Source: an uncultured delta proteobacterium
Lineage (GTDB): Bacteria; Desulfobacterota; WTBG01; CAIYCZ01; CAIRTM01
Assembly: GCA_963804955.1 (NCBI GenBank)
Contig: CAWDSQ010000024.1
Location: 173,423-237,422, forward strand
DNA: 64,000 bases
Direction of reading: 5' to 3'
Below are positions 1-64,000 of the stretch, piece by piece. Each line of letters opens with the position of its first letter. The first letter of the stretch is position 1. The notes under the pieces are model-generated. The model worked only from the letters and a program-made list of their open reading frames with translations, was not told where the DNA came from and searched no databases. A program made the position numbers and the translations under genes.

Positions 1-362
<362 letters not shown>

Positions 363-495
363 AATGCTTGAGAAATTACTTTGATCAACGCTATTATAAT
401 CTCAATTTTCCATATGTAATTTTCAAAGAACGGTATTAAAACAGCAAGTGACTGCTTTTTCTAAAAAAGCTTTCGCCTGCGGCTTTAATGGGGTA

Positions 496-568
496 TGGAG
501 GTAATCGGACTCGAACCGATGGCCCCCTGCGTGCAAAGCAGGTGCTCTCCCAACTGAGCTATACCCCC
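496..568 (-). tRNA. tRNA-Ala(TGC), CCA not encoded
   Basis: GGGGGTATAGCTCAGTTGGGAGAGCACCTGCTTTGCACGCAGG...GGTTCGAGTCCGATTACCTCCA; G3:U70 pair; in rRNA spacer. Confidence 0.96.
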
Positions 569-575
569 TATTTCA

Positions 576-649
576 TGGGCCTGGGTAGATTCGAACTACC
601 GACCTCACGCTTATCAGGCGTGCGCTCTTACCAGCTGAGCTACAGGCCC
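576..649 (-). tRNA. tRNA-Ile(GAT), CCA not encoded
   Basis: GGGCCTGTAGCTCAGCTGGTAAGAGCGCACGCCTGATAAGCGTGAGGTCGGTAGTTCGAATCTACCCAGGCCCA. Confidence 0.96.
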
Positions 650-753
650 ATAATTCAACCTGTACCCGAAGGCTTAAAAAAAAAGATAAATAGAGAAGGT
701 AACTGCTCGTGAGTTATTTTGCTGCTTGTGTTGCTTATTTGGTTATTACACCA

Positions 754-2318
<1,565 letters not shown>

Positions 2319-2352
2319 ATTTTTTGAAAAGTTTTAACTCAAAAGACAATTA

Positions 2353-2379
2353 ACCTTCTCTATTTATTTCAAAGAACAT
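2353..2379 (-). promoter_or_regulatory. rrn leader boxA and 16S processing-stalk arm
   Basis: TGTTCTTTGAAA boxA-like (second copy near 421-432); 2353-2367 ACCTTCTCTATTTAT is the inverted complement of 686-700 ATAAATAGAGAAGGT. Confidence 0.75.
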
Positions 2380-2400
2380 AGTGCTCTAAGGCATCTACTC

Positions 2401-2428
2401 ATTATATCCGAGTAAATTGTTTTGTCAA
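2401..2428 (-). promoter_or_regulatory. rrn promoter P2 (sigma-70)
   Basis: TTGACA-N16-TATAAT on minus strand with upstream A-tract. Confidence 0.88.
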
Positions 2429-2536
2429 CTTTTTTTTAAAAGTTTTTCATGCCTAATTGCAGCGCAAGCAAGGAACTTGAAAACTGCATAAAGACAATCA
2501 CTGACGTGCCAAAGAACAACATAAAATTATCTTGTC

Positions 2537-2565
2537 ATTATATCGTATCTAAATGATTTTGTCAA
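2537..2565 (-). promoter_or_regulatory. rrn promoter P1 (sigma-70)
   Basis: TTGACA-N17-TATAAT on minus strand with upstream A-tracts (UP-element-like). Confidence 0.88.
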
Positions 2566-2651
2566 ATCTTTTTTCATTTTTTTCATTTTTTTTGCATCTT
2601 GCTGAAATAGCTTACTTTTTTAATGCTTGCCATAAAAAAAACCGGTAGAAT

Positions 2652-3876
2652 TTACCGAATTTCTATCTTATGAAAACGCTTTTTGCCGGCACGCAGCATG
2701 ATAATGCCGTTTTTAACGTGAGCAGGGTGTAATCCTTGTGTCAAATTGATCAAGCCGCTCTCCATTGATATAAGCGCCGCCTTCGGCAACAAGGCGCCGG
2801 GCATCACTGCGGGAACTGCAGAGGCCGGCTTCGGTAAAGAGCATAAATGCCGCTACCCCCTCTTCCAGCCGGCGTGGCTCAACGACCGTTGTCGGCACAG
2901 AGTCCAGATTTGCCCCGTCACCATAAAAAACGCTGCGGGCGCTTTCCTGCGCCTGTGCAGCTGCATCGCTGCCGTGGGTTATGGCTGTTGCCTCAAATGC
3001 CAGCCGCTGCTTTGCTGTATTAATATTTGCTCCCTGCGCAGTCAGACAGCCTATCTCTTCCATGGAAAGAAAGGTAAAAAACGCAAGAAAGCGGGCGACA
3101 TCGCGGTCATCGGCATTTACCCAGTACTGATAATATTCATAGGCGGAGGTTCTTTCGGCATCAAGCCAGACAGCCCCCTTCTCCGTTTTCCCCATTTTGG
3201 CCCCTGCAGCCGTCGTAATCAGCGGAAAGGTCAGCCCGTAGGATTCCCTGCCTTCAACACGGCGGATAAGGTCAATGCCGGCTACAATATTACCCCACTG
3301 GTCATTGCCGCCTATCTGCAGCATGCAGGTATGATTTTGATTAAGATACAGAAAATCATATGACTGCAGAAGCATGTAATTAAACTCAATAAAGTTCAGT
3401 CCTGTTTCGAGACGCTTTTTATATGACTCGGCGGCTATCATTCTGTTGACGCTGAAATGCCTGCCGATATCGCGCAAAAAATCTATATAGCGCACCGGCA
3501 CGAGCCAGTCGGCATTATTGAGCAGCATCGCGGCAGAGCCGCCGCTGAAATCGATATACCGGGCAAACTGCTCTTTTATTTTTTTACCGTTTTCCTCGAC
3601 CTCTTCACAGGAAAGGATTTTACGCATCTCATTCTTGCCGCTGGGATCACCGATCAGCGCCGTGCCGCCGCCCAGAAGAACGATGGGGCGATGACCGGCC
3701 CGCTGCATATGGGCAAGGGCCATAATCGGCAGCAAATGGCCCACATGCAGGCTCGAAGCCGTCGGGTCAAAGCCGGCATAGCAGGTAAGCGGCCCTTGAA
3801 GCGCATCTCGAAGAGCCGGCTCATTGGTCACCTGCTCGACAAAGCCGCGTTCTTTGAGAATGTCGTAAATGCTCAT
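2652..3876 (-). CDS. tyrS: Tyrosyl-tRNA synthetase (frameshift near 2725)
   Basis: GFDPTA..LHVGH, QIGGNDQWGN, KMGKT; S4-like tail VKNGIIMLRAGKKRFH continues in another frame. Confidence 0.95.
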
Positions 3877-3972
3877 AGCGAACTCCGCCTTTTTAAATGT
3901 AAAACTATAAATCCTGTTTGCAGTGCAGCTCAGGTTACTGTTTACGCATACGCCATCATCTGCGCAAAACTC

Positions 3973-4000
3973 GCAGGGGCGGTTCGCGAACCGCCCCTAC
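3973..4000. repeat. GTAG-type REP-like palindrome
   Basis: Minus strand reads GTAGGGGCGGTTCGCGAACCGCCCCTGC, a near-perfect intergenic palindrome. Confidence 0.65.
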
Positions 4001-4077
4001 ATTTTCATATCAGATTGCAGGTTGGGCTGCGCCCACCTTATCAATACCCTGCGCAGCCGCTACTACGGCTGAAACCA

Positions 4078-5641
4078 TTACTTTGCATACTCAATTGCGC
4101 GGGTCTCACGTATGACGGTGACTTTTATCTGCCCCGGATAGGTAAGGGACTCCTCAATCTTCTTGGCAAGATCCTTTGAAAGAACCACCGCGCCATCATC
4201 GTTTATATCGCCGCTTTCAACCATGACACGTATTTCGCGGCCGGCCTGCACGGCATAGGATTTGCTGACGCCCTTAAAGGCATTGGCAATATCCTCAAGG
4301 TCCCGGAGATGCTTGACATAGGTCATCAGCATTTCGCGCCGGGCCCCCGGCCGCGCTGCGGACAGGGCATCAGCGGCCTGCACAAGCACCGCAAGCACGG
4401 TCTGCGCCTTGACATCATCATGATGGGCAGCTATGGCATGAATGATCTCTTCAGCCTCGCCGTGCTTCTTTGCAAGGTCGGCGCCGATAAGGGCGTGCGA
4501 CCCTTCAACTTCATGATCAACGGCTTTGCCGATATCATGCAGCAGCCCCGCACGCTTGGCAGACTTGACATTGATGCCGAGTTCGGATGCCATCATGCCG
4601 CACAGGTAGGAGACCTCCAGAGAGTGCTGGAGCACATTCTGATCATAGCTGGTGCGGAATTTCAATCGTCCCAGCAGGCGCAGCAGCTCGGGATTTATTT
4701 TCTGAATGCCGACATCAAAGGTTACCTGCTCTCCGGCCTCCCGAATGGTGTTGTCCACCTCGCCCCTGACCTTCTCCACGATCTCTTCTATCCGCGAGGG
4801 GTGAATGCGGCCGTCGGTAATCAGTTTTTCCAGAGCGATGCGCGCAACTTCGCGACGTATAGGATCAAAGGATGATATCAGTATTGTTTCAGGCGTATCG
4901 TCAATGATCAGATCAACGCCGGTAATCTGCTCAATAGCGCGGATATTGCGGCCTTCGCGGCCGATAATGCGCCCCTTCATCTCATCATTGGGAAGGGCCA
5001 CCACGGATACGGTCTTCTCTGCGACATAATCGGCGCTGTAGCGCTGTATGGCTATGGCAATGATATTGCGGGCAATCTTATCGGCATTCTCTTTGGTTTC
5101 CTCCTCGATCCTGCGTATGGTTCGTGCAGACTCATGCTTGGCCTCATTTTCCAGGTTTTGCATCAGAATCTTTTTCGCCTCCTCGGAGGTCATGCCCGAT
5201 ATGCGCTCAAGCTTACGCTTCTGCTCTTCAAGAGACTGCGTATACTGGTCCTCCATGTCCTTCACGGCCTTTTCCTGCGCCGAAAGGGTCTTTTCACGTT
5301 TTGCAATGGTGATTTCCTTCTGATCGACCAGTCCGACCTTCTTTTCGAGGTTTTCCTCCCTCTGCGCAAGCCGCTTTTCCTGCTTTTGCATTTCGAACTT
5401 CTTGTTGCGCGACTCCTTTTCAAACTCTGCCTTTGTGCGGTACAGCTCTTCTTTGGCCTGCAGTTTGGCCTCCTTTCACAAGCGTGTCTGCTTCCTTTTT
5501 TGCTTCATTTATAAGCTTGCCGACCGTCTCTTCAGCAGAAGATATTTTATTTTCTATAATTTTTTTTCTTAGAAAAAATCCTACGACGATTCCGGCGACA
5601 GCACCGGAGATACCGGCTAGTGCTATGTATATCGGGTCCAA
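4078..5641 (-). CDS. rny: Ribonuclease Y (frameshift near 5470)
   Basis: N-terminal TM helix, coiled coil, KH domain [15 protein letters not shown] motif LLHDIGK, C-terminal [12 protein letters not shown]. Confidence 0.96.
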
Positions 5642-6131
5642 AGTTATTCCTCCTTTATCTGATTATTATATGTAGCAGCCGTAAGGCGATGTTACGACCG
5701 GTTGCTCGTATACCAAGCATATCTTTAACCGGCACATTCATCAACTTTACGCTGATGAGCAGCACCTGCACTGAAAAAAATTCCCGGACTTGTGAGAACT
5801 GTGAACGGAATGAAAGGCTGGCTGCAGAAGGTCTTTTACAATAAAAACATTATGCGGATTTATAGCTGCTGTTAGAAACACATCCCATTGAATGAACAGG
5901 CATTAAAAACAAACCATCGTATATGCCCTGTGGGTACTCTGTATAAATGTTTAAAGGCCTTACACACCTTTTTTAAGCTCTTTTACTCCGCTATGCTTTC
6001 ATTCACAGTTCTGTCTGAAAATCTATACACAAGGGCTTTTTAAATCCCCATATTAAAAAACAGTTCCCTCCAAGAAAAATTTTATATAATTAATAGAATT
6101 TAACCGTATAGGTGAAACGAGTATACATACT

Positions 6132-6410
6132 TTACAATCGCGAATCAATCAGTTTTACAAGCCGCTCAGAATCCGCCTCAATGCTTCCGGCCAGACTCTT
6201 TAGTGCATCATCCTTTTTAATACAGTCATCTGCAAGATTTAAGGCCACCAGAACCATCAGGTTGAACGTATCTGCCGTCGCCCCTGTTTTGCGAGCCTGA
6301 TCTATCTGATCATTAAGGAAATTTTCAACGCGCGCCACATGCTCTGCGTCATGTGTGCCCTTGAGCAGATAGGTCTGCCCCATTACCGTTATTTGAAAAC
6401 TTTCCCCCAT
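6132..6410 (-). CDS. zapA: Cell division protein ZapA
   Basis: ITVMGQTY...VLVALNLAD pattern; usual position upstream of rny. Confidence 0.85.
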   Translation of the reverse strand: MGESFQITVMGQTYLLKGTHDAEHVARVENFLNDQIDQARKTGATADTFNLMVLVALNLADDCIKKDDALKSLAGSIEADSERLVKLIDSRL

Positions 6411-6425
6411 CTAGATATACCTATG

Positions 6426-6653
6426 CTATATGCCGAGCTCCTCGATTTTAGCCAGTATTGCATCTACCCGCTGACTGACCGCACCACGCTCACTGGAGAA
6501 CTCATCTATTTTTTTAATCATCTGGTCGCGCTCCTGTGCGTGAGCAGATATCTGCTGCTCAATTGCCTCTTTTTCTTTTACAACGGTTTCATACTTTTCA
6601 ATAATCAGTTCAACCTTGTGAGCCAGCGTATCAAATGCATTCAGAGTATCCAT
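6426..6653 (-). CDS. zapB: Coiled-coil protein, ZapB-like
   Basis: Short all-coiled-coil ORF directly upstream of zapA. Confidence 0.6.
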   Translation of the reverse strand: MDTLNAFDTLAHKVELIIEKYETVVKEKEAIEQQISAHAQERDQMIKKIDEFSSERGAVSQRVDAILAKIEELGI

Positions 6654-6897
6654 CCATAACCTCAAGCAATTAAATTAATATTTTACCAGTTAAGTTAAAA
6701 GGTTATATGCTAAAAGTCAAGCTGTTTCTTAAGGCAACAGCAACCCTCGTAGCAGTTGGCTTGATGTAGCCTTAAAAGGGCATACTAAAAAAAACACGCT
6801 GTGTTGCCGTTGCCTTCTCCAGGGATACATCGCCACAGGCGATGGTTTGCGTGAAGACAATGAAACAGCAGCCCCTGACCATCAATGGTCATTCCAT

Positions 6898-7962
6898 TTA
6901 CAGACGGAACACCTGCCAGTTAAAAGATTGAATTTTCTTTACTTTTTCTATACTCGAGCGGGTCGCCGGCAGAATCATGGAATCTTCAAAAAAACCTGCA
7001 TGCGTATCGGCCGGTGACCCGCAGCTATCGCTCAATGCACGAAGGGTTTGCTTAACTGATTGCGCAATGCCTTGCAGATGATAGCCGCCCTCAAGGACAA
7101 ACAGCAGCCTGCCGCCGCATACAGTTTCAGCGAGTTGCCTGATAATCCTTGTCATGTCATAAAAACCCTGAGGGGTGACATCCATAGTACCAAGCGGATC
7201 ATGCTGGTAAATGTCAAACCCCGCTGACACCAGCACAAATTGGGGCTGGTACTCAACGGCAAGCGGCACAAGTATCTCATTGAAAATACTTGCATAATCA
7301 CCGTCGCCCTGCCCACCTGACAGAGGAACATTTACCGTAAAACCCCGGCCTGCATTTTCCCCTGTCTCTTCAAAAGCACCTGTTCCCGGATAGTAGGGAT
7401 ACTGGTGAGTCGACACATACAGCACCCGCGGGTCAGCATAAAAAGAGTGCTGCGTTCCGTTGCCGTGATGGATATCCCAGTCGACAATCAGAACCCGCTG
7501 CATTTTATGCTTTTCAAGCAAATAACGGGCTCCGATAGCTGCATTATTAAAAAGGCAGAATCCCATTGCATGGCTGTTTTCGGCATGATGACCCGGGGGG
7601 CGAACCAGAGCAAAACCATTATCGGCCGCACCTGAAAGTATCATATCAATACCGTCCAGCACTGCGCCCACAGCATGTGCAGCTGCATCCCAGGAACCTT
7701 CAGACGTGCCCGTATCGGGATCAAGACTAGAGGGCGGCCTGCCTGCCGTGGCGGCTATACGCTCTATATATGCCGGAGAATGATTCAGGGCAATTTCAGC
7801 TTTTGTTGCCCTTCGCGGTGAAATCTCTTCGAAACATCCTGCCATATCCCCGTCCTGAAGCATGGCATAGATTGCTTCCAGACGCTCAGGACTCTCCGGA
7901 TGGCCATGCTGCGTTACATGGCCAAGGAAGCATGTGTCCTTAAAAATAACGGTTCTTCCCAT
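6898..7962 (-). CDS. Zn-dependent histone deacetylase family protein
   Basis: HPESPERL, RPPGHHA, GFC, DWDIHHGNGTQ, EGGY motifs. Confidence 0.92.
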   Translation of the reverse strand: MGRTVIFKDTCFLGHVTQHGHPESPERLEAIYAMLQDGDMAGCFEEISPRRATKAEIALNHSPAYIERIAATAGRPPSSLDPDTGTSEGSWDAAAHAVGAVLDGIDMILSGAADNGFALVRPPGHHAENSHAMGFCLFNNAAIGARYLLEKHKMQRVLIVDWDIHHGNGTQHSFYADPRVLYVSTHQYPYYPGTGAFEETGENAGRGFTVNVPLSGGQGDGDYASIFNEILVPLAVEYQPQFVLVSAGFDIYQHDPLGTMDVTPQGFYDMTRIIRQLAETVCGGRLLFVLEGGYHLQGIAQSVKQTLRALSDSCGSPADTHAGFFEDSMILPATRSSIEKVKKIQSFNWQVFRL

Positions 7963-8077
7963 GGCATTGCTCCGCTATAATTTATTCCGGATGTTATGTT
8001 GACAATACTGTAAAAAGCGGCTACAAACAACAAAAAGATTTAATAAAATACCACTATAAAAACAGGCTGTAGTAACT

Positions 8078-8329
8078 ATGTTCGGCTTGGGATTTCAGGA
8101 AATTATTATCATCCTCGTTGTTGCGCTGCTTATTATCGGGCCGCGCAAGCTGCCTGATCTGGCAAAATCGCTGGGCAAAGCATTTCGTGAATTCAAGCAT
8201 GCAACAGACGACATCAAACAGAATTTTGATCTTGACTCGCTGACACGGGAAGCCCCCCCTCCCCTATCAAAAAAAACATCCCCGACTGACGACGAAGCGC
8301 AAAAAACAGATCACAAAGAACCCGCGTAA
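8078..8329 (+). CDS. tatB: Tat translocase TatA/TatB-family subunit
   Basis: MFGLGFQE..IIGPRKLPDLAKSLG; coupled to tatC. Confidence 0.8.
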   Translation: MFGLGFQEIIIILVVALLIIGPRKLPDLAKSLGKAFREFKHATDDIKQNFDLDSLTREAPPPLSKKTSPTDDEAQKTDHKEPA

Positions 8330-9066
8330 TGGAAGAAGAAAAACTCCCCCTGACCTCACATCTGGAAGAACTGCGCAAACGCCTGGTAATCAGCCTTATC
8401 GCTACGGGCATCGGTTTCTGTGCCTGCTACGGATTCTCAGAGCAGATATTTCTACTGTTATCCGCCCCGCTTATTAAAGCCATGCCCGAAGGCAGCTCGT
8501 TCATATTCACCGGCGTTACGGAAGCCTTTTTCACCTACCTGAAGCTTGCTTTCTTTGCAGGGATATTTGTCGCGAGCCCTGTCATTATTTACCAGATATG
8601 GGCCTTCGTCGCCCCCGGTCTGTATGAAAAGGAGCGCAGCAGCATACTGCCGTTTGTCTTTCTGGCTGTTTTCTTCTTTATCGGCGGAACGGCTTTCGGC
8701 TATTTCATCGTCTTTCCCTCGGCCTTCAAGTTTTTCCTCACCTATAATACGCAGTATGTAAAAATCATGCCCTCAATAGGTGAATACCTTTCTTTCAGCT
8801 GCATTTTTCTGCTGGCATTCGGCGTTGTATTTGAAATGCCGGTCTTCATAATCTGTCTGGCCCGTCTCGGGATCATTACCCATAATCAACTTCGAAAATA
8901 CCGCAAAATGGTCATTATAGGTATTTTCATCTCTGCGGCAATACTGACGCCGACGCCGGATGCAGTCAATCAATTGCTGATGGCCGTGCCAATGCTGGTT
9001 TTATACGAGCTGAGTATTATTGCCGTACGGTTTTTTGAAAAAAAAAGGAGAGCTCAAATTGATTAG
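8329..9066 (+). CDS. tatC: Tat translocase TatC
   Basis: SHLEELRKRL, WAFVAPGLY, FEMP, TPTPD motifs. Confidence 0.95.
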   Translation: MEEEKLPLTSHLEELRKRLVISLIATGIGFCACYGFSEQIFLLLSAPLIKAMPEGSSFIFTGVTEAFFTYLKLAFFAGIFVASPVIIYQIWAFVAPGLYEKERSSILPFVFLAVFFFIGGTAFGYFIVFPSAFKFFLTYNTQYVKIMPSIGEYLSFSCIFLLAFGVVFEMPVFIICLARLGIITHNQLRKYRKMVIIGIFISAAILTPTPDAVNQLLMAVPMLVLYELSIIAVRFFEKKRRAQID

Positions 9067-10171
9067 CTGAGTTTCTGCAGTTTTTTTCTGAATGCCGCCA
9101 TAAGCCGATACCCGTCATGAACCGGCTGTTCTGCAAGCTGCTGCAAAATTTTTTTCTCCATGCGCGATATCTTTTTGGGCATTTCGATATGAAAGCGGTA
9201 CACCATGTCCCCCTGTTTGCCGCTCTTCTCAGACACAGCCCCCGTGCCTTTAAGCCGAACCTCAGCTCCGCTCTGTAAGCCTCTTGCAATCTTTATCTTT
9301 TTTACACCTTCAAGAGCAGGCACCGTCACATATCCTCCCAGCATGGCCTGATAGAATGGAATTGGAACAGAACAGATAATATCAAGGCCGTCGCGCTCAA
9401 AAAACGGGTGCTTTTCCACATGCACAACGACCATAAAATCACCCGCTGCGCCACCATCCCGGCCCCGCAGCCCCATACCGCGCACCTGGAGCCGTGCTCC
9501 GGTTTCTACACCGCCTGGAATTTTTATGTGAACCGGCCGCTCAGACCAGGCAGTGCCTTTTCCTTTGCACCGCGGGCACTGCGCAGTGGCTGTTTTCCCC
9601 GCTCCCTTACAGGCTGTGCATTGATGCGGCAGGCCGCGCCGGTCGTTGACCTGGCCACTGCCCCGGCATTGCGCACAGGCAACCAGCTTTGAGCCGGCCC
9701 GTATTCCTGTGCCACGGCACTGCGGGCAGGACTCCCAAAAAGGGGATATGAATCTCGGCATCGCATCCGAGGGCGGCATCTCTGAAACTCACTTTCAGAT
9801 TCCGCCGAAGGTCATGCCCCTTTATTGCCTCTATTTTTGGGCCCGTCCTGTCGAAAATAAAACCCCTCATAAAAATCACGCAGCATTTCGTCACGGGGCA
9901 TATAAAAATCGTTGCGCGGCGGGGGCGTGGTTTCGCGGCGTTTAAACTCAGCGGCCTGACGGCGCACAACCATATCATATTCGATGCGTTTCTCAGCATT
10001 GCCAATGGTTGCATAGGCCTCATTCACGAGCTTGAATTTCTCTTCGGCAAGTTCATCACCCTGATTTCTGTCAGGGTGATAGTTCATCGCAAGGCTTCGG
10101 TAGGCTTTCTTTATAGAGGCTGCGCTTGCCGTATGCTCAACACCCAGCACCCTGTAGTAATCAGGCTTCAC
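9063..10171 (-). CDS. DnaJ-family co-chaperone with J domain and zinc finger (frameshift near 9815)
   Basis: [14 protein letters not shown], four CxxCxGxG repeats, DnaJ C-terminal domain; GTG start overlaps upstream stop. Confidence 0.88.
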
Positions 10172-11176
10172 GCGCCCCCCTGCTGTGCAGCCATCACTTC
10201 GGGGTAATAGCACATCGTGGCTCTGCACGAACGCTTGTAGGTTGCCGTATACAGCATGCGGGCGGCTGTGCGATATGCCGCCTGCGTTGGGCTTTCATCA
10301 AGCATGTCCAGAAGGGTTTTAAGAAACTCCACATCGCGCAGCTTGCGCTCAAGGGGGTTTCCGCGCCCGACGACTTTCAGGCTTCCGATGCCGAGCTTTT
10401 TAAATTCATACAGGGCGCAGGCGCCGCAGGGATGGTCGTCAACATGCACGCGCTCCCATATGCGCTGCCGCTCTATCATGCAGGCCTGCCGCATGAACGG
10501 CACACTCTGATCGCGGGAAGCTATCTGCACCTCAAAAGGCAGCATGCAGGCATTTTTAAACATGGGGGGCACCTCTTTGCGCGCCAGCCCGTGCTGAAAT
10601 GTGCAGAAGCCGTCAATATTTATGCAGCGGGAATTGAGAACAAAAGCCGTTGTTTCCATGGGCGGCATCTGCGCCGTAATATCCTCTGATTTCCGCAATC
10701 GAGAGATGGCGGGGAAAGGTGATATTGCAGGCGCCCAGCTGTTTAAAAAAAGCTGCGGAGCGCCAGTTAAACACCGTGCCGCCGGTGCTGATATGTATGG
10801 CCGCCGGATAGCTCTGTTCTTTTATAAACTGCAGCAGCCCGAAATCGGTAATGATAAAAGCATCAACCCCTGATGCTGCCGCCTCGTCAAGATACCACCT
10901 GATAAGATCGTATTGCGCCTGCGTATAGTAATGCTCATTGACCGTAAAGTATACAGGAATGCCCAGGCCGTGAGCTCTGCCGACAGCCTCTTTCAAATCT
11001 TCAAAGCGCCGAAAATGCCCTTTGCCGGCAGGCCGCCTGTTTATGGATATAACCGGATATTTCTCATACCAGCTGTCTTCCAGGACTCCGCAGAAGAATT
11101 CACCTGCTCCGGCCTTTGCAAGCCCGTCGACTTCTTCGATGCTGTCAAGCGGCGATAGTATCTTCATTGCTTTCAT
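10168..11176 (-). CDS. U32-family Fe-S protein (frameshift near 10685)
   Basis: [43 protein letters not shown]. Confidence 0.82.
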
Positions 11177-11178
11177 AC

Positions 11179-11977
11179 TCAGACCGGCAGCTCCGGCTGC
11201 ACGACAATACGGTCGACCTGCTGCCGGGTAACGGCATCGGGTATGGATTCATGTATAAAAAAAACGGCATTGCCCCGACGGATAAGCGGCAGGGTCATGA
11301 CGGGATTATACAAATTAAAGCTGTACTTCAGGCATTCTCTGCCGCAGGGGAAAATGCCGGTAGAGCCCATCTTTGCCGGATCATCGCAGTTCGCGCTCAG
11401 GCAGAAACGGGTTGCCGAAACAAAAGCAAACGGTACATACAGCGACTTGTGAAGGCTGGCGTCAGTGCCCTCCAGGTGCAGACCCTGCAGAAGATTATCA
11501 AACTCCACGCGGCTCGATGCCCTGCTGCGTCAAAAAACGCACGGCTGCCGGCACGTCAAGATTGGAGCCCTGAAAGTAGTCCTGCGTTTCGACGGGAAGC
11601 TGATCGAAAATATTCATAATGCGGGGCCCGCGCTTGCTCTTGTTGAGCAGTCTTCCGAGCACGGGATTGAGATCAGGATACTCACTGCGCAGCAGCTGAA
11701 GAACACCCCAGTCATTCACAACCACTTCAGCATCAGGCAGGGTCTGCGCAAGCACGGGCAGCAGATCTTCAAGCAGCGCAAGGCCCCGGTTTGTCACAAA
11801 CGGGGTCATAAAGGTAAATGCGAGGGATCTTTCGCGGGCGCTGCGCAGTGCCGTTTCAAGCTCATGCCGCGGCGGTATCAGCCGCTCGCAAAATTCCGCT
11901 CCGAAATACAGCCGCGTAAAATCATCGCTTGCGTAGTGCAGGTGATCGACACTGTTTATATAAACTGCCTGTTCCAT
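11179..11977 (-). CDS. Divergent U32-like partner protein (frameshift near 11510)
   Basis: YFGAEFCE, VVVNDWG, LGRLL, TRFC, CGREC, RGNAVF; adjacent to U32 gene. Confidence 0.6.
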
Positions 11978-12070
11978 ATACTGTCCAAGGAAAGCGCCCC
12001 GAAGCACCTGCTGCTGCACCATGACCGGCAGCCGCTCTCACCACGCCGGGTCATGAGCACAAGGCAGCGG

Positions 12071-12685
12071 TCAGTCAAACGGCGTTTCATTCATCAGGCG
12101 CACGACCGGGACGCCGTCAAAAAAATCTATAATATTCAGGCCTCCATACGCCTGATCAATACGGGGTATCATTTTCAAATCAAGCCCGAGGGCATGACAC
12201 AGAATAACACGGTTCACACCGCCATGGGCAACCAGCAGTATATTTTTGCCCTGGTGCTGATCAAGGCAGGCTGTCAGGCGCGGTATCACACGGTCGCGCA
12301 TGTCGATAAAACTTTCGCCGCCCTGTATCCTGTAGCCCGCTATATCCGCGGAGCGTTGATCAAACTCCTGAGTAAAACGCGCCGTAATCTCTTCGCGGGT
12401 CAAGCCCTCCCACTGTCCGAGATGTATCTCCCTGAAAGCAGGCTCCGCTGCCGGCTCAAGACCGATAGCTTTGCCGATAATCCAGGCAGACTCTACCGTG
12501 CGCATAAGGTCGCTGGACAGCAGCACATCTATTTTTTCCATGCTCAGCCTTCGGGCAAGACGGGATATCTGGGCCCTGCCTTTATCATTGAGAGCCACAT
12601 CCATATGCCCCACATACCGCCATTCATGGGAGGTGACGAGCTCGCCATGCCGCGCAAGATAGAGCCGGGTCCGGCCGGCGCTCAT
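12071..12685 (-). CDS. Histidine phosphatase family protein (CobC/PhoE-like)
   Basis: YLARHG, SSDLMR, GESF, VAHGGVNR. Confidence 0.9.
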   Translation of the reverse strand: MSAGRTRLYLARHGELVTSHEWRYVGHMDVALNDKGRAQISRLARRLSMEKIDVLLSSDLMRTVESAWIIGKAIGLEPAAEPAFREIHLGQWEGLTREEITARFTQEFDQRSADIAGYRIQGGESFIDMRDRVIPRLTACLDQHQGKNILLVAHGGVNRVILCHALGLDLKMIPRIDQAYGGLNIIDFFDGVPVVRLMNETPFD

Positions 12686-12841
12686 CTGCTCAAGCTCACG
12701 GTGTAAGGAAAAACGGAGTCGATGCGTTTTTCTGCTCAATAGTCAGGGAACTGCTCATGGTGTGATCAGTATGAAAATAATGGGGTTGTTAACGCATACA
12801 AACACAGCGCCGCCCATACCGCGCATCTCTGCAAAGCAGCC

Positions 12842-15005
12842 TCAGAGATGCATCCGGTCACGGATCATACGCACCATTGTTGTATTTTCGGTATGCCCGG
12901 TCATATTTGCAGTAATCCGTGCGCGGATGGGGCGCCCAAGCAGGTAGAAATCTCCTATCATGTCAAGAATCTTATGCCGCACAAATTCATCGGGAAACCG
13001 GAGCTCGGTGTTCACAATCTTCTCATTGTCGATAAGAATAAAGTTATTGAGCTTGCCGCCGCTTGCCAGCCCCCGCTCTTGAAGGGCCTCAATGTCGCGT
13101 AAAAAGCCGAATGTGCGCGCCGGAGCAATCTCCTTCTTGAAGGCTTCCTCGTCGTTCATGATAAAGGTGTATTCCTGCCGTCCGACCGGCTTTGGATACT
13201 GCAGCATATAATGAATTGAAAATCGCTCCGCCGGCTCGACTATCATGTGCTTTTTAGCGCCATCGATTTCACCGACAACGAATTTTTCCGTCAGAATGAT
13301 GTCATCGGCAGGAGCGTCCTGCTCTTCAATGCCCGCATCCTCAATCATCTTGCAGAAATCAACGGCAGAACCGTCCATGATGGGCACTTCATTATTGATC
13401 TTGATCATGAGATTTGTGATGCGATAGGCATGCAGCGTTGCAAGGCAATGCTCTATCGTTCGTGCTGTTGAGTTGGTATTCTGCAGGCATGTTGAATAGT
13501 CGGTTGACACAACATAATCGATAGACGCAGGAATAGTATCGTCGCTTGAAATATTGCCGAATACGATGCCGCTGCCGGGAGGCAGCGGGGTTAAAATAAG
13601 GCCTGTTTTGTCTCCGGAATGCAGGCCCTGACCGCTCACGACCATGGCACTCTTAAGCGTTCTCTGAAATCGTTTACCTGAAGGATTTTCTTTGGCAAAA
13701 ACAATGCCGTACTCCTTTATTAATTTCTTCAGCTCCTTCTCCCTGATGTGTATTGCGGCAGCCGTTTTCGCTACATTGCGATCATTTTTGCGCAAATGAT
13801 GCAGCAGATAATTTTTACGCCAGGCAACTTCAGCCTCTGCCATGCTTGCACATTGCTCATAGGAGCGGGATGAGGCATGCTGAGACTCTTCGCGTATGGC
13901 CGAGGGCAAATCCTGAGCGGAAATGGTTTTTGTCGGTACCGATACAGCCATTTTTTCAGTGAGATTCTTCAGTTCCTTAACATTGCCCGGCCAATCATAG
14001 TTCACCAGAAGTTCAAGAGACTCGTCATCAAACTGCTTTTCCCTGCAGCTGTATTCCTTGCAGAACTGGCCGAGAAAAGCGTTGAGCATAACCGGTATAT
14101 CGCTGCGGCGCTCACGCAGGGGTGGCAGCAGTATCGTGTGCTGAAAACTCTCGGCAAGCGACTTCTTCAAAACTCCGTCACCCGCTGTTTTGATCGTTGC
14201 TCCGACAACCCGCAAACATCCTTCTTCTGTATGCAGCAGCTTGCCCAGCTGATCGGCAAGCCGCTTTTGCATGTCGGGAGGAACCGCATCAAGCGCCTGC
14301 AAAAACAGCACCCCCGTCGCCTCTCCGGTCAGCAGGCCATGCTTGCCGGGCTGGTTGTCGCCGAAAAGTTTTGCCGCAAGTTCAGCAGGCGTCAAAAAAG
14401 CACAATTGATCTTTGTAAAGGTTTTTTTCTTAAATCCGGATCCGCTGTGGATCAACTGCGCCGCATGCTCCTTACCCGTTCCGATTTCACCCAAAAGCAG
14501 AATATGCCCCCTGCCGGATGCAGCGCTTTTGATCTGGTCCATGGCCCTTAAAATTGCATGACTCTCTCCGGACAAAGCCGGCAGTTCTTCGCGGGCATCT
14601 GCGGTTTTCGATCCTGCAGAGCTTTTGCCTGCCGTCTGCTGTTTTTCCTTGATCTTTCTTATGATATCGATAACGGCATCAAACGAAAAAGGTTTTTCGA
14701 GAAAATCGAAGGCTCCGTGCTTCACTGCCTGAACCGCCGTATTCACCGTGCCGTGACCGGTCATCATAACAATATCAATAGCACTGTCAAAGTCCTTAAC
14801 AGCCTTCAAGGTCTGAATGCCGTCCATCCCGGGAAGCCAGATATCAAGAAAAATAATATCCACAGGATTGAGATTTTACGATCTCCAGAGCACGGTTGCC
14901 GTCTGAGGCCGTCAGCAGAATATGGCCCTCGTCCTCAAGGCTGCCTCGAAGCGAATTTACAATGGAAGGTTCGTCGTCAACCAGCAGTATTGCTAAATTT
15001 TTCAT
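12842..15005 (-). CDS. lpxC: NtrX-like response regulator (REC, degenerate AAA+, HTH-like) fused to LpxC; frameshift near 14865
   Basis: ILLVDDE...FLDIWLPG receiver; GEIGTGKE and WPGNVKEL; then QRTL..GQGLHSG, TIEH, EVPIMDGSA, ARTFGF, EFVRHKILD, GH. Confidence 0.9.
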
Positions 15006-17268
15006 TATACGTTTCCCTTCTGAAGCTTATGGTCGGTGATACCGGCAGCTGAATGATGAAACAGGCGCCTCTCGGCTGATTGTCGCGCACGCGAATAAAT
15101 CCATTGTGGTCTGATACAATCGTGTTGACGATAGCCAGCCCCAGACCGGTTCCGGCCTGTTTTGTGGAAAAATAAGGATCAAAAATTTTGGTTTTAAGCG
15201 CAGGCGGGATGCCGCAGCCGGTGTCCGCAACCTCGATGATTACCACGTCAAGGGCCTGATTGTATGCTGTCTTGACCGTTACCGTTCCGCCATTTTCCAT
15301 GGAGTGAACCGCATTGTCAAGCAGATTGATAAGCACGCGTTTTATCTGGTCCCGGTCAAAATTAAACCGGATCGTGTCCAGCTCACGCACGGCGCTGAAA
15401 ACAATGGTTTTATGCGCTTCACGGTACAACTTGAGGGTCTCATCAACGACTTCGTTGAGCTCATTGGGCAGGGGATTGGTTGCCGGCATACGGGCAAAAC
15501 TCGAAAACTCATTGACCATGGTTTTGAGTTCATCGACCTGATTGATGATAACCGTTGTGCATTCATCAAACACCCCCACATCGGATGTGATCTGATGCTG
15601 AAACTTCTTCTTCAGCCGTTGAGCTGAAAGCTTGATCGGCGTGAGCGGGTTCTTTACCTCATGGGCTATCCTGCGCGCAACCTCTTTCCATGCAAATGCC
15701 CGCTGCGCCTGCTGCAGCTGGGTGAGGTCTTCGGCAACCAGAACAAGCCCCATGCTTGTGCCCTCGGCGTCAAAAAACATATTGGAGCGCACGTACAAAA
15801 ACACCATCCTGTCGGCAAGCGACAATGCTATCTGCTGCTCGACGGATCGAAGCCGGCTGACAAGAACCTCGCTGATAAAATCCTTTAGCGGCGCGAGCTC
15901 TTCATGCGCAAACACATCACCGTATGGGCGGTTGACGACCTGCGCAAAGGTGGTATTGAACATGCGTTCCGCTGAATTATTGAATGCAGTAATGACACCG
16001 TCCTGATCGGTTGAAACAACAACGGAGGCGACATTATCAAGCAAAATCTCCATATACAGCCGCCGGTGCTCAAGCTCCCGGATGGTTTCCCGCAGGTTGC
16101 TGGTCGTTGATTCAACCTGCTGCGTGCTTGCTTTGAGATCATGGGTCATTTTATTGAATGAATGTATCAGGCTGCCGATCTCGTCATCGGACGACGGCTC
16201 TATCACAACATCCAGATTCCCCTGAGCTATCTGTTCTGTCGCAGTCGCCAGTGAGCTGATGGGTACGGATATCACCTTTGAAAGGTGAAATCCGAACCAC
16301 GTTGCAGAAAAAATAATCAGCAGCGTCACGGCAGACAGCAAAATAATATAAATGCCCTTAATGGGGCCCTTGGATATTTTAAGCTGTTTATATTCCTGAT
16401 ACGCCCGGTTGATCTCGTCCATTTTGATGACAAGACTCTTGGGATTATAAAAATTTACAATCACGGCGCCAACTATCTCCTGCTTGCCACCCGCAGGCCG
16501 CACAGGAACAACGCCGCGAACGATATCTCCGTTGTCGGCAGGCTGAATGCGGGTAACCTCCTTGCCTTCGAGCGCCAGGCGCACAAGGGCCGCATCTGAT
16601 CCTATAAAATCCTTCTCGGGCACATCGGCACGGGCAACTTTGACCAGCAGCTCTCCACTGGCTGAAAATATCTCGACCACGCCAAGATCGTACTCGGACT
16701 GTTTTTCAGCTACCAGCCTCCATAAGGGCTCTGATGCACGATCCCCGAGCATTTTTTTTGCTGCGATACTGCCTGCAATCTGGCGGGCGTAGTGGAGCGC
16801 TTTTGAGGACGAGTTGCGGTAATAGGCATCAACAACATTGAGTGACTCTTCAAGAGAATTCTCAACTTTAAAGCTGAACCAGTTTTCAATCGTATTGGTT
16901 ATAAAACTGATGGATACCCAGAACAGCAGCATGGTCGGCACCAGGGACAGCCCCACAAAAGCTATGACCAGCTTTGTGCGCAGCTTCGACCCCAAAATGC
17001 CCCTTCTGCGCTCGAAAAAAAGCTTCACAACATTGCGCACAACAAGAAAAAGCAGAAGCAGCAGCAAAATAGCATTCAGATTGATGAGACTGAAAACAAG
17101 AATATTCTGCGGCAGAAGAGCCTCGCCGCTGCGGCCGGTCACATACATCAACAGCGATGTGAGGGCAATGACGACCGGTATGGCAATAAAAATAATAGTC
17201 TGTTCCCGCTTGCGTCGCTTCTGCTCCTCCCGCATCTGACGCTGGAGCCTGTCATTGTCGATGGCCAT
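14977..17268 (-). CDS. ntrY: NtrY-like sensor histidine kinase (TM, HAMP, PAS, HisKA, HATPase)
   Basis: GSKLRTKLV, AWKEVARRIAHEVKNPLTPIKLSAQR, NLLDNA, GTGLGL. Confidence 0.88.
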   Translation of the reverse strand: MAIDNDRLQRQMREEQKRRKREQTIIFIAIPVVIALTSLLMYVTGRSGEALLPQNILVFSLINLNAILLLLLLFLVVRNVVKLFFERRRGILGSKLRTKLVIAFVGLSLVPTMLLFWVSISFITNTIENWFSFKVENSLEESLNVVDAYYRNSSSKALHYARQIAGSIAAKKMLGDRASEPLWRLVAEKQSEYDLGVVEIFSASGELLVKVARADVPEKDFIGSDAALVRLALEGKEVTRIQPADNGDIVRGVVPVRPAGGKQEIVGAVIVNFYNPKSLVIKMDEINRAYQEYKQLKISKGPIKGIYIILLSAVTLLIIFSATWFGFHLSKVISVPISSLATATEQIAQGNLDVVIEPSSDDEIGSLIHSFNKMTHDLKASTQQVESTTSNLRETIRELEHRRLYMEILLDNVASVVVSTDQDGVITAFNNSAERMFNTTFAQVVNRPYGDVFAHEELAPLKDFISEVLVSRLRSVEQQIALSLADRMVFLYVRSNMFFDAEGTSMGLVLVAEDLTQLQQAQRAFAWKEVARRIAHEVKNPLTPIKLSAQRLKKKFQHQITSDVGVFDECTTVIINQVDELKTMVNEFSSFARMPATNPLPNELNEVVDETLKLYREAHKTIVFSAVRELDTIRFNFDRDQIKRVLINLLDNAVHSMENGGTVTVKTAYNQALDVVIIEVADTGCGIPPALKTKIFDPYFSTKQAGTGLGLAIVNTIVSDHNGFIRVRDNQPRGACFIIQLPVSPTISFRRETYNEKFSNTAG

Positions 17269-17589
17269 GGTAGGTCTATCCTTCGAGAGTGCTGAGTTTT
17301 TATAACCATAACACATATTCGGGTTGAGTTGCATGTGTTAAAATACTGCATCCCGGGCTGATACAATAAACAACAGCAGAAGGTAACCGAAGGCAAAAAA
17401 ACATATTTTTCTATAAGATTTTTTAGCACCTTCTGCAGTATAATGATATGAATAACCTTGACAATGCAGTTGAATTATGTTTTTTTATACGTTCGTATTT
17501 TGTGGAAGAACATAAAACTCAAATTATTGTAACAGCTTAATAAAACGCACTACATCCAAAGCACTATTTAAGAAAACAGGGAGACGACC

Positions 17590-17724
17590 TTGAAACAGAC
17601 ATTCCAGCCAAGCATCTTAAAACGCAAAAGAACTCATGGGTTTCTTGAGCGCATGAGCACAAAGTCAGGACAGAACGTCATCAAAAGAAGGCGGCGAAAA
17701 GGCAGAAAAGTGCTGAGTGCATAA
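17590..17724 (+). CDS. rpmH: 50S ribosomal protein L34 (absent from ORF track)
   Basis: TTG start; [44 protein letters not shown]. Confidence 0.95.
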
Positions 17725-17736
17725 CGCAAAAGATAT

Positions 17737-18075
17737 ATGTCCAACTTCTCCTTAAAACGCGCTGAAAAAATAAAAAAAAGCGCTGAATTTCTAATTATAT
17801 ATCGAAAAGGAGCAAGAAAAGAGTCTCGGCACTTCAAGGTTGCAATCCTGGGGAACAACCTTCCATGGAGCCGTTTGGGGATAACCGTCAGCAAAAAAAT
17901 CGGCAACTCGGTACAGCGCAACCATGTAAAGCGCCGTATACGGGAATATTTCAGACTGCATAAAGCATTGCTGCCAGCATCAAGCGATATTGTTTTTACG
18001 GCAAAACCTGGGGCGGATCATCTGCTCTATGCGGGCATAGCCAGCGAAATCGACCGGTTATTTGATTGCTCATGA
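17737..18075 (+). CDS. rnpA: RNase P protein component
   Basis: RLGITVSKKIGNSVQRNHVKRRIRE. Confidence 0.95.
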   Translation: MSNFSLKRAEKIKKSAEFLIIYRKGARKESRHFKVAILGNNLPWSRLGITVSKKIGNSVQRNHVKRRIREYFRLHKALLPASSDIVFTAKPGADHLLYAGIASEIDRLFDCS

Positions 18076-18092
18076 ACCTGAATCGCATTTGA

Positions 18093-18344
18093 ATGAATAA
18101 ACAAATACTTTGTTCTGTATCGGAGCCCGGCAACCGGATTAACAGGGTCTCCATATTTCTCATACGCTGTTACCAGGTGCTGGTATCTCCCTGTCTTGGT
18201 TCTCACTGCCGTTTTATCCCCACCTGCTCCAATTATGCCATAACGGCCTTTGCAAAGTACCCATTTTTCAAAGCATGCCGGCTCACATGCTGTCGTCTGC
18301 TCAAATGCCATCCGTTTCATCCGGGCGGCTATGATCCGGTCTAA
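18093..18344 (+). CDS. yidD: Membrane protein insertion efficiency factor
   Basis: [24 protein letters not shown]. Confidence 0.93.
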
Positions 18345-18440
18345 ATTTTTTACGACTGCCACACGACACTACAAGGAGCAACCAGGGATTCAGCATGTCG
18401 GCTGAATCCATGCAATCAATCCTTAAATAAGGAACTGTTC

Positions 18441-20219
18441 ATGGATAATGAAAAAAGAATTCTCCTGGCTGTTGCGCTCTCAATTGCCGTACTTTTCAGC
18501 TATCAGTACCTGTTCACCCCACCTGCCAAAAAGGCAGACACCCAGGCTGTCCCGGCAGCTGAAAAAACGCACAATGCTGCAGCGCCAGCACCGGCTGTAG
18601 TTACTCAGCCCCAGATAAAAAATGCAAGTCCGCAGCTGGCTCAACTGCCCCAGGCGCCCATCGTCGATGACGGCCGGAACATTGATGTCGAAACAGGCCT
18701 TTTTAAGGCGCTTTTCGTGCGGGCAAGCGGTGGCCCGGACAGTTTCACCCTTCACAATTACAAGGAAGTCCTCGTGCCGACGGCTGCGGAGCGCCTGATG
18801 AAAAAACTTTTCAATGTCGGGCCCGACTTTCCGGCAGACGCAGGTCAAAAAGACAAGCAGCTTCTCCATGTGCGTTCTGCTCAGGACCTGCCGCTGCGCA
18901 CCCTCTTTATCGACGCAAGTTCCGCCATGTCTGGCGCCGGGCCGTGGCAGGCCGATCGCGACAGCCTTCGCTTGCGCGATACCGCACAACAGGGCGCCAT
19001 AACTTTTTCGCAGCATGACCAGCAGGGGTTGAAACTATCCAAGCAGTTCGCGTTCACGGACAAGGACTACAAGTTCGGCCTCACCCTGACCCTGCGCAAT
19101 GACGGTTCCGCTGACCGCACGGGCACGCCGGTCATTGAATGGAAGGCGCATATTCCAAACCAGCAGGGTGGCGGGTTCTTCGGCGGCGATACGACAGACG
19201 TGACCCAGTTCACCTATTTTCTAAAAGACAAGGTCGTCAAGCAGGATCTTGGTAAGGTAAAGGAAGAAACACCTATCGAGGGCGACATTCTCTGGACCGC
19301 CATCGAGGAAAAATATTTCATGTCGGCCCTTCTCATGCAGGATCAGAAGCCCGCACAAGTGCGCATAAGCAAAACCGCCGATACCACAGTCACCTATCAG
19401 GTGTTCTTCCCGCCCGTTACCATCCAGCCCGGACAGGAAGCGCAGTACCCGCTGCAGCTCTATATGGGGCCAAAAGACATGGACATACTGGCGCAGCAGG
19501 GCCACCAGCTTGAAAAAACACTTGACTTCGGGTGGTTCGACATCATCGCAAAGCCGCTGCTCATGTGTCTGAAATTCTTCTATGGCTTTCTCGGCAATTA
19601 CGGCCTTGCGATTATCCTGCTGACCATTATCATCAAAATTCTCTTCTGGCCGCTCACGCATAAAAGTTTTGAATCCATGAAGGGCATGCAGAAGATTCAG
19701 CCCGAGCTGACTGCTCTCAAGGAAAAATATAAAGACAACAAGGAAGAATTCGCGCGGCAGCAGCTCTCGCTCTACAAAAAATACAATGTAAACCCGCTGA
19801 GCGGCTGTCTGCCCATATTGATTCAAATACCGGTCTTCATTGCGCTCTATAATGCGCTGATGTACTCCATCGAACTGCGGCATGCAAGCTTCGTTTCATT
19901 CTGGATCAACGACCTGTCGGCAAAGGATCCAACCTATCTCGCGCCGATTATCATGGGCCTCTCGCAGTTTCTGCAGCAAAAAATGACGCCGTCGGCAAGC
20001 ATGGATCCGATGCAGGCAAAAATGATGCTTTTCATGCCCCTTGTATTTACGTTCATGTTTCTCAGTTTCCCATCGGGGCTTGTCATCTACTGGCTTGTCA
20101 ATAATGTCATCTCTATTGTTCAGCAGTACTACATTAACAACAAAATCAGTACCGCAGGAGGAAAAGAATGCATCCCATCGAAGTCGAAGCCAAAACAGTT
20201 GAAGAAGCAGTCGAGCTAG
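18441..20219 (+). CDS. yidC: Membrane protein insertase YidC
   Basis: DFGWF, GNYGLAII, NPLSGCLP, WINDLS, GLVIYW. Confidence 0.95.
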   Translation: MDNEKRILLAVALSIAVLFSYQYLFTPPAKKADTQAVPAAEKTHNAAAPAPAVVTQPQIKNASPQLAQLPQAPIVDDGRNIDVETGLFKALFVRASGGPDSFTLHNYKEVLVPTAAERLMKKLFNVGPDFPADAGQKDKQLLHVRSAQDLPLRTLFIDASSAMSGAGPWQADRDSLRLRDTAQQGAITFSQHDQQGLKLSKQFAFTDKDYKFGLTLTLRNDGSADRTGTPVIEWKAHIPNQQGGGFFGGDTTDVTQFTYFLKDKVVKQDLGKVKEETPIEGDILWTAIEEKYFMSALLMQDQKPAQVRISKTADTTVTYQVFFPPVTIQPGQEAQYPLQLYMGPKDMDILAQQGHQLEKTLDFGWFDIIAKPLLMCLKFFYGFLGNYGLAIILLTIIIKILFWPLTHKSFESMKGMQKIQPELTALKEKYKDNKEEFARQQLSLYKKYNVNPLSGCLPILIQIPVFIALYNALMYSIELRHASFVSFWINDLSAKDPTYLAPIIMGLSQFLQQKMTPSASMDPMQAKMMLFMPLVFTFMFLSFPSGLVIYWLVNNVISIVQQYYINNKISTAGGKECIPSKSKPKQLKKQSS

Positions 20220-20824
20220 CCGGACAGCAACTGCATACCACTGAAGACAATCTTGAAATTGAAGTGCTTGAACCGACACCCGGCAAATTTCTTTCCCTCT
20301 TCTCCGGGAGGAAAGCAAAAATTCGTGCGGCGCTGAAAAAAACACCGATTCAGGCAACGCGGTACGGCGCTGCACAGGAGACTCTTGATACGTTAAAAAT
20401 TCTCTTCGATCGAATTGTCCGGCACATAGACCCGGCTGCGCGTATCGAAACAGCAATGAACCATGATGAGGTTATTTTCAACATCATCGGTGATGGCAGC
20501 GGCATTTTTATCGGAAAAAAAGGACAGACGCTTGAGGCTCTGCAGTATCTGCTCAATAAAATACGGGCCAGGCAGGCCGCAGACATGCCGCACATTCTCG
20601 TCGATTCCGAAGGGTACCGTTCCCGCCATGTGGAAAATCTCGAGAGCCTGGCCATGCGCCTGAGTCAAAAAGCAAAGACGAAAGGAGGTACGGTAACCAC
20701 CCCCCCCCTGAATGCTTCAGACCGCCGTATCATTCACATGACACTGAAACAGGATCCTGCACTGACGACATGGAGCAAGGGGGATGGCGTCATGCGCAAA
20801 GTTATCATAGCCCCCCGGCAGTAA
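20168..20824 (+). CDS. jag: Jag/KhpB RNA-binding protein
   Basis: Jag_N, KH (IGKKGQTLEALQ), R3H (RRIIH). Confidence 0.9.
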   Translation: MHPIEVEAKTVEEAVELAGQQLHTTEDNLEIEVLEPTPGKFLSLFSGRKAKIRAALKKTPIQATRYGAAQETLDTLKILFDRIVRHIDPAARIETAMNHDEVIFNIIGDGSGIFIGKKGQTLEALQYLLNKIRARQAADMPHILVDSEGYRSRHVENLESLAMRLSQKAKTKGGTVTTPPLNASDRRIIHMTLKQDPALTTWSKGDGVMRKVIIAPRQ

Positions 20825-21110
20825 GCCTGACACAGGCACAGGCGGCAGAAGCCATTCATGGTGCCTGCCGTCTTTGCCTGGCATGATCGCCGCGCCCTAT
20901 GACGTCTCTTGCGGACTTTATGAGTGCCGCGTCTTGACCACACCCCGACACATCAGATCCGGAAATTCTGTATCGCAGCTGTTAGTGTAAGACCCGGCCA
21001 GACGATTGATCTGCGCGAATGCTGGAACACTGCAGCGCACCTTGAAAATAATTCATTGTAAATATGGTTTTTTTTTGATTAAATAAATAAAAAACAACTT
21101 GCATACCATT

Positions 21111-22634
21111 ATGGCACTTGAAGGCAATCTAGAAACTTTTTATCTCTCCAGTCTTTTTCAACTGCTTTCCAATGATAAAAAGACCGGGAATTTACGCATT
21201 ACCCATGACGACGATGTGGTTACCGTCCACTTCTGCGAGGGCACGATAGTCTCTGCCACCAGCTCCGACAATGAAAAGCATCTCGGGTACCTCCTTCGAA
21301 GCGAAGGCGTCATCGGCTCCATGGAACTTGAAAAGCATCTGCAGATTGCCAGAAACCGCAAAGAGCGGCTCGGCAAAGTGCTGGTTGATGAATGCTTCAT
21401 ATCAAAAGAAGAGCTTGATAAATTCGTCCGCATGCAGGTGGAAAATATACTCTTCACCCTTTTTCACTGGATACAGGGTAAATTCCGGTTTGAAGAATGC
21501 GCTGTGTCGGCTGCTGAAGCAACGGACACACAGTTTGAAACCATGGGATTGATACTGGAAGCTTCCCGAAGGGTTGATGAGATGTCTGTTCTGGAAAAAC
21601 AAATACCGGCAAAAGATCAGGTGCTGCGCTATACAGCGGATGCGGCTTCAGCAAACAGGCAAACAACGCTTAACAACCAGGAAAATGCTGTTCTGCGCCT
21701 GGTCAACGGTATGAACACTATAAAGGAAATCATCTACCAGAGCGGTTATGATGAATTTACCGCAGTCAAGGCTCTGTATACTCTTTTATCAGCCGGCATA
21801 ATTGATGTTAAAGAAAAAATAGCACTGTCACTTGAGGCAGATCAGCCACAAACTGTCTCTGCCGAGCCTGCATCCGGCAAGACGCTGGAAAAAACCTCCC
21901 CTGAGGTACCCGGCCAGCAGCAAAAAAAAAGGCCTCCTATCCCTTCAGCTCATGACATTGACCTTGGAGGCGCCCCCCGGCGAAAAAATCGCTTCTTCAG
22001 CATCGCCATTGCCATCATAGTCCTGTTTACCATAGCCGCCGGCGCTGGCGTGCTTTTCAAAATGGGGGTTGTACCTGATTTTTTTCGCATAACCGTCAAT
22101 CCTCCTGACGCCACTCAGCAAACGGCAGTAAAACCGGTGGAGAAAACAGAACAGCCTGAAAAAAACCTGCCTGACGTACAGTCCCTGCAGGACAAAAATT
22201 CCTTCTTTTTTCTGAACCTGCCTTCTGGATTTGCCTATCAGGATACATCCAGCCCCCGCAAATCAAAAATTACTGCTTCATACGCAGCAGATATTACCGT
22301 CTCAATCGAGGCTCAGCGCTGGCCCGGGCAGTGGAATGCTGAAGATGAGATGTATAAAAAAATTGGCGGATTTCAGGATGGGCAATCAGACAGGTCCCGG
22401 GCATCAATAGAGTCCCATGGACTCATAAGCATGGGCGGAGGGCAGGGTTTTAAAATAACATCAGCTGAAACGATCAATGCCTCCCTGTTCATGACGCATT
22501 ACTATACCCTTGTCGGGCACCAAAAAATAATTTCAATCCAAATCACCTGCAAAAACTGCAGGCAGGTGGAAACTGGCCCATTGTTCAACAAAGTTGATGA
22601 AGCAATTAAAAAATCTCTACTTATATACCCATAA
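21111..22634 (+). CDS. DUF4388-domain membrane protein
   Basis: MALEGNL..LFQLL..KTG.L, LG..L motifs, LILEASRRVDE; TM segment; C-terminal extracytoplasmic domain. Confidence 0.75.
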   Translation: MALEGNLETFYLSSLFQLLSNDKKTGNLRITHDDDVVTVHFCEGTIVSATSSDNEKHLGYLLRSEGVIGSMELEKHLQIARNRKERLGKVLVDECFISKEELDKFVRMQVENILFTLFHWIQGKFRFEECAVSAAEATDTQFETMGLILEASRRVDEMSVLEKQIPAKDQVLRYTADAASANRQTTLNNQENAVLRLVNGMNTIKEIIYQSGYDEFTAVKALYTLLSAGIIDVKEKIALSLEADQPQTVSAEPASGKTLEKTSPEVPGQQQKKRPPIPSAHDIDLGGAPRRKNRFFSIAIAIIVLFTIAAGAGVLFKMGVVPDFFRITVNPPDATQQTAVKPVEKTEQPEKNLPDVQSLQDKNSFFFLNLPSGFAYQDTSSPRKSKITASYAADITVSIEAQRWPGQWNAEDEMYKKIGGFQDGQSDRSRASIESHGLISMGGGQGFKITSAETINASLFMTHYYTLVGHQKIISIQITCKNCRQVETGPLFNKVDEAIKKSLLIYP

Positions 22635-22676
22635 CAGCTTCCTCTGTCCATCCATCTCTTCTTCTGCGGTTTAACT

Positions 22677-24059
22677 ATGCAGCACAACGACACCATTACA
22701 GCCATCGCAACGCCGGTTGGCAGCGGCGGCATCGGCATCATTCGACTGAGCGGCCCTGAGGCATGTCACATTGTCGGAAAATTTTTTAAATCAAAAAACT
22801 TTACCCCGGAAGCACTCAGCTCTCATCGCCTTTATTTCGGCATCATCATTGACCCGGTGGACGGCAGCGATCTTGATGAAGCTCTTATCTCCTTCATGAA
22901 GGCCCCGCGCACCTATACCGGCGAAGATGTCGTTGAAATCAACTGCCACAGCGGCATTGTGCTGCTTGATAAAATACTGCGTATGACGATTGATGCCGGG
23001 GCACGCCTTGCCGAAGCAGGTGAGTTCACCCGTCGCGGTTTTCTCAACGGACGGATGGATCTTACACAAGCCGAGGCGGTTATTGATGTTATTGAGGCGA
23101 AATCAGAACTTGGTCTCAAAATCGCTTCCCGCCAGCTGACAGGGAAACTCGCACAGCGTATTGACCATCTGTACGACAATCTTTTGACTATCACCGCCAC
23201 AGTTGAGGCCGCTATTGACTTTCCCGAGGATGATATCCTGATTGCCGCGGCGCCGGTTCTGGCCGCTCAGATACAGGCTGTCCAGGAAGCTGCCGGCGGA
23301 CTGATCGCTACATTCCACGACGGCTGTCTCTATGCAAGCGGCGTACAGACGGTTATTACCGGAAAACCCAATGTCGGCAAATCAAGCATCCTGAATGCGC
23401 TGCTGGGAGATGAGCGGGCCATCGTTACTGCCATTCCCGGCACGACCAGAGATCTCATTCAGGAAACCATGACCATCGGCGGCATGCCGATACACCTTAT
23501 CGATACAGCCGGCCTGAACGACAGCGATCAGGAAATTGAGGTTGCGGGCATGGAGCGGGCTCGCGTAAAAATAGCCCATGCCGATATTGTGCTGCTGGTC
23601 CTTGATGCAAGCATGCCGCTTGATCATGCCGATCACGCGGTGGCAGGTCTTCTTGCCAATAAAAACCTTATCATCGTCATGAACAAAACCGATTTACCTG
23701 CTGCCTGGGAACCCGGGCAGCTCCCCGGGTTTCTGCCTGCAGCCGGCACCGTCGCAGTGTCAGCCCTGCGCCATACTGGCATCGTGCAGCTTAAACAGGC
23801 CATTTCACATATGGTCGGCAAACATGGCGGCATTTCCCCTTCAGACATTCTCATCGCCAATGCCAGGCATCGCTCTGCCCTTGAAAAAACGCGTGCCGCA
23901 CTCGGACAGGCTGTCTCGGGTTTGCTGTGCGACCGCGCTCCTGAGCTGATTTCGATAGATCTGCATACCGCACTTGATGCTCTCGGAGAGATCACCGGCA
24001 GGACCACTGCCGAGGATATTCTCGATGTCATTTTCAGCCGTTTCTGCATAGGAAAATGA
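22677..24059 (+). CDS. mnmE: tRNA modification GTPase MnmE
   Basis: DTITAIATP, GKPNVGKSS, GTTRD, DTAG, NKTD, C-terminal FCIGK. Confidence 0.97.
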   Translation: MQHNDTITAIATPVGSGGIGIIRLSGPEACHIVGKFFKSKNFTPEALSSHRLYFGIIIDPVDGSDLDEALISFMKAPRTYTGEDVVEINCHSGIVLLDKILRMTIDAGARLAEAGEFTRRGFLNGRMDLTQAEAVIDVIEAKSELGLKIASRQLTGKLAQRIDHLYDNLLTITATVEAAIDFPEDDILIAAAPVLAAQIQAVQEAAGGLIATFHDGCLYASGVQTVITGKPNVGKSSILNALLGDERAIVTAIPGTTRDLIQETMTIGGMPIHLIDTAGLNDSDQEIEVAGMERARVKIAHADIVLLVLDASMPLDHADHAVAGLLANKNLIIVMNKTDLPAAWEPGQLPGFLPAAGTVAVSALRHTGIVQLKQAISHMVGKHGGISPSDILIANARHRSALEKTRAALGQAVSGLLCDRAPELISIDLHTALDALGEITGRTTAEDILDVIFSRFCIGK

Positions 24060-24265
24060 TGCCGGGGCCTGCCCTTTGACGCCTGCTGCTCAAGAGCTGG
24101 CTATCGAGGCCTCTTTCGCAGCCTGAAATTCTCCGGCGCCTTCTTCGCGCAGGCTGATGCACTGACACATGCCACAGCCCCGATGCAAAACGCCGGAAAA
24201 TTCCTGCTCGCCGCTGGGGGCAGACATATACCCGCGAATAAAAAAGGCTGACGGCATCTGCCGAT

Positions 24266-25189
24266 TCACCGTATGGAAGAGAATTCAAGAGAGTGCACCA
24301 TGCGGGTCAGCATGCAGTTTACCGGCGCTGCAAGGCCAAGACGACTGGCGTATTCCACAATAACACCGTTGATGCTATCGATTTCGGTACGCCTGCCCGA
24401 GCCGATATCCTGCTGCATTGAAGAAAAATTTTCAGCGGTGGCATAACAGACTTCCGTGGTTCGATCTACCGGATCGGGATAGGGCAATGCAATGCCCAGC
24501 CGTTGCGCCACAGCAGCCCCCTCGAGAACGGCCCGGCGCATAACCGAATGCAGCGGCGCCATATCTCCCACCCTGCCGTTTTTTACACCCATGATTGCAG
24601 TCAGTGCGTTGATGCCGGCATTTACCAGCAGCTTGCCCCAAAGCACCGGCTGTATGTCTTCAGCCAGGGCCGTCGGGACACCTGCGCTTTGAAAAATTTC
24701 CTGCACAGCATGCGCCCGCACGGCCCCTTCCGGCACAAGAGGGCCTATCACTGTTTCGCCCCTGCCTGCATGCCGCACCCTGCCATTGCCCAGAAGTGTT
24801 GCCCCATGTGCCGTGGTTCCGGCAAGGATCAAAGACTGCGGCACAAAGCCGGTGATGGCCTCGATATTACCCAGGCCGTTCTGCAGCGTCAGCACCGTTG
24901 TCTGCGGGCCGATTACCGGCAGAGATGCTTGTACTGCAGCTGCGGTATCATATGCTTTCACGAGCAGTATGAGCACATCGGCAATGCCTGCATCAGCCGC
25001 ATGTGCCGTGACAGCGGGCCTGGCGACTGAAAGCACAGCGCCGTCACGCTCTATGCTGAGCCCTGAGCAGCGTATCGCATCCACCCTTCCGGCATCCTTT
25101 TCAAACAGCCACAGCTCATGCCTGGATCCCGCAAGCAAGCCTGCAAACAAACACCCCATAGCTCCGGCGCCTGCAATGACTATCTTCAT
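24266..25189 (-). CDS. panE: 2-dehydropantoate 2-reductase
   Basis: GAGAMG, VKAY, LQNGLG, WGKLLVN, SSMQQD, RTEIDSING. Confidence 0.92.
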   Translation of the reverse strand: MKIVIAGAGAMGCLFAGLLAGSRHELWLFEKDAGRVDAIRCSGLSIERDGAVLSVARPAVTAHAADAGIADVLILLVKAYDTAAAVQASLPVIGPQTTVLTLQNGLGNIEAITGFVPQSLILAGTTAHGATLLGNGRVRHAGRGETVIGPLVPEGAVRAHAVQEIFQSAGVPTALAEDIQPVLWGKLLVNAGINALTAIMGVKNGRVGDMAPLHSVMRRAVLEGAAVAQRLGIALPYPDPVDRTTEVCYATAENFSSMQQDIGSGRRTEIDSINGVIVEYASRLGLAAPVNCMLTRMVHSLEFSSIR

Positions 25190-25278
25190 AAAAACAACAG
25201 CCCGAAAAGATTTTCTATGCTAAACAGACCATGCATATAACGCTCCCCGTGCCGGCTGAAATTCCGCCTAAAAATGGC

Positions 25279-25307
25279 TTGACAATTAAAGGGGTAAAAT
25301 ATAAGCT
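25279..25307 (+). promoter_or_regulatory. Putative sigma-70 promoter of the redox operon
   Basis: TTGACA-N17-TAAGCT. Confidence 0.5.
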
Positions 25308-25394
25308 TACAATCTAATTTTATAACTGGTCATAGCATATTCATCAACTATAATTTTGCTTAAATTCATTTAAAATCGCAAAGGAGACCCAACT

Positions 25395-25674
25395 TTGATC
25401 AGCAAAACATTCAAGCAGGAAAAAGTGGGCTGTCAATTGCTGGAAGCAGGGCAAGCGCAGCCTTATACGCCGGGAACCAAGCCGCGAACTTGGGCCTGTC
25501 TGGGACAAGTCATTGTGCGTGCGTTGCGCACTCTGCTATATTTACTGCCCCGACGCAGCCATCAGCCGTCAGGAAGACGGGTATTATGATGTTGATATCA
25601 AATTGTGCAAGGGATGCGGCATCTGTCATCGCGAGTGCTGGTTCGGCGCCGTCAGCATGCAGGAGGTTGAATAA
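25395..25674 (+). CDS. 2[4Fe-4S] protein, oxoacid:ferredoxin oxidoreductase delta (PorD)-like; frameshift near 25490
   Basis: Alternate frame reads PVWDKSLCVRCALCYIYCPD...CKGCGICHRECWFGAVSM. Confidence 0.8.
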
Positions 25675-26396
25675 TGGATACATACACACTTTATGCAGCA
25701 CAGTTCTTACCTTTCAAGGAACATTTCAACCCCAAAGGGCATAATGCCTGCAAGGGATGCGGCGTGGCACTGGCCGTACGGCAGGTCTACAAATCACTGG
25801 AAGGCAGCAGTGCAAATATCGAGCAGGCGAAATGGCAGATACCGTGGCAGGAAAGCATTATTGTAGCATCCGGCGCCATTGCTGCAGGCTCTCAGCCTGC
25901 GCTGCTGAGCATTGCCAAGAAAGACGGCTCTCTGTATATCTGCTTCGACAACGAAAGCACCGACGGCAAGGTAGACAAAGCTGTGATGATGAAAAAGCTT
26001 CCGGCAGTAGCCAGCGCCAGCGGGTGCGACTATACCGCTACAGCATGCCCGAGCCATCCCTTCGACCTTATGGAAAAAATTCGCAAAGCCTGGGACTGCG
26101 CCGGATCAGCCTTTGTGCATATCCTGTGCCCCTGCCCGGTCGGATGGGGATTCGAGGCTGAAAACTCGGTTAAGGTCGGGAGAAAGGCTGTTGAGAGCCT
26201 TGTGTTCCCGCTCTATGAAATAGCCCAGGGATACTATAAAATCACCTGCGAAGACTCAAAGCCGCAGTCGGTTGCAGCCTATGTGAAGGCACAGACCCGC
26301 TTTGCCGGCTGGAGCGCAAAAAAAATTACGGCCCTGCAGGAAGAAGTCAATGCAAACCTTGATCTTCTGAAAAGCAAAACCCAAAAAACGCTCTGA
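25674..26396 (+). CDS. Shortened PorB (beta-subunit)-like protein
   Basis: GHNACKGCG, ICFDNE, YTATACPS, HILCPCPVGWG, FPLYE; GDG motif missing. Confidence 0.7.
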   Translation: MDTYTLYAAQFLPFKEHFNPKGHNACKGCGVALAVRQVYKSLEGSSANIEQAKWQIPWQESIIVASGAIAAGSQPALLSIAKKDGSLYICFDNESTDGKVDKAVMMKKLPAVASASGCDYTATACPSHPFDLMEKIRKAWDCAGSAFVHILCPCPVGWGFEAENSVKVGRKAVESLVFPLYEIAQGYYKITCEDSKPQSVAAYVKAQTRFAGWSAKKITALQEEVNANLDLLKSKTQKTL

Positions 26397-26441
26397 GCAC
26401 AAGGCGCTGAAACAAAATAATTCAATAGTAGGGAGTTTATA

Positions 26442-27101
26442 ATGTCAGAGGCAACTGCTATAACCTGGTCAGGCAAAAGCGAAGCCATGTTTGAAATCAT
26501 GCTCGGCGAAGTTCCTGAGGCGATGAGGGAGGTTTTCCGCGGAAAACTGTCTGCCGTGATCGCACAGAAAGCCCAGGGCGGCCCGACTCTCGAGGACCAT
26601 GTTAAGGCCGTGGTCACCGAAATAGTACCTGATCCGTTCAAAACCGCTATTCTCAAAAAATTCAAGGAGCTGGGCGATTTTGACATAAAAGTCATCGATG
26701 AAATCATCAAAAAGCACGGCACGTCGCAGGATAAGCTCATGTACATTCTGCACGATATACAGGATGAAGTGAGCTATTTGCCTGTTGAAGCCCTGCGCGC
26801 CGTGAGCAACAAAACAGGTATCAGTTTGAGCACCATCTACAATGTGGCGACATTCTATAAAACCTTCAGACTCACCCGCCCGGGAAGCCATCATGTAAAA
26901 GTCTGCTGCGGCACAGCCTGCCACCTCAATGACAAAAACGGCATTGCGCGGCAGATTGAAGAAAAAGTGACTGCTTCACCGGCCGTCAGCATGGAAAAAA
27001 CCCTGTGCATGGGCTGTTGCGACTGCTCCCCGGCCGTTGAAATCGACGGCAGAATTTACACGGGCGACGAGGCAAAAGCCAAAATTGAAGCACTTGCATA
27101 A
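26442..27101 (+). CDS. NuoE/HydC-like [2Fe-2S] subunit with N-terminal extension
   Basis: ILHDIQ..YLP, VATFY, CCGTAC...CMGCC. Confidence 0.85.
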   Translation: MSEATAITWSGKSEAMFEIMLGEVPEAMREVFRGKLSAVIAQKAQGGPTLEDHVKAVVTEIVPDPFKTAILKKFKELGDFDIKVIDEIIKKHGTSQDKLMYILHDIQDEVSYLPVEALRAVSNKTGISLSTIYNVATFYKTFRLTRPGSHHVKVCCGTACHLNDKNGIARQIEEKVTASPAVSMEKTLCMGCCDCSPAVEIDGRIYTGDEAKAKIEALA

Positions 27102-27133
27102 GAGCATTAACCGCGTTACTGACGAGGAATAAC

Positions 27134-28830
27134 ATGAAAGTACAGACAGCAGAAGATTTAGCAAAGGCAAAGGAACAGGGTAACAAAACGCTCTTCCCCG
27201 GCACAGTGCGCATTAATGTCGGCATGTCAACCTGCTGCATTGCAAAAGGCGCCGATGTGGTGCTCAGCGCGCTTGAGTACGGATTGAAATCACGGGGCAT
27301 GAAGGCCGAAGCTAGCAAAAGTAGGCTGCAGCGGCCTGTGCCATATGGAGCCGACCGTTGAAATTCAACAGCCGGGCAAATCAAAAATCATCTATGGCAA
27401 TGTTAAAGAACAGGATGTAAACCGGTTGCTTGATGCTGTCGCAGCCGGCAGCGTGGTTGAAGACATGGCTTTTGCCCGTATCGACAGTGAAGACCATGCG
27501 CTGGTGGGTGAAATAAAGTATCAGTACAGCGCTGATGCAGGCTCCTCTGCTTCTGTCAACTCCGTCAATGATATCGAATTCCTGAAGGCGCAGCGCAAAG
27601 TTATCCTGCGCAATGCCGGCAGCATCAATCCTGAAAACATTTATGAATACATAGCGCGCGATGGCTATGCTGCTCTTGCCAAGGCTATTGCCATGAAGCC
27701 TGAAGCCATCATCAAGGAAATTATTGATGCGGGGCTGCGCGGCCGCGGCGGCGGCGGCTTCCCTGCAGGCCTCAAGTGGAAAGCCTGCCGCGAGTCCGCA
27801 GGTTCGGAAAAATACCTTATTTGCAATGTCAGTGAAGGGGAACCCGGCATCGGCATGCATCGCAGCTTCCTTGAGTCAGATCCGCACTCGGTACTGGAAG
27901 GTCTCATTATCGGCGGATTTGCCATCGGCGCCAGTACCGCCTATGTGTACATCCGCGATAATTACCGCATAGCCCTCAAGCGGTTCCAGAAGGCCATAGA
28001 TGATGCCACTGAAATGGGACTTCTCGGCGACAATATTCTCGGATCATCCTTCAGCATGACGGTTAAAGTAAAAGAAGGCGGTGGACGTTTTGTCTGCGGT
28101 GAAGAAACCGCGCTCATCGCCTGCATCGAGGGCCGCATTGGAGAACCCTGCCAGAGACCTCCCTTTCCGGTTGAAAAGGGCCTTTTCTCCAAGCCAACCT
28201 GCATAAACAATGTTGAAACCTGGGCCAATGTTCCGGTCATTATTTCTAAGGGCAGCGCGTGGTACAAAACAATCGGAAGCGAAACAAGCAAAGGAACCAA
28301 AGTACTGTCACTTTCGGGCAATATAGCCCGGGCTGGCATGATTGAAGTGGCTATGGGCACCTCGCTCAAGGATGTTGTGCACACAATCGGCGGCGGTAGT
28401 CCCGGCGGCAAAAAGCTCAAAAGCATTACAAACCGGCGGACCGTCAGGAGGCGTCATTCCCGCAAGCCTTGATACTCTCACGGTTGACTATGATTCGCTT
28501 AAAAGCGCAGGAACGATGCTTGGCTCAGGCGGCATTGTTATTATGGATGAAACAACGGATATGGTTAAAATCGCGCGCTATTTGACCGACTTTTTCGTAC
28601 AGGAATCCTGTGGAAAATGCGTGCCCTGCCGGGAAGGGGTATGCAGAATGTGCGCCATGCTCGACGAAATTATCGCAGGTCGCGGCACGGCACACGACCT
28701 GTCCCTGCTGCAGGAAATGTCAGATCCCATAATAAGCGCCTCAGCATGTGCTCTGGGAAAAACAGCGCCCATACCTGTTCTCTCATCGCTCAAACATTTC
28801 CGCGACGACTACACTGCTTATATTAAATAA
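27134..28830 (+). CDS. NuoF/HydB-like FMN/NAD(P)H-binding subunit (frameshifts near 27320 and 28425)
   Basis: GLRGRGGGGFP, FVCGEETAL, NNVETWANV, QTGGPSGG, ESCGKCVPCREG...CALG. Confidence 0.9.
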
Positions 28831-28844
28831 AACACAGCATCACC

Positions 28845-28880
28845 CAAAAAAGCCCATCCGCATCCGGATGGGCTTTTTTT
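28845..28880 (+). terminator. Rho-independent terminator
   Basis: AAAAAAGCCCATCCG-CATC-CGGATGGGCTTTTTT. Confidence 0.85.
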
Positions 28881-29110
28881 GTGCCCGGCCGCACGAAGTA
28901 ATACGACAAGCATTCACGCATACCGTATCAGTGCCCTCCATTTTATAACAATAATCTACCATACATATTTCCTACTGAAAAAAGAGGCTTTTATTCCAAT
29001 AAATGCATTTTTATTCCATTTTGGAACAAGTCTGACGAGAAAGCCTTGGATGCAAATAAAAAAAACACTGCAATTACAAATAGTTAATTTTTTTTATAAA
29101 AAAAACACAG

Positions 29111-29126
29111 CGGCACGCTATTTGCT
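29111..29126 (+). promoter_or_regulatory. Sigma-54 (-24/-12) promoter
   Basis: CGGCACGCTATTTGCT has GG-N10-GC spacing, about 40 nt upstream of the sigma-factor start. Confidence 0.72.
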
Positions 29127-29165
29127 ATTCATAACAGTTGAACTTTAAAGTAAAGGGGCAATGGT

Positions 29166-30533
29166 ATGAATACAAAAAATGAAGCACTTAACGAAGAACA
29201 TTTTGAAGACATGTTGATGGATGCAACCGAATGTCTGGAAACTGAAGATTGTAATGACAGCGAAATAGAGACTCCTGAAGTATCTCAGGGGTCAGACATG
29301 CACGATAAAAGCTCACATGGAAATGTTATAACGGCCTATCTCAATGAAATAAAAACGTGGCCTGTTGTGTCGCGCGATAAAGAGATGGATCTGGCCATTG
29401 CCTATTCTGAAGCAGACAAAAAAAAACACGCTGTCATCAGGCAGTGGGCTCTCAGTTTTTCTTCAATTATAGACTGGAAAAAAATATCCGCTGCAGCCAA
29501 ACAGGAATCGCAGGATAAAAATACCGTAAAAATACTTGAACTGCTGCAAAAAATACAAACGGCGCACCGTACCGTATTGGCGGTTGAGGCAACACTTGAA
29601 AAAGAAAAGCACAGTTACTACAAAAGCAAAAAACTTTGCAGGGAAAAAGCGGTGGCAGTACTTGAGACCGATGATATTTGCATGCATATGGATTTACTGC
29701 GAACATACAAATCAGGAGTTGTAAAAAAGCTCTACCCTTTTATTAATCCGGCTAAAGTGCACAAAGCCAGAAAAAACATCCTGTCTTTGCTGCGCCAGTA
29801 TCTCAAGGCCGACCGTAATGCAAAAAAAGCAAAAAATGAACTGGTCGGTTCAAATCTTCGTCTTGTGGTTGGTATAGCAAAAAAATATGCCACCCGCGGA
29901 CTTCCTCTTTCGGATTTGATTCAGGAAGGCAATATAGGGCTTATGCGGGCCGTGGAAAAATTTGACTACCGGCTTGGCAACCGTCTGAGCACCTATGCAA
30001 GCTGGTGGATACGCCAGACCATAATCAGGGCAATAGAAGACAAGTCGTCAACGATAAGAATTCCCGTTTATATAAACGATAAAATCAAAAAACTGCTGCA
30101 CGAATCAAAAAACGATGCGCAGCTCCTGCACGCTGAGAGCGCTGTTGGTGGCGCCGATAATGAAACAGTCAATGTTCATTTTGCCCTTCAGATCACACGG
30201 GACCCTCTCTCGCTGGAAACACCCTTTGGTGAGGATGGCAGCAACCTGCATGAATGCATTGCCGCAACCATGCCGCAATCACCTATTGAACATGTGCTCA
30301 AGTATCAGCTTGAACATGAAACCGAGGAAATGCTTAAATGCCTGTCACCCCGGGATGAAAGAATTCTTCGTATGCGGTTTGGGCTTGGTGTTGACGGAGA
30401 GCATACACTTGAGGAAATTGGTGAAAAATTCGGCATTTCACGCGAGCGCGTTCGCCAGATAGAAACAACGGCGCTGCAACGTATAAAGGCTTCGACATGC
30501 TCGGAGGTTTTACGGCCATTTCTGGTCAATTGA
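29166..30533 (+). CDS. RpoD-like sigma-70 factor (probable alternative, group 2)
   Basis: [49 protein letters not shown]; region 3 appears shortened. Confidence 0.88.
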
Positions 30534-30610
30534 ATATGCCCTGACAGGCAACTCGTCAAATCAGGCGCCCGTCATAGTAAGCTGCAGCCCCTGCAGTTGA
30601 GCTGAATACC

Positions 30611-31964
30611 CTATGCACGTTCAAGGCCATATTCTTTAATTTTACGCCACAGCGTATTATAGCCGATACTGAGCCTTTTAGCCGCCTCCCGCTGATTCCA
30701 GCCGCAGTGAACAAGCATTTCCTCTATGTGGTGGCGTTCAAGATCACGCAGAGTCATGTGCGAAAAATTATACGACTGCGCTTTCCTGCCATTATAGTTT
30801 TCAAGCAGTATATCATCGGATGTCAGCTCATCAGTCTCCACCAGAATCATGGCCCGCTCAATAGTATTTTCAAGCTCTCGAACATTGCCTGGCCAGTCGT
30901 ACAACTCCAGTTTTTGTATCGCGTCTTTGGAAAACCCGATTAATTTCCTGTCTGTACGTTTGCAGTATCGCTCTACAAAAAAACGGGCAAGCGGCAGGAT
31001 ATCTTCACGACGCTCCGCAATAGGTGGAATATACAGAGGAATCACATTGAGCCTGAAATAAAGATCCTGACGAAAACGCCCATCCTCAACCAGCTGCTTG
31101 ATCGGGACATTGCTTGAAGCAAGCACGCGGACGTCGATGACGATATCCTTTGTATCCCCGACGCGCCGTATTTCATTCTCCTGCAGAACGCGCAGCAGCT
31201 TCACCTGAAACGCCGGGCTGGTTTCCCCTATTTCATCAAGAAATATTGTGCCTCCATTTGCCTCTTCGAAAAGTCCTTTTTTCGTAATATTGGCGCCGGT
31301 AAATGCTCCCTTGACATAGCCGAACAGCTCACTTTCAAGCAGTGTTTCAGGAAGAGCCCCGCAATTGATTGCCACAAAAGGGCCGTCGCTTCGAAGGCTG
31401 TAATTGTAGATGGCATGGGCGATAACCTCTTTGCCGGTGCCGCTTTCGCCTTCAATGAGCACCGTTGAGGACGACTTGGCAACGCGCCTTACCATAGTCA
31501 AGAATTTTCTGCATCGCCGGGCTTGTTGCTACAATATTGTCGAATTTGAACAAATCATTAACCTGGCTTCTCAAATTCTTGACTTCGGCGACAAGGCGCT
31601 GCCGTTCAATCGCCTTGTGCACCACAAGATTGAGCTCAGTCAGGTCTATAGGCTTCGTTATATAATCAAAGGCCCCCTGCTTCATTGCCTGAACAGCAGA
31701 GTCCACCGAACTGTTGCCGGTTATTATAATCACCTCGGTGTGCGGAGCAACCTCTTTGACTTTTTTCAGTATATCGATACCGGTAACAGAGTCAAGCATG
31801 AGGTCGGTTATAACAACATCGAAGATATCCTCCTGCAGTATCTGCAGAGCGCGCATGCCATCGCTTTCTTCCCGCACAGAAGCACTCTGCCTGAGAAAAA
31901 ACTTGGACAGCATGCTGAGCGTTGACTCATCGTCATCAATCAATAAAATATGTTGTTTTTTCAT
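30611..31964 (-). CDS. Sigma-54 response regulator, NtrC/AtoC-like (frameshift near 31495)
   Basis: Receiver, [30 protein letters not shown], Fis-type HTH. Confidence 0.92.
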
Positions 31965-32282
31965 TGTGTTAGGCGAGTAATAAAAAGTTCCCCTCTGATA
32001 CCTGCATGGGTTTTCAACATGTGTCAAACATACTACTAGCACAACCGCCGTGCGCCGTGCAAGATTGAATTAAAAAAAGAAGGGCTTGCAAAGGTTTGAG
32101 CTAAAAGCTTAAAATTAATTGCTTGACAAAAAGAAAAAAATGAACTAATTATCACTTCTTTAATTATCATAGATAACATCCTCCCCAAAACCTCTACGGC
32201 TCGGGGTAGAATTATCAAAGCGACAGTTCCGCTAACAACAGTAACTCAACCGGCTCAACACGTAACCTGCAAGGAGTGTATT

Positions 32283-32600
32283 ATGTACGCCATCGTGAAA
32301 ACGGGTGGTAAGCAGTATCGGGTCGCCCCTGGCGACAGCCTAATGATTGAAAAGCTTGAAGGTGAGCCCGGCTCCAGTGTCGAGTTCACTGACGTGCTCA
32401 TGGTTGCTCCGGAAAACGGGAAAAACATTCACATTGGCACACCGATTGTTGCAAACGCCAAAGTATCAGCCGAAATCAAACGCCAGACAAAAGGCAAGAA
32501 GGTAATTATCTTCAAGTCAAAACGCCGAAAAGGCTATCGCAAAAAAACCGGCCACCGTCAGCTACTTACCGAAGTGACCATAAAGGATATTAGTTTATAA
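32283..32600 (+). CDS. rplU: 50S ribosomal protein L21
   Basis: MYAIVKTGGKQYRV...KTGHRQ. Confidence 0.97.
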   Translation: MYAIVKTGGKQYRVAPGDSLMIEKLEGEPGSSVEFTDVLMVAPENGKNIHIGTPIVANAKVSAEIKRQTKGKKVIIFKSKRRKGYRKKTGHRQLLTEVTIKDISL

Positions 32601-32632
32601 TATCCAAACCATTCTTATCAGGAGGATGTATT

Positions 32633-33028
32633 TTGAAAGGATACGAACTCTGCATAATTTTCCAGCCGGAGGCAAGCGATTCCGTCATGGATGAATTGTT
32701 CAGCGCCCTGGGGGCAGTCGTTGCTAAATATAACGGCTCTATGCTTAAAACCGAAAAATGGGGCAAGCGCAATTTAAAATATGCCATCAAAAAGCATACA
32801 AAAGGCAATTTCTGCTTCCTTTTCTTTACCGGTACGGCTGAAACGCTCAAAGACATTGACCGAACTGTGCGCTATAATGAACAGATTATTCGCTATACAG
32901 TGCTCAAGCTCGAAAAAAACTTTACCCCTGCTGTTATTGAAAGCGCACTGACTGCTGCTGAGACCTCAATACAGGCTGAAGCGCCTGTAGAGGCAGTCGA
33001 ACCCGCTGCAACGACAGCAGAAGCGTAA
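32633..33028 (+). CDS. rpsF: 30S ribosomal protein S6
   Basis: YE..IFQP, WGKRNLKYAIKK. Confidence 0.92.
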   Translation: MKGYELCIIFQPEASDSVMDELFSALGAVVAKYNGSMLKTEKWGKRNLKYAIKKHTKGNFCFLFFTGTAETLKDIDRTVRYNEQIIRYTVLKLEKNFTPAVIESALTAAETSIQAEAPVEAVEPAATTAEA

Positions 33029-33097
33029 AAGCGTCACAACTATACAACCAAACCGCTCACAGCCTTTTGAACATACAGTCACCGGTAGGAGGTCAAG

Positions 33098-33349
33098 TTG
33101 ATTAAACGGAGAACACAAAAAAGAAAACCATTCTATACCAAGCGTAAAATCTGCCGCTTCTGCTCGGACAGCAACCTTGATATAGCATATAAAGACTACA
33201 ACACACTGCGGCACTTCATCACCGAACGCGGAAAGATCATTCCCCGCAGAATTTCCGGAAACTGCGCCAAGCATCAGCGGGAGCTGGCCAGGGCGATAAA
33301 GCGCGCCCGCGTGCTTTCGATCATGCCTTTTTCCGTAACATCCTTTTAA
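33098..33349 (+). CDS. rpsR: 30S ribosomal protein S18
   Basis: [26 protein letters not shown]. Confidence 0.96.
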
Positions 33350-33388
33350 TACTATTTTAATGCACCTATCAGGTAAGGGGCCTCAACA

Positions 33389-33832
33389 ATGAAAGTGATT
33401 TTGACTGAAGATGTAGCGCATCGCGGTTCCGCAGGCGACATGTTGAAAGTTAAGGACGGCTATGCCCGAAATTTTTTGATACCAAACGGCATGGCAATAA
33501 TAGCAACAACAGAAAATGTCAAGCAGCTTGAGCACCAGAAGCGCCAGGTTCAGGCAAAGCTGAACAAGCTAAAAAAAGAATCGGAAGGCGTTGCAAAAAA
33601 AATAGAAGGCATTTCCTGTACGATAGCGCGGGCTGCCGGCGAAGAGGATAAGCTCTTCGGTTCCGTCACCTCAGCCGACATTTACACCAGCCTCAAAAAT
33701 GAAGGCATTGAAGTAGACAAAAAGAAAATACTGCTCGATGAGCCGATCAAAAACCTGGGCATTTTCACCGTGCCCATTAAAATACATGCTGAAGTAACCG
33801 CCAATCTGAAAGTATGGGTTGTCAAAGAATAA
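33389..33832 (+). CDS. rplI: 50S ribosomal protein L9
   Basis: VKDGYARNFLIP, KLFGSVT. Confidence 0.96.
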   Translation: MKVILTEDVAHRGSAGDMLKVKDGYARNFLIPNGMAIIATTENVKQLEHQKRQVQAKLNKLKKESEGVAKKIEGISCTIARAAGEEDKLFGSVTSADIYTSLKNEGIEVDKKKILLDEPIKNLGIFTVPIKIHAEVTANLKVWVVKE

Positions 33833-33851
33833 GGAGCCTCGGGGCAACTTC

Positions 33852-35205
33852 ATGGGCAGCAACGCTCTCCAGAACGTACCCCCACAGAATCTAGAAGCGG
33901 AGCAATCGCTTCTAGGCTCAGTGCTGCTGGAAAATGAAGCCCTTTTCAAGGCACTGGAAATCATAAAAACAGATGATTTCTACCGCGAGTCGCATCGCCA
34001 GATTTATCAGGCGATGCTGGATCTGTACGAAAAAAACGAACCTGCCGATCTTATCACCGTCACCGAAGTCCTGAAAAGAAAAAACAAGCTCGATGAAGTC
34101 GGGGGAGCTTCCTATCTCGCCGACCTGCTTGAAAAAATACCCACCGCCGCCAATATCGAGTACTACGCAAAGATTATCCGGCAGAAGTCAATACTGCGCA
34201 ATCTTATCTACTCCGCTACCGAAATCGTCTCAAAGGCAACGACGGCTGAAGAAAATGTCGAGGATATTCTCGATTTTTCAGAAAAAACAATCTTCCAAAT
34301 TTCAGAATACCAGATAAAACCTTCATTTTACCCGCTGAAAACGATACTCAAGTCGACGTTCAAAGATATTGAGCGGCTGTATGAAAAAAAACAGACTATC
34401 ACCGGCGTGCCATCGGGGTTTGCCGATCTCGATGTCGAAGACATCAGGATTTCAGCCCTCCGATCTCATTATCATTGCCGGGCGTCCCAGTATGGGCAAA
34501 ACCGCCTTCTGCCTCAATGTCGCTCAATATGCATCGCAGGAATCCCATATCCCCATAGCAATCTTCTCTCTTGAAATGTCAAAAGAACAGCTGGCGCTGC
34601 GCCTGCTGTGCAGTGAAGCGCGCGTCGACAACCATAAGCTGCGCACGGGCAACATTGCAGAAACAGACTGGGGCAAACTGTCCATGGCAGCGGGCAAACT
34701 TGCCGATTCAAAGATGTTTATCGATGACACACCCGGCATAACAGTCTTTGAAATGCGAACCAAAGCCCGGAGGCTCAAGGCCGAACAGGGCCTGGGCATG
34801 GTCATCGTAGACTATCTGCAGCTCATGGCCGGCTCAAAAAACCGCTCAGACAGCCGCGAGCAGGAAATATCAGAAATCTCACGGTCCCTCAAGGGGCTTG
34901 CCAAGGAACTCCATGTGCCGGTTATCGCACTTTCTCAGCTCAATCGCAAAGTGGAAGACCGCGTCGATAAACGCCCACATATGGCTGATTTGCGTGAATC
35001 CGGTGCCATTGAACAGGATGCTGACGTTATCCTGTTCATTTACCGGGATGAAGTCTACCATCCCGATTCTGAAGAATCAAAGGGCAAAGCCGAGGTGATA
35101 ATCGGCAAACAGCGCAATGGGCCAACCGGCGAAGTACAGCTTACTTTCATCAATGAATATACCCGGTTTGAGAATTATTCCTACAGAGACATAATGCCGA
35201 TTTAG
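33852..35205 (+). CDS. dnaB: Replicative DNA helicase (frameshift near 34435)
   Basis: [50 protein letters not shown]. Confidence 0.96.
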
Positions 35206-35476
35206 CCCCCACTGCCTTCTTCCCGCTATTCAAGATGGTACCAAAGCCCCCGCATAAACTATACGCAGGCTTTTCCTGTAGAGTTTATGAGCTGAAAAAA
35301 GACATACAGCATTCATAAACCTTTGAAATAAATTGTATATTTTTTCAATCCTGCCATTGACTCGCACTCAACTCGTGGTTATCTTTCACAGGAATAATAA
35401 AGCACTACTTATTTATAGATTATAGTAATCTTTAAAATAAAAATCAGTTATTCTGAAAAAATTCAAGGAGGCAGGT

Positions 35477-37385
35477 ATGGCAAAAGCAATCGGCATAGAT
35501 TTAGGAACAACCAACTCTGTTGTTGCAGTCATGGAGGGTGGTGAACCGACGGTTATCATCAATGAGGAGGGCAGCAGAATCACCCCTTCTGTTGTTGCAT
35601 TTACCAAAGAAGGAGAAATTCTGGTTGGTCAGGTTGCAAAGCGGCAGGCGATCACCAATCCTGAAAACACAATTTATTCAATCAAGCGCTTCATGGGACG
35701 CAAGTACAGTGAAGTAAGTGAAGAAATGAAAATGGTTCCCTACAAAGTACTGGAGGGAGCCAATGGTGATGTTCGGATCGAAGTACGCGGCAAACAATAT
35801 TCACCGCAGGAAATTTCAGCCAAAACCCTGCAGAAACTCAAAAAATCAGCTGAAGCATATCTCGGCACCGAAATAAAAGATGCGGTGATCACGGTACCCG
35901 CCTACTTTAATGACAGCCAGCGTCAGGCAACCAAAGACGCCGGCACGATCGCCGGCCTGAATGTACTGCGCATAATCAACGAACCGACAGCATCTGCCCT
36001 TGCCTATGGTCTGGACAAGCAAAAGGAAGAAACAGTTGCAGTCTATGACTTCGGCGGCGGAACCTTTGATATCTCCATACTTGAAGTCGGCGACAATGTC
36101 ATCGAGGTCAAATCAACAAACGGCGACACGCATCTTGGCGGCGACAATCTGGATCAGCGTATTATCGACTGGCTTGTGGCAGAATTCAGAAAAGACCAGG
36201 GCATAGACCTCAGCCAGGACAAAATGGCGCTGCAGCGCCTCAAAGAGGCTGCGGAAAAGGCAAAAATAGAGCTTTCATCAACGGTTGAAACAGAAATAAA
36301 CCTGCCGTTTGTTACGGCTGACGCCTCAGGGCCAAAGCATCTTAACTGCCGCTTGAGCAGGGCGAAATTCGAGCAGATGATTGACGATCTCATCGAGCGC
36401 TCGCATATACCATGCGAAAAGGCTCTTCAGGATGCCGGACTGCAGCCCAGCCAGATAAACGAGGCTATTCTTGTCGGCGGCTCGACACGCATACCCAAGG
36501 TGCAGGAAATGGTGCGCAAAATTTTTGGCAAAGAGCCGCATAAAGGCGTTAATCCGGATGAAGTTGTCGCGCTGGGAGCTTCCGTGCAGGCGGGTGTTCT
36601 GTGCAGGAGAGGTTAAAGATGTGCTTCTTCTTGACGTTACCCCCTTGTCCCTCGGCATAGAAACCCTGGGCGGCGTCACGACCAAGCTCATCGAACGCAA
36701 CACGACAATACCGACAAGGAAAAGTGAAATATTCACAACGGCTGCCGACAACCAGACAAGCGTTGAAATCCATGTGCTGCAGGGTGAGCGCGATATGGCA
36801 CGCGATAACCGTACGCTTGGCCGGTTTCAGCTTGTGGGCCTTCCGCCGGCGCCTCGCGGCGTGCCCCAGGTTGAGGTAACCTTCGACATTGATGCCAACG
36901 GTATCGTGAACGTATCGGCAAAAGATCTCGGAACCGGGAAGGAACAGAAAATAACCATAACGGCATCAAGCGGGCTGAACAAAGACGACATTGATAAAAT
37001 GGTCAAGGATGCCCAGTCGCATGCAGACGAGGACAAAAAGCGTCGCGAGGAAATTGAAGTGCGCAATCAGGCAGACAGCCTTGTGTACGCAACCGAAAAA
37101 GTACTGAAGGAAAACCGCGATAAGGTGTCAGAGGCAGATGCTACAGCAGTTGAAGATGCGCTAAAGGCTACACGTGATGCCATAGAAAAGGGGAATACGC
37201 GACGAAATCAAGGCTCGCATGGAAGCTCTGAACACTGCCTCTCACCGGCTGGCTGAAGCCATGTACAAGAAGGCATCAGCTGGCTGATGCGCAGCCTGGC
37301 GCAGGCAGCACAGGCCCCCAGAGCACCGGCGCCGACAGGACAAAACGATGTCGTTGATGCGGAATTTGAAGAAACCGATAAATAA
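35477..37385 (+). CDS. dnaK: Chaperone DnaK (frameshifts near 36600 and 37200-37350)
   Basis: [43 protein letters not shown]-terminal DVVDAEFEE. Confidence 0.97.
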
Positions 37386-37423
37386 ACAGGTTTTTTCTTG
37401 ACAAAAGACGTCTTACATCAAAT

Positions 37424-37460
37424 AAAGAGGATGAAGCACATCGGTTTCATCCTCTTTTTT
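37424..37460 (+). terminator. Terminator after dnaK
   Basis: AAAGAGGATGAAGC...GTTTCATCCTCTTTTTT. Confidence 0.75.
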
Positions 37461-37501
37461 GACTATAGCTTCACACTAACTGAAAGGTATTCAAAATCCG
37501 C

Positions 37502-38114
37502 ATGCTCAGTGAAAAGCTTGGACACAGACTGGACAGCCCGCTTTCCCAGCTCATCAAAAGGGGCCCGCTGTCAAAGCTCAGCCCGACAGCCCTCACTCTT
37601 ACCGGTCTCCTCGTCAACCTGATAGCCGCAGGTTTCATTATCCCGGGATGCGTGGAAAACAGCCGCCATTCTCATTCTTGTTGCCGGACTGTTCGACATG
37701 CTTGACGGCGCAAGCGCAAGAACCACGGAAAAAACCACGCTCTTTGGCGGATTTATTGATTCCGTTGTTGACCGCTATTCTGATATGGCGATTCTTACTT
37801 GCCTTCATCATTTACTATGCCCTGGATAACCCGATAACATCTTCATGGTGAGTCTCTGCGCGGTCACCTGCGTGGGCTGTGTACTGATTCCCTATACGCG
37901 GGCGCGGGCTGAAACAATTATCCCCATATGCAATATCGGCATCATGGAACGCGCCGAAAGAATTCTTCTTATCGTTGCGGGTTGCTACTTCAATCTTATG
38001 CAGCCTGTTTTTCTGATTCTTGCGGTATTGACGCATGTAACCGTACTGCAACGGATCTATTACACGTGGGAAAAAACACAAAAACAAATAAAACATGACT
38101 GTGCTATGGAATGA
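37502..38114 (+). CDS. CDP-alcohol phosphatidyltransferase family protein (frameshifts)
   Basis: SPTALT, FDMLDG..AR....FGGFIDSVVDRYSD, YTRARAE, GIMERAER across frames. Confidence 0.82.
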
Positions 38115-38129
38115 TGAGGGAGGCGACTT

Positions 38130-38530
38130 ATGGAAGAAAAACAGGGAAATGGCTTTACTTTTAAAGACAAAGAGTGCTGCGTTCAGGATGAACAAGTAAA
38201 CAAAGCCGGACATGAAGAACAGCAGCCAATGGTAAAAAAAGCACCTCTCAAGATCGTATGAGCGCACACGACCTGCCTGAAATCAATTTCGCTTCTTTTA
38301 TCATATCCCTCAGTTCATCAGCACTGTTCCATCTGGGCGATATTCCTGATCCGGCAACAAACCAGACGCAGCGCAACCTGCCCCTTGCCAAGCAGACGAT
38401 TGATATACTTGGGCTTTTAAAGGAAAAGACCGTCGGAAATCTTGAACGGGATGAAACCCAGCTGCTGGAAAACCTGCTGTATGACCTGCGCATGCGGTAC
38501 GTGGCAGAACTGAAAAAAGACGCTCTGTAA
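38130..38530 (+). CDS. DUF1844-family protein (start uncertain, probable frameshift)
   Basis: FASFIISL..ALFHLG..DP, AKQTIDIL..LKEKT.GNL, LYDLRMRYV. Confidence 0.78.
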
Positions 38531-38538
38531 ACCCAGCT

Positions 38539-39408
38539 ATGGAATCACTTGTCATCAGCGCCCCTGCAAAAGTCAATCTGTGCCTTGAAATCATCAAAAA
38601 ACGGCCGGACGGCTATCATGAAATAAGCACCATATTTCAAAAAATCGGCCTTTTCGATGAACTGACCCTGCAAAAAACAGCTGCTCCCGGCATACGTCTT
38701 ACCGTTGACAACCCGGCTGTTCCCTCAGACCGTACAAATCTTGTGTACCGGGCGGCAGAGCTCATTATGGGGCACTGCAGAGCAGAACCGGGGCGTAGCC
38801 ATCAAGCTGCACAAGCGGATACCGGCAGGGGCAGGCCTTGGCGGCGGCAGCAGCGATGCAGCAGCAGCGCTTGACGGCCTGAACAGGCTTTTTGACCTGG
38901 GGCTCTCACTGCAAACTCTCCAGCAGCATGCGCTCAGACTGGGGGCTGACGTGCCTTTTTTTCTTTCACCCTGGCCAACAGCCTGCGCTACCGGCGTCGG
39001 TGAAATACTGCAGCAGGTCCACCTGCGCACTGAGCTCTGGTTTGTCATTGTTTTCCCCCGTTTCAGCATATCAACGGCATGGGCGTACGCAACCTACAGC
39101 AAAGATATCATATTGACAAATCAACGAAAAAATATTATTTTACCTAATTCTATTGATGACCTTGCACAGGTACGAACACTGCTGCATAATGACTTTGAGC
39201 AGGTGGTTATACCCAGGCATCCCGAGATCGCCGCCATACAACAGAGCCTCATGCAGGCAGGGCGCTGAAGGCGCACTGCTCAGCGGCAGCGGTTCATCGG
39301 TTTTTGGTAGTTTTTGAAAACCGCGAGATCTGCCAGAAAGCTGCTGCACAGCTCTCGGAGAGCATAAACGGCGATATTTTCATAGCCCCAGGTCTCTGGC
39401 AGGAATAA
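38539..39408 (+). CDS. ispE: 4-diphosphocytidyl-2-C-methyl-D-erythritol kinase (frameshifts)
   Basis: APAKVNL, KRPDGYHE, KRIPAGAGLGGGSSDAAA, LGADVPFF, LSGSGS. Confidence 0.92.
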
Positions 39409-39521
39409 GCCCAAGCGGACTGCTCACAGAGCTGAAATCCGCGAAGAGCCCGTGATGCAGCACTGCTCAATAAACCCTTGTCCTGCGCTGAATTGTCAGG
39501 AGCATAAAAAAGGAGTCTTGC

Positions 39522-40463
39522 GTGAACGATCTTAAAATTTTCTCGGGCAATGCAACCCCGGCCCTTGCTAATGAAATCTGCAAATATTTCAATCAGCCTC
39601 TGGGCGCAGCCAAAGTCGGCTCCTTCAGCGATGGCGAGACCATGGTCGAAGTGCAGGAAAACGTACGCGGCATGGATGTTTTTGTTGTGCAGTCAACCTG
39701 CAATCCCGTCAATACGCACCTGATGGAACTGCTGATCATGATTGATGCCCTTAAACGGGCATCCGCAGAAAGAATCACCGCAGTTATTCCCTACTACGGA
39801 TATGCCCGGCAGGACCGCAAGGTTGCACCCCGCGTGCCGATAACGGCAAAGCTGGTTGCGGACCTGCTCACCACCGCAGGTGCCGACCGCGTTCTGACCA
39901 TTGACCTGCATGCCGGACAGATACAGGGATTTTTCAGCATTCCTGTTGATAATCTTTTCGCTTCGCCGATCATCTACCAATACCTGAAGGAAAAATACGC
40001 GGGCAAGGAAGTTGTCATTGTTTCACCCGATGCCGGCGGCGTCGAGCGTGCCCGCAGCATGGCAAAACGCATCGGCGCCACAATTGCCATTATCGACAAA
40101 CGCCGCCTGCGGGCAAATGAAGCAGAGGTCATGAATATCATCGGTGATATCGAAGGCAAGCATGCCCTGGTGCTCGACGATATGGTTGACACGGCAGGAA
40201 CACTTACCAAAGCGGCAGATGCCGTCTGTTCGCGCGGGGCGCTGTCAGTTGCCGCATGCTGCACGCATCCCGTGCTTTCGGGTGCTGCCATAGAAAAAAT
40301 CAATCAATCCTGTCTCGAGGAAATCGTGGTCACCAACACTGTTCCGCTCACCCCTGAAGGGGCTGCATCAAAAAAGATAAAAGTGCTGTCCATTGCCGAA
40401 TTTTTTGCCGTGGCCATCAGGCGCATTCACAACAATGACTCGGTAAGCTCGCTTTTCATATAA
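39522..40463 (+). CDS. prs: Ribose-phosphate pyrophosphokinase
   Basis: FSDGE, YGYARQDRK, DLHAGQIQGFF, VSPDAGG, DDMVDTAGT. Confidence 0.97.
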   Translation: MNDLKIFSGNATPALANEICKYFNQPLGAAKVGSFSDGETMVEVQENVRGMDVFVVQSTCNPVNTHLMELLIMIDALKRASAERITAVIPYYGYARQDRKVAPRVPITAKLVADLLTTAGADRVLTIDLHAGQIQGFFSIPVDNLFASPIIYQYLKEKYAGKEVVIVSPDAGGVERARSMAKRIGATIAIIDKRRLRANEAEVMNIIGDIEGKHALVLDDMVDTAGTLTKAADAVCSRGALSVAACCTHPVLSGAAIEKINQSCLEEIVVTNTVPLTPEGAASKKIKVLSIAEFFAVAIRRIHNNDSVSSLFI

Positions 40464-40508
40464 AAACAGACTATAGTTACCATATACCAACAGCTGTAAG
40501 GAGGCACC

Positions 40509-41204
40509 ATGAGTCAGACAATCACCATCACCGCAACATCGCGCGAGGGCGCAGGCAAAGGCGTTAACCGCAAACTGCGCGCAAAGGGACTCATTCCGGC
40601 GGTCGTGTACGGTCATCATTATGACGCTGTTTCGCTCTGCGTCAATGCCACTGAAATGGATAAAATGTTCCGTCCCGGCCATGAGGATATGCAGGACTAC
40701 CAGCTCTACAAACTGGTTGTCAAGGCCGCGGATTCAAAGGAAACCATGGTCGTGATTAAAGACATCCAGCGCGACCCGATCAAAGAAAAAATCCGGCATA
40801 TAGACTTTTTTGCCGTACGCATGGATGAAAAAATAATAGCGCCCGTGCATGTACGAATCATGGGCAAGGCTATTGGCGTCAAAAATGGCGGCATTCTGCG
40901 CCACCTCCTGCATGAAATCAAGGTAAAGAGCCTGCCGGCAGATGTGCCGCCGCATATTGATATTGATGTGACCGCAATGGAAATCGGCGATTCCGTGCAT
41001 GTAAAAGATTTGCAGGTGCCGGCAAATGTCCAGATTTTAACCGATGCGGAAGCGGGCGTTGTCAACATCATGGCGCCTATCGTTGCCAAGGAAGAAAAAA
41101 CAGAAGCTGAAGCGCCAGCCGCCCCGGCTGCGGCCGCCAAAGCAGCACCTGCAGCCGGCAAGGCTGCTCCTGCTGCCGCCAAGGCTGCTCCTGCGAAAAA
41201 GTAA
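40509..41204 (+). CDS. rplY: 50S ribosomal protein L25/Ctc
   Basis: GLIPAVVYG, HIDF, GVKNGG; Ala/Lys/Pro-rich tail. Confidence 0.93.
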   Translation: MSQTITITATSREGAGKGVNRKLRAKGLIPAVVYGHHYDAVSLCVNATEMDKMFRPGHEDMQDYQLYKLVVKAADSKETMVVIKDIQRDPIKEKIRHIDFFAVRMDEKIIAPVHVRIMGKAIGVKNGGILRHLLHEIKVKSLPADVPPHIDIDVTAMEIGDSVHVKDLQVPANVQILTDAEAGVVNIMAPIVAKEEKTEAEAPAAPAAAAKAAPAAGKAAPAAAKAAPAKK

Positions 41205-41266
41205 TGCCAGCCCGGCAGGCAGTATATGATTTTCACACAGAACTGCCTGCCGCGTAAAAGCTTGAT

Positions 41267-41889
41267 ATGCGTCCTGTGAAACTCATAGCAGGTCTTGGCA
41301 ATCCCGGCGATGCCTACAGCCTGACCAGACACAATATCGGGTTTATGGCTGCTGATCGAATCGCTCGGGAAACAGGCATTGCCCTGAACAAATTCAAATT
41401 TCATGCCCTGGTGGGGCACGGCAGGCTGGTGCGGACATGACGTCATCATTGCCAAACCCCAGACCTTCATGAATCGCAGCGGCATGGCAATCAGCGCACT
41501 TGCAGACTCCCTGCGCCATTGCAGCCGAAAACATCATCGTCATGCACGATGATATGGATGTAGCTTTCGGCAGCCTCAAAATAAAAATCCGCGGCGGCAG
41601 CGCCGGCCACCGCGGTATCGTATCACTCATTGACCAGCTCTCCACAGACGTATTTGTGCGCCTGCGCATCGGCATTGGACGGCCGCCCGCCGATATGGCT
41701 GGCCCCGACTATGTACTAGAAACATTTTCCTGCCAGGAACTGAATCAACTAGCTGGCATAACCGCAATGGCGTTCCAGTGTCTGGAGACGCTCCTCACGC
41801 AAGGCATCGCAGCCGCTATGAACCGTTTCCATACGGGGGCCGCTGAAGCACCGAAACAGCGCAGCTCATCAGAAGATCCTGGTTTTTAG
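41267..41889 (+). CDS. pth: Peptidyl-tRNA hydrolase (frameshift near 41430)
   Basis: [46 protein letters not shown]. Confidence 0.92.
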
Positions 41890-41971
41890 AGCCTTTTTTA
41901 CCTCAGTTGTTTATAAAATCCTTGCCTCTCAATCATTAGTATGCTATTTAGTTTGTGATAATTTACATCAA

Positions 41972-42044
<73 letters not shown>

Positions 42045-42054
42045 TAAAAAATTA

Positions 42055-42088
42055 AAAGCACTCAGCCTTACCGGTTGAGTGCTTTTTT
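42055..42088 (+). terminator. Terminator after tRNA-Glu
   Basis: AAAAGCACTCAGCC-TTACC-GGTTGAGTGCTTTTTT. Confidence 0.82.
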
Positions 42089-42315
42089 GTTTTGAGTTGA
42101 AGGACCCTCGCACGGAGAGAAATGTCAGGCGGGTGAAGGCTGTAAAAATTGCATCTAGTAACTAAACAACAGTAAATAAAAAAACCACCTGGAATCAGAG
42201 CTACTATGACATTGTTAATATTTCAACATTACGACACGTAGTGTTGACTTTTAAGAGAAAAGGCCCAACTACTATATCTAGTAGTCAGGCCCTGATTTGT
42301 ATTTCTGTATAAGCT

Positions 42316-43743
42316 TTACTTCTTCCCTACCATCGGCGCAATCATTTCAAGAACCCTTCGGGCAACGGCCTGCAACTCCGGGCTGCGTTCAAGGGCGGCA
42401 TTGATGCTGTTGGCATTATTGTAATAAATTTGTATTACCTTCCGGCCAATGGCGCTTCGGGCAAGATTGCTATCTCGAAAATCACGCAAATTTTCAAGTT
42501 CCGGATTATCCACCCCCAGAACCTTTATTGCCGGGCATCTGCTGCCAGGAGTTGTCGTAGTGGTGGTTGTCACCCAAGGAACCATCGAGCCCGTAGGGCT
42601 GCCCCCGATCCCGCCGATACGGTAGATTCCCATACCCGACAGGTCGTAGATAAGCGGCGAGTTGATAGAGGAGTTGAAGGACACGTCGTGCATCACAGCG
42701 GCAGCGGCGTTCTGCACGTCCATGTGATACACCCAGATTTTGCTCCCGCTATACAAGCTCACGGTCACGCCGCCATCGCTGCCTGCGGCAAGCAGAAAAT
42801 AGCGGTGATTCATATTTTCAGTATTGGGGATATCAACGGCGATGTCCCTGTCCTGCAGAAGCGTGCCGTTATCGTCAAAGTAGAACAAGTGGGTGATATG
42901 GTCGCTGCCGTCCACATTGCCCAGGGCGACGAACCCTCCACGGGGCATGCCGACCATGTTTATGAGCGTGCGCTGCAGATCGCTGATATCTTTGATGGTC
43001 TGCAGTGTCAGGTTGTCGCTGTAAAAGCAGAGCAGGGGCGTATACCCCACGGCTCCTTCCCCTGTTGCAAGCCGGCCGCTTTCAGGCACCACCACGAATC
43101 CGCCGCTGCTCAGGCTGGCTATATCGCCCGAGCCATGCCAGATGCGGGTCCCGGTCGCCTGCTCAACATCAAGCCGCACGTCTATGGTTTTCAGCAAAAC
43201 GCCGTCTCCAGCAGTCTGCGTAAGCGCCCCGGAATAGAAATCGTTTTGCACGATCGTGCCGTTGCGCAGGCCCGCATAAAAAATACCTCCAATTGTTGCC
43301 GGTATCATACTGCCGCGCATCGTGCCGCTGGTGTCCATATGCCATATGGTAAATGTATCCATGTCGTAGTTACAGCCCTTGATTAGCCAGCCGCTGTCGC
43401 CTGCAGTGCGCATGGTCCACCAGTTGTCGAGGGTGTTTATATCGACGGTATTCGTGCTGCCTGTTGCATTGTCGAAAATCGTTACCGATTCCAGTTGTGT
43501 ATCGAGGACTGCGAATGCAGTGCTGCTGTCGCAGGCATCGCCATAGCCGTCGGTGTCGTTGTCCGACTGGTCGGGATTGTAGACGCCCGGGCAGTTGTCG
43601 CCCGCATCAGTAATGTTGTCGCCGTCGCTGTCGCTGTTTTCAGCAAACCCATCGAGTTTCTGTTTTGTCCAGTCGGCGAAGGAATACTGCGGTACAAGAA
43701 TGAAAATACAAAAGACTAAAACAGCTGCACGGAATTTTTTCAT
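42316..43743 (-). CDS. Secreted protein: thrombospondin type-3-like Ca-binding repeat, probable beta-propeller, Thr linker, CFI-box-CTERM-like tail
   Basis: Signal peptide; DSDGD..DNCP..NPDQ.D.D.DG.GDACD; TTTTTTT then CP...LRDFRD..L..S.IGR..I..YY. Confidence 0.7.
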   Translation of the reverse strand: MKKFRAAVLVFCIFILVPQYSFADWTKQKLDGFAENSDSDGDNITDAGDNCPGVYNPDQSDNDTDGYGDACDSSTAFAVLDTQLESVTIFDNATGSTNTVDINTLDNWWTMRTAGDSGWLIKGCNYDMDTFTIWHMDTSGTMRGSMIPATIGGIFYAGLRNGTIVQNDFYSGALTQTAGDGVLLKTIDVRLDVEQATGTRIWHGSGDIASLSSGGFVVVPESGRLATGEGAVGYTPLLCFYSDNLTLQTIKDISDLQRTLINMVGMPRGGFVALGNVDGSDHITHLFYFDDNGTLLQDRDIAVDIPNTENMNHRYFLLAAGSDGGVTVSLYSGSKIWVYHMDVQNAAAAVMHDVSFNSSINSPLIYDLSGMGIYRIGGIGGSPTGSMVPWVTTTTTTTPGSRCPAIKVLGVDNPELENLRDFRDSNLARSAIGRKVIQIYYNNANSINAALERSPELQAVARRVLEMIAPMVGKK

Positions 43744-44395
43744 ATTGCCCCTCCTCTGATTTGTGATTGCGGAATAGATTCTGCCCTGTAGATACAGGCA
43801 TTTCCTACTTATATAAACATTAAGAATGATAAATAATTATTTTGATTGAGGCAATACTATGCCACACTTACCCATGCCTCCTGCAAGGGCCTACAAAAAA
43901 TGTTCGTAATAAAATTAGATACAAAAACCATACCAAAAAAATTAAATCTCTTTAAACAATCTAATATTTAATAAAAAATAAGTAAAATCGGATATTTAAA
44001 AAAAATAAAAATTACGCTATTGATTTGGCCCATTGAAGTGGTGAAAAATGATTGGCTGATTTCAGCCAACAAAAGGCGTTTAAACATATTTTATTGGTTG
44101 AATCCAGCCAATTTACTGGATGTGATTGTTTGCTGGGATGGCCTCTTTATAGGAGCAGCAGAGCTGTATTCTGGAATAAACAGGCAGAACTCAGGCGTTA
44201 AAGTAAGGACAGCCAGTTAGACTTCTCTTCAAGAACCATATGCAATATCTTGCGCCCTCACTTTGCAGTCAAACTCCACACTAGCGGCTCTTACTGTCGA
44301 ACAAATCAAAATCCGGAAAATTACAGTTTACCAAACGTATCTTTCAAAGGTATGGATAAGCACAAGGAGATTCGGTTTTGAAAAGATTAAGAATC

Positions 44396-45796
44396 TTACT
44401 TGCTATGCGCCATACGGCTGTGGCGGATGCCGTAGAAAAAGTACACAGCTAAGCCGGCTATCATCCATACGGCAAACCGTATCCAGGTAAGCCTCGGCAA
44501 AGACAGCATAAGACCTGCGCAGAGGCTGATCCCCAGAAGCGGAACTACGGGAACAAGCGGGCAGCGGAAGCTGCGTTTCATTTCAGGATGAGTCTGCCTC
44601 AGCACGACAACGCCGCCGCAGACAATGCAGAAAGCAAACAAGGTGCCTATATTGCACAGTTCTGCCGCAGTGCCGATGTCAAGAAACCCGGCAAACAGCG
44701 CAACGACTGCGCCGGTCAGTATCTGGGCAATATAGGGGGTTCGAAAGCGCGGATGAACTTTGGCAATCCAGGGCCAGAGCAGCCCGTCGCGTGACATGGA
44801 GAAAAAAATGCGCGGCTGGCCCATAAGCATGACTAAAAGAACACTGGTGATGCCGGCCAGCGCTCCGACAGAAACAAGCGCCGCCCCCCAGGTGTAGCCG
44901 ACGAGGTTCAACGCATGGGCAACAGGAGCAGGATGATTCAGCTCTTTATAGGAAACCATGCCGGTAAGAACACCCGATACAAGAAGATAGAGAACTGTGC
45001 ATATAACCAGCGATAAAATAATGCCTATGGGCATGTTGCGTTGCGGGTCTTTCGTCTCCTCTGCTGCAGTTGAGATGGCATCAAAACCGATATAGGCGAA
45101 AAAAATGATGGCAGATCCTGTCATCACACCGCTAAACCCGAAAGGTAAAAAAGGGCTCCAATTTGCCGGCTTTACCTCAAAGATGCCGACTGCCACAAAG
45201 ACGAGCACGGTGAGCACCTTGATAAAAACCATGGCGCTTGTAAACCGAACGCTTTCTTTGATACCGACTATAAGAATTGCTGACAAAAAAACTACCACAA
45301 GCACAGCCGGCAGATTTATTAACGCATCAGGCGTGGTTCCCGGAGCGCTTGCGCACCATGCAGGCACTTGAATGCCTAAACCAGCAAGAATATTTACAAA
45401 ATAGCCTGACCACCCGATTGAAACTGCAATGCAGGCAACGACATATTCAAGGATGAGATCCCAGCCGATAATCCAGGCTATCATTTCGCCAAGAGTAGCG
45501 TAGGCATAGTTGTAAGCACTGCCGGAGGCAGGAATGAGGGAGGCGAACTCCGCATAGCACAATGCCGTAAAAAGACATGCGCAGCTCGAAATGACCAGAG
45601 AGAGAAGTATGCCCGGACCTGCGTATTTTGCTGCAGCAGTTCCGGTAAGCACAAAAATACCAACCCCGATAATGGCGCCCACGCCCAGAACGGTCAGGTC
45701 GAAAGCATTGAGAGATCTATGGAGCCGATGCTGCTCCATATCTAATTCTTCAAGAATGTGGTGCGGAAATTTTCGGCGAAAAAGTCTTTTTGGCAT
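44396..45796 (-). CDS. APC-family amino acid permease
   Basis: LGVGAIIGVGIFV, CYAEFAS, GSAY, FFAYIGFD, AEETKDPQR; many TM helices. Confidence 0.93.
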   Translation of the reverse strand: MPKRLFRRKFPHHILEELDMEQHRLHRSLNAFDLTVLGVGAIIGVGIFVLTGTAAAKYAGPGILLSLVISSCACLFTALCYAEFASLIPASGSAYNYAYATLGEMIAWIIGWDLILEYVVACIAVSIGWSGYFVNILAGLGIQVPAWCASAPGTTPDALINLPAVLVVVFLSAILIVGIKESVRFTSAMVFIKVLTVLVFVAVGIFEVKPANWSPFLPFGFSGVMTGSAIIFFAYIGFDAISTAAEETKDPQRNMPIGIILSLVICTVLYLLVSGVLTGMVSYKELNHPAPVAHALNLVGYTWGAALVSVGALAGITSVLLVMLMGQPRIFFSMSRDGLLWPWIAKVHPRFRTPYIAQILTGAVVALFAGFLDIGTAAELCNIGTLFAFCIVCGGVVVLRQTHPEMKRSFRCPLVPVVPLLGISLCAGLMLSLPRLTWIRFAVWMIAGLAVYFFYGIRHSRMAHSK

Positions 45797-46530
45797 TGCA
45801 GTTTTTCCTTAAGATAGATACGCCCGGCATAGTAGATCAGCGGAATGCTGTACTTACACTATGTTATCATATTTTGTAAAGTTTTTTATAGATTCCATCA
45901 TAAAACGCCTATATGCTTGCACGAAATCCCTTGACCTGCTCATTGACTCGTAAGTCTATTCAAGGCAAGTGACTCGTCACATTTAAAACCAGCAATGGCA
46001 GGCCCCTCCCCTTCCTCCCCTCCCGTCACAGGAGGGAATAAAAATGGACCTCTTTACTTGTGGGTTGGCGTGAGGGGGCCTGCAAAATCAATTGTGCAGA
46101 CCCACGAGTATTCGTGATGTTGTACAGATCAAGCAGAACACGTTGAATTTTATGTGATGGGAAGCGACAGGCTCATGATAGGCTCTGAAGCGGATACACC
46201 GTCAAATGCCGGCCGACAGAAACAATCACCCGGACCATACAACTCTCCTAAGATAGGCATTTAATGTCCTCCTGAGCGAGATGAAGGATCCCTTAATACG
46301 ATTGTACCCCCTTTAGCAAAGGGGGATTAAATAGGCTTATTTTATCGTATGATAATTAATAGTGCACCCTTGTTTATGGGGCGCTGTCCTTAATCATTAT
46401 GCCAGCGGAAGATTTCTGCAGGCCCAACCGTCCTGTCCACACACATCCTCACGGCCTGCATCTGGCTGCCAAACTTTTATGACTTGATTTTTTTCTTGGT
46501 AAGTGATAAAAAAATTTATTAATTTGTTGC

Positions 46531-46607
46531 GGCGGTGTAGCTCAGCTGGTTAGAGCATGCGGCTCATATCCGCAGTGTCCGGGGTTCAAGTCCCTGCACC
46601 GCCACCA
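46531..46607 (+). tRNA. tRNA with CAT anticodon (probably elongator Met), CCA encoded
   Basis: GGCGGTGTAGCTCAGCTGGTTAGAGCATGCGGCTCATATCCGCAGTGTCCGGGGTTCAAGTCCCTGCACCGCCACCA; paired 1:72. Confidence 0.92.
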
Positions 46608-46737
46608 CATTTTCTTAAAAGCCGCATGTACAAATCCTTTCTTAGCATTTATGCTTTCGCTGCATTCCCGCGGCATAAATGCCAGCACATATCAGAAATA
46701 TCCGGTAAAGGTAAAAGTTCTGACGACAGATATCCGC

Positions 46738-47366
46738 ATGACTGGTGTCCCGCAAACCATCATTTTCGATCTGGGCAAGGTAATCGTCGACTTCGATCAT
46801 ATGACCTTCTGCCGCAATGCCTCGCGCTACTGCCCGGCATCGCCGTGCTGAGATCTATAAAAAAATATTCCTTTCCGGCCTTGTGCTACAGTATGACAGC
46901 GGAACACTTCCATCGGATGCATTTTTTAAAGCCGCACAGGCTGCTCTTGATATTCGAACAGACATTGATCTCTTTGCACGCCTGTGGTCTGATATTTTTA
47001 CACTCATAAACGGCATACAGCCTCTTATCGAGCGGCTAACAGCAGCATTCCCAGCTTATATGCCTGTCTAATACCAACCCCTGGCATTTCAGCTGGTGCA
47101 GAGAGCATTTCAAGGTTCTAGACGCCTTTGATGCTTTCATACTTTCCCATGAAGAGGGCTGCTGCAAACCGGAACCGGAGATATACAGACGGGCGCTTGC
47201 AAAAAGCCAGGCGCCGCCGGACCAGTGCCTCTTTATAGATGATAGTGCCGACAATGTTGCAGCAGCCAGACTGCTCTCTATGCAGGGCATTGTTTTCTCC
47301 TCGGTCGGTGCACTTGAAAAAAAACTGCTGGAACGTGGCTGCCTGCAGCATACTGTTGCAACATAG
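46738..47366 (+). CDS. HAD-family phosphatase (frameshifts)
   Basis: IIFDLGKVIVD, LSNTN, KPEPEIY, LFIDD...NV across frames. Confidence 0.8.
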
Positions 47367-47647
47367 AAACACTGCATTGTATGCAACAGGAATTATGACG
47401 CAGGGACCAGCAACAATTTAAAATCCGCCTGTGCTCCGCTCACAGGCTTGCAGTATGGCCTTTTATTCGTTCAAAGGGCTCTCACACTGGCGAGCACAGG
47501 TGGCCGGTGAACCGAAGCACATGCCGAATGAACATGATAGCGCCGTATGACTGCCTGACCGGCAGCACATACGGTGCCGGCAAAAAAAGCACGCGGCACA
47601 CAGTGCGGCAATCTGTGATTTCACACAACCAAAACGGAGGCATACAT

Positions 47648-48565
47648 ATGCAGCAACTGACTATCATAGGCTCTGGCCCGGCCGGGCTTACAGCAGCAAT
47701 CTATGCTGCCAGGGCGGGACTTGCTCCACTGGTCATCGAAGGCCTGCAGCCAGGCGGACAGCTGACAACAACAACCGTTATTGAAAACTGGCCCGGCTCA
47801 CCTGATGGCATAGATGGCCCGAAACTCATGGCTGATATGCGCAAGCAGGCAGAAAACTTCAATGTGCAGTTTATGAGCGGTCTTGTTACCGGTGTGGATT
47901 TTCAAAAAGCACCGTTTAAAATATCCGTAGACGAGCAGGAGGTTGAAACCAGCTGCACCATCATTGCAACAGGGGCATCACCCAGAATGCTCGGCCTTGA
48001 AGTTGAGAAAAACCTCATGGGGCGGGGGCTTTCCGTATGCGCTACCTGCGACGGATTTTTCTTCAGAAAAAAAGATGTCCTCGTGGTAGGCGGCGGCGAT
48101 ACGGCAATGGAGGAGGCTGTTTTTTTAAGCGGCCTTGCCGCCTCTGTTACGGTGGTGCATCGGAGGCATGAGCTCCGTGCAGCACAAGCCATGCAGGAAC
48201 GAGCGCGCTCAACGCCGAACATCCGCTTCATATGGGATTCCGTCATTGATGACATCCTTGATATATCCCGCAATACGGTCACTGGCGCCATGCTTCGAAA
48301 TGTCAAAACAAACCAGGTTGTATACCATCCATGCGACGGCATTTTTCTAGCCCTGGGGCATGTTCCCAATACATCCTATTTGCAAAACCAGATCGAGGTT
48401 GATTCGCAGGGGTTCATAGTTGTACGAAAGGGGTCTGCAACAAATATTCCGGGCGTATTTGCCGCTGGTGATGTCGCGGATCCGGTGTACAAGCAGGCCA
48501 TAACGGCGGCAGGCATGGGATGTATGTCAGCGCTTGATGCAGAGCGTTTTTTAAAGGGCATCTAA
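47648..48565 (+). CDS. trxB: Thioredoxin reductase
   Basis: GSGPAG, CATCDG, GGGDTA, VFAAGDV, QAITAAG. Confidence 0.96.
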   Translation: MQQLTIIGSGPAGLTAAIYAARAGLAPLVIEGLQPGGQLTTTTVIENWPGSPDGIDGPKLMADMRKQAENFNVQFMSGLVTGVDFQKAPFKISVDEQEVETSCTIIATGASPRMLGLEVEKNLMGRGLSVCATCDGFFFRKKDVLVVGGGDTAMEEAVFLSGLAASVTVVHRRHELRAAQAMQERARSTPNIRFIWDSVIDDILDISRNTVTGAMLRNVKTNQVVYHPCDGIFLALGHVPNTSYLQNQIEVDSQGFIVVRKGSATNIPGVFAAGDVADPVYKQAITAAGMGCMSALDAERFLKGI

Positions 48566-48635
48566 GCAGACGGGGTGTGGCAGGAGGGCGAACAGACGGC
48601 CTGCTGGACGCAGAGAGAAAGAGCACTGGAAACAA

Positions 48636-49706
48636 TTATGGTCCTATAGTGATATCGAAGGAGCCCCCCGTTTTTTTATACACAATAGCATGCCTTTCGA
48701 TGCTGGCAATCTCCTGCTTTGAAAGAATTCCAGCGTCGGCTATCCCGCGAAGTGTTTCCGGATACGATCCGGTTATAAGGCGATATATTTCAAGGGCTCT
48801 TTCAAGCCTTGTTGCTTCAGCGCTAACAAAAGCCTGCTGGAGCGGTGTGTGTTCCCATCGCAACAGACGAACCACAGGAAAGGTACTCTCCAAAAAACTG
48901 CCCGGCAGAAACAGCATCAGGGCTGCAACAGCGGCCAGCCAGCAGCATGAGGCTATGCCCATGCCGGCCAGGGGAATCAGATTGCCGGTATCGACCTTCG
49001 TTTCAGCCCTTTTAGACAGCAGCCGTATCGCGCCACGCTCGAGCAACTGCACAAGAGTCTTGCAGGCAATAAAACTTCCCAATACACTGGCGTCAATAAT
49101 ATCCTGAACGCTTCGCTGCCCGTCAACCAGCGAACATACCCGCTCCTCATCGGAATCAAGGTCCGGGAGAGCCGCATAATTATTTTCAAAAAGCATATCA
49201 AAAGAGCTTATTATAGAACTGATTTCAGGCCATTCGTCAATCCTGCGAAGCACGTCCAGCAGAATGGATTCAAGGCCCGGCAGTTGCACAAGGCCAGATG
49301 TCCGTGTTACCGTTTGAGCAATAAAACGGTACGTTCCCGTATGCCACTGCAGCATTTCATAGATCACCTCATAGATATGCGTGAGGATGATACGTTCGAA
49401 ATTCACCCTGCTAAGAAGGCCCTGTGCAAGCAAAACAGTGCAAATATGTTCAAGCGTGGTTTTGTGCTTTTCAAGGGCCTGTCGAAACTGTTCAGCTGGC
49501 ACAAGTGCGCTCTTGACAAGAATAGCGCCCAGGCGTTCCGTGTCTTGTGCTGTCTTAACATCAATGAGATCACCGTTTAAAAAATAAATCTCAGCCGTCT
49601 CCCTGTCGTGCGCGACAAGTAAAACGCCTGTCTTCTGCTGCTGCGCCAGCAGCTGGAATATATCAGCAACACCGAAATCTTTTATAGAACCCTGCAGTGC
49701 TGTCAT
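48636..49706 (-). CDS. DUF4388-domain membrane protein with C-terminal pseudopilin-like segment
   Basis: LQGSIKDFGVADIFQL..QQKTG; TM; LERALEIYRLITGSYPETL. Confidence 0.75.
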   Translation of the reverse strand: MTALQGSIKDFGVADIFQLLAQQQKTGVLLVAHDRETAEIYFLNGDLIDVKTAQDTERLGAILVKSALVPAEQFRQALEKHKTTLEHICTVLLAQGLLSRVNFERIILTHIYEVIYEMLQWHTGTYRFIAQTVTRTSGLVQLPGLESILLDVLRRIDEWPEISSIISSFDMLFENNYAALPDLDSDEERVCSLVDGQRSVQDIIDASVLGSFIACKTLVQLLERGAIRLLSKRAETKVDTGNLIPLAGMGIASCCWLAAVAALMLFLPGSFLESTFPVVRLLRWEHTPLQQAFVSAEATRLERALEIYRLITGSYPETLRGIADAGILSKQEIASIERHAIVYKKTGGSFDITIGP

Positions 49707-49715
49707 AATGTCCCG

Positions 49716-51626
49716 CTAGGCAATAATTCTTAAAAGCAGATTTTCTTCTGTTGATCTGTCCTGAATTTGTCGTACATGACACGGTCATGAAGAACCAGTA
49801 CACAAAAAGCAGCGAGCCATATGCAGCACCTGTTCCAATCCGGGATCCCAGCAAAAAAGACCAGGGGCCTTCAAGAACAAACGGCATGACCGTCTTGAGT
49901 ACAAGCATGAAAAAAACAAGCATTCCGGCAATGCCTATAAGGGTCTGCCCGGCATAAAAATGTCCCGCACCGGGAAGGATATAGCCTAAGGCTACAACAG
50001 TAATTCTTTTTCTGGTGATATAGCTCTTTATACGGTTCCGTTTATCTTCCCTGACACCATATCCCAGCATACTCTGTTTTCGCAGCAGGCTTTGACAATG
50101 TGTACAAACAAGATCGTCAGTGGCAGTGCGCTGACAACGCCGGCATATAACCATACCGCACAGTTTGCAGCGCACGGAGATACGTATCTTGTCTTTGCCC
50201 GGAATATACACGGCCAGGAGGGCAAGTGCCAGCAGGATAAAAAGATCATATGGAAAATACAATGCCGCCAAAAGCATAGCCCCAGGCATCGCGTGTATAC
50301 GCAGGGGTAGCAATGAAAAGATTGAATCCGCGCACCCAGAGTTGCGAAATATCAACGGGTTCATCAATTATTACACGATTAAAATTATCGGAAATATCTT
50401 TCAAATACGAACCGACACGCGGAAGATCAAGATTCTTGGCCTTATTAAGAGCCTGCTCTGATTCGTTAAACATAAATTTCGACTGATAAATCCGGGACAG
50501 GTTAAAGTGCGCTGCTGCAGTTTTAGCAGGAGCCATGACTGCCGCCTGATTGTAGCAGCTAATTGCTGCATCCCAGTTGTGCTGCGCGAAATGAACATTG
50601 CCCAAATTAATCGCGGCTTTATAGTTTTCTCGATTTTCTGATAGTATTTTTTCATAATACTTTTGGGCAATACTGAAGCTGCCCTCTTTTTTAAAGTGCA
50701 ACCCGAGGCTCAAAAGCACATCTTCATCCTGGGGAAACCGATCAAGCTGTTTTTCCAGCAGTTGCGTATCGCGCAGATCACAATAACCGTAATTTGCTTT
50801 CCACAAAAGTTTTATAGTTTCATCCTGGCCCATGCATTTTGCGAACCCCATGGCTGCCGCCAGCAGCGGCACCGCAAGTATCAGCAGGGCAAAAAAGGCC
50901 TTGATCACGTACCGCTCATGCCGGGTCGCATAGGCATACAGAAGAACAAGCGACCATGCGCAGAACCATAGTATGGAAAGCCTGAACAGCAGAGGCAAAA
51001 GCAAAAGGGTTATGACCATCACCCATACCGAAAAATCAGGCAGTGAATCCGGAAATTGCATGCCGCACATCGTGGTACAAAAGCGAACAATGCGCAAGCA
51101 GCAGAACCAGTGCAAAGGTGCAAAAGGAAAGCAAAATACCGCCGGCTAGCACAGCGGCATTTTCAAACACCGCCATACTGACATCCTCAATATTCAATGG
51201 AGACAGGGATTTTACGAATGCTGCGGCAAAACCCTGTACAACAGCCGGCACATGGAGTTTGTTTTCATGCCATTGCGTTATGGCTTGTGAGGCATAGACA
51301 GGCGGAATATCCGGGGATAATAAACATGCATAGTTTGACAGGACGCGCGCCGTGTCATATTCACTTCGTTTAACTGCCTCCTGTGCTTGCCTGACAAGCA
51401 TTAATGAATACGGCACGAAATTCCGGATCCCATGATCCAGCGTCTTCTGATGCACCATGGCAAGAAAAGCTTCGAGCTCCTGTGCCTGCAATGGTTGTGG
51501 TAGAATGATACCGCCATCATAGATTCCCGCCTGAGGCTCTGCGCATAAAACAACTGTCATGAAAGCAGCCAGCGCCAGACGCAGGAGGCTTTGGGAAATA
51601 ATGTTGTGTACATGTGAAAAAAACAT
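49716..51626 (-). CDS. Multi-TM TPR protein with CxxC motifs (several frameshifts)
   Basis: Fragments 51036-51626, 50246-51115 and 49663-50367 join; TPR (INLGNV, AHFNLS); CKLCG..CRRC..CTHC; LPGAGH. Confidence 0.65.
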
Positions 51627-51650
51627 ACGGCTGCCTTAAAGGGCATAAAA

Positions 51651-53252
51651 TTATTTGGCCAGCATATCGTCAAGGCTGATAGTAATCGTTATAGGACACT
51701 CGGTATTGTTTTTATTCAGCCTGAGTGTAATGGGTAGACTGATTGACGTTTCAGAAATTTTCCGTGGTTGTCCGCAGGTCACAATGGAAAAACCTTCAAC
51801 CTCGGGTGTCTGAGCAGGCAGTGGAGCGAACCCGTCAGCAGCCGATGGCTCTTCAAACTCCAAAAAAGGCTCTTCTATGTCTAAAGCCGGCTCTTCTATA
51901 GCAAGGGCTTCTGAATCATCATCAAAAGAAAGCTCCGACTCCTGAACAACCGCTTCGTCATCAAAGGAAAGCAAAGACTCCTGCACTCCCGTTTCATCAA
52001 GAACCAATTCCTCCTGATCATCAAAGGAAAGTTCCGGCTCCTGTACTGCCGGCTGCATCAAGCACCAAGGCCTCTTCATCATCAAAGGAAAGTTCCGGCT
52101 CCTGTTCTCCCGTCTCATCAAGGACCAAGGCCTCCTCATCATCAAAGGAAAGTTCAGACTCCTGTTCTTCCGTCTCATCAAGGACCAGGTCCTCCTCATC
52201 ATCAAAGGAAAGTTCCGGCTCCTGTACTGCCGCTGCATCAAGCACCAATGACTCTTCATCATCAAAAGAAAGTCCTTCATCGGAGCTTATATCAGATGCT
52301 TGAGTAGCCAACGCAGGCGGGGGTATATCAGGAATACGGTCAAACGGCGGAACATCTTTTTTTTCAAAAGCCGCCGCGGCTGAAGGCTGTGCATCATCAG
52401 GCGGCAACGAAGGAGGTTCTGTAGGGAGCAACCGAAGCGCCGGCTTTTCTTCGGTCAGAGGAGCGGCCGCCAATGGACTCTGGTCAGTTCAGGACCGGCT
52501 CCGGTTGTACTGGCAAATGCCGGCGAGGGCGGCGCTTCAGAAAAAATCTTCAGCCCCGCATCATCAGCTTCAGTCATTGCAGGTGTAACAGCTGGACGGG
52601 TAGTGGGTGCGGCATCCTTTGCGCTGGGGGAAATTAACGCCGAAGGCTGTGCGGTTTTTTTCTTTGCCGTTCCGCTATCCATCTGTTTGAGAACCATTTT
52701 ACAAATGCCCGTGAGCGTTTCCACAACGCCCATTCCCGTCAAGGCGCTTGATTCATACGCAGGTACATTGTACGAATTGAGCATGGCGTTAAGCTCTTCA
52801 ACAGACGCTACATGGGGAAGATCACGTTTGTTATACTGAAGAACAAAAGGAAACGAGGTAATGTCTTTTTTATAAAATTTCAGATTGTCAGCAAGATCTT
52901 TGAGGCTTTCGAGATTGTCCTGAAGCTTATTTGCCTGGGAGTCAGCAACAAACACAACGCCGTCGGCACCGGTGAGAACGGCACGCCGCGTCAGTCCATA
53001 ATACACCTGCCCGGGAACCGTATAAATGTGGAAGCGCGTCTTGAACCCTCTCACATCACCAAGCTCTATCGGAAGAAAGTCAAAAAAAAGCGTCCGATCG
53101 TCCTTGGTGGCAAGTGACATAAGATCACCACGCTGCTGCGGCGCAAGCATTTTATGAATGCACTGCACATTGGTTGTCTTGCCGCACATCGCCGGACCAT
53201 AATAAACGATCTTTAAATCAATCTCGCGTTTTGCTGCATTAAAGACGGCCAT
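51651..53252 (-). CDS. MglA-family small GTPase with long acidic C-terminal extension (frameshifts near 52470 and 52050)
   Basis: KIVYYGPAMCGKTTN, DRTLFFDFLP, YTVPGQV, GADGVVFVADS, QYNKRDL; then Pro-rich linker and acidic repeats. Confidence 0.85.
51910..52275 (-). repeat. About 6 tandem 60-bp coding repeats (EPELSFDDEEALVLDETGEQ-like)
   Basis: TCAAAGGAAAG-like anchor recurs near 51961, 52021, 52082, 52142, 52202 and 52262. Confidence 0.9.
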
Positions 53253-53261
53253 GGCTCACCC

Positions 53262-54314
53262 TCACGATCTTAATAAAAGATTTTTGATTTCAGTGTCCAC
53301 CGATCTGAAAGTACGGTCGGCGTCGTAAATTTTCTGAAAAATCTTTAAAGCCTTTTGCGGGTCTCCTTTTTCCTTATACACAAGCCCCGACTGATAAATC
53401 AAACTGAGCCTGTCTTTTTCCGTAAGATTCAGAAGCTTTAAAGCCTTGCCGATCAAGTCATTTGCGATGTCATAACGGCCGAGAGCCATATGGCATTCAG
53501 AAAGCTTTATATAGCATTCTGCTTTGTTGTCAATCCCGCCCAGAGCTGCCGTAAACTCGGATATTGCCTCCTCAAACTCATTGCACCGGATATAGGCAAG
53601 GCCGAAATTAAAATGAAACTGAGGGCTGTTCATGTCATCAGTATTGGCAATCATGCTCTTCAGCTGAATAAAAACATCATCGGGGTTTGTGCCGGCCCCA
53701 TCCTCCTCATCAAAATCTCCCTGCGGGGGAATGGCGACCTGAACGTCAGAATCACTGGCAAGGGCGTCTTCGAGGTCAAACCCGCCCTGAGCAACTTTGA
53801 TGCGCGCTTCCGAAGCAGTTCCCTCCGTCGATTCGGCAAGCTGCCAATCCTTGTCCTGATAAAATTTTGCGATCTTAATTTTAAAAAATTCATTAGTCGG
53901 ATCTATTTCATGAATTTTTTGAAGAACCTGGACGGCTTCATAGTTCATATTTTTATCGCAGAAATGGTTGGCAAGCTTTTCAAGCACAGCAACGCCATCG
54001 CCGATAAACCCGTTTCTCAAATGAAGATTGGCAAGTTCCGTATAAATATCAATCTGATCAGGGTCGATAGAAATCGTGTGATTATAAATAGCTACGGCAA
54101 TCTGAAAAAGTCGTTTAGTCTGATATGCCCTGGCCGCAGTCAGATACTCAGCGATGGATTCTGCTTTCCTGCCGTTTTCCAAATACAGTTCGGCAATTTT
54201 GACACGCACGCGTAAATCGCCTGGATTCTGAGCCAGTAAAGCATGCAGCTTATCCAGCGAATCCTGGAACTTATCTTGTATCGTCTGTTTTTTAAAAAAC
54301 TGTATCATTGCCAT
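53262..54314 (-). CDS. TPR protein with acidic central linker
   Basis: N- and C-terminal TPR helices (HFNFGLAY..EAISEF), FDLEDAL linker. Confidence 0.75.
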   Translation of the reverse strand: MAMIQFFKKQTIQDKFQDSLDKLHALLAQNPGDLRVRVKIAELYLENGRKAESIAEYLTAARAYQTKRLFQIAVAIYNHTISIDPDQIDIYTELANLHLRNGFIGDGVAVLEKLANHFCDKNMNYEAVQVLQKIHEIDPTNEFFKIKIAKFYQDKDWQLAESTEGTASEARIKVAQGGFDLEDALASDSDVQVAIPPQGDFDEEDGAGTNPDDVFIQLKSMIANTDDMNSPQFHFNFGLAYIRCNEFEEAISEFTAALGGIDNKAECYIKLSECHMALGRYDIANDLIGKALKLLNLTEKDRLSLIYQSGLVYKEKGDPQKALKIFQKIYDADRTFRSVDTEIKNLLLRS

Positions 54315-54650
54315 CGTTTTTTTCGTCTGGCGGTTAAAACTTTTTCAGAACCCGCATCATTTTGGATGAGCGATATTAGAATTTGAATAAATTTTATAAT
54401 AAAATCCTGCTCTTTGCACCAACAAAATAAAAAAGCTTTCGAGCTCACACCACGCTCATCTTCTATCTCTGAACTCAGCAAACTGTTCTTTTATAGTCCC
54501 GGGCACCATCTGTATCAAGATTTATTTACCAGATTATGTATTGACCTTACCAGATTTTTCCGTTATGGTTTCAGTTATTTGATTTCACCCCGACAAACCA
54601 TAAATAAAGTGCGATATTTCATCAGCATGTATCTCATTACCAAAGGTCCA

Positions 54651-55232
54651 ATGAAAACAAAAGGTGTTTGTATTACGATTATTATGTGCCTCTGTCTGGC
54701 AGCCTGCAGCAGCGGTCCACAGAAAAAAAAGGGTGCGGGTGCTGACGCAGGGTTTGTTACGGCATCCGACAATCAGACTATGCAGCGTCTGATACTGGAT
54801 TATGCCGGCATGAAGGAGGATGATATAGTTTCATGGGCATGGGTAGATTCGGCTTTCAGGCTCAAGGATTGCGGCGCCGTCAGCCTGCAGCCGGTTTTAA
54901 ATTACAGCACGATCGATTATCCCTGGGCGCAACAACGCATTGAAACATCGCTGCAAAATGCTTTAGACAGCCAAAAACAAACCGCATCGGGAGGAAAAAC
55001 CGTTATTGCAACAGCCGCCATAACTGGCATGCACGGCAAGCCTGGTTTTATTAAACGATTTTCTCCGTCATATGAGGATACGCCCTCGGTTGAACTGGAG
55101 CTTATTATTACCGATGCCGCATCAAAACGTGAACTGGTAAAAATCTGCCACATGGCGCGCGCCGACGACCTGCCTCAGGCTCTGGAGAAACTTCTCAATG
55201 ACGTAACAGCTTTTCTGGATAAAAAAATTTAA
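54651..55232 (+). CDS. Putative lipoprotein
   Basis: MKTKG, hydrophobic stretch, LAAC lipobox. Confidence 0.6.
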   Translation: MKTKGVCITIIMCLCLAACSSGPQKKKGAGADAGFVTASDNQTMQRLILDYAGMKEDDIVSWAWVDSAFRLKDCGAVSLQPVLNYSTIDYPWAQQRIETSLQNALDSQKQTASGGKTVIATAAITGMHGKPGFIKRFSPSYEDTPSVELELIITDAASKRELVKICHMARADDLPQALEKLLNDVTAFLDKKI

Positions 55233-55237
55233 AACAC

Positions 55238-55612
55238 ATGGCAGCACAAACAGCCGATATAATCCTGGTAGTCGATGACAGCCCTACTGAGCTGCGGCTT
55301 CTGACGGCCCCCCTCAAGACAAAGGGCTATACGGTTATCACGGCAGTCGACGGAGATGAAGCGATTCAAAAGGCATGCGCACATCTTCCGAGGTTGATGC
55401 TGCTGGATGTCATAATGCCTAAAAAAAACGGTTTTCAAGTCTGCCGCCATCTCAAAAACTCACCCGAAACAAAGGACATTAAAATAATCATTATTTCCAG
55501 CAAAAGCCAGGAAAGCGATAAATTCTGGGGAATGAAGCAGGGGGCCGACGAGTACATGGTTAAACCATTTGATGAAAAAACACTGCTTGCCAATGTGGCA
55601 AAATACATGTAA
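55238..55612 (+). CDS. Single-domain response regulator (PilH/CheY-like)
   Basis: VVDDSPT, LDVIMPKKNGFQVCR, DKFWGMKQGA, KPF. Confidence 0.88.
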   Translation: MAAQTADIILVVDDSPTELRLLTAPLKTKGYTVITAVDGDEAIQKACAHLPRLMLLDVIMPKKNGFQVCRHLKNSPETKDIKIIIISSKSQESDKFWGMKQGADEYMVKPFDEKTLLANVAKYM

Positions 55613-55752
55613 AGCCCATAGAAAAACGTGCAGTTATAACCGCCCCGTGGTGACTGAAAAAGACATCCCGGGGCGTTTCTGTATCTTTGGTATTGACACT
55701 GCATCTGCCCGCATCCTATACTACCAACCTATTGTTTTCCCAATATAACAGC

Positions 55753-56415
55753 ATGCAGCCCAAAATAAAAATCTGCGGCATCACAAGCACCGGCGACGCT
55801 GTTCTGGCTGAACGTTGCGGTGCTGATTACATAGGACTTGTTTGCGAAATAGATTACTCACCACGGTGCATCAGTCGAGGGGTTGCAGCAGACATTACGA
55901 AGCTGTCACAAATTCCGGCAGTTCTCCTGCTTGACAAACCCGCTATCGAAATGGTGAAAATCGCCCTGCAGGTGCGGCCCTATGGCCTGCAGATTATCGG
56001 CAATCTGACACATGATGAAATTGCGACTGTCAAAAGACAAACGGCATGCAGCCTCTGGCATCCAATCAGGATACCCGTGCAGGCGCCGCAGAACATGTCC
56101 GTATCAGAGATAAGCCGGCGTATGGCATCGCTCAAAAACGCAGGTGTTGATGTTATTATTCTGGATACGCTGGTTGAGGGATCCAAAGGCGGTACAGGAA
56201 AAACCTGCGACTGGAATCTGGCTGCGCAGATTGTGGCAGCAAGCCCACTGCCGGTATTTCTCGCCGGCGGCATTACCCCTGAGAATGCCGCTCAGGGTAT
56301 TGCGCATGTACACCCGGCAGGAATTGATGTCAGTAGCGGTGTTGAAATAACGCCAGGCATAAAACATGCCGAAAAAATCGAACTGCTTGTCAATACAGTC
56401 CGTTCGACACCATAA
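55753..56415 (+). CDS. trpF: Phosphoribosylanthranilate isomerase
   Basis: KICGIT, SPR, GGTG...DW, LAGGITPEN, DVSSGVE. Confidence 0.9.
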   Translation: MQPKIKICGITSTGDAVLAERCGADYIGLVCEIDYSPRCISRGVAADITKLSQIPAVLLLDKPAIEMVKIALQVRPYGLQIIGNLTHDEIATVKRQTACSLWHPIRIPVQAPQNMSVSEISRRMASLKNAGVDVIILDTLVEGSKGGTGKTCDWNLAAQIVAASPLPVFLAGGITPENAAQGIAHVHPAGIDVSSGVEITPGIKHAEKIELLVNTVRSTP

Positions 56416-56462
56416 CATACAGTCCGCAGATGCGGAACTGGTGCTGCAAGAGGAGCAAAAGC

Positions 56463-59397
56463 GTGATCCTGAAATTGATTGAAAAAATATTCGGCAGTGA
56501 CAATGCCCGGGAAATAAAGCGCATTGAACCGATCGTCGAGCATATCAACAGCTTTGAACCGGATATGGAGAAAAGAACCGACGATGAGCTGAAATGCTTT
56601 AACCGGCGAATTCAAAAAGCGCCTGGCTGAAGGGGAAACACTGGATGAAATTCTCCCTGAAACATTTGCCTGTGTTCGCGAGGTGTCACGGCGCGTTCTG
56701 GGCATGAGGCATTTTGACGTGCAGATGATCGGCGGCATCGTGCTGCATCAGGGAACAATATCGGAAATGGCCACAGGTGAAGGCAAGACGCTGGTGGCCA
56801 CGCTACCGGCCTATCTTAATGCGCTCACCGGCAAAGGCGTTCATATCATTACCGTTAACGATTATCTTGCACGTCGCGACCGTGAATGGATGGGTAAAAT
56901 ATTTGAATTTCTCGGACTGACGGTGGATGTTATCACCCACGATATCTCGCAGGAGCAGAGAAAACAGGCCTATATGGCCGACATCACCTACGGCACCAAC
57001 ACGGAATTCGGCTTTGATTACCTGCGCGACAATATGTCCATCGACGCCGAACATCAGGTGCAGCGCAGCCACTACTTCGCCATCATTGACGAGGTTGACA
57101 GCATTCTCATCGACGAGGCCCGCACGCCGCTCATCATCTCCGGCCCTGTCGAGCGCACTGACCGGCAGTACTTTTCCGAACTGAAGATACCGGTCGAGCG
57201 CCTGATGAAAAGCCAGAACAGCCTGGTGAGCGAGTTGCTCAACGAGTCTGAAAAGCTGCTTAACGAGGGCAAGGAGTATGAAGCGGGCATCAAGCTCCTG
57301 CAGGTAAAGCGGGCCGCACCGAAAGCCAAGCGCTTCCTGAAACTGTCCAAGGAGGGGCACACGAAAAAGCTTATCGATGAGGTCGAGGTCGACTATATGC
57401 GCGATAAGCGCATAGGCGAGCTCGATGCCGATCTGTTTTTCAGCATAGATGAGCGCTCCAACACCATCGACGTGAGCGACAAGGGGCGGCATGCCCTGTC
57501 ACCCAACGACCCGGACTTTTTTATTCTGCCCGATCTCAGCATGGCCGATATCGATGCGGACCTCCCTGAGCAGGAACGCATGGAGCGCAAGCAGAAAATA
57601 GAGCGCGATTTTGCCGTCAAAAGCGAAAAGCTTCAAAACGTTTCCCAACTGCTCAAAGCCTATTCTCTTTTTGAAAAAGATGTCAATTATGTGGTCACCG
57701 ATGACGGCAAGGTTCAGATCGTCGACGAGTTCACCGGCCGCATGCTGCCCGGGCGCCGCTACAGCGACGGCCTCCACCAGGCACTGGAAGCCAAGGAAAA
57801 CGTTCGCATTGAGGGAGAAACGCAGACATTTGCCGCCATCACGATTCAAAACTACTTCCGCATGTATGAAAAGCTCTCGGGCATGACGGGTACAGCGGAA
57901 ACCGAGGCCCCCGAATTTCTGAAAATATATAAGCTGAAGGTGATAGTCATTCCAACCAACAGGCCGGTGCGCAGGACCGACTATGCCGACGTGGTGTACA
58001 AAACCAAGAAGGAAAAATACCGTGCCATTATCAGTGAAATTGAAAAGATGCATGACATGGGCAGACCAACCCTTGTCGGCACGGTTTCGGTTGAAGCATC
58101 GGAGCTTTTAAGCCGCATGATCCCGAAGCGCATCAAGCACTCCGTGCTCAATGCCAAGCGGCACAAGGAAGAAGCTGAAATCGTTGCCGGCGCGGGCCAG
58201 GCCGGCGCAGTCACCATCGCCACAAACATGGCCGGCCGCGGCACCGACATCAAGCTGGGCAAGGGCGTTATCAAATGCCCTGTCCAGTGCTGCCTCAGCT
58301 GCGAGATTGAGCGCGAGGACGGATGCGCTGCCTGCCCAGATCCCGAAAAAAAAGGGGCCAAAAAAACAGAGTGCTTCAAGGACGTCCCCTGCGGACTGCA
58401 TATAGTCGGCACAGAGCGGCACGATGCCCGCCGCATCGACCGGCAGCTGCGCGGGCGTTCGGCACGCCAGGGCGACCCGGGCTCATCAAAGTTCTTTCTC
58501 TCGCTTGAAGATGACCTGCTGCGCATTTTCGGCGCTGAGCGCATCTCCAATATCATGGACCGCTTCGGCATCGAGGAGAATGAGCCCATTGAGCACAAGC
58601 TGATAACCCGCGCCATAGAAAATGCGCAGGGCCGTGTTGAAGGCCACAATTTTGAAATCAGAAAGCACCTGCTTGAATATGACGATGTCATGAACAAGCA
58701 GCGCGAGATCATCTATGAGCTGCGAAACCGGGCGTTGAAAGATCCTTCGCTGGAGGACCTGGTGCAGGAGTACATCGGGGTTCTTGCCGGAAATATTCTC
58801 GATGAGTTTTTCGGCAGGGGAATTCCTAACGATGAAATCGACTTGAAGGGTTTTCGTGAGGCCATTTTCCTGCAGTTTTCGACAGCCCTGTTCATTACGC
58901 ACGAGCAGCTGACGCAGCTCAAAGAGGATGAGCTTGACCGGTTCGTTCTTGATGAAATCAACAAGACCTATAAAGCCAAGGAGCAGCAAATCGGCGCGGA
59001 AATGCTGCGCAACATTGAAAAATGGCTGTACCTCAGGATTCTTGACGAAACATGGAAAGATCACCTGCTCGATATGGATCACCTGCGCGAAGGTATCGGC
59101 CTGCGGGGCTATGCCCAGCAGGATCCGCTTCGCGAATACCAGAAAGAAGCCTATGACCTGTTTTTGAATCTTGTTGACCGGCAGAAAAAAGAGTTTATCG
59201 AGAAGCTCTTCATGGTGCAAATCATGCCCCGCGAGGAGCTTGAGCGCAAGCCCGAGCAGCCCAGCAAATTCGTGCTGAGCCGCGGGGAGCAGGAAACTGA
59301 AAAAAAGCCGACGATCCGAACTGCGCCCAAAGTCGGCCGCAATGACCCCTGCCCCTGCGGCAGCGGTAAAAAATACAAAAAATGCTGCGGCGCCTAG
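56463..59397 (+). CDS. secA: Preprotein translocase SecA (frameshift near 56595)
   Basis: [75 protein letters not shown]. Confidence 0.97.
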
Positions 59398-59496
59398 CCG
59401 ATACGTTAATGTATTTTGCACATAATGGCGGACGGACAGATTAACCGGATTCGACCTTTACCATTAAACAGCACGACTTTTTTTAAGTAGTAAAGC

Positions 59497-60696
59497 ATGA
59501 AAACATTTTCATATAAAAAAGGCGTCCCGGGATTCCGGTTTTCCGGAGTTGCCGGGGGCCTGAAAAAAAACGGCAAAAAAGACATCGGCCTTATCCTGGC
59601 CGATGCACCGTGCACAGCTGCGGCTGCTTTTACAAAAAATATTGTCAAGGCAGCTCCGGTCCTCATCGGGCAAAAGAGGCTTAAAGCAGGCATGGTTCAG
59701 GCTGTTCTGGTTAACAGCGGCAATGCCAATGCATGCACAGGGCCGCAGGGAATTATCGACGGCGAGACTGCAAGCGCAGCCCTTGCACGGGAGCTTGGCA
59801 TCAGGCCAGGCCTTGTCGTACCATCGTCAACCGGCGTTATAGGCGTGCCTCTTCCCGTAGAGAAACTGGTGGCGGGAGTACCTTCGCTGGTAAAAAATGC
59901 CGCACCAGGGGCGATTTCAGATTTTTCAGACGCCATAATGACGACCGATACGTTCCCGAAAATCATCGCTCTTCAGGACACAATTGACGGGCACATGATA
60001 AGAGTTTGCGGTGTAGCCAAGGGAGCCGGTATGATCATGCCCGACATGGCAACCATGCTTTCCTATATCGTCACAGATGCCTCCATCGACCGGAAACTTT
60101 TGGCGGCTCTGGTTCGTGAAAAAGTTGAGCTCACCTATAACCGCATATCCGTTGATGGCGATATGAGCACCAACGACACCGTGCTGGTGCTTGCAAGCTG
60201 CAAGTCAAAAATATTAATAAATTCTGCAAAATCAAATAGTTATAAAATATTTTCTAATCTTATTTATGAGGTCATGAAACGGCTTGCACGCCTCATTGTG
60301 CAAGACGGCGAGGGAGCAACAAAGCTGCTGCTGATACACCTCAGGAATGCAAAAACCGCAGCCCAGGCAAAGCAGGCCGCCATGACGGTTGCCAATTCAC
60401 CGCTGGTGAAAACAGCCTTCTTCGGGCAGGATTACAACTGGGGCCGGATTATGGCGGCCCTGGGCAGATCGGGCGCGCAGTTTGACATGGCTAAAGTCGA
60501 TATCTTTTTCAACGGGATACAAAGCGTACAAAATGGGCAGGGAGTCACGATAAACATCGGACGACTGAAAAAAATTATGGAAAAAAATTGCATAGAAATT
60601 GTCGTAGACCTGAAGGCGGGCACAAAAGGCTGCGAAGTTACTACCTGCGATCTCAGCTATGATTACGTAAAAATCAACGCCGATTACACAACCTAG
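59497..60696 (+). CDS. argJ: Glutamate N-acetyltransferase ArgJ
   Basis: NSGNANACTG, STGVIG, KGAGMIMPDMATML, STNDT, DGEGATK, INADYTT. Confidence 0.96.
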   Translation: MKTFSYKKGVPGFRFSGVAGGLKKNGKKDIGLILADAPCTAAAAFTKNIVKAAPVLIGQKRLKAGMVQAVLVNSGNANACTGPQGIIDGETASAALARELGIRPGLVVPSSTGVIGVPLPVEKLVAGVPSLVKNAAPGAISDFSDAIMTTDTFPKIIALQDTIDGHMIRVCGVAKGAGMIMPDMATMLSYIVTDASIDRKLLAALVREKVELTYNRISVDGDMSTNDTVLVLASCKSKILINSAKSNSYKIFSNLIYEVMKRLARLIVQDGEGATKLLLIHLRNAKTAAQAKQAAMTVANSPLVKTAFFGQDYNWGRIMAALGRSGAQFDMAKVDIFFNGIQSVQNGQGVTINIGRLKKIMEKNCIEIVVDLKAGTKGCEVTTCDLSYDYVKINADYTT

Positions 60697-60714
60697 CTAA
60701 AGACCTATGCTAAT

Positions 60715-60755
60715 AAAAAACACGGCATCCCATGAACAGGGCGCCGCGTTTTTTT
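60715..60755. terminator. Probable bidirectional terminator between argJ and tatA
   Basis: AAAAAACACGGCATCC...GGGCGCCGCGTTTTTTT imperfect stem flanked by A and T tracts. Confidence 0.55.
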
Positions 60756-60771
60756 GTTCAGTATGTTATGG

Positions 60772-60957
60772 CTACTTTTTATCGTTGATCTCTTTTTTAG
60801 CCGCTTCGTCGTCATCTTCCTGACCGCCCACAGCCTTTTTGAAATTTTTAATTCCCTGCCCCAGCCCCTTGCCGATGTCCGGCAGCTTGCCCGCGCCGAA
60901 AACAATAAGCACGATGACAAGGATTATGATCATTTCCGTCATGCCCATGCCAAACAT
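60772..60957 (-). CDS. tatA: Tat translocase TatA
   Basis: [32 protein letters not shown]. Confidence 0.9.
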
Positions 60958-61361
60958 AAAAGCTCCTGCATATAAAGTTGTCTTTGTTATCAAGATATAC
61001 TGCTGCGCTGCAAATGGCAAGGAAAAATGGAGGCGGGGGAAATGACGAAATGTTACAATTTCAATGATTTAAAAAATGCACAGCGCAGTCATTATAACAG
61101 CCGAACTGCCATGGAGAAGAGAATTTTATTTGATTTTTCTATTTTAATGTATACTAATATTATAAGATTTGAACTCATAGCGGGCTGATACGGTTCAGGA
61201 TTCTTTACAGGCATCCTGCCGTGAAAGCCCAGGCTTGCAGGCGGTGATCATCACTTGCTTCGGAAAATAAGGGGCACTAGTCGGCAAAAAGCAATTATCG
61301 CCTTGGCAGGGGGTGTCATGTAATCCCCCACCCTTTTAAACTCATTTAAAAAGGAGCACCT

Positions 61362-61544
61362 ATGAACAGGATTGATGAAGAATTCAGAAAAGGCTTTGAG
61401 ATGGGTCTGGACGGAAAAGAGGAAAGTGAGCTTTTTTTAGACAACATCAACATATTCCGCGCCGATGAAGAAAAAAGGGCTCGCCAGCGGGGCTTTGAAG
61501 CGGGCCGGAAAGAGCTGGAGTTTCGGAAACGCGGGCTTCGTTAA
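61362..61544 (+). CDS. Small charged hypothetical protein (60 aa)
   Basis: Strong AAGGAG RBS; internal repeat RKGFEMG / QRGFEAG. Confidence 0.6.
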   Translation: MNRIDEEFRKGFEMGLDGKEESELFLDNINIFRADEEKRARQRGFEAGRKELEFRKRGLR

Positions 61545-61590
61545 AATTTCACCGCTGCCGAATCCCGGATGACCTGTTAATCAGGCTCAG

Positions 61591-61845
61591 ATGAGCGCAG
61601 TGGTCAGACTACCCAGCAAAAAAGCCTGGTGCGTTATGTGGAAAATTGCTGCCATTGTGGGTCTTATTGTTTTTCTTGTCGCCGATTCGATATACCTCTA
61701 CCAGCGGTTAAAAACATACTGGCAGAAAGCCTCCCGGGAAAAATCAGGGCCGCATGATAAAAGATGGAAATTGGGGCTTTCATCTTTGGATATTCCCTTG
61801 GGCAAGCAGCCGGAAAAAGACCGCACTCGGCCGGAAAAAAACTGA
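61591..61845 (+). CDS. Small hypothetical membrane protein
   Basis: One hydrophobic segment then charged tail; start uncertain. Confidence 0.35.
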   Translation: MSAVVRLPSKKAWCVMWKIAAIVGLIVFLVADSIYLYQRLKTYWQKASREKSGPHDKRWKLGLSSLDIPLGKQPEKDRTRPEKN

Positions 61846-61942
61846 TATCGCCTGTTCCCCGCAATGCGCTTTCCTTTCAATCCAGTCGCAATTAAACCAT
61901 CATACGAATAGCCCGCCAGGCGGTACATCATTGCACTATTTT

Positions 61943-62630
61943 ATGCTAATGTTCATACTGGTAATTTCATGGAGCGCTTTCGGCATGGAGCAAAGCATAA
62001 AACCTGAACGCGAAATCTGGTTTCAAAAAGACATAAAGGAAATGCTGAAACAGGACGCATCAGCCCCGCCTTCGCAGGGAGCTGTTCTTTTCCTTGGCAG
62101 CAGCATAGTACGCTTCTGGGCAACGCTTGCACGTGATATGAGCCCGCTGCAGGTCGTTAACCGGGCCTTTGGAGGCGCCCGCACATGGGAAGTTCTCCAT
62201 TATATGGACAGAATCGTTCTACCATGCAAGCCCGCGGTCATCGCCTACTACTGCGGCAGCAATGATATTGAATACGGCAGCCGGGCAGAAGGACATAGTC
62301 ATGCGTTTCCGGCAATTTTGCGAGCGGGTGCATGCCTCATTGCCCGAAACGCGCATATTTTTTATCTCCATTAATAAAGCACCGCAAAAGATTGAAAAAT
62401 GGAGCGAAATAGACGCGGCAAATGGTCTGGTTGATGCCTATTGCAAGAGTGTTAGAAAGGTGGATTATATCGACATAAACCCTGTTTTTTTCACCCCCGG
62501 GGGCAAACCCCGCCACGAACTCTATATCAGCGACGGGCTTCACTTGATGCCCGATGCTTATAAGGAACTAACGCGCATAATCAAACCCGCTATTGAGAAG
62601 GCCTGGCAGGAAACACATACAAACAGGTAA
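61943..62630 (+). CDS. SGNH/GDSL-family hydrolase (frameshift near 62285)
   Basis: FLGSS, NRAFGG, YCGSND, DGLH. Confidence 0.85.
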
Positions 62631-62786
62631 CCGGGTGAAAAGCAGCCTGCTGTTGTATCAGTATCCTCCCTTTTTCCCGCCTCCATGATTGACTCCGTGG
62701 GTGTCAGTCATAAAGCAGGGCTTAAACAGCAGGATGCATGGAGAAGCAGCAAACGGATAACAGCCATACCACGGAGCGGCAAAGCC

Positions 62787-62816
62787 AAAAAAAGCGGGGC
62801 CATCAGTTGCCCCGCC
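62787..62816 (-). terminator. Rho-independent terminator
   Basis: Minus strand GGCGGGGC-AACTGATG-GCCCCGC-TTTTTTT. Confidence 0.75.
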
Positions 62817-62843
62817 TTCTGCTTAACACCTGCGTGTGAAAAA

Positions 62844-64000
62844 CTACTCCACCGCAATGCCCAGCCACTGCAGCAGCCAGCCGGATTCCATGCCCCGCAG
62901 GATGAAATCGATATCCATACGCAGTTTAAAACTTGCATGACTCTGCATGTCGAGCAGAAACTCATATATTTCTACCAGATTGTCTCCTGCCATGGGGGCA
63001 TCACCCTTTTGCAGAAGCTCGCTCACTGCCTGCATATTGCTTCGGGTGATACCGTTGAACCGGGTTCTCAGATCAGGCTCCGCGCCCAAAATATCGCTTA
63101 TCTCAGCCATATTCTGGTAATACATGGAGGTAAGGACAGCACCAATGGCAGTAGCTATCTTTGCCTGCCTAAGCTGGCGCAAAGTTTTTAGATTGCCCGT
63201 ATTGTTTCCTGCAGCTTTGCTAAAGGAACATATAGTGCCTGATATACTCGTGGTTGTATTGGAAAGGGTTGTTGTTGTCGACGTCGTGAGATTTTCAGAG
63301 GAATACTGAAGTACGGTACCATTACCGCCAACGGCAAAGACATTGCCGGCCGAACTCCCCCATACGCTGTTCAGAGATTGTGTTGTCGGGCTGAGCCTGC
63401 AGCGACCAGGATGTGCCATTGTAGTGAAGGATGGTTCCGTTTGCGCCTACGGCAAAAACATCGCTGCCCGAACTGCCCCAGATACTATACAGTATTTCCG
63501 TGGTCGGGCTCGTCTGATTCGACCAGGATGAGCCGCCGTAGTGGAGTATGGTGCCATTTGCGCCCACAGCAAACACATCGCTGCTCGAACTGCCCCAGAC
63601 ACTATTAAGCTGGTTGGGTGTCGGGCTCGTCTGCAACGACCAGGGGGGTATGACGGATGCGCCGTTATAGTGGATTATGGCGCCAGCAGAGCCCACAGCA
63701 AACACATCGCTTGCCGAACTGCCCCAGACGCCATTTAAAGATTGTATTGTCGGGCTAGTCTGCAATGACCAGGGTGTGCCGGTATAGTGGAGTATGGTGC
63801 CAGCAGAGCCCACGGCAAACACATCGCTTGCCGAACTGCCCCACACACAATTTAACGATTGTATTGTCGGACTGGGATTGACAAGCGACCAGAATGTGCC
63901 GTTATAGCGAAGGACCGTGCCGATCACGCCAACGGCAAACACATCGCTGCCTGATTGCCCCCACACATGGTTTAACGGTTGAGGTATCGGGCTCGTCTGC
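62844..64000 (-). CDS. Repeat (probable beta-propeller) surface protein, 5' truncated, frameshift near 63400
   Basis: Repeated ~39-aa unit LN.VWGSS.SDVFAVG..GTILHY.G..WS; Thr-rich linker; Cys-initiated C-terminal domain. Confidence 0.8.

Follow-up and report, generated by a model that had tools for sequence, protein, structure and literature searches.

An NtrX-like response regulator fused in frame to LpxC beside an NtrY-type kinase gene in an uncultured delta proteobacterium: a candidate phosphorylation switch on lipid A synthesis

Introduction

LpxC (UDP-3-O-acyl-GlcNAc deacetylase) commits the cell to the synthesis of lipid A of the outer membrane. In alphaproteobacteria, the two-component system NtrYX is functionally tied to the envelope and affects lpxC through its transcript (PMC12444477, PMC7240162), and in Rhodobacter sphaeroides without NtrYX the lpxC mRNA is increased 8.8-fold (PMC7240162). 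The link of NtrYX to lpxC in alphaproteobacteria, the group of R. sphaeroides and Caulobacter crescentus, is transcriptional and indirect, whereas in the genome studied here regulator and enzyme appear in the same protein. The locus lies in a stretch of 64,000 nucleotides (the window) from contig CAWDSQ010000024.1 of an uncultured delta proteobacterium, and it raises the question of whether a response regulator is genuinely joined to LpxC and, if so, what the receiver does to the enzyme attached to it.

Results and discussion

Gene organization of the locus

Three open reading frames (ORFs) were listed on the minus strand (-), of 785 aa (14977..17334), 53 aa (14844..15005) and 673 aa (12842..14863). 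The first corresponds to an ntrY-like sensor histidine kinase gene (14977..17268, assigned by Pfam and by its translation, with an alternative ATG upstream at 17334); the other two are pieces of one regulator gene that starts with the ATG at 15005, overlaps the 3' end of ntrY by 29 nt, and has its receiver (REC; 14660..15005, Response_reg matches) split in two frames by one extra base, probably an assembly error, located at 14867..14869 by DNA alignment with relatives. From there a single stop-free frame (12845-14863) runs through a degenerate σ54-type AAA+ core (14117..14572), an AAA+ lid domain (13868..14116; AAA_lid_14, E 1.6e-23, residues 250-332), an NtrX-like C-terminal HTH of the Fis/HTH_8 type (13703..13861), a linker of 12 residues (13667..13702) and a complete LpxC domain (12845..13666), ending at the stop codon 12842-12844. 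The DNA at the junction, KEYGIVFAKENPSGKRFQRTLK, is read through without a stop codon, and the linker holds no conserved internal start. The fusion of the regulator to LpxC is real and conserved; the preliminary description, which had paired an NtrY kinase with an NtrX-like regulator in frame with a complete LpxC, and had placed the frameshift inside the receiver and away from the junction, agrees with this layout. The order of ntrY followed by regulator-LpxC is kept in the same-genus genomes, and rpmH-rnpA is divergent from ntrY with no ORF in between.

The kinase carries the Pfam domains NtrY_N (26 bits, cut-off 23.2), HAMP, PAS, HisKA and HATPase_c, and its translation displays the H-box His together with the N, G1, F and G2 boxes. 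Its alignments to relatives start near residue 12-23 of the 785-aa ORF, with 88-94% identity to the same-genus orthologues. No NCBIfam model passed its threshold on this protein, the best being AtoS (259 bits, cut-off 646). Among 80 related loci, a full-length NtrY-like gene lies directly upstream in just 26, so the kinase partner is not universal; the copies of Acidobacteriota and Nitrospinota adjoin unrelated genes, for example those of a methyltransferase, GreA and a HAD hydrolase.

The LpxC domain and its status as the only copy

Residues 400-667 of the 673-aa ORF matched the Pfam LpxC profile almost entirely (282.8 bits, cut-off 27; E 3.7e-84; profile 1-266 of 268), and the NCBIfam equivalog TIGR00325 scored 263.7 bits, above its cut-off of 187.25. 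All motifs quoted in the preliminary description (QRTL, GLHSG, TIEH, EVPIMDGSA, ARTFG, HKILD and GH) were found in the translation, and those of the active site align with TVEH, HKILD and GH of Pseudomonas aeruginosa LpxC (6moo, E 6.9e-51). All 22 long-form sequences of one alignment share the residues E471-H472 (TIEH), T584, H630, K631 and D634 (HKILD), D638 and H657 (GH), and the equivalent catalytic and zinc-ligand columns are invariant in 64 of 64; in the E. coli enzyme the zinc ligands are H79, H238 and D242, and the catalytic pair is E78 and H265. Furthermore, when the structural model of P0002, a homologue with 89% identity to the window protein, was superposed with Aquifex LpxC (1p42), the TM-score was 0.93, target-normalised, and the rmsd 1.9 Å. 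Judged by its sequence, the fused LpxC domain is probably catalytically intact.

As to whether this is the only lpxC, which had been proposed as a check, the fused gene is the single LpxC match in its own genome, which is 87% complete, and is thus probably the only lpxC there. An LpxC match was present in 40 of 41 related genomes, and in 29 of those it was single and lay in a frame of at least 620 aa, some of these genomes being rated 98-100% complete; in five further genomes, three of them with records titled chromosome, the fused gene was likewise the only match (5/5). LpxB, LpxK and LpxD were found in the own genome, and lipid A is therefore made by this host; with a single LpxC match in the genome, this indirectly supports deacetylase activity of the fused domain.

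A decayed σ54 activator between receiver and enzyme

The best match of the regulator in the PDB, in sequence and in fold, is Brucella abortus NtrX (5M7N/5M7O/5M7P), which is collinear with its first 387 residues, LpxC being added 12 residues past the end point of NtrX. The NtrX equivalog model (NF051870) is also the best regulator model, although it remains below its cut-off of 600 on both the window ORF (207.6 bits) and P0002 (248.4 bits). The receiver is recognized in both frames (Response_reg profile 1-45 on the 53-aa ORF, and 43-110 on residues 1-68 of the 673-aa ORF), and the full-length long-form homologues of the 22- and 64-sequence alignments conserve its acidic pair, phospho-acceptor Asp, Thr and Lys.

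The AAA+ core was matched by Sigma54_activat on residues 98-206 of the 673-aa ORF (61.9 bits, profile 2-117 of 168); the unfused regulator of one sister family (f3), described below, gave 240.5 bits over profile 3-167. Motifs were identified in two multiple alignments (A1, A2) and by comparison with aligned NtrX and NtrC1 chains. Walker A (GxxGxGKE) is retained. The GAFTGA loop is missing in the window and in 22/22 aligned sequences, with a 7-residue gap relative to the NtrC-family chain 3dzd; the Walker B position reads L-F-L-Q-A and is variable among homologues; the arginine-finger segment FRxDLYYR is replaced and shortened; and sensor II reads NVKEL. Brucella NtrX is also without GAFTGA, but it keeps two motifs that the fused regulator has lost, Walker B and the arginine finger. 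By its motifs, the module is a decayed σ54 activator and no longer a working one. The HTH-like segment has no Pfam match in the window copy, and only some homologues exceed the HTH_8 threshold (L035, 24.4 bits; P0119), but phmmer aligns residues 335-387 to the C-terminal 50 residues of Brucella NtrX (5m7n), as far as the end of that protein, and Trp348 of this region is invariant in 22/22 sequences.

A short receiver-LpxC form

A minimal form of 419-457 aa, consisting of receiver and LpxC with no DNA-binding domain and no AAA+ module, was found in 55 of the 80 related loci, in Binatia, Acidobacteriota and others. The acidic pair, phospho-acceptor Asp and Lys are invariant in 50/50 short-form sequences, and the Thr position is Ser in at least 90% of the 50. 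As the DNA-binding domain is absent, the receiver of the short form can act on LpxC alone. The AlphaFold model of the short form has a pTM of 0.86 with a disordered linker of 26 residues, a value which would imply a confidently placed contact between receiver and LpxC. Conversely, the model of the long form (P0002) has a pTM of 0.48 and low-confidence linkers at 126-139 and 438-443, the latter matching the HTH-LpxC linker with pLDDT below 50, so that for the form in the window the model predicts no fixed arrangement of receiver and LpxC. In a quick tree with weak deep support, long and short forms are interleaved, a pattern suggesting repeated loss of the DNA-binding part with retention of receiver and LpxC.

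Unfused sister systems dedicated to lpxC

In two sister families (f3 and f5) the same target enzyme is encoded separately, in an operon of lpxC, DUF4390, ntrY and activator genes whose NtrY is orthologous to that of the window (47-54% identical). In 5/5 sister-family genomes with a separate lpxC, the orthologous ntrY follows it at a distance of 750-1000 nt, and lpxC is preceded by a TGGCAY-N5-TTGCT element, at 58-68 nt, in four of the five. The one locus fully read (G029) displays the order lpxC, DUF4390, ntrY and then a canonical σ54 activator, with a σ54 -24/-12 element before lpxC. The sister activator is a separate protein with GAFTGA, Walker B DE and FREDLYFR, whereas the regulator in the window is fused and these motifs are gone; the sister lpxC falls in a different subfamily, with 36-40% identity to the fused LpxC domain. 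Since the sister lpxC sits by the orthologous ntrY, a σ54 activator and a σ54 promoter, the kinase system is dedicated to lpxC even when unfused. Unlike the sister-family lpxC promoters, the window locus showed no σ54 element.

The DUF4390 gene of f3 scored 84.5 bits, and a subset of NtrYX systems with a DUF4390 (PlrP-like) third component has been described (PMC13001219). In the window, no DUF4390 gene was found next to ntrY, no ORF lying between it and rpmH-rnpA, and PF14334 (DUF4390) was unmatched in the own genome in a search that was silent in every control genome too and is thus a weak test. A further lpxC-dedicated σ54 two-component system is DVU2931/DVU2934 of Desulfovibrio vulgaris, likened here to the window by its published description; lpxC is the single target of the regulator DVU2934, and the lpxC promoter the only one bound (PMC3333781).

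Proposed mechanism and alternative readings

Our preferred reading, to which we give a probability of about 0.6, is a two-component system whose regulator is fused to the only LpxC of the cell, the state of the receiver setting the output of LpxC. NtrY, as a membrane sensor kinase, would transfer phosphate to the Asp of the fused receiver, and the receiver state would in turn set the catalytic activity, the oligomeric state or the stability of the attached LpxC. The decayed AAA+ module is probably only a scaffold or a nucleotide-binding spacer; DNA binding is probably preserved in the retained HTH, and the long form may double as an NtrX-like transcription factor. A direct phospho-control of LpxC, put forward in the preliminary description, is well motivated but unproven, and it gains weight because the short form keeps the phospho-acceptor in 50/50 sequences and has a pTM of 0.86, and because the sister kinase serves lpxC. 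The fusion is thus probably a direct phosphorylation switch on the step that commits the cell to lipid A.

Given that the HTH is conserved, the receiver could in long forms act through transcription only. The protein would then be bifunctional and uncoupled, its receiver controlling DNA binding only and its LpxC being constitutive and fused for a fixed proportion, as in an autoregulatory loop of LpxC dosage. The collinearity of the HTH with NtrX and its conservation in long forms, the flexible linker to LpxC with the low pTM of the long form, and the effect of alphaproteobacterial NtrYX on the lpxC transcript (PMC12444477, PMC7240162) are in agreement with it. We nevertheless consider it unlikely: short forms, which lack both HTH and AAA+ module, still keep acidic pair, Asp and Lys throughout and are modelled with high pTM, 11 fused loci showed no conserved σ54 or NtrX-type site ahead of ntrY, and the interleaved tree, for all its weak deep support, suggests that the DNA-binding part was lost repeatedly.

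The state of the receiver could also be read out as turnover, the regulator part being a phosphorylation-dependent degron or adaptor platform that sets the half-life of LpxC instead of gating it allosterically. Such an arrangement would be analogous to FtsH/LapB of E. coli (LapB is also known as YciM; LapB-LpxC complex, PDB 8V24), which likewise controls this committed step after translation, and E. coli LpxC is under proteolytic control (PMC6339880, PMC12444477). E. coli LpxC is degraded via its C-terminal tail, whereas the fused LpxC ends straight after the last helix, with no tail beyond the catalytic domain, which is in line with this reading; moreover, an AAA+ module with Walker A alone has no obvious catalytic role. 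This module is, however, wholly absent from the short form, and we regard control by turnover as improbable; a test for a LapB-type partner gave an unspecific result.

A third reading would detach LpxC from the kinase altogether. If the frameshift were genuine, the locus would encode a 53-aa fragment and a protein restarted at the GTG at 14863, without the first 47 receiver residues. The extra base is present in the assembly, and receiver breaks were also seen in three relatives (an extra A in G003, an extra G in G036, and a CAG-to-TAG change in G010). On the other side, the coding strand reads CAATCC in the window and CATCC in four same-genus genomes (G001-G004), and comparison of ~37 kb of the window with G001 revealed at least 13 frame changes, with ~12 of 30 genes split, housekeeping genes such as those of DnaJ and a U32 peptidase included; at ~0.36 shifts per kb, ~0.8 shifts are expected in the 2.2-kb fusion gene. 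Neighbouring genes are likewise split in G003, and G040 carries two shifts inside the AAA+ part, so that breaks are not confined to the receiver. In addition, both bridging contigs recovered from public runs, the best of which holds 0.10 of the words, leave out one letter at 14868 (2/2); where a contig that differs at 5 positions in 233 nt stops at this site, its 9 loose letters fit the window only with one letter dropped. Given the frame changes of the window and the relatives without the base, the frameshift is most likely an assembly indel error, and a genuine one is very improbable.

Finally, although the assembly is error-prone, an artefactual junction, whether from the loss of a stop codon or from two genes joined chimerically in assembly, is refuted by the identical in-frame junction with a constant, gap-free linker of 12-13 residues in 22/22 aligned long-form homologues, none with the stop and restart that had been looked for, by single chains of 661-749 aa that combine receiver, Sigma54 and LpxC in 116 of the 120 best-scoring protein clusters (drawn from NCBI, JGI, ENA and Logan), and by the same fusion in the short-read assemblies G001, G002 and G004 of the genus.

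Relation to other enzymatic response regulators and LpxC fusions

Response regulators with enzymatic output include the methylesterase CheB, the diguanylate cyclases PleD and WspR, and the HD-GYP protein RpfG. In these proteins the receiver is fused to an enzyme, as in the short receiver-LpxC form, and catalysis can respond directly to phosphorylation. Unlike the outputs of these regulators, which are signalling enzymes, LpxC is a zinc deacetylase that belongs to an essential pathway of biosynthesis, and in the long form, as a further difference, receiver and enzyme are separated by a complete transcription-factor body. We found no paper describing this fusion.

On the basis of the sequence comparisons, control may have moved in evolution from transcription to protein, a scenario to which we give about even odds: a σ54 activator of a separate lpxC would have been followed by its fusion to LpxC with decay of the ATPase, and then by forms of receiver and LpxC in several phyla.

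Another natural fusion of this enzyme is LpxC-FabZ, in which the partner is a pathway enzyme at the C-terminus, as opposed to the N-terminal signalling module found here; the bifunctional LpxC-FabZ model (NF009667) scored 216 bits on the LpxC part of the window protein, below its cut-off of 465.

The regulator-LpxC fusion and its partner kinase

In the window, a 785-aa ORF (14977..17334, minus strand) carries the Pfam domains NtrY_N, HAMP, PAS, HisKA and HATPase_c, and these five domains identify its product as an NtrY-type kinase, as the preliminary description had proposed. Directly downstream, a receiver profile is divided between a 53-aa ORF (14844..15005, minus strand), holding its first 45 positions, and a 673-aa ORF (12842..14863, minus strand), holding positions 43-110, followed by a partial Sigma54_activat domain (profile 2-117 of 168), an AAA+ lid and a complete LpxC domain (E 3.7e-84, profile 1-266 of 268). 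The approximately 65 residues between lid and LpxC have no Pfam assignment; they align with the C-terminal helix-turn-helix (HTH) of Brucella NtrX as far as the final residue of NtrX, and 12 residues separate the end of this alignment from the start of LpxC. The DNA of the HTH-LpxC junction is free of stop codons. Hence the Pfam assignments, the junction DNA and the NtrX alignment agree on what had been claimed from the sequence, namely an NtrX-like regulator joined in unbroken frame to a complete LpxC. Directly 3' of the fused gene, on the same strand, lies a histidine phosphatase gene (His_Phos_1, E 4.8e-57; 12071-12739, minus strand), an order kept in the same-genus genomes.

The fusion is real and conserved. 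Among the best 120 clusters of a search against a collection of 5.8 billion proteins, 116 are single chains of 661-749 aa that unite receiver, Sigma54 and LpxC (47-100% identity), and the other four, of 517-629 aa, had no receiver match. Three genomes of the same genus (G001, G002 and G004) hold unbroken frames of 726-728 aa. A stop and restart at the junction had been raised as a concern; the DNA reads through, and the HTH-LpxC linker is constant in length and gap-free in an alignment of 22 homologues. No conserved in-frame start was found ahead of the LpxC domain or its QRTL motif among these 22 sequences, and an AAGGAG upstream of the junction, considered in connection with an internal start for free LpxC, encodes K-E within the conserved KEYGI motif. 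Shorter proteins were also searched for the closest free-standing LpxC, but the result was set aside: the 120 matches listed come mostly from 1-3 kb contigs and are cut pieces of fused genes, several holding part of a receiver. Source databases name the fused proteins LpxC or NtrX, and each of these plain names hides half of the protein.

Decay of the regulator module

The acidic pair, phospho-acceptor Asp, Thr and Lys of the receiver are kept in all aligned orthologues of the long form (receiver, AAA+, HTH and LpxC in one chain). The AAA+ module retains Walker A. Variable residues stand in place of the Asp-Glu of Walker B, no GAFTGA loop is present, a different and shorter sequence occupies the arginine-finger segment, and Lys takes the place of the sensor II Arg. 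Brucella NtrX is the best match of the regulator in both sequence and fold; it also has no GAFTGA, but it has kept Walker B and the finger segment, both gone from the fused protein. Furthermore, with 208-248 bits the match to the NtrX equivalog model stays below its cut-off of 600. Given the losses of GAFTGA, Walker B, finger and sensor II, together with this score, the regulator is NtrX-like rather than NtrX and no working σ54 activator; judged by its residues, it is a decayed activator with a dead ATPase. A second NtrC-type response regulator, unfused, is found at 30614-32069 (minus strand) and is itself split over two frames, and the genome as a whole has about 20 σ54-activator paralogues, 38-45% identical to the sister-family regulator described below.

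A single LpxC, apparently intact

Whether this is the genome's only lpxC had been left as a check, and the family model matches once in the assembly, which is 87% complete. The same model finds LpxC in 40 of 41 genomes of the class: in frame in a chain of at least 620 aa in 29, cut or broken in two (G024, at a contig end, and G040, with two frame changes), and as a free-standing gene with a frame of 291-336 aa in nine, comprising all eight genomes of family f3 and one of family f5. Fused and free-standing LpxC co-occur in none of the 41, and the two genomes with two matches each hold pieces at contig ends. The fused gene is likewise the single match in five of five further genomes that carry it, of which three come from source records titled chromosome. 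LpxB, LpxK and LpxD were found in the window's genome; with a single LpxC match, the organism should make lipid A and must then rely on the fused enzyme. For LapB, the model PF18073 matched once, in a 93-aa frame, and was discarded as unspecific, as it matches 10 of 14 control genomes including Gram-positives.

The His of GLHSG, the Glu-His of TIEH, the Thr of ARTFG, the His, Lys and Asp of HKILD, the next Asp and the His of GH are invariant both in the 22 aligned sequences and in a set of 64 long-form sequences, and they align with the same motifs of Pseudomonas aeruginosa LpxC; in LpxC these positions are assigned as zinc ligands and catalytic residues. In addition, the LpxC domain passes the NCBIfam equivalog cut-off (263.7 against 187.25 bits), and the model of a 720-aa orthologue 89% identical to the window protein superposes on Aquifex LpxC with a TM-score of 0.93. 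By these measures the LpxC part appears catalytically intact.

A tally of fused LpxC across the phylum (201 genomes) was not adopted. Among the best 150 matches most frames were of 280-395 aa, hence free-standing, two were long (G017 and G006) and three had 453-473 aa; 46 weaker matches lie outside these 150 and fused domains score lower, so no proportion is given. Elsewhere in the phylum, LpxC matches within larger open frames at G143:C1:3956407-3957198 (1378 aa), G193:C59:10000-10809 (1086 aa) and G164:C108:637-1446 (514 aa) may represent further LpxC fusions of another kind.

Wider family, short forms and phylogeny

With one genome taken per species, a wider scan gave 80 loci, whose architecture was assigned by tblastn and frame analysis and checked with Pfam on 12. 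The long architecture was found in 25 of the 80, in Thermodesulfobacteriota (including Desulfomonilaceae and Syntrophaceae), Nitrospinota and other bacteria, and a short receiver-LpxC protein of 419-457 aa in the remaining 55, in Binatia, Acidobacteriota (Thermoanaerobaculia and Holophagae), Syntrophobacteraceae, Syntrophorhabdus and others. Across 50 short forms, the acidic pair, phospho-acceptor Asp and Lys of the receiver are invariant, the Thr position is Ser in at least 90%, and the linker varies and has low complexity. Immediately 5' of the fusion, 26 of the 80 loci have a full-length NtrY-like gene; the copies of Acidobacteriota and Nitrospinota have unrelated neighbour genes and are therefore orphans.

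Compared with fused domains from other families and phyla, the LpxC domain of the window shows 47-74% identity; against the free-standing LpxC of sister families in its own class, identity falls to 36-40%. A quick maximum-likelihood search on 96 domains separated eight free-standing sequences from 88 fused ones with full support; long and short forms are interleaved in this tree, whose deep branches are weak. Short contigs in bins assigned to Promethearchaeota, Margulisiibacteriota and Enterobacteriaceae (L031, L062 and L097) also carry fused genes; since these genes fall among Thermodesulfobacteriota and Binatia sequences in the tree, mis-binning is the likely explanation of the bin labels.

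Wiring of lpxC in the sister families

In five of five sister-family genomes with a separate gene, which are kin and whose loci are not independent counts, a free-standing lpxC lies 750-1000 nt 5' of the orthologous ntrY on the same strand, and this ntrY is 47-54% identical to that of the window. The operon of one of them (G029; L024 1288-6864) consists of lpxC, a gene for a DUF4390 protein, ntrY and a 456-aa regulator with canonical GAFTGA, Walker B, arginine finger and sensor II (Sigma54_activat, 240 bits). A σ54 -24/-12 element, TGGCAY-N5-TTGCT, precedes lpxC by 58-68 nt in four of five sister loci (among L024 and L112-L116), all four of family f3, against a background of 11 comparable matches in 128 kb. 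These features point to σ54-dependent, kinase-controlled transcription of lpxC in the sister families, which may preserve the ancestral wiring. Such wiring matches published cases: lpxC is the single target of the Desulfovibrio vulgaris regulator DVU2934, and the lpxC of Syntrophobacter fumaroxidans adjoins an operon orthologous to that of DVU2934 (PMC3333781), while lpxC transcription is repressed by NtrYX in Rhodobacter sphaeroides and Caulobacter crescentus (PMC7240162, PMC12444477). DUF4390 proteins have been proposed as third components of some NtrYX systems (PMC13001219); the DUF4390 model had no match in the window's genome and was also silent in every control genome.

Upstream of ntrY, none of the 11 fused loci has a σ54 element, aside from one weak match 412 nt upstream in L111, and no NtrX-type palindrome could be named in the fused loci searched. 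In the window this region (17335-17736) has a divergent rpmH-rnpA-yidD-yidC cluster on its far side. Conserved blocks 5' of ntrY are the rpmH gene, a 45-nt block, shared by five same-genus genomes, that has the look of an rpmH promoter region, and, 40-70 nt ahead of the ntrY start, a block that resembles an extended -10.

A possible mode of LpxC control

LpxC, a major target for antibiotics, determines how much flux enters lipopolysaccharide. Most of what is understood of its regulation concerns enterobacteria, in which FtsH/LapB degrades it, rather than the way other Gram-negative phyla balance lipopolysaccharide against phospholipid. The reading that best accounts for the data is a kinase system dedicated to lpxC, in which control would have moved, in the lineage of the window, from transcription to the LpxC protein itself: NtrY would pass a phosphoryl group to the receiver, and the receiver would act on LpxC. 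In the AlphaFold model of the short form (mean pLDDT 87.4, pTM 0.86) the linker is disordered and LpxC makes up 63% of the chain; we infer that so high a pTM requires a confidently placed receiver-LpxC contact. The model of the long form (pLDDT 82.1, pTM 0.48) has floppy linkers and no hint of such contact. Docking of its receiver (1-125) against its LpxC domain (444-720), run without controls, scored 0.00, a value that speaks neither for nor against the contact.

A purely transcriptional receiver, with LpxC as a passenger, could accommodate the retained HTH and the long-form model, and has the short receiver-LpxC proteins to account for; we consider it unlikely. Control of the fused LpxC through its turnover would follow the enterobacterial precedent, and appears distinctly improbable.

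If direct control by the receiver is true, it would be a new control mode for this step, and response regulators would gain LpxC as an output domain of a new kind. The short protein (about 430 aa) would be a natural minimal system for biochemistry and structure, and the three states, namely a separate lpxC under a σ54 activator, a long fusion with a dead ATPase and a short fusion, would form an unusually clear series for studying a transcriptional circuit collapsing into a single allosteric protein. In the full-text papers searched, no account of a receiver-LpxC or NtrX-LpxC fusion turned up, and the words "fused" and "fusion" are absent from a 2025 review of lipid A regulation.

The receiver frameshift

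The frameshift, which the preliminary description had also placed inside the receiver, comes down to a single additional base at 14867-14869 that four same-genus genomes lack. One letter is omitted at this site in both of two bridging contigs from public runs, and a third contig (five differences in 233 nt) ends there, its nine loose letters fitting the window only with one letter dropped; all these contigs come from relatives, the best run holding at most 0.10 of the sampled words and none of the runs listed being RNA. Over about 37 kb (4576-41886), comparison with 39 kb of syntenic G001 reveals at least 13 frame changes, a rate of about 0.36 per kb that splits about 12 of 30 genes, including DnaJ, a U32 peptidase and another NtrC-type regulator, and that predicts about 0.8 shifts in the 2.2-kb fused gene. 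Given the relatives without the base, the contigs that drop the letter and the frame changes throughout neighbouring genes, the break is an assembly indel error at odds of roughly nine to one, and a real frameshift yielding a receiver-less variant is very improbable.

Receiver breaks occur in three related genomes, by an extra A in G003 (L014), an extra G in G036 (L016) and a CAG-to-TAG change in G010 (L015). A biological origin, suggested by the confinement of breaks to the receiver in these and the window's genome, was rejected, as G040 (L110) has two shifts within the AAA+ part and breaks are about as frequent in neighbouring genes; many other genes of G003 are split too. The G010 change, which involves no indel, might be a real receiver-less allele. 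The assembly carries many single-base indel errors, against which every broken gene of this genome has to be judged. Within 10168-11176 and 11179-12022 (minus strand), for instance, the U32 peptidase is divided between two frames, with Pfam profile positions 4-76 in one ORF and 76-220 in the next, and an adjoining gene of 271-304 aa is also split; both genes are intact in G001, G002 and G004.
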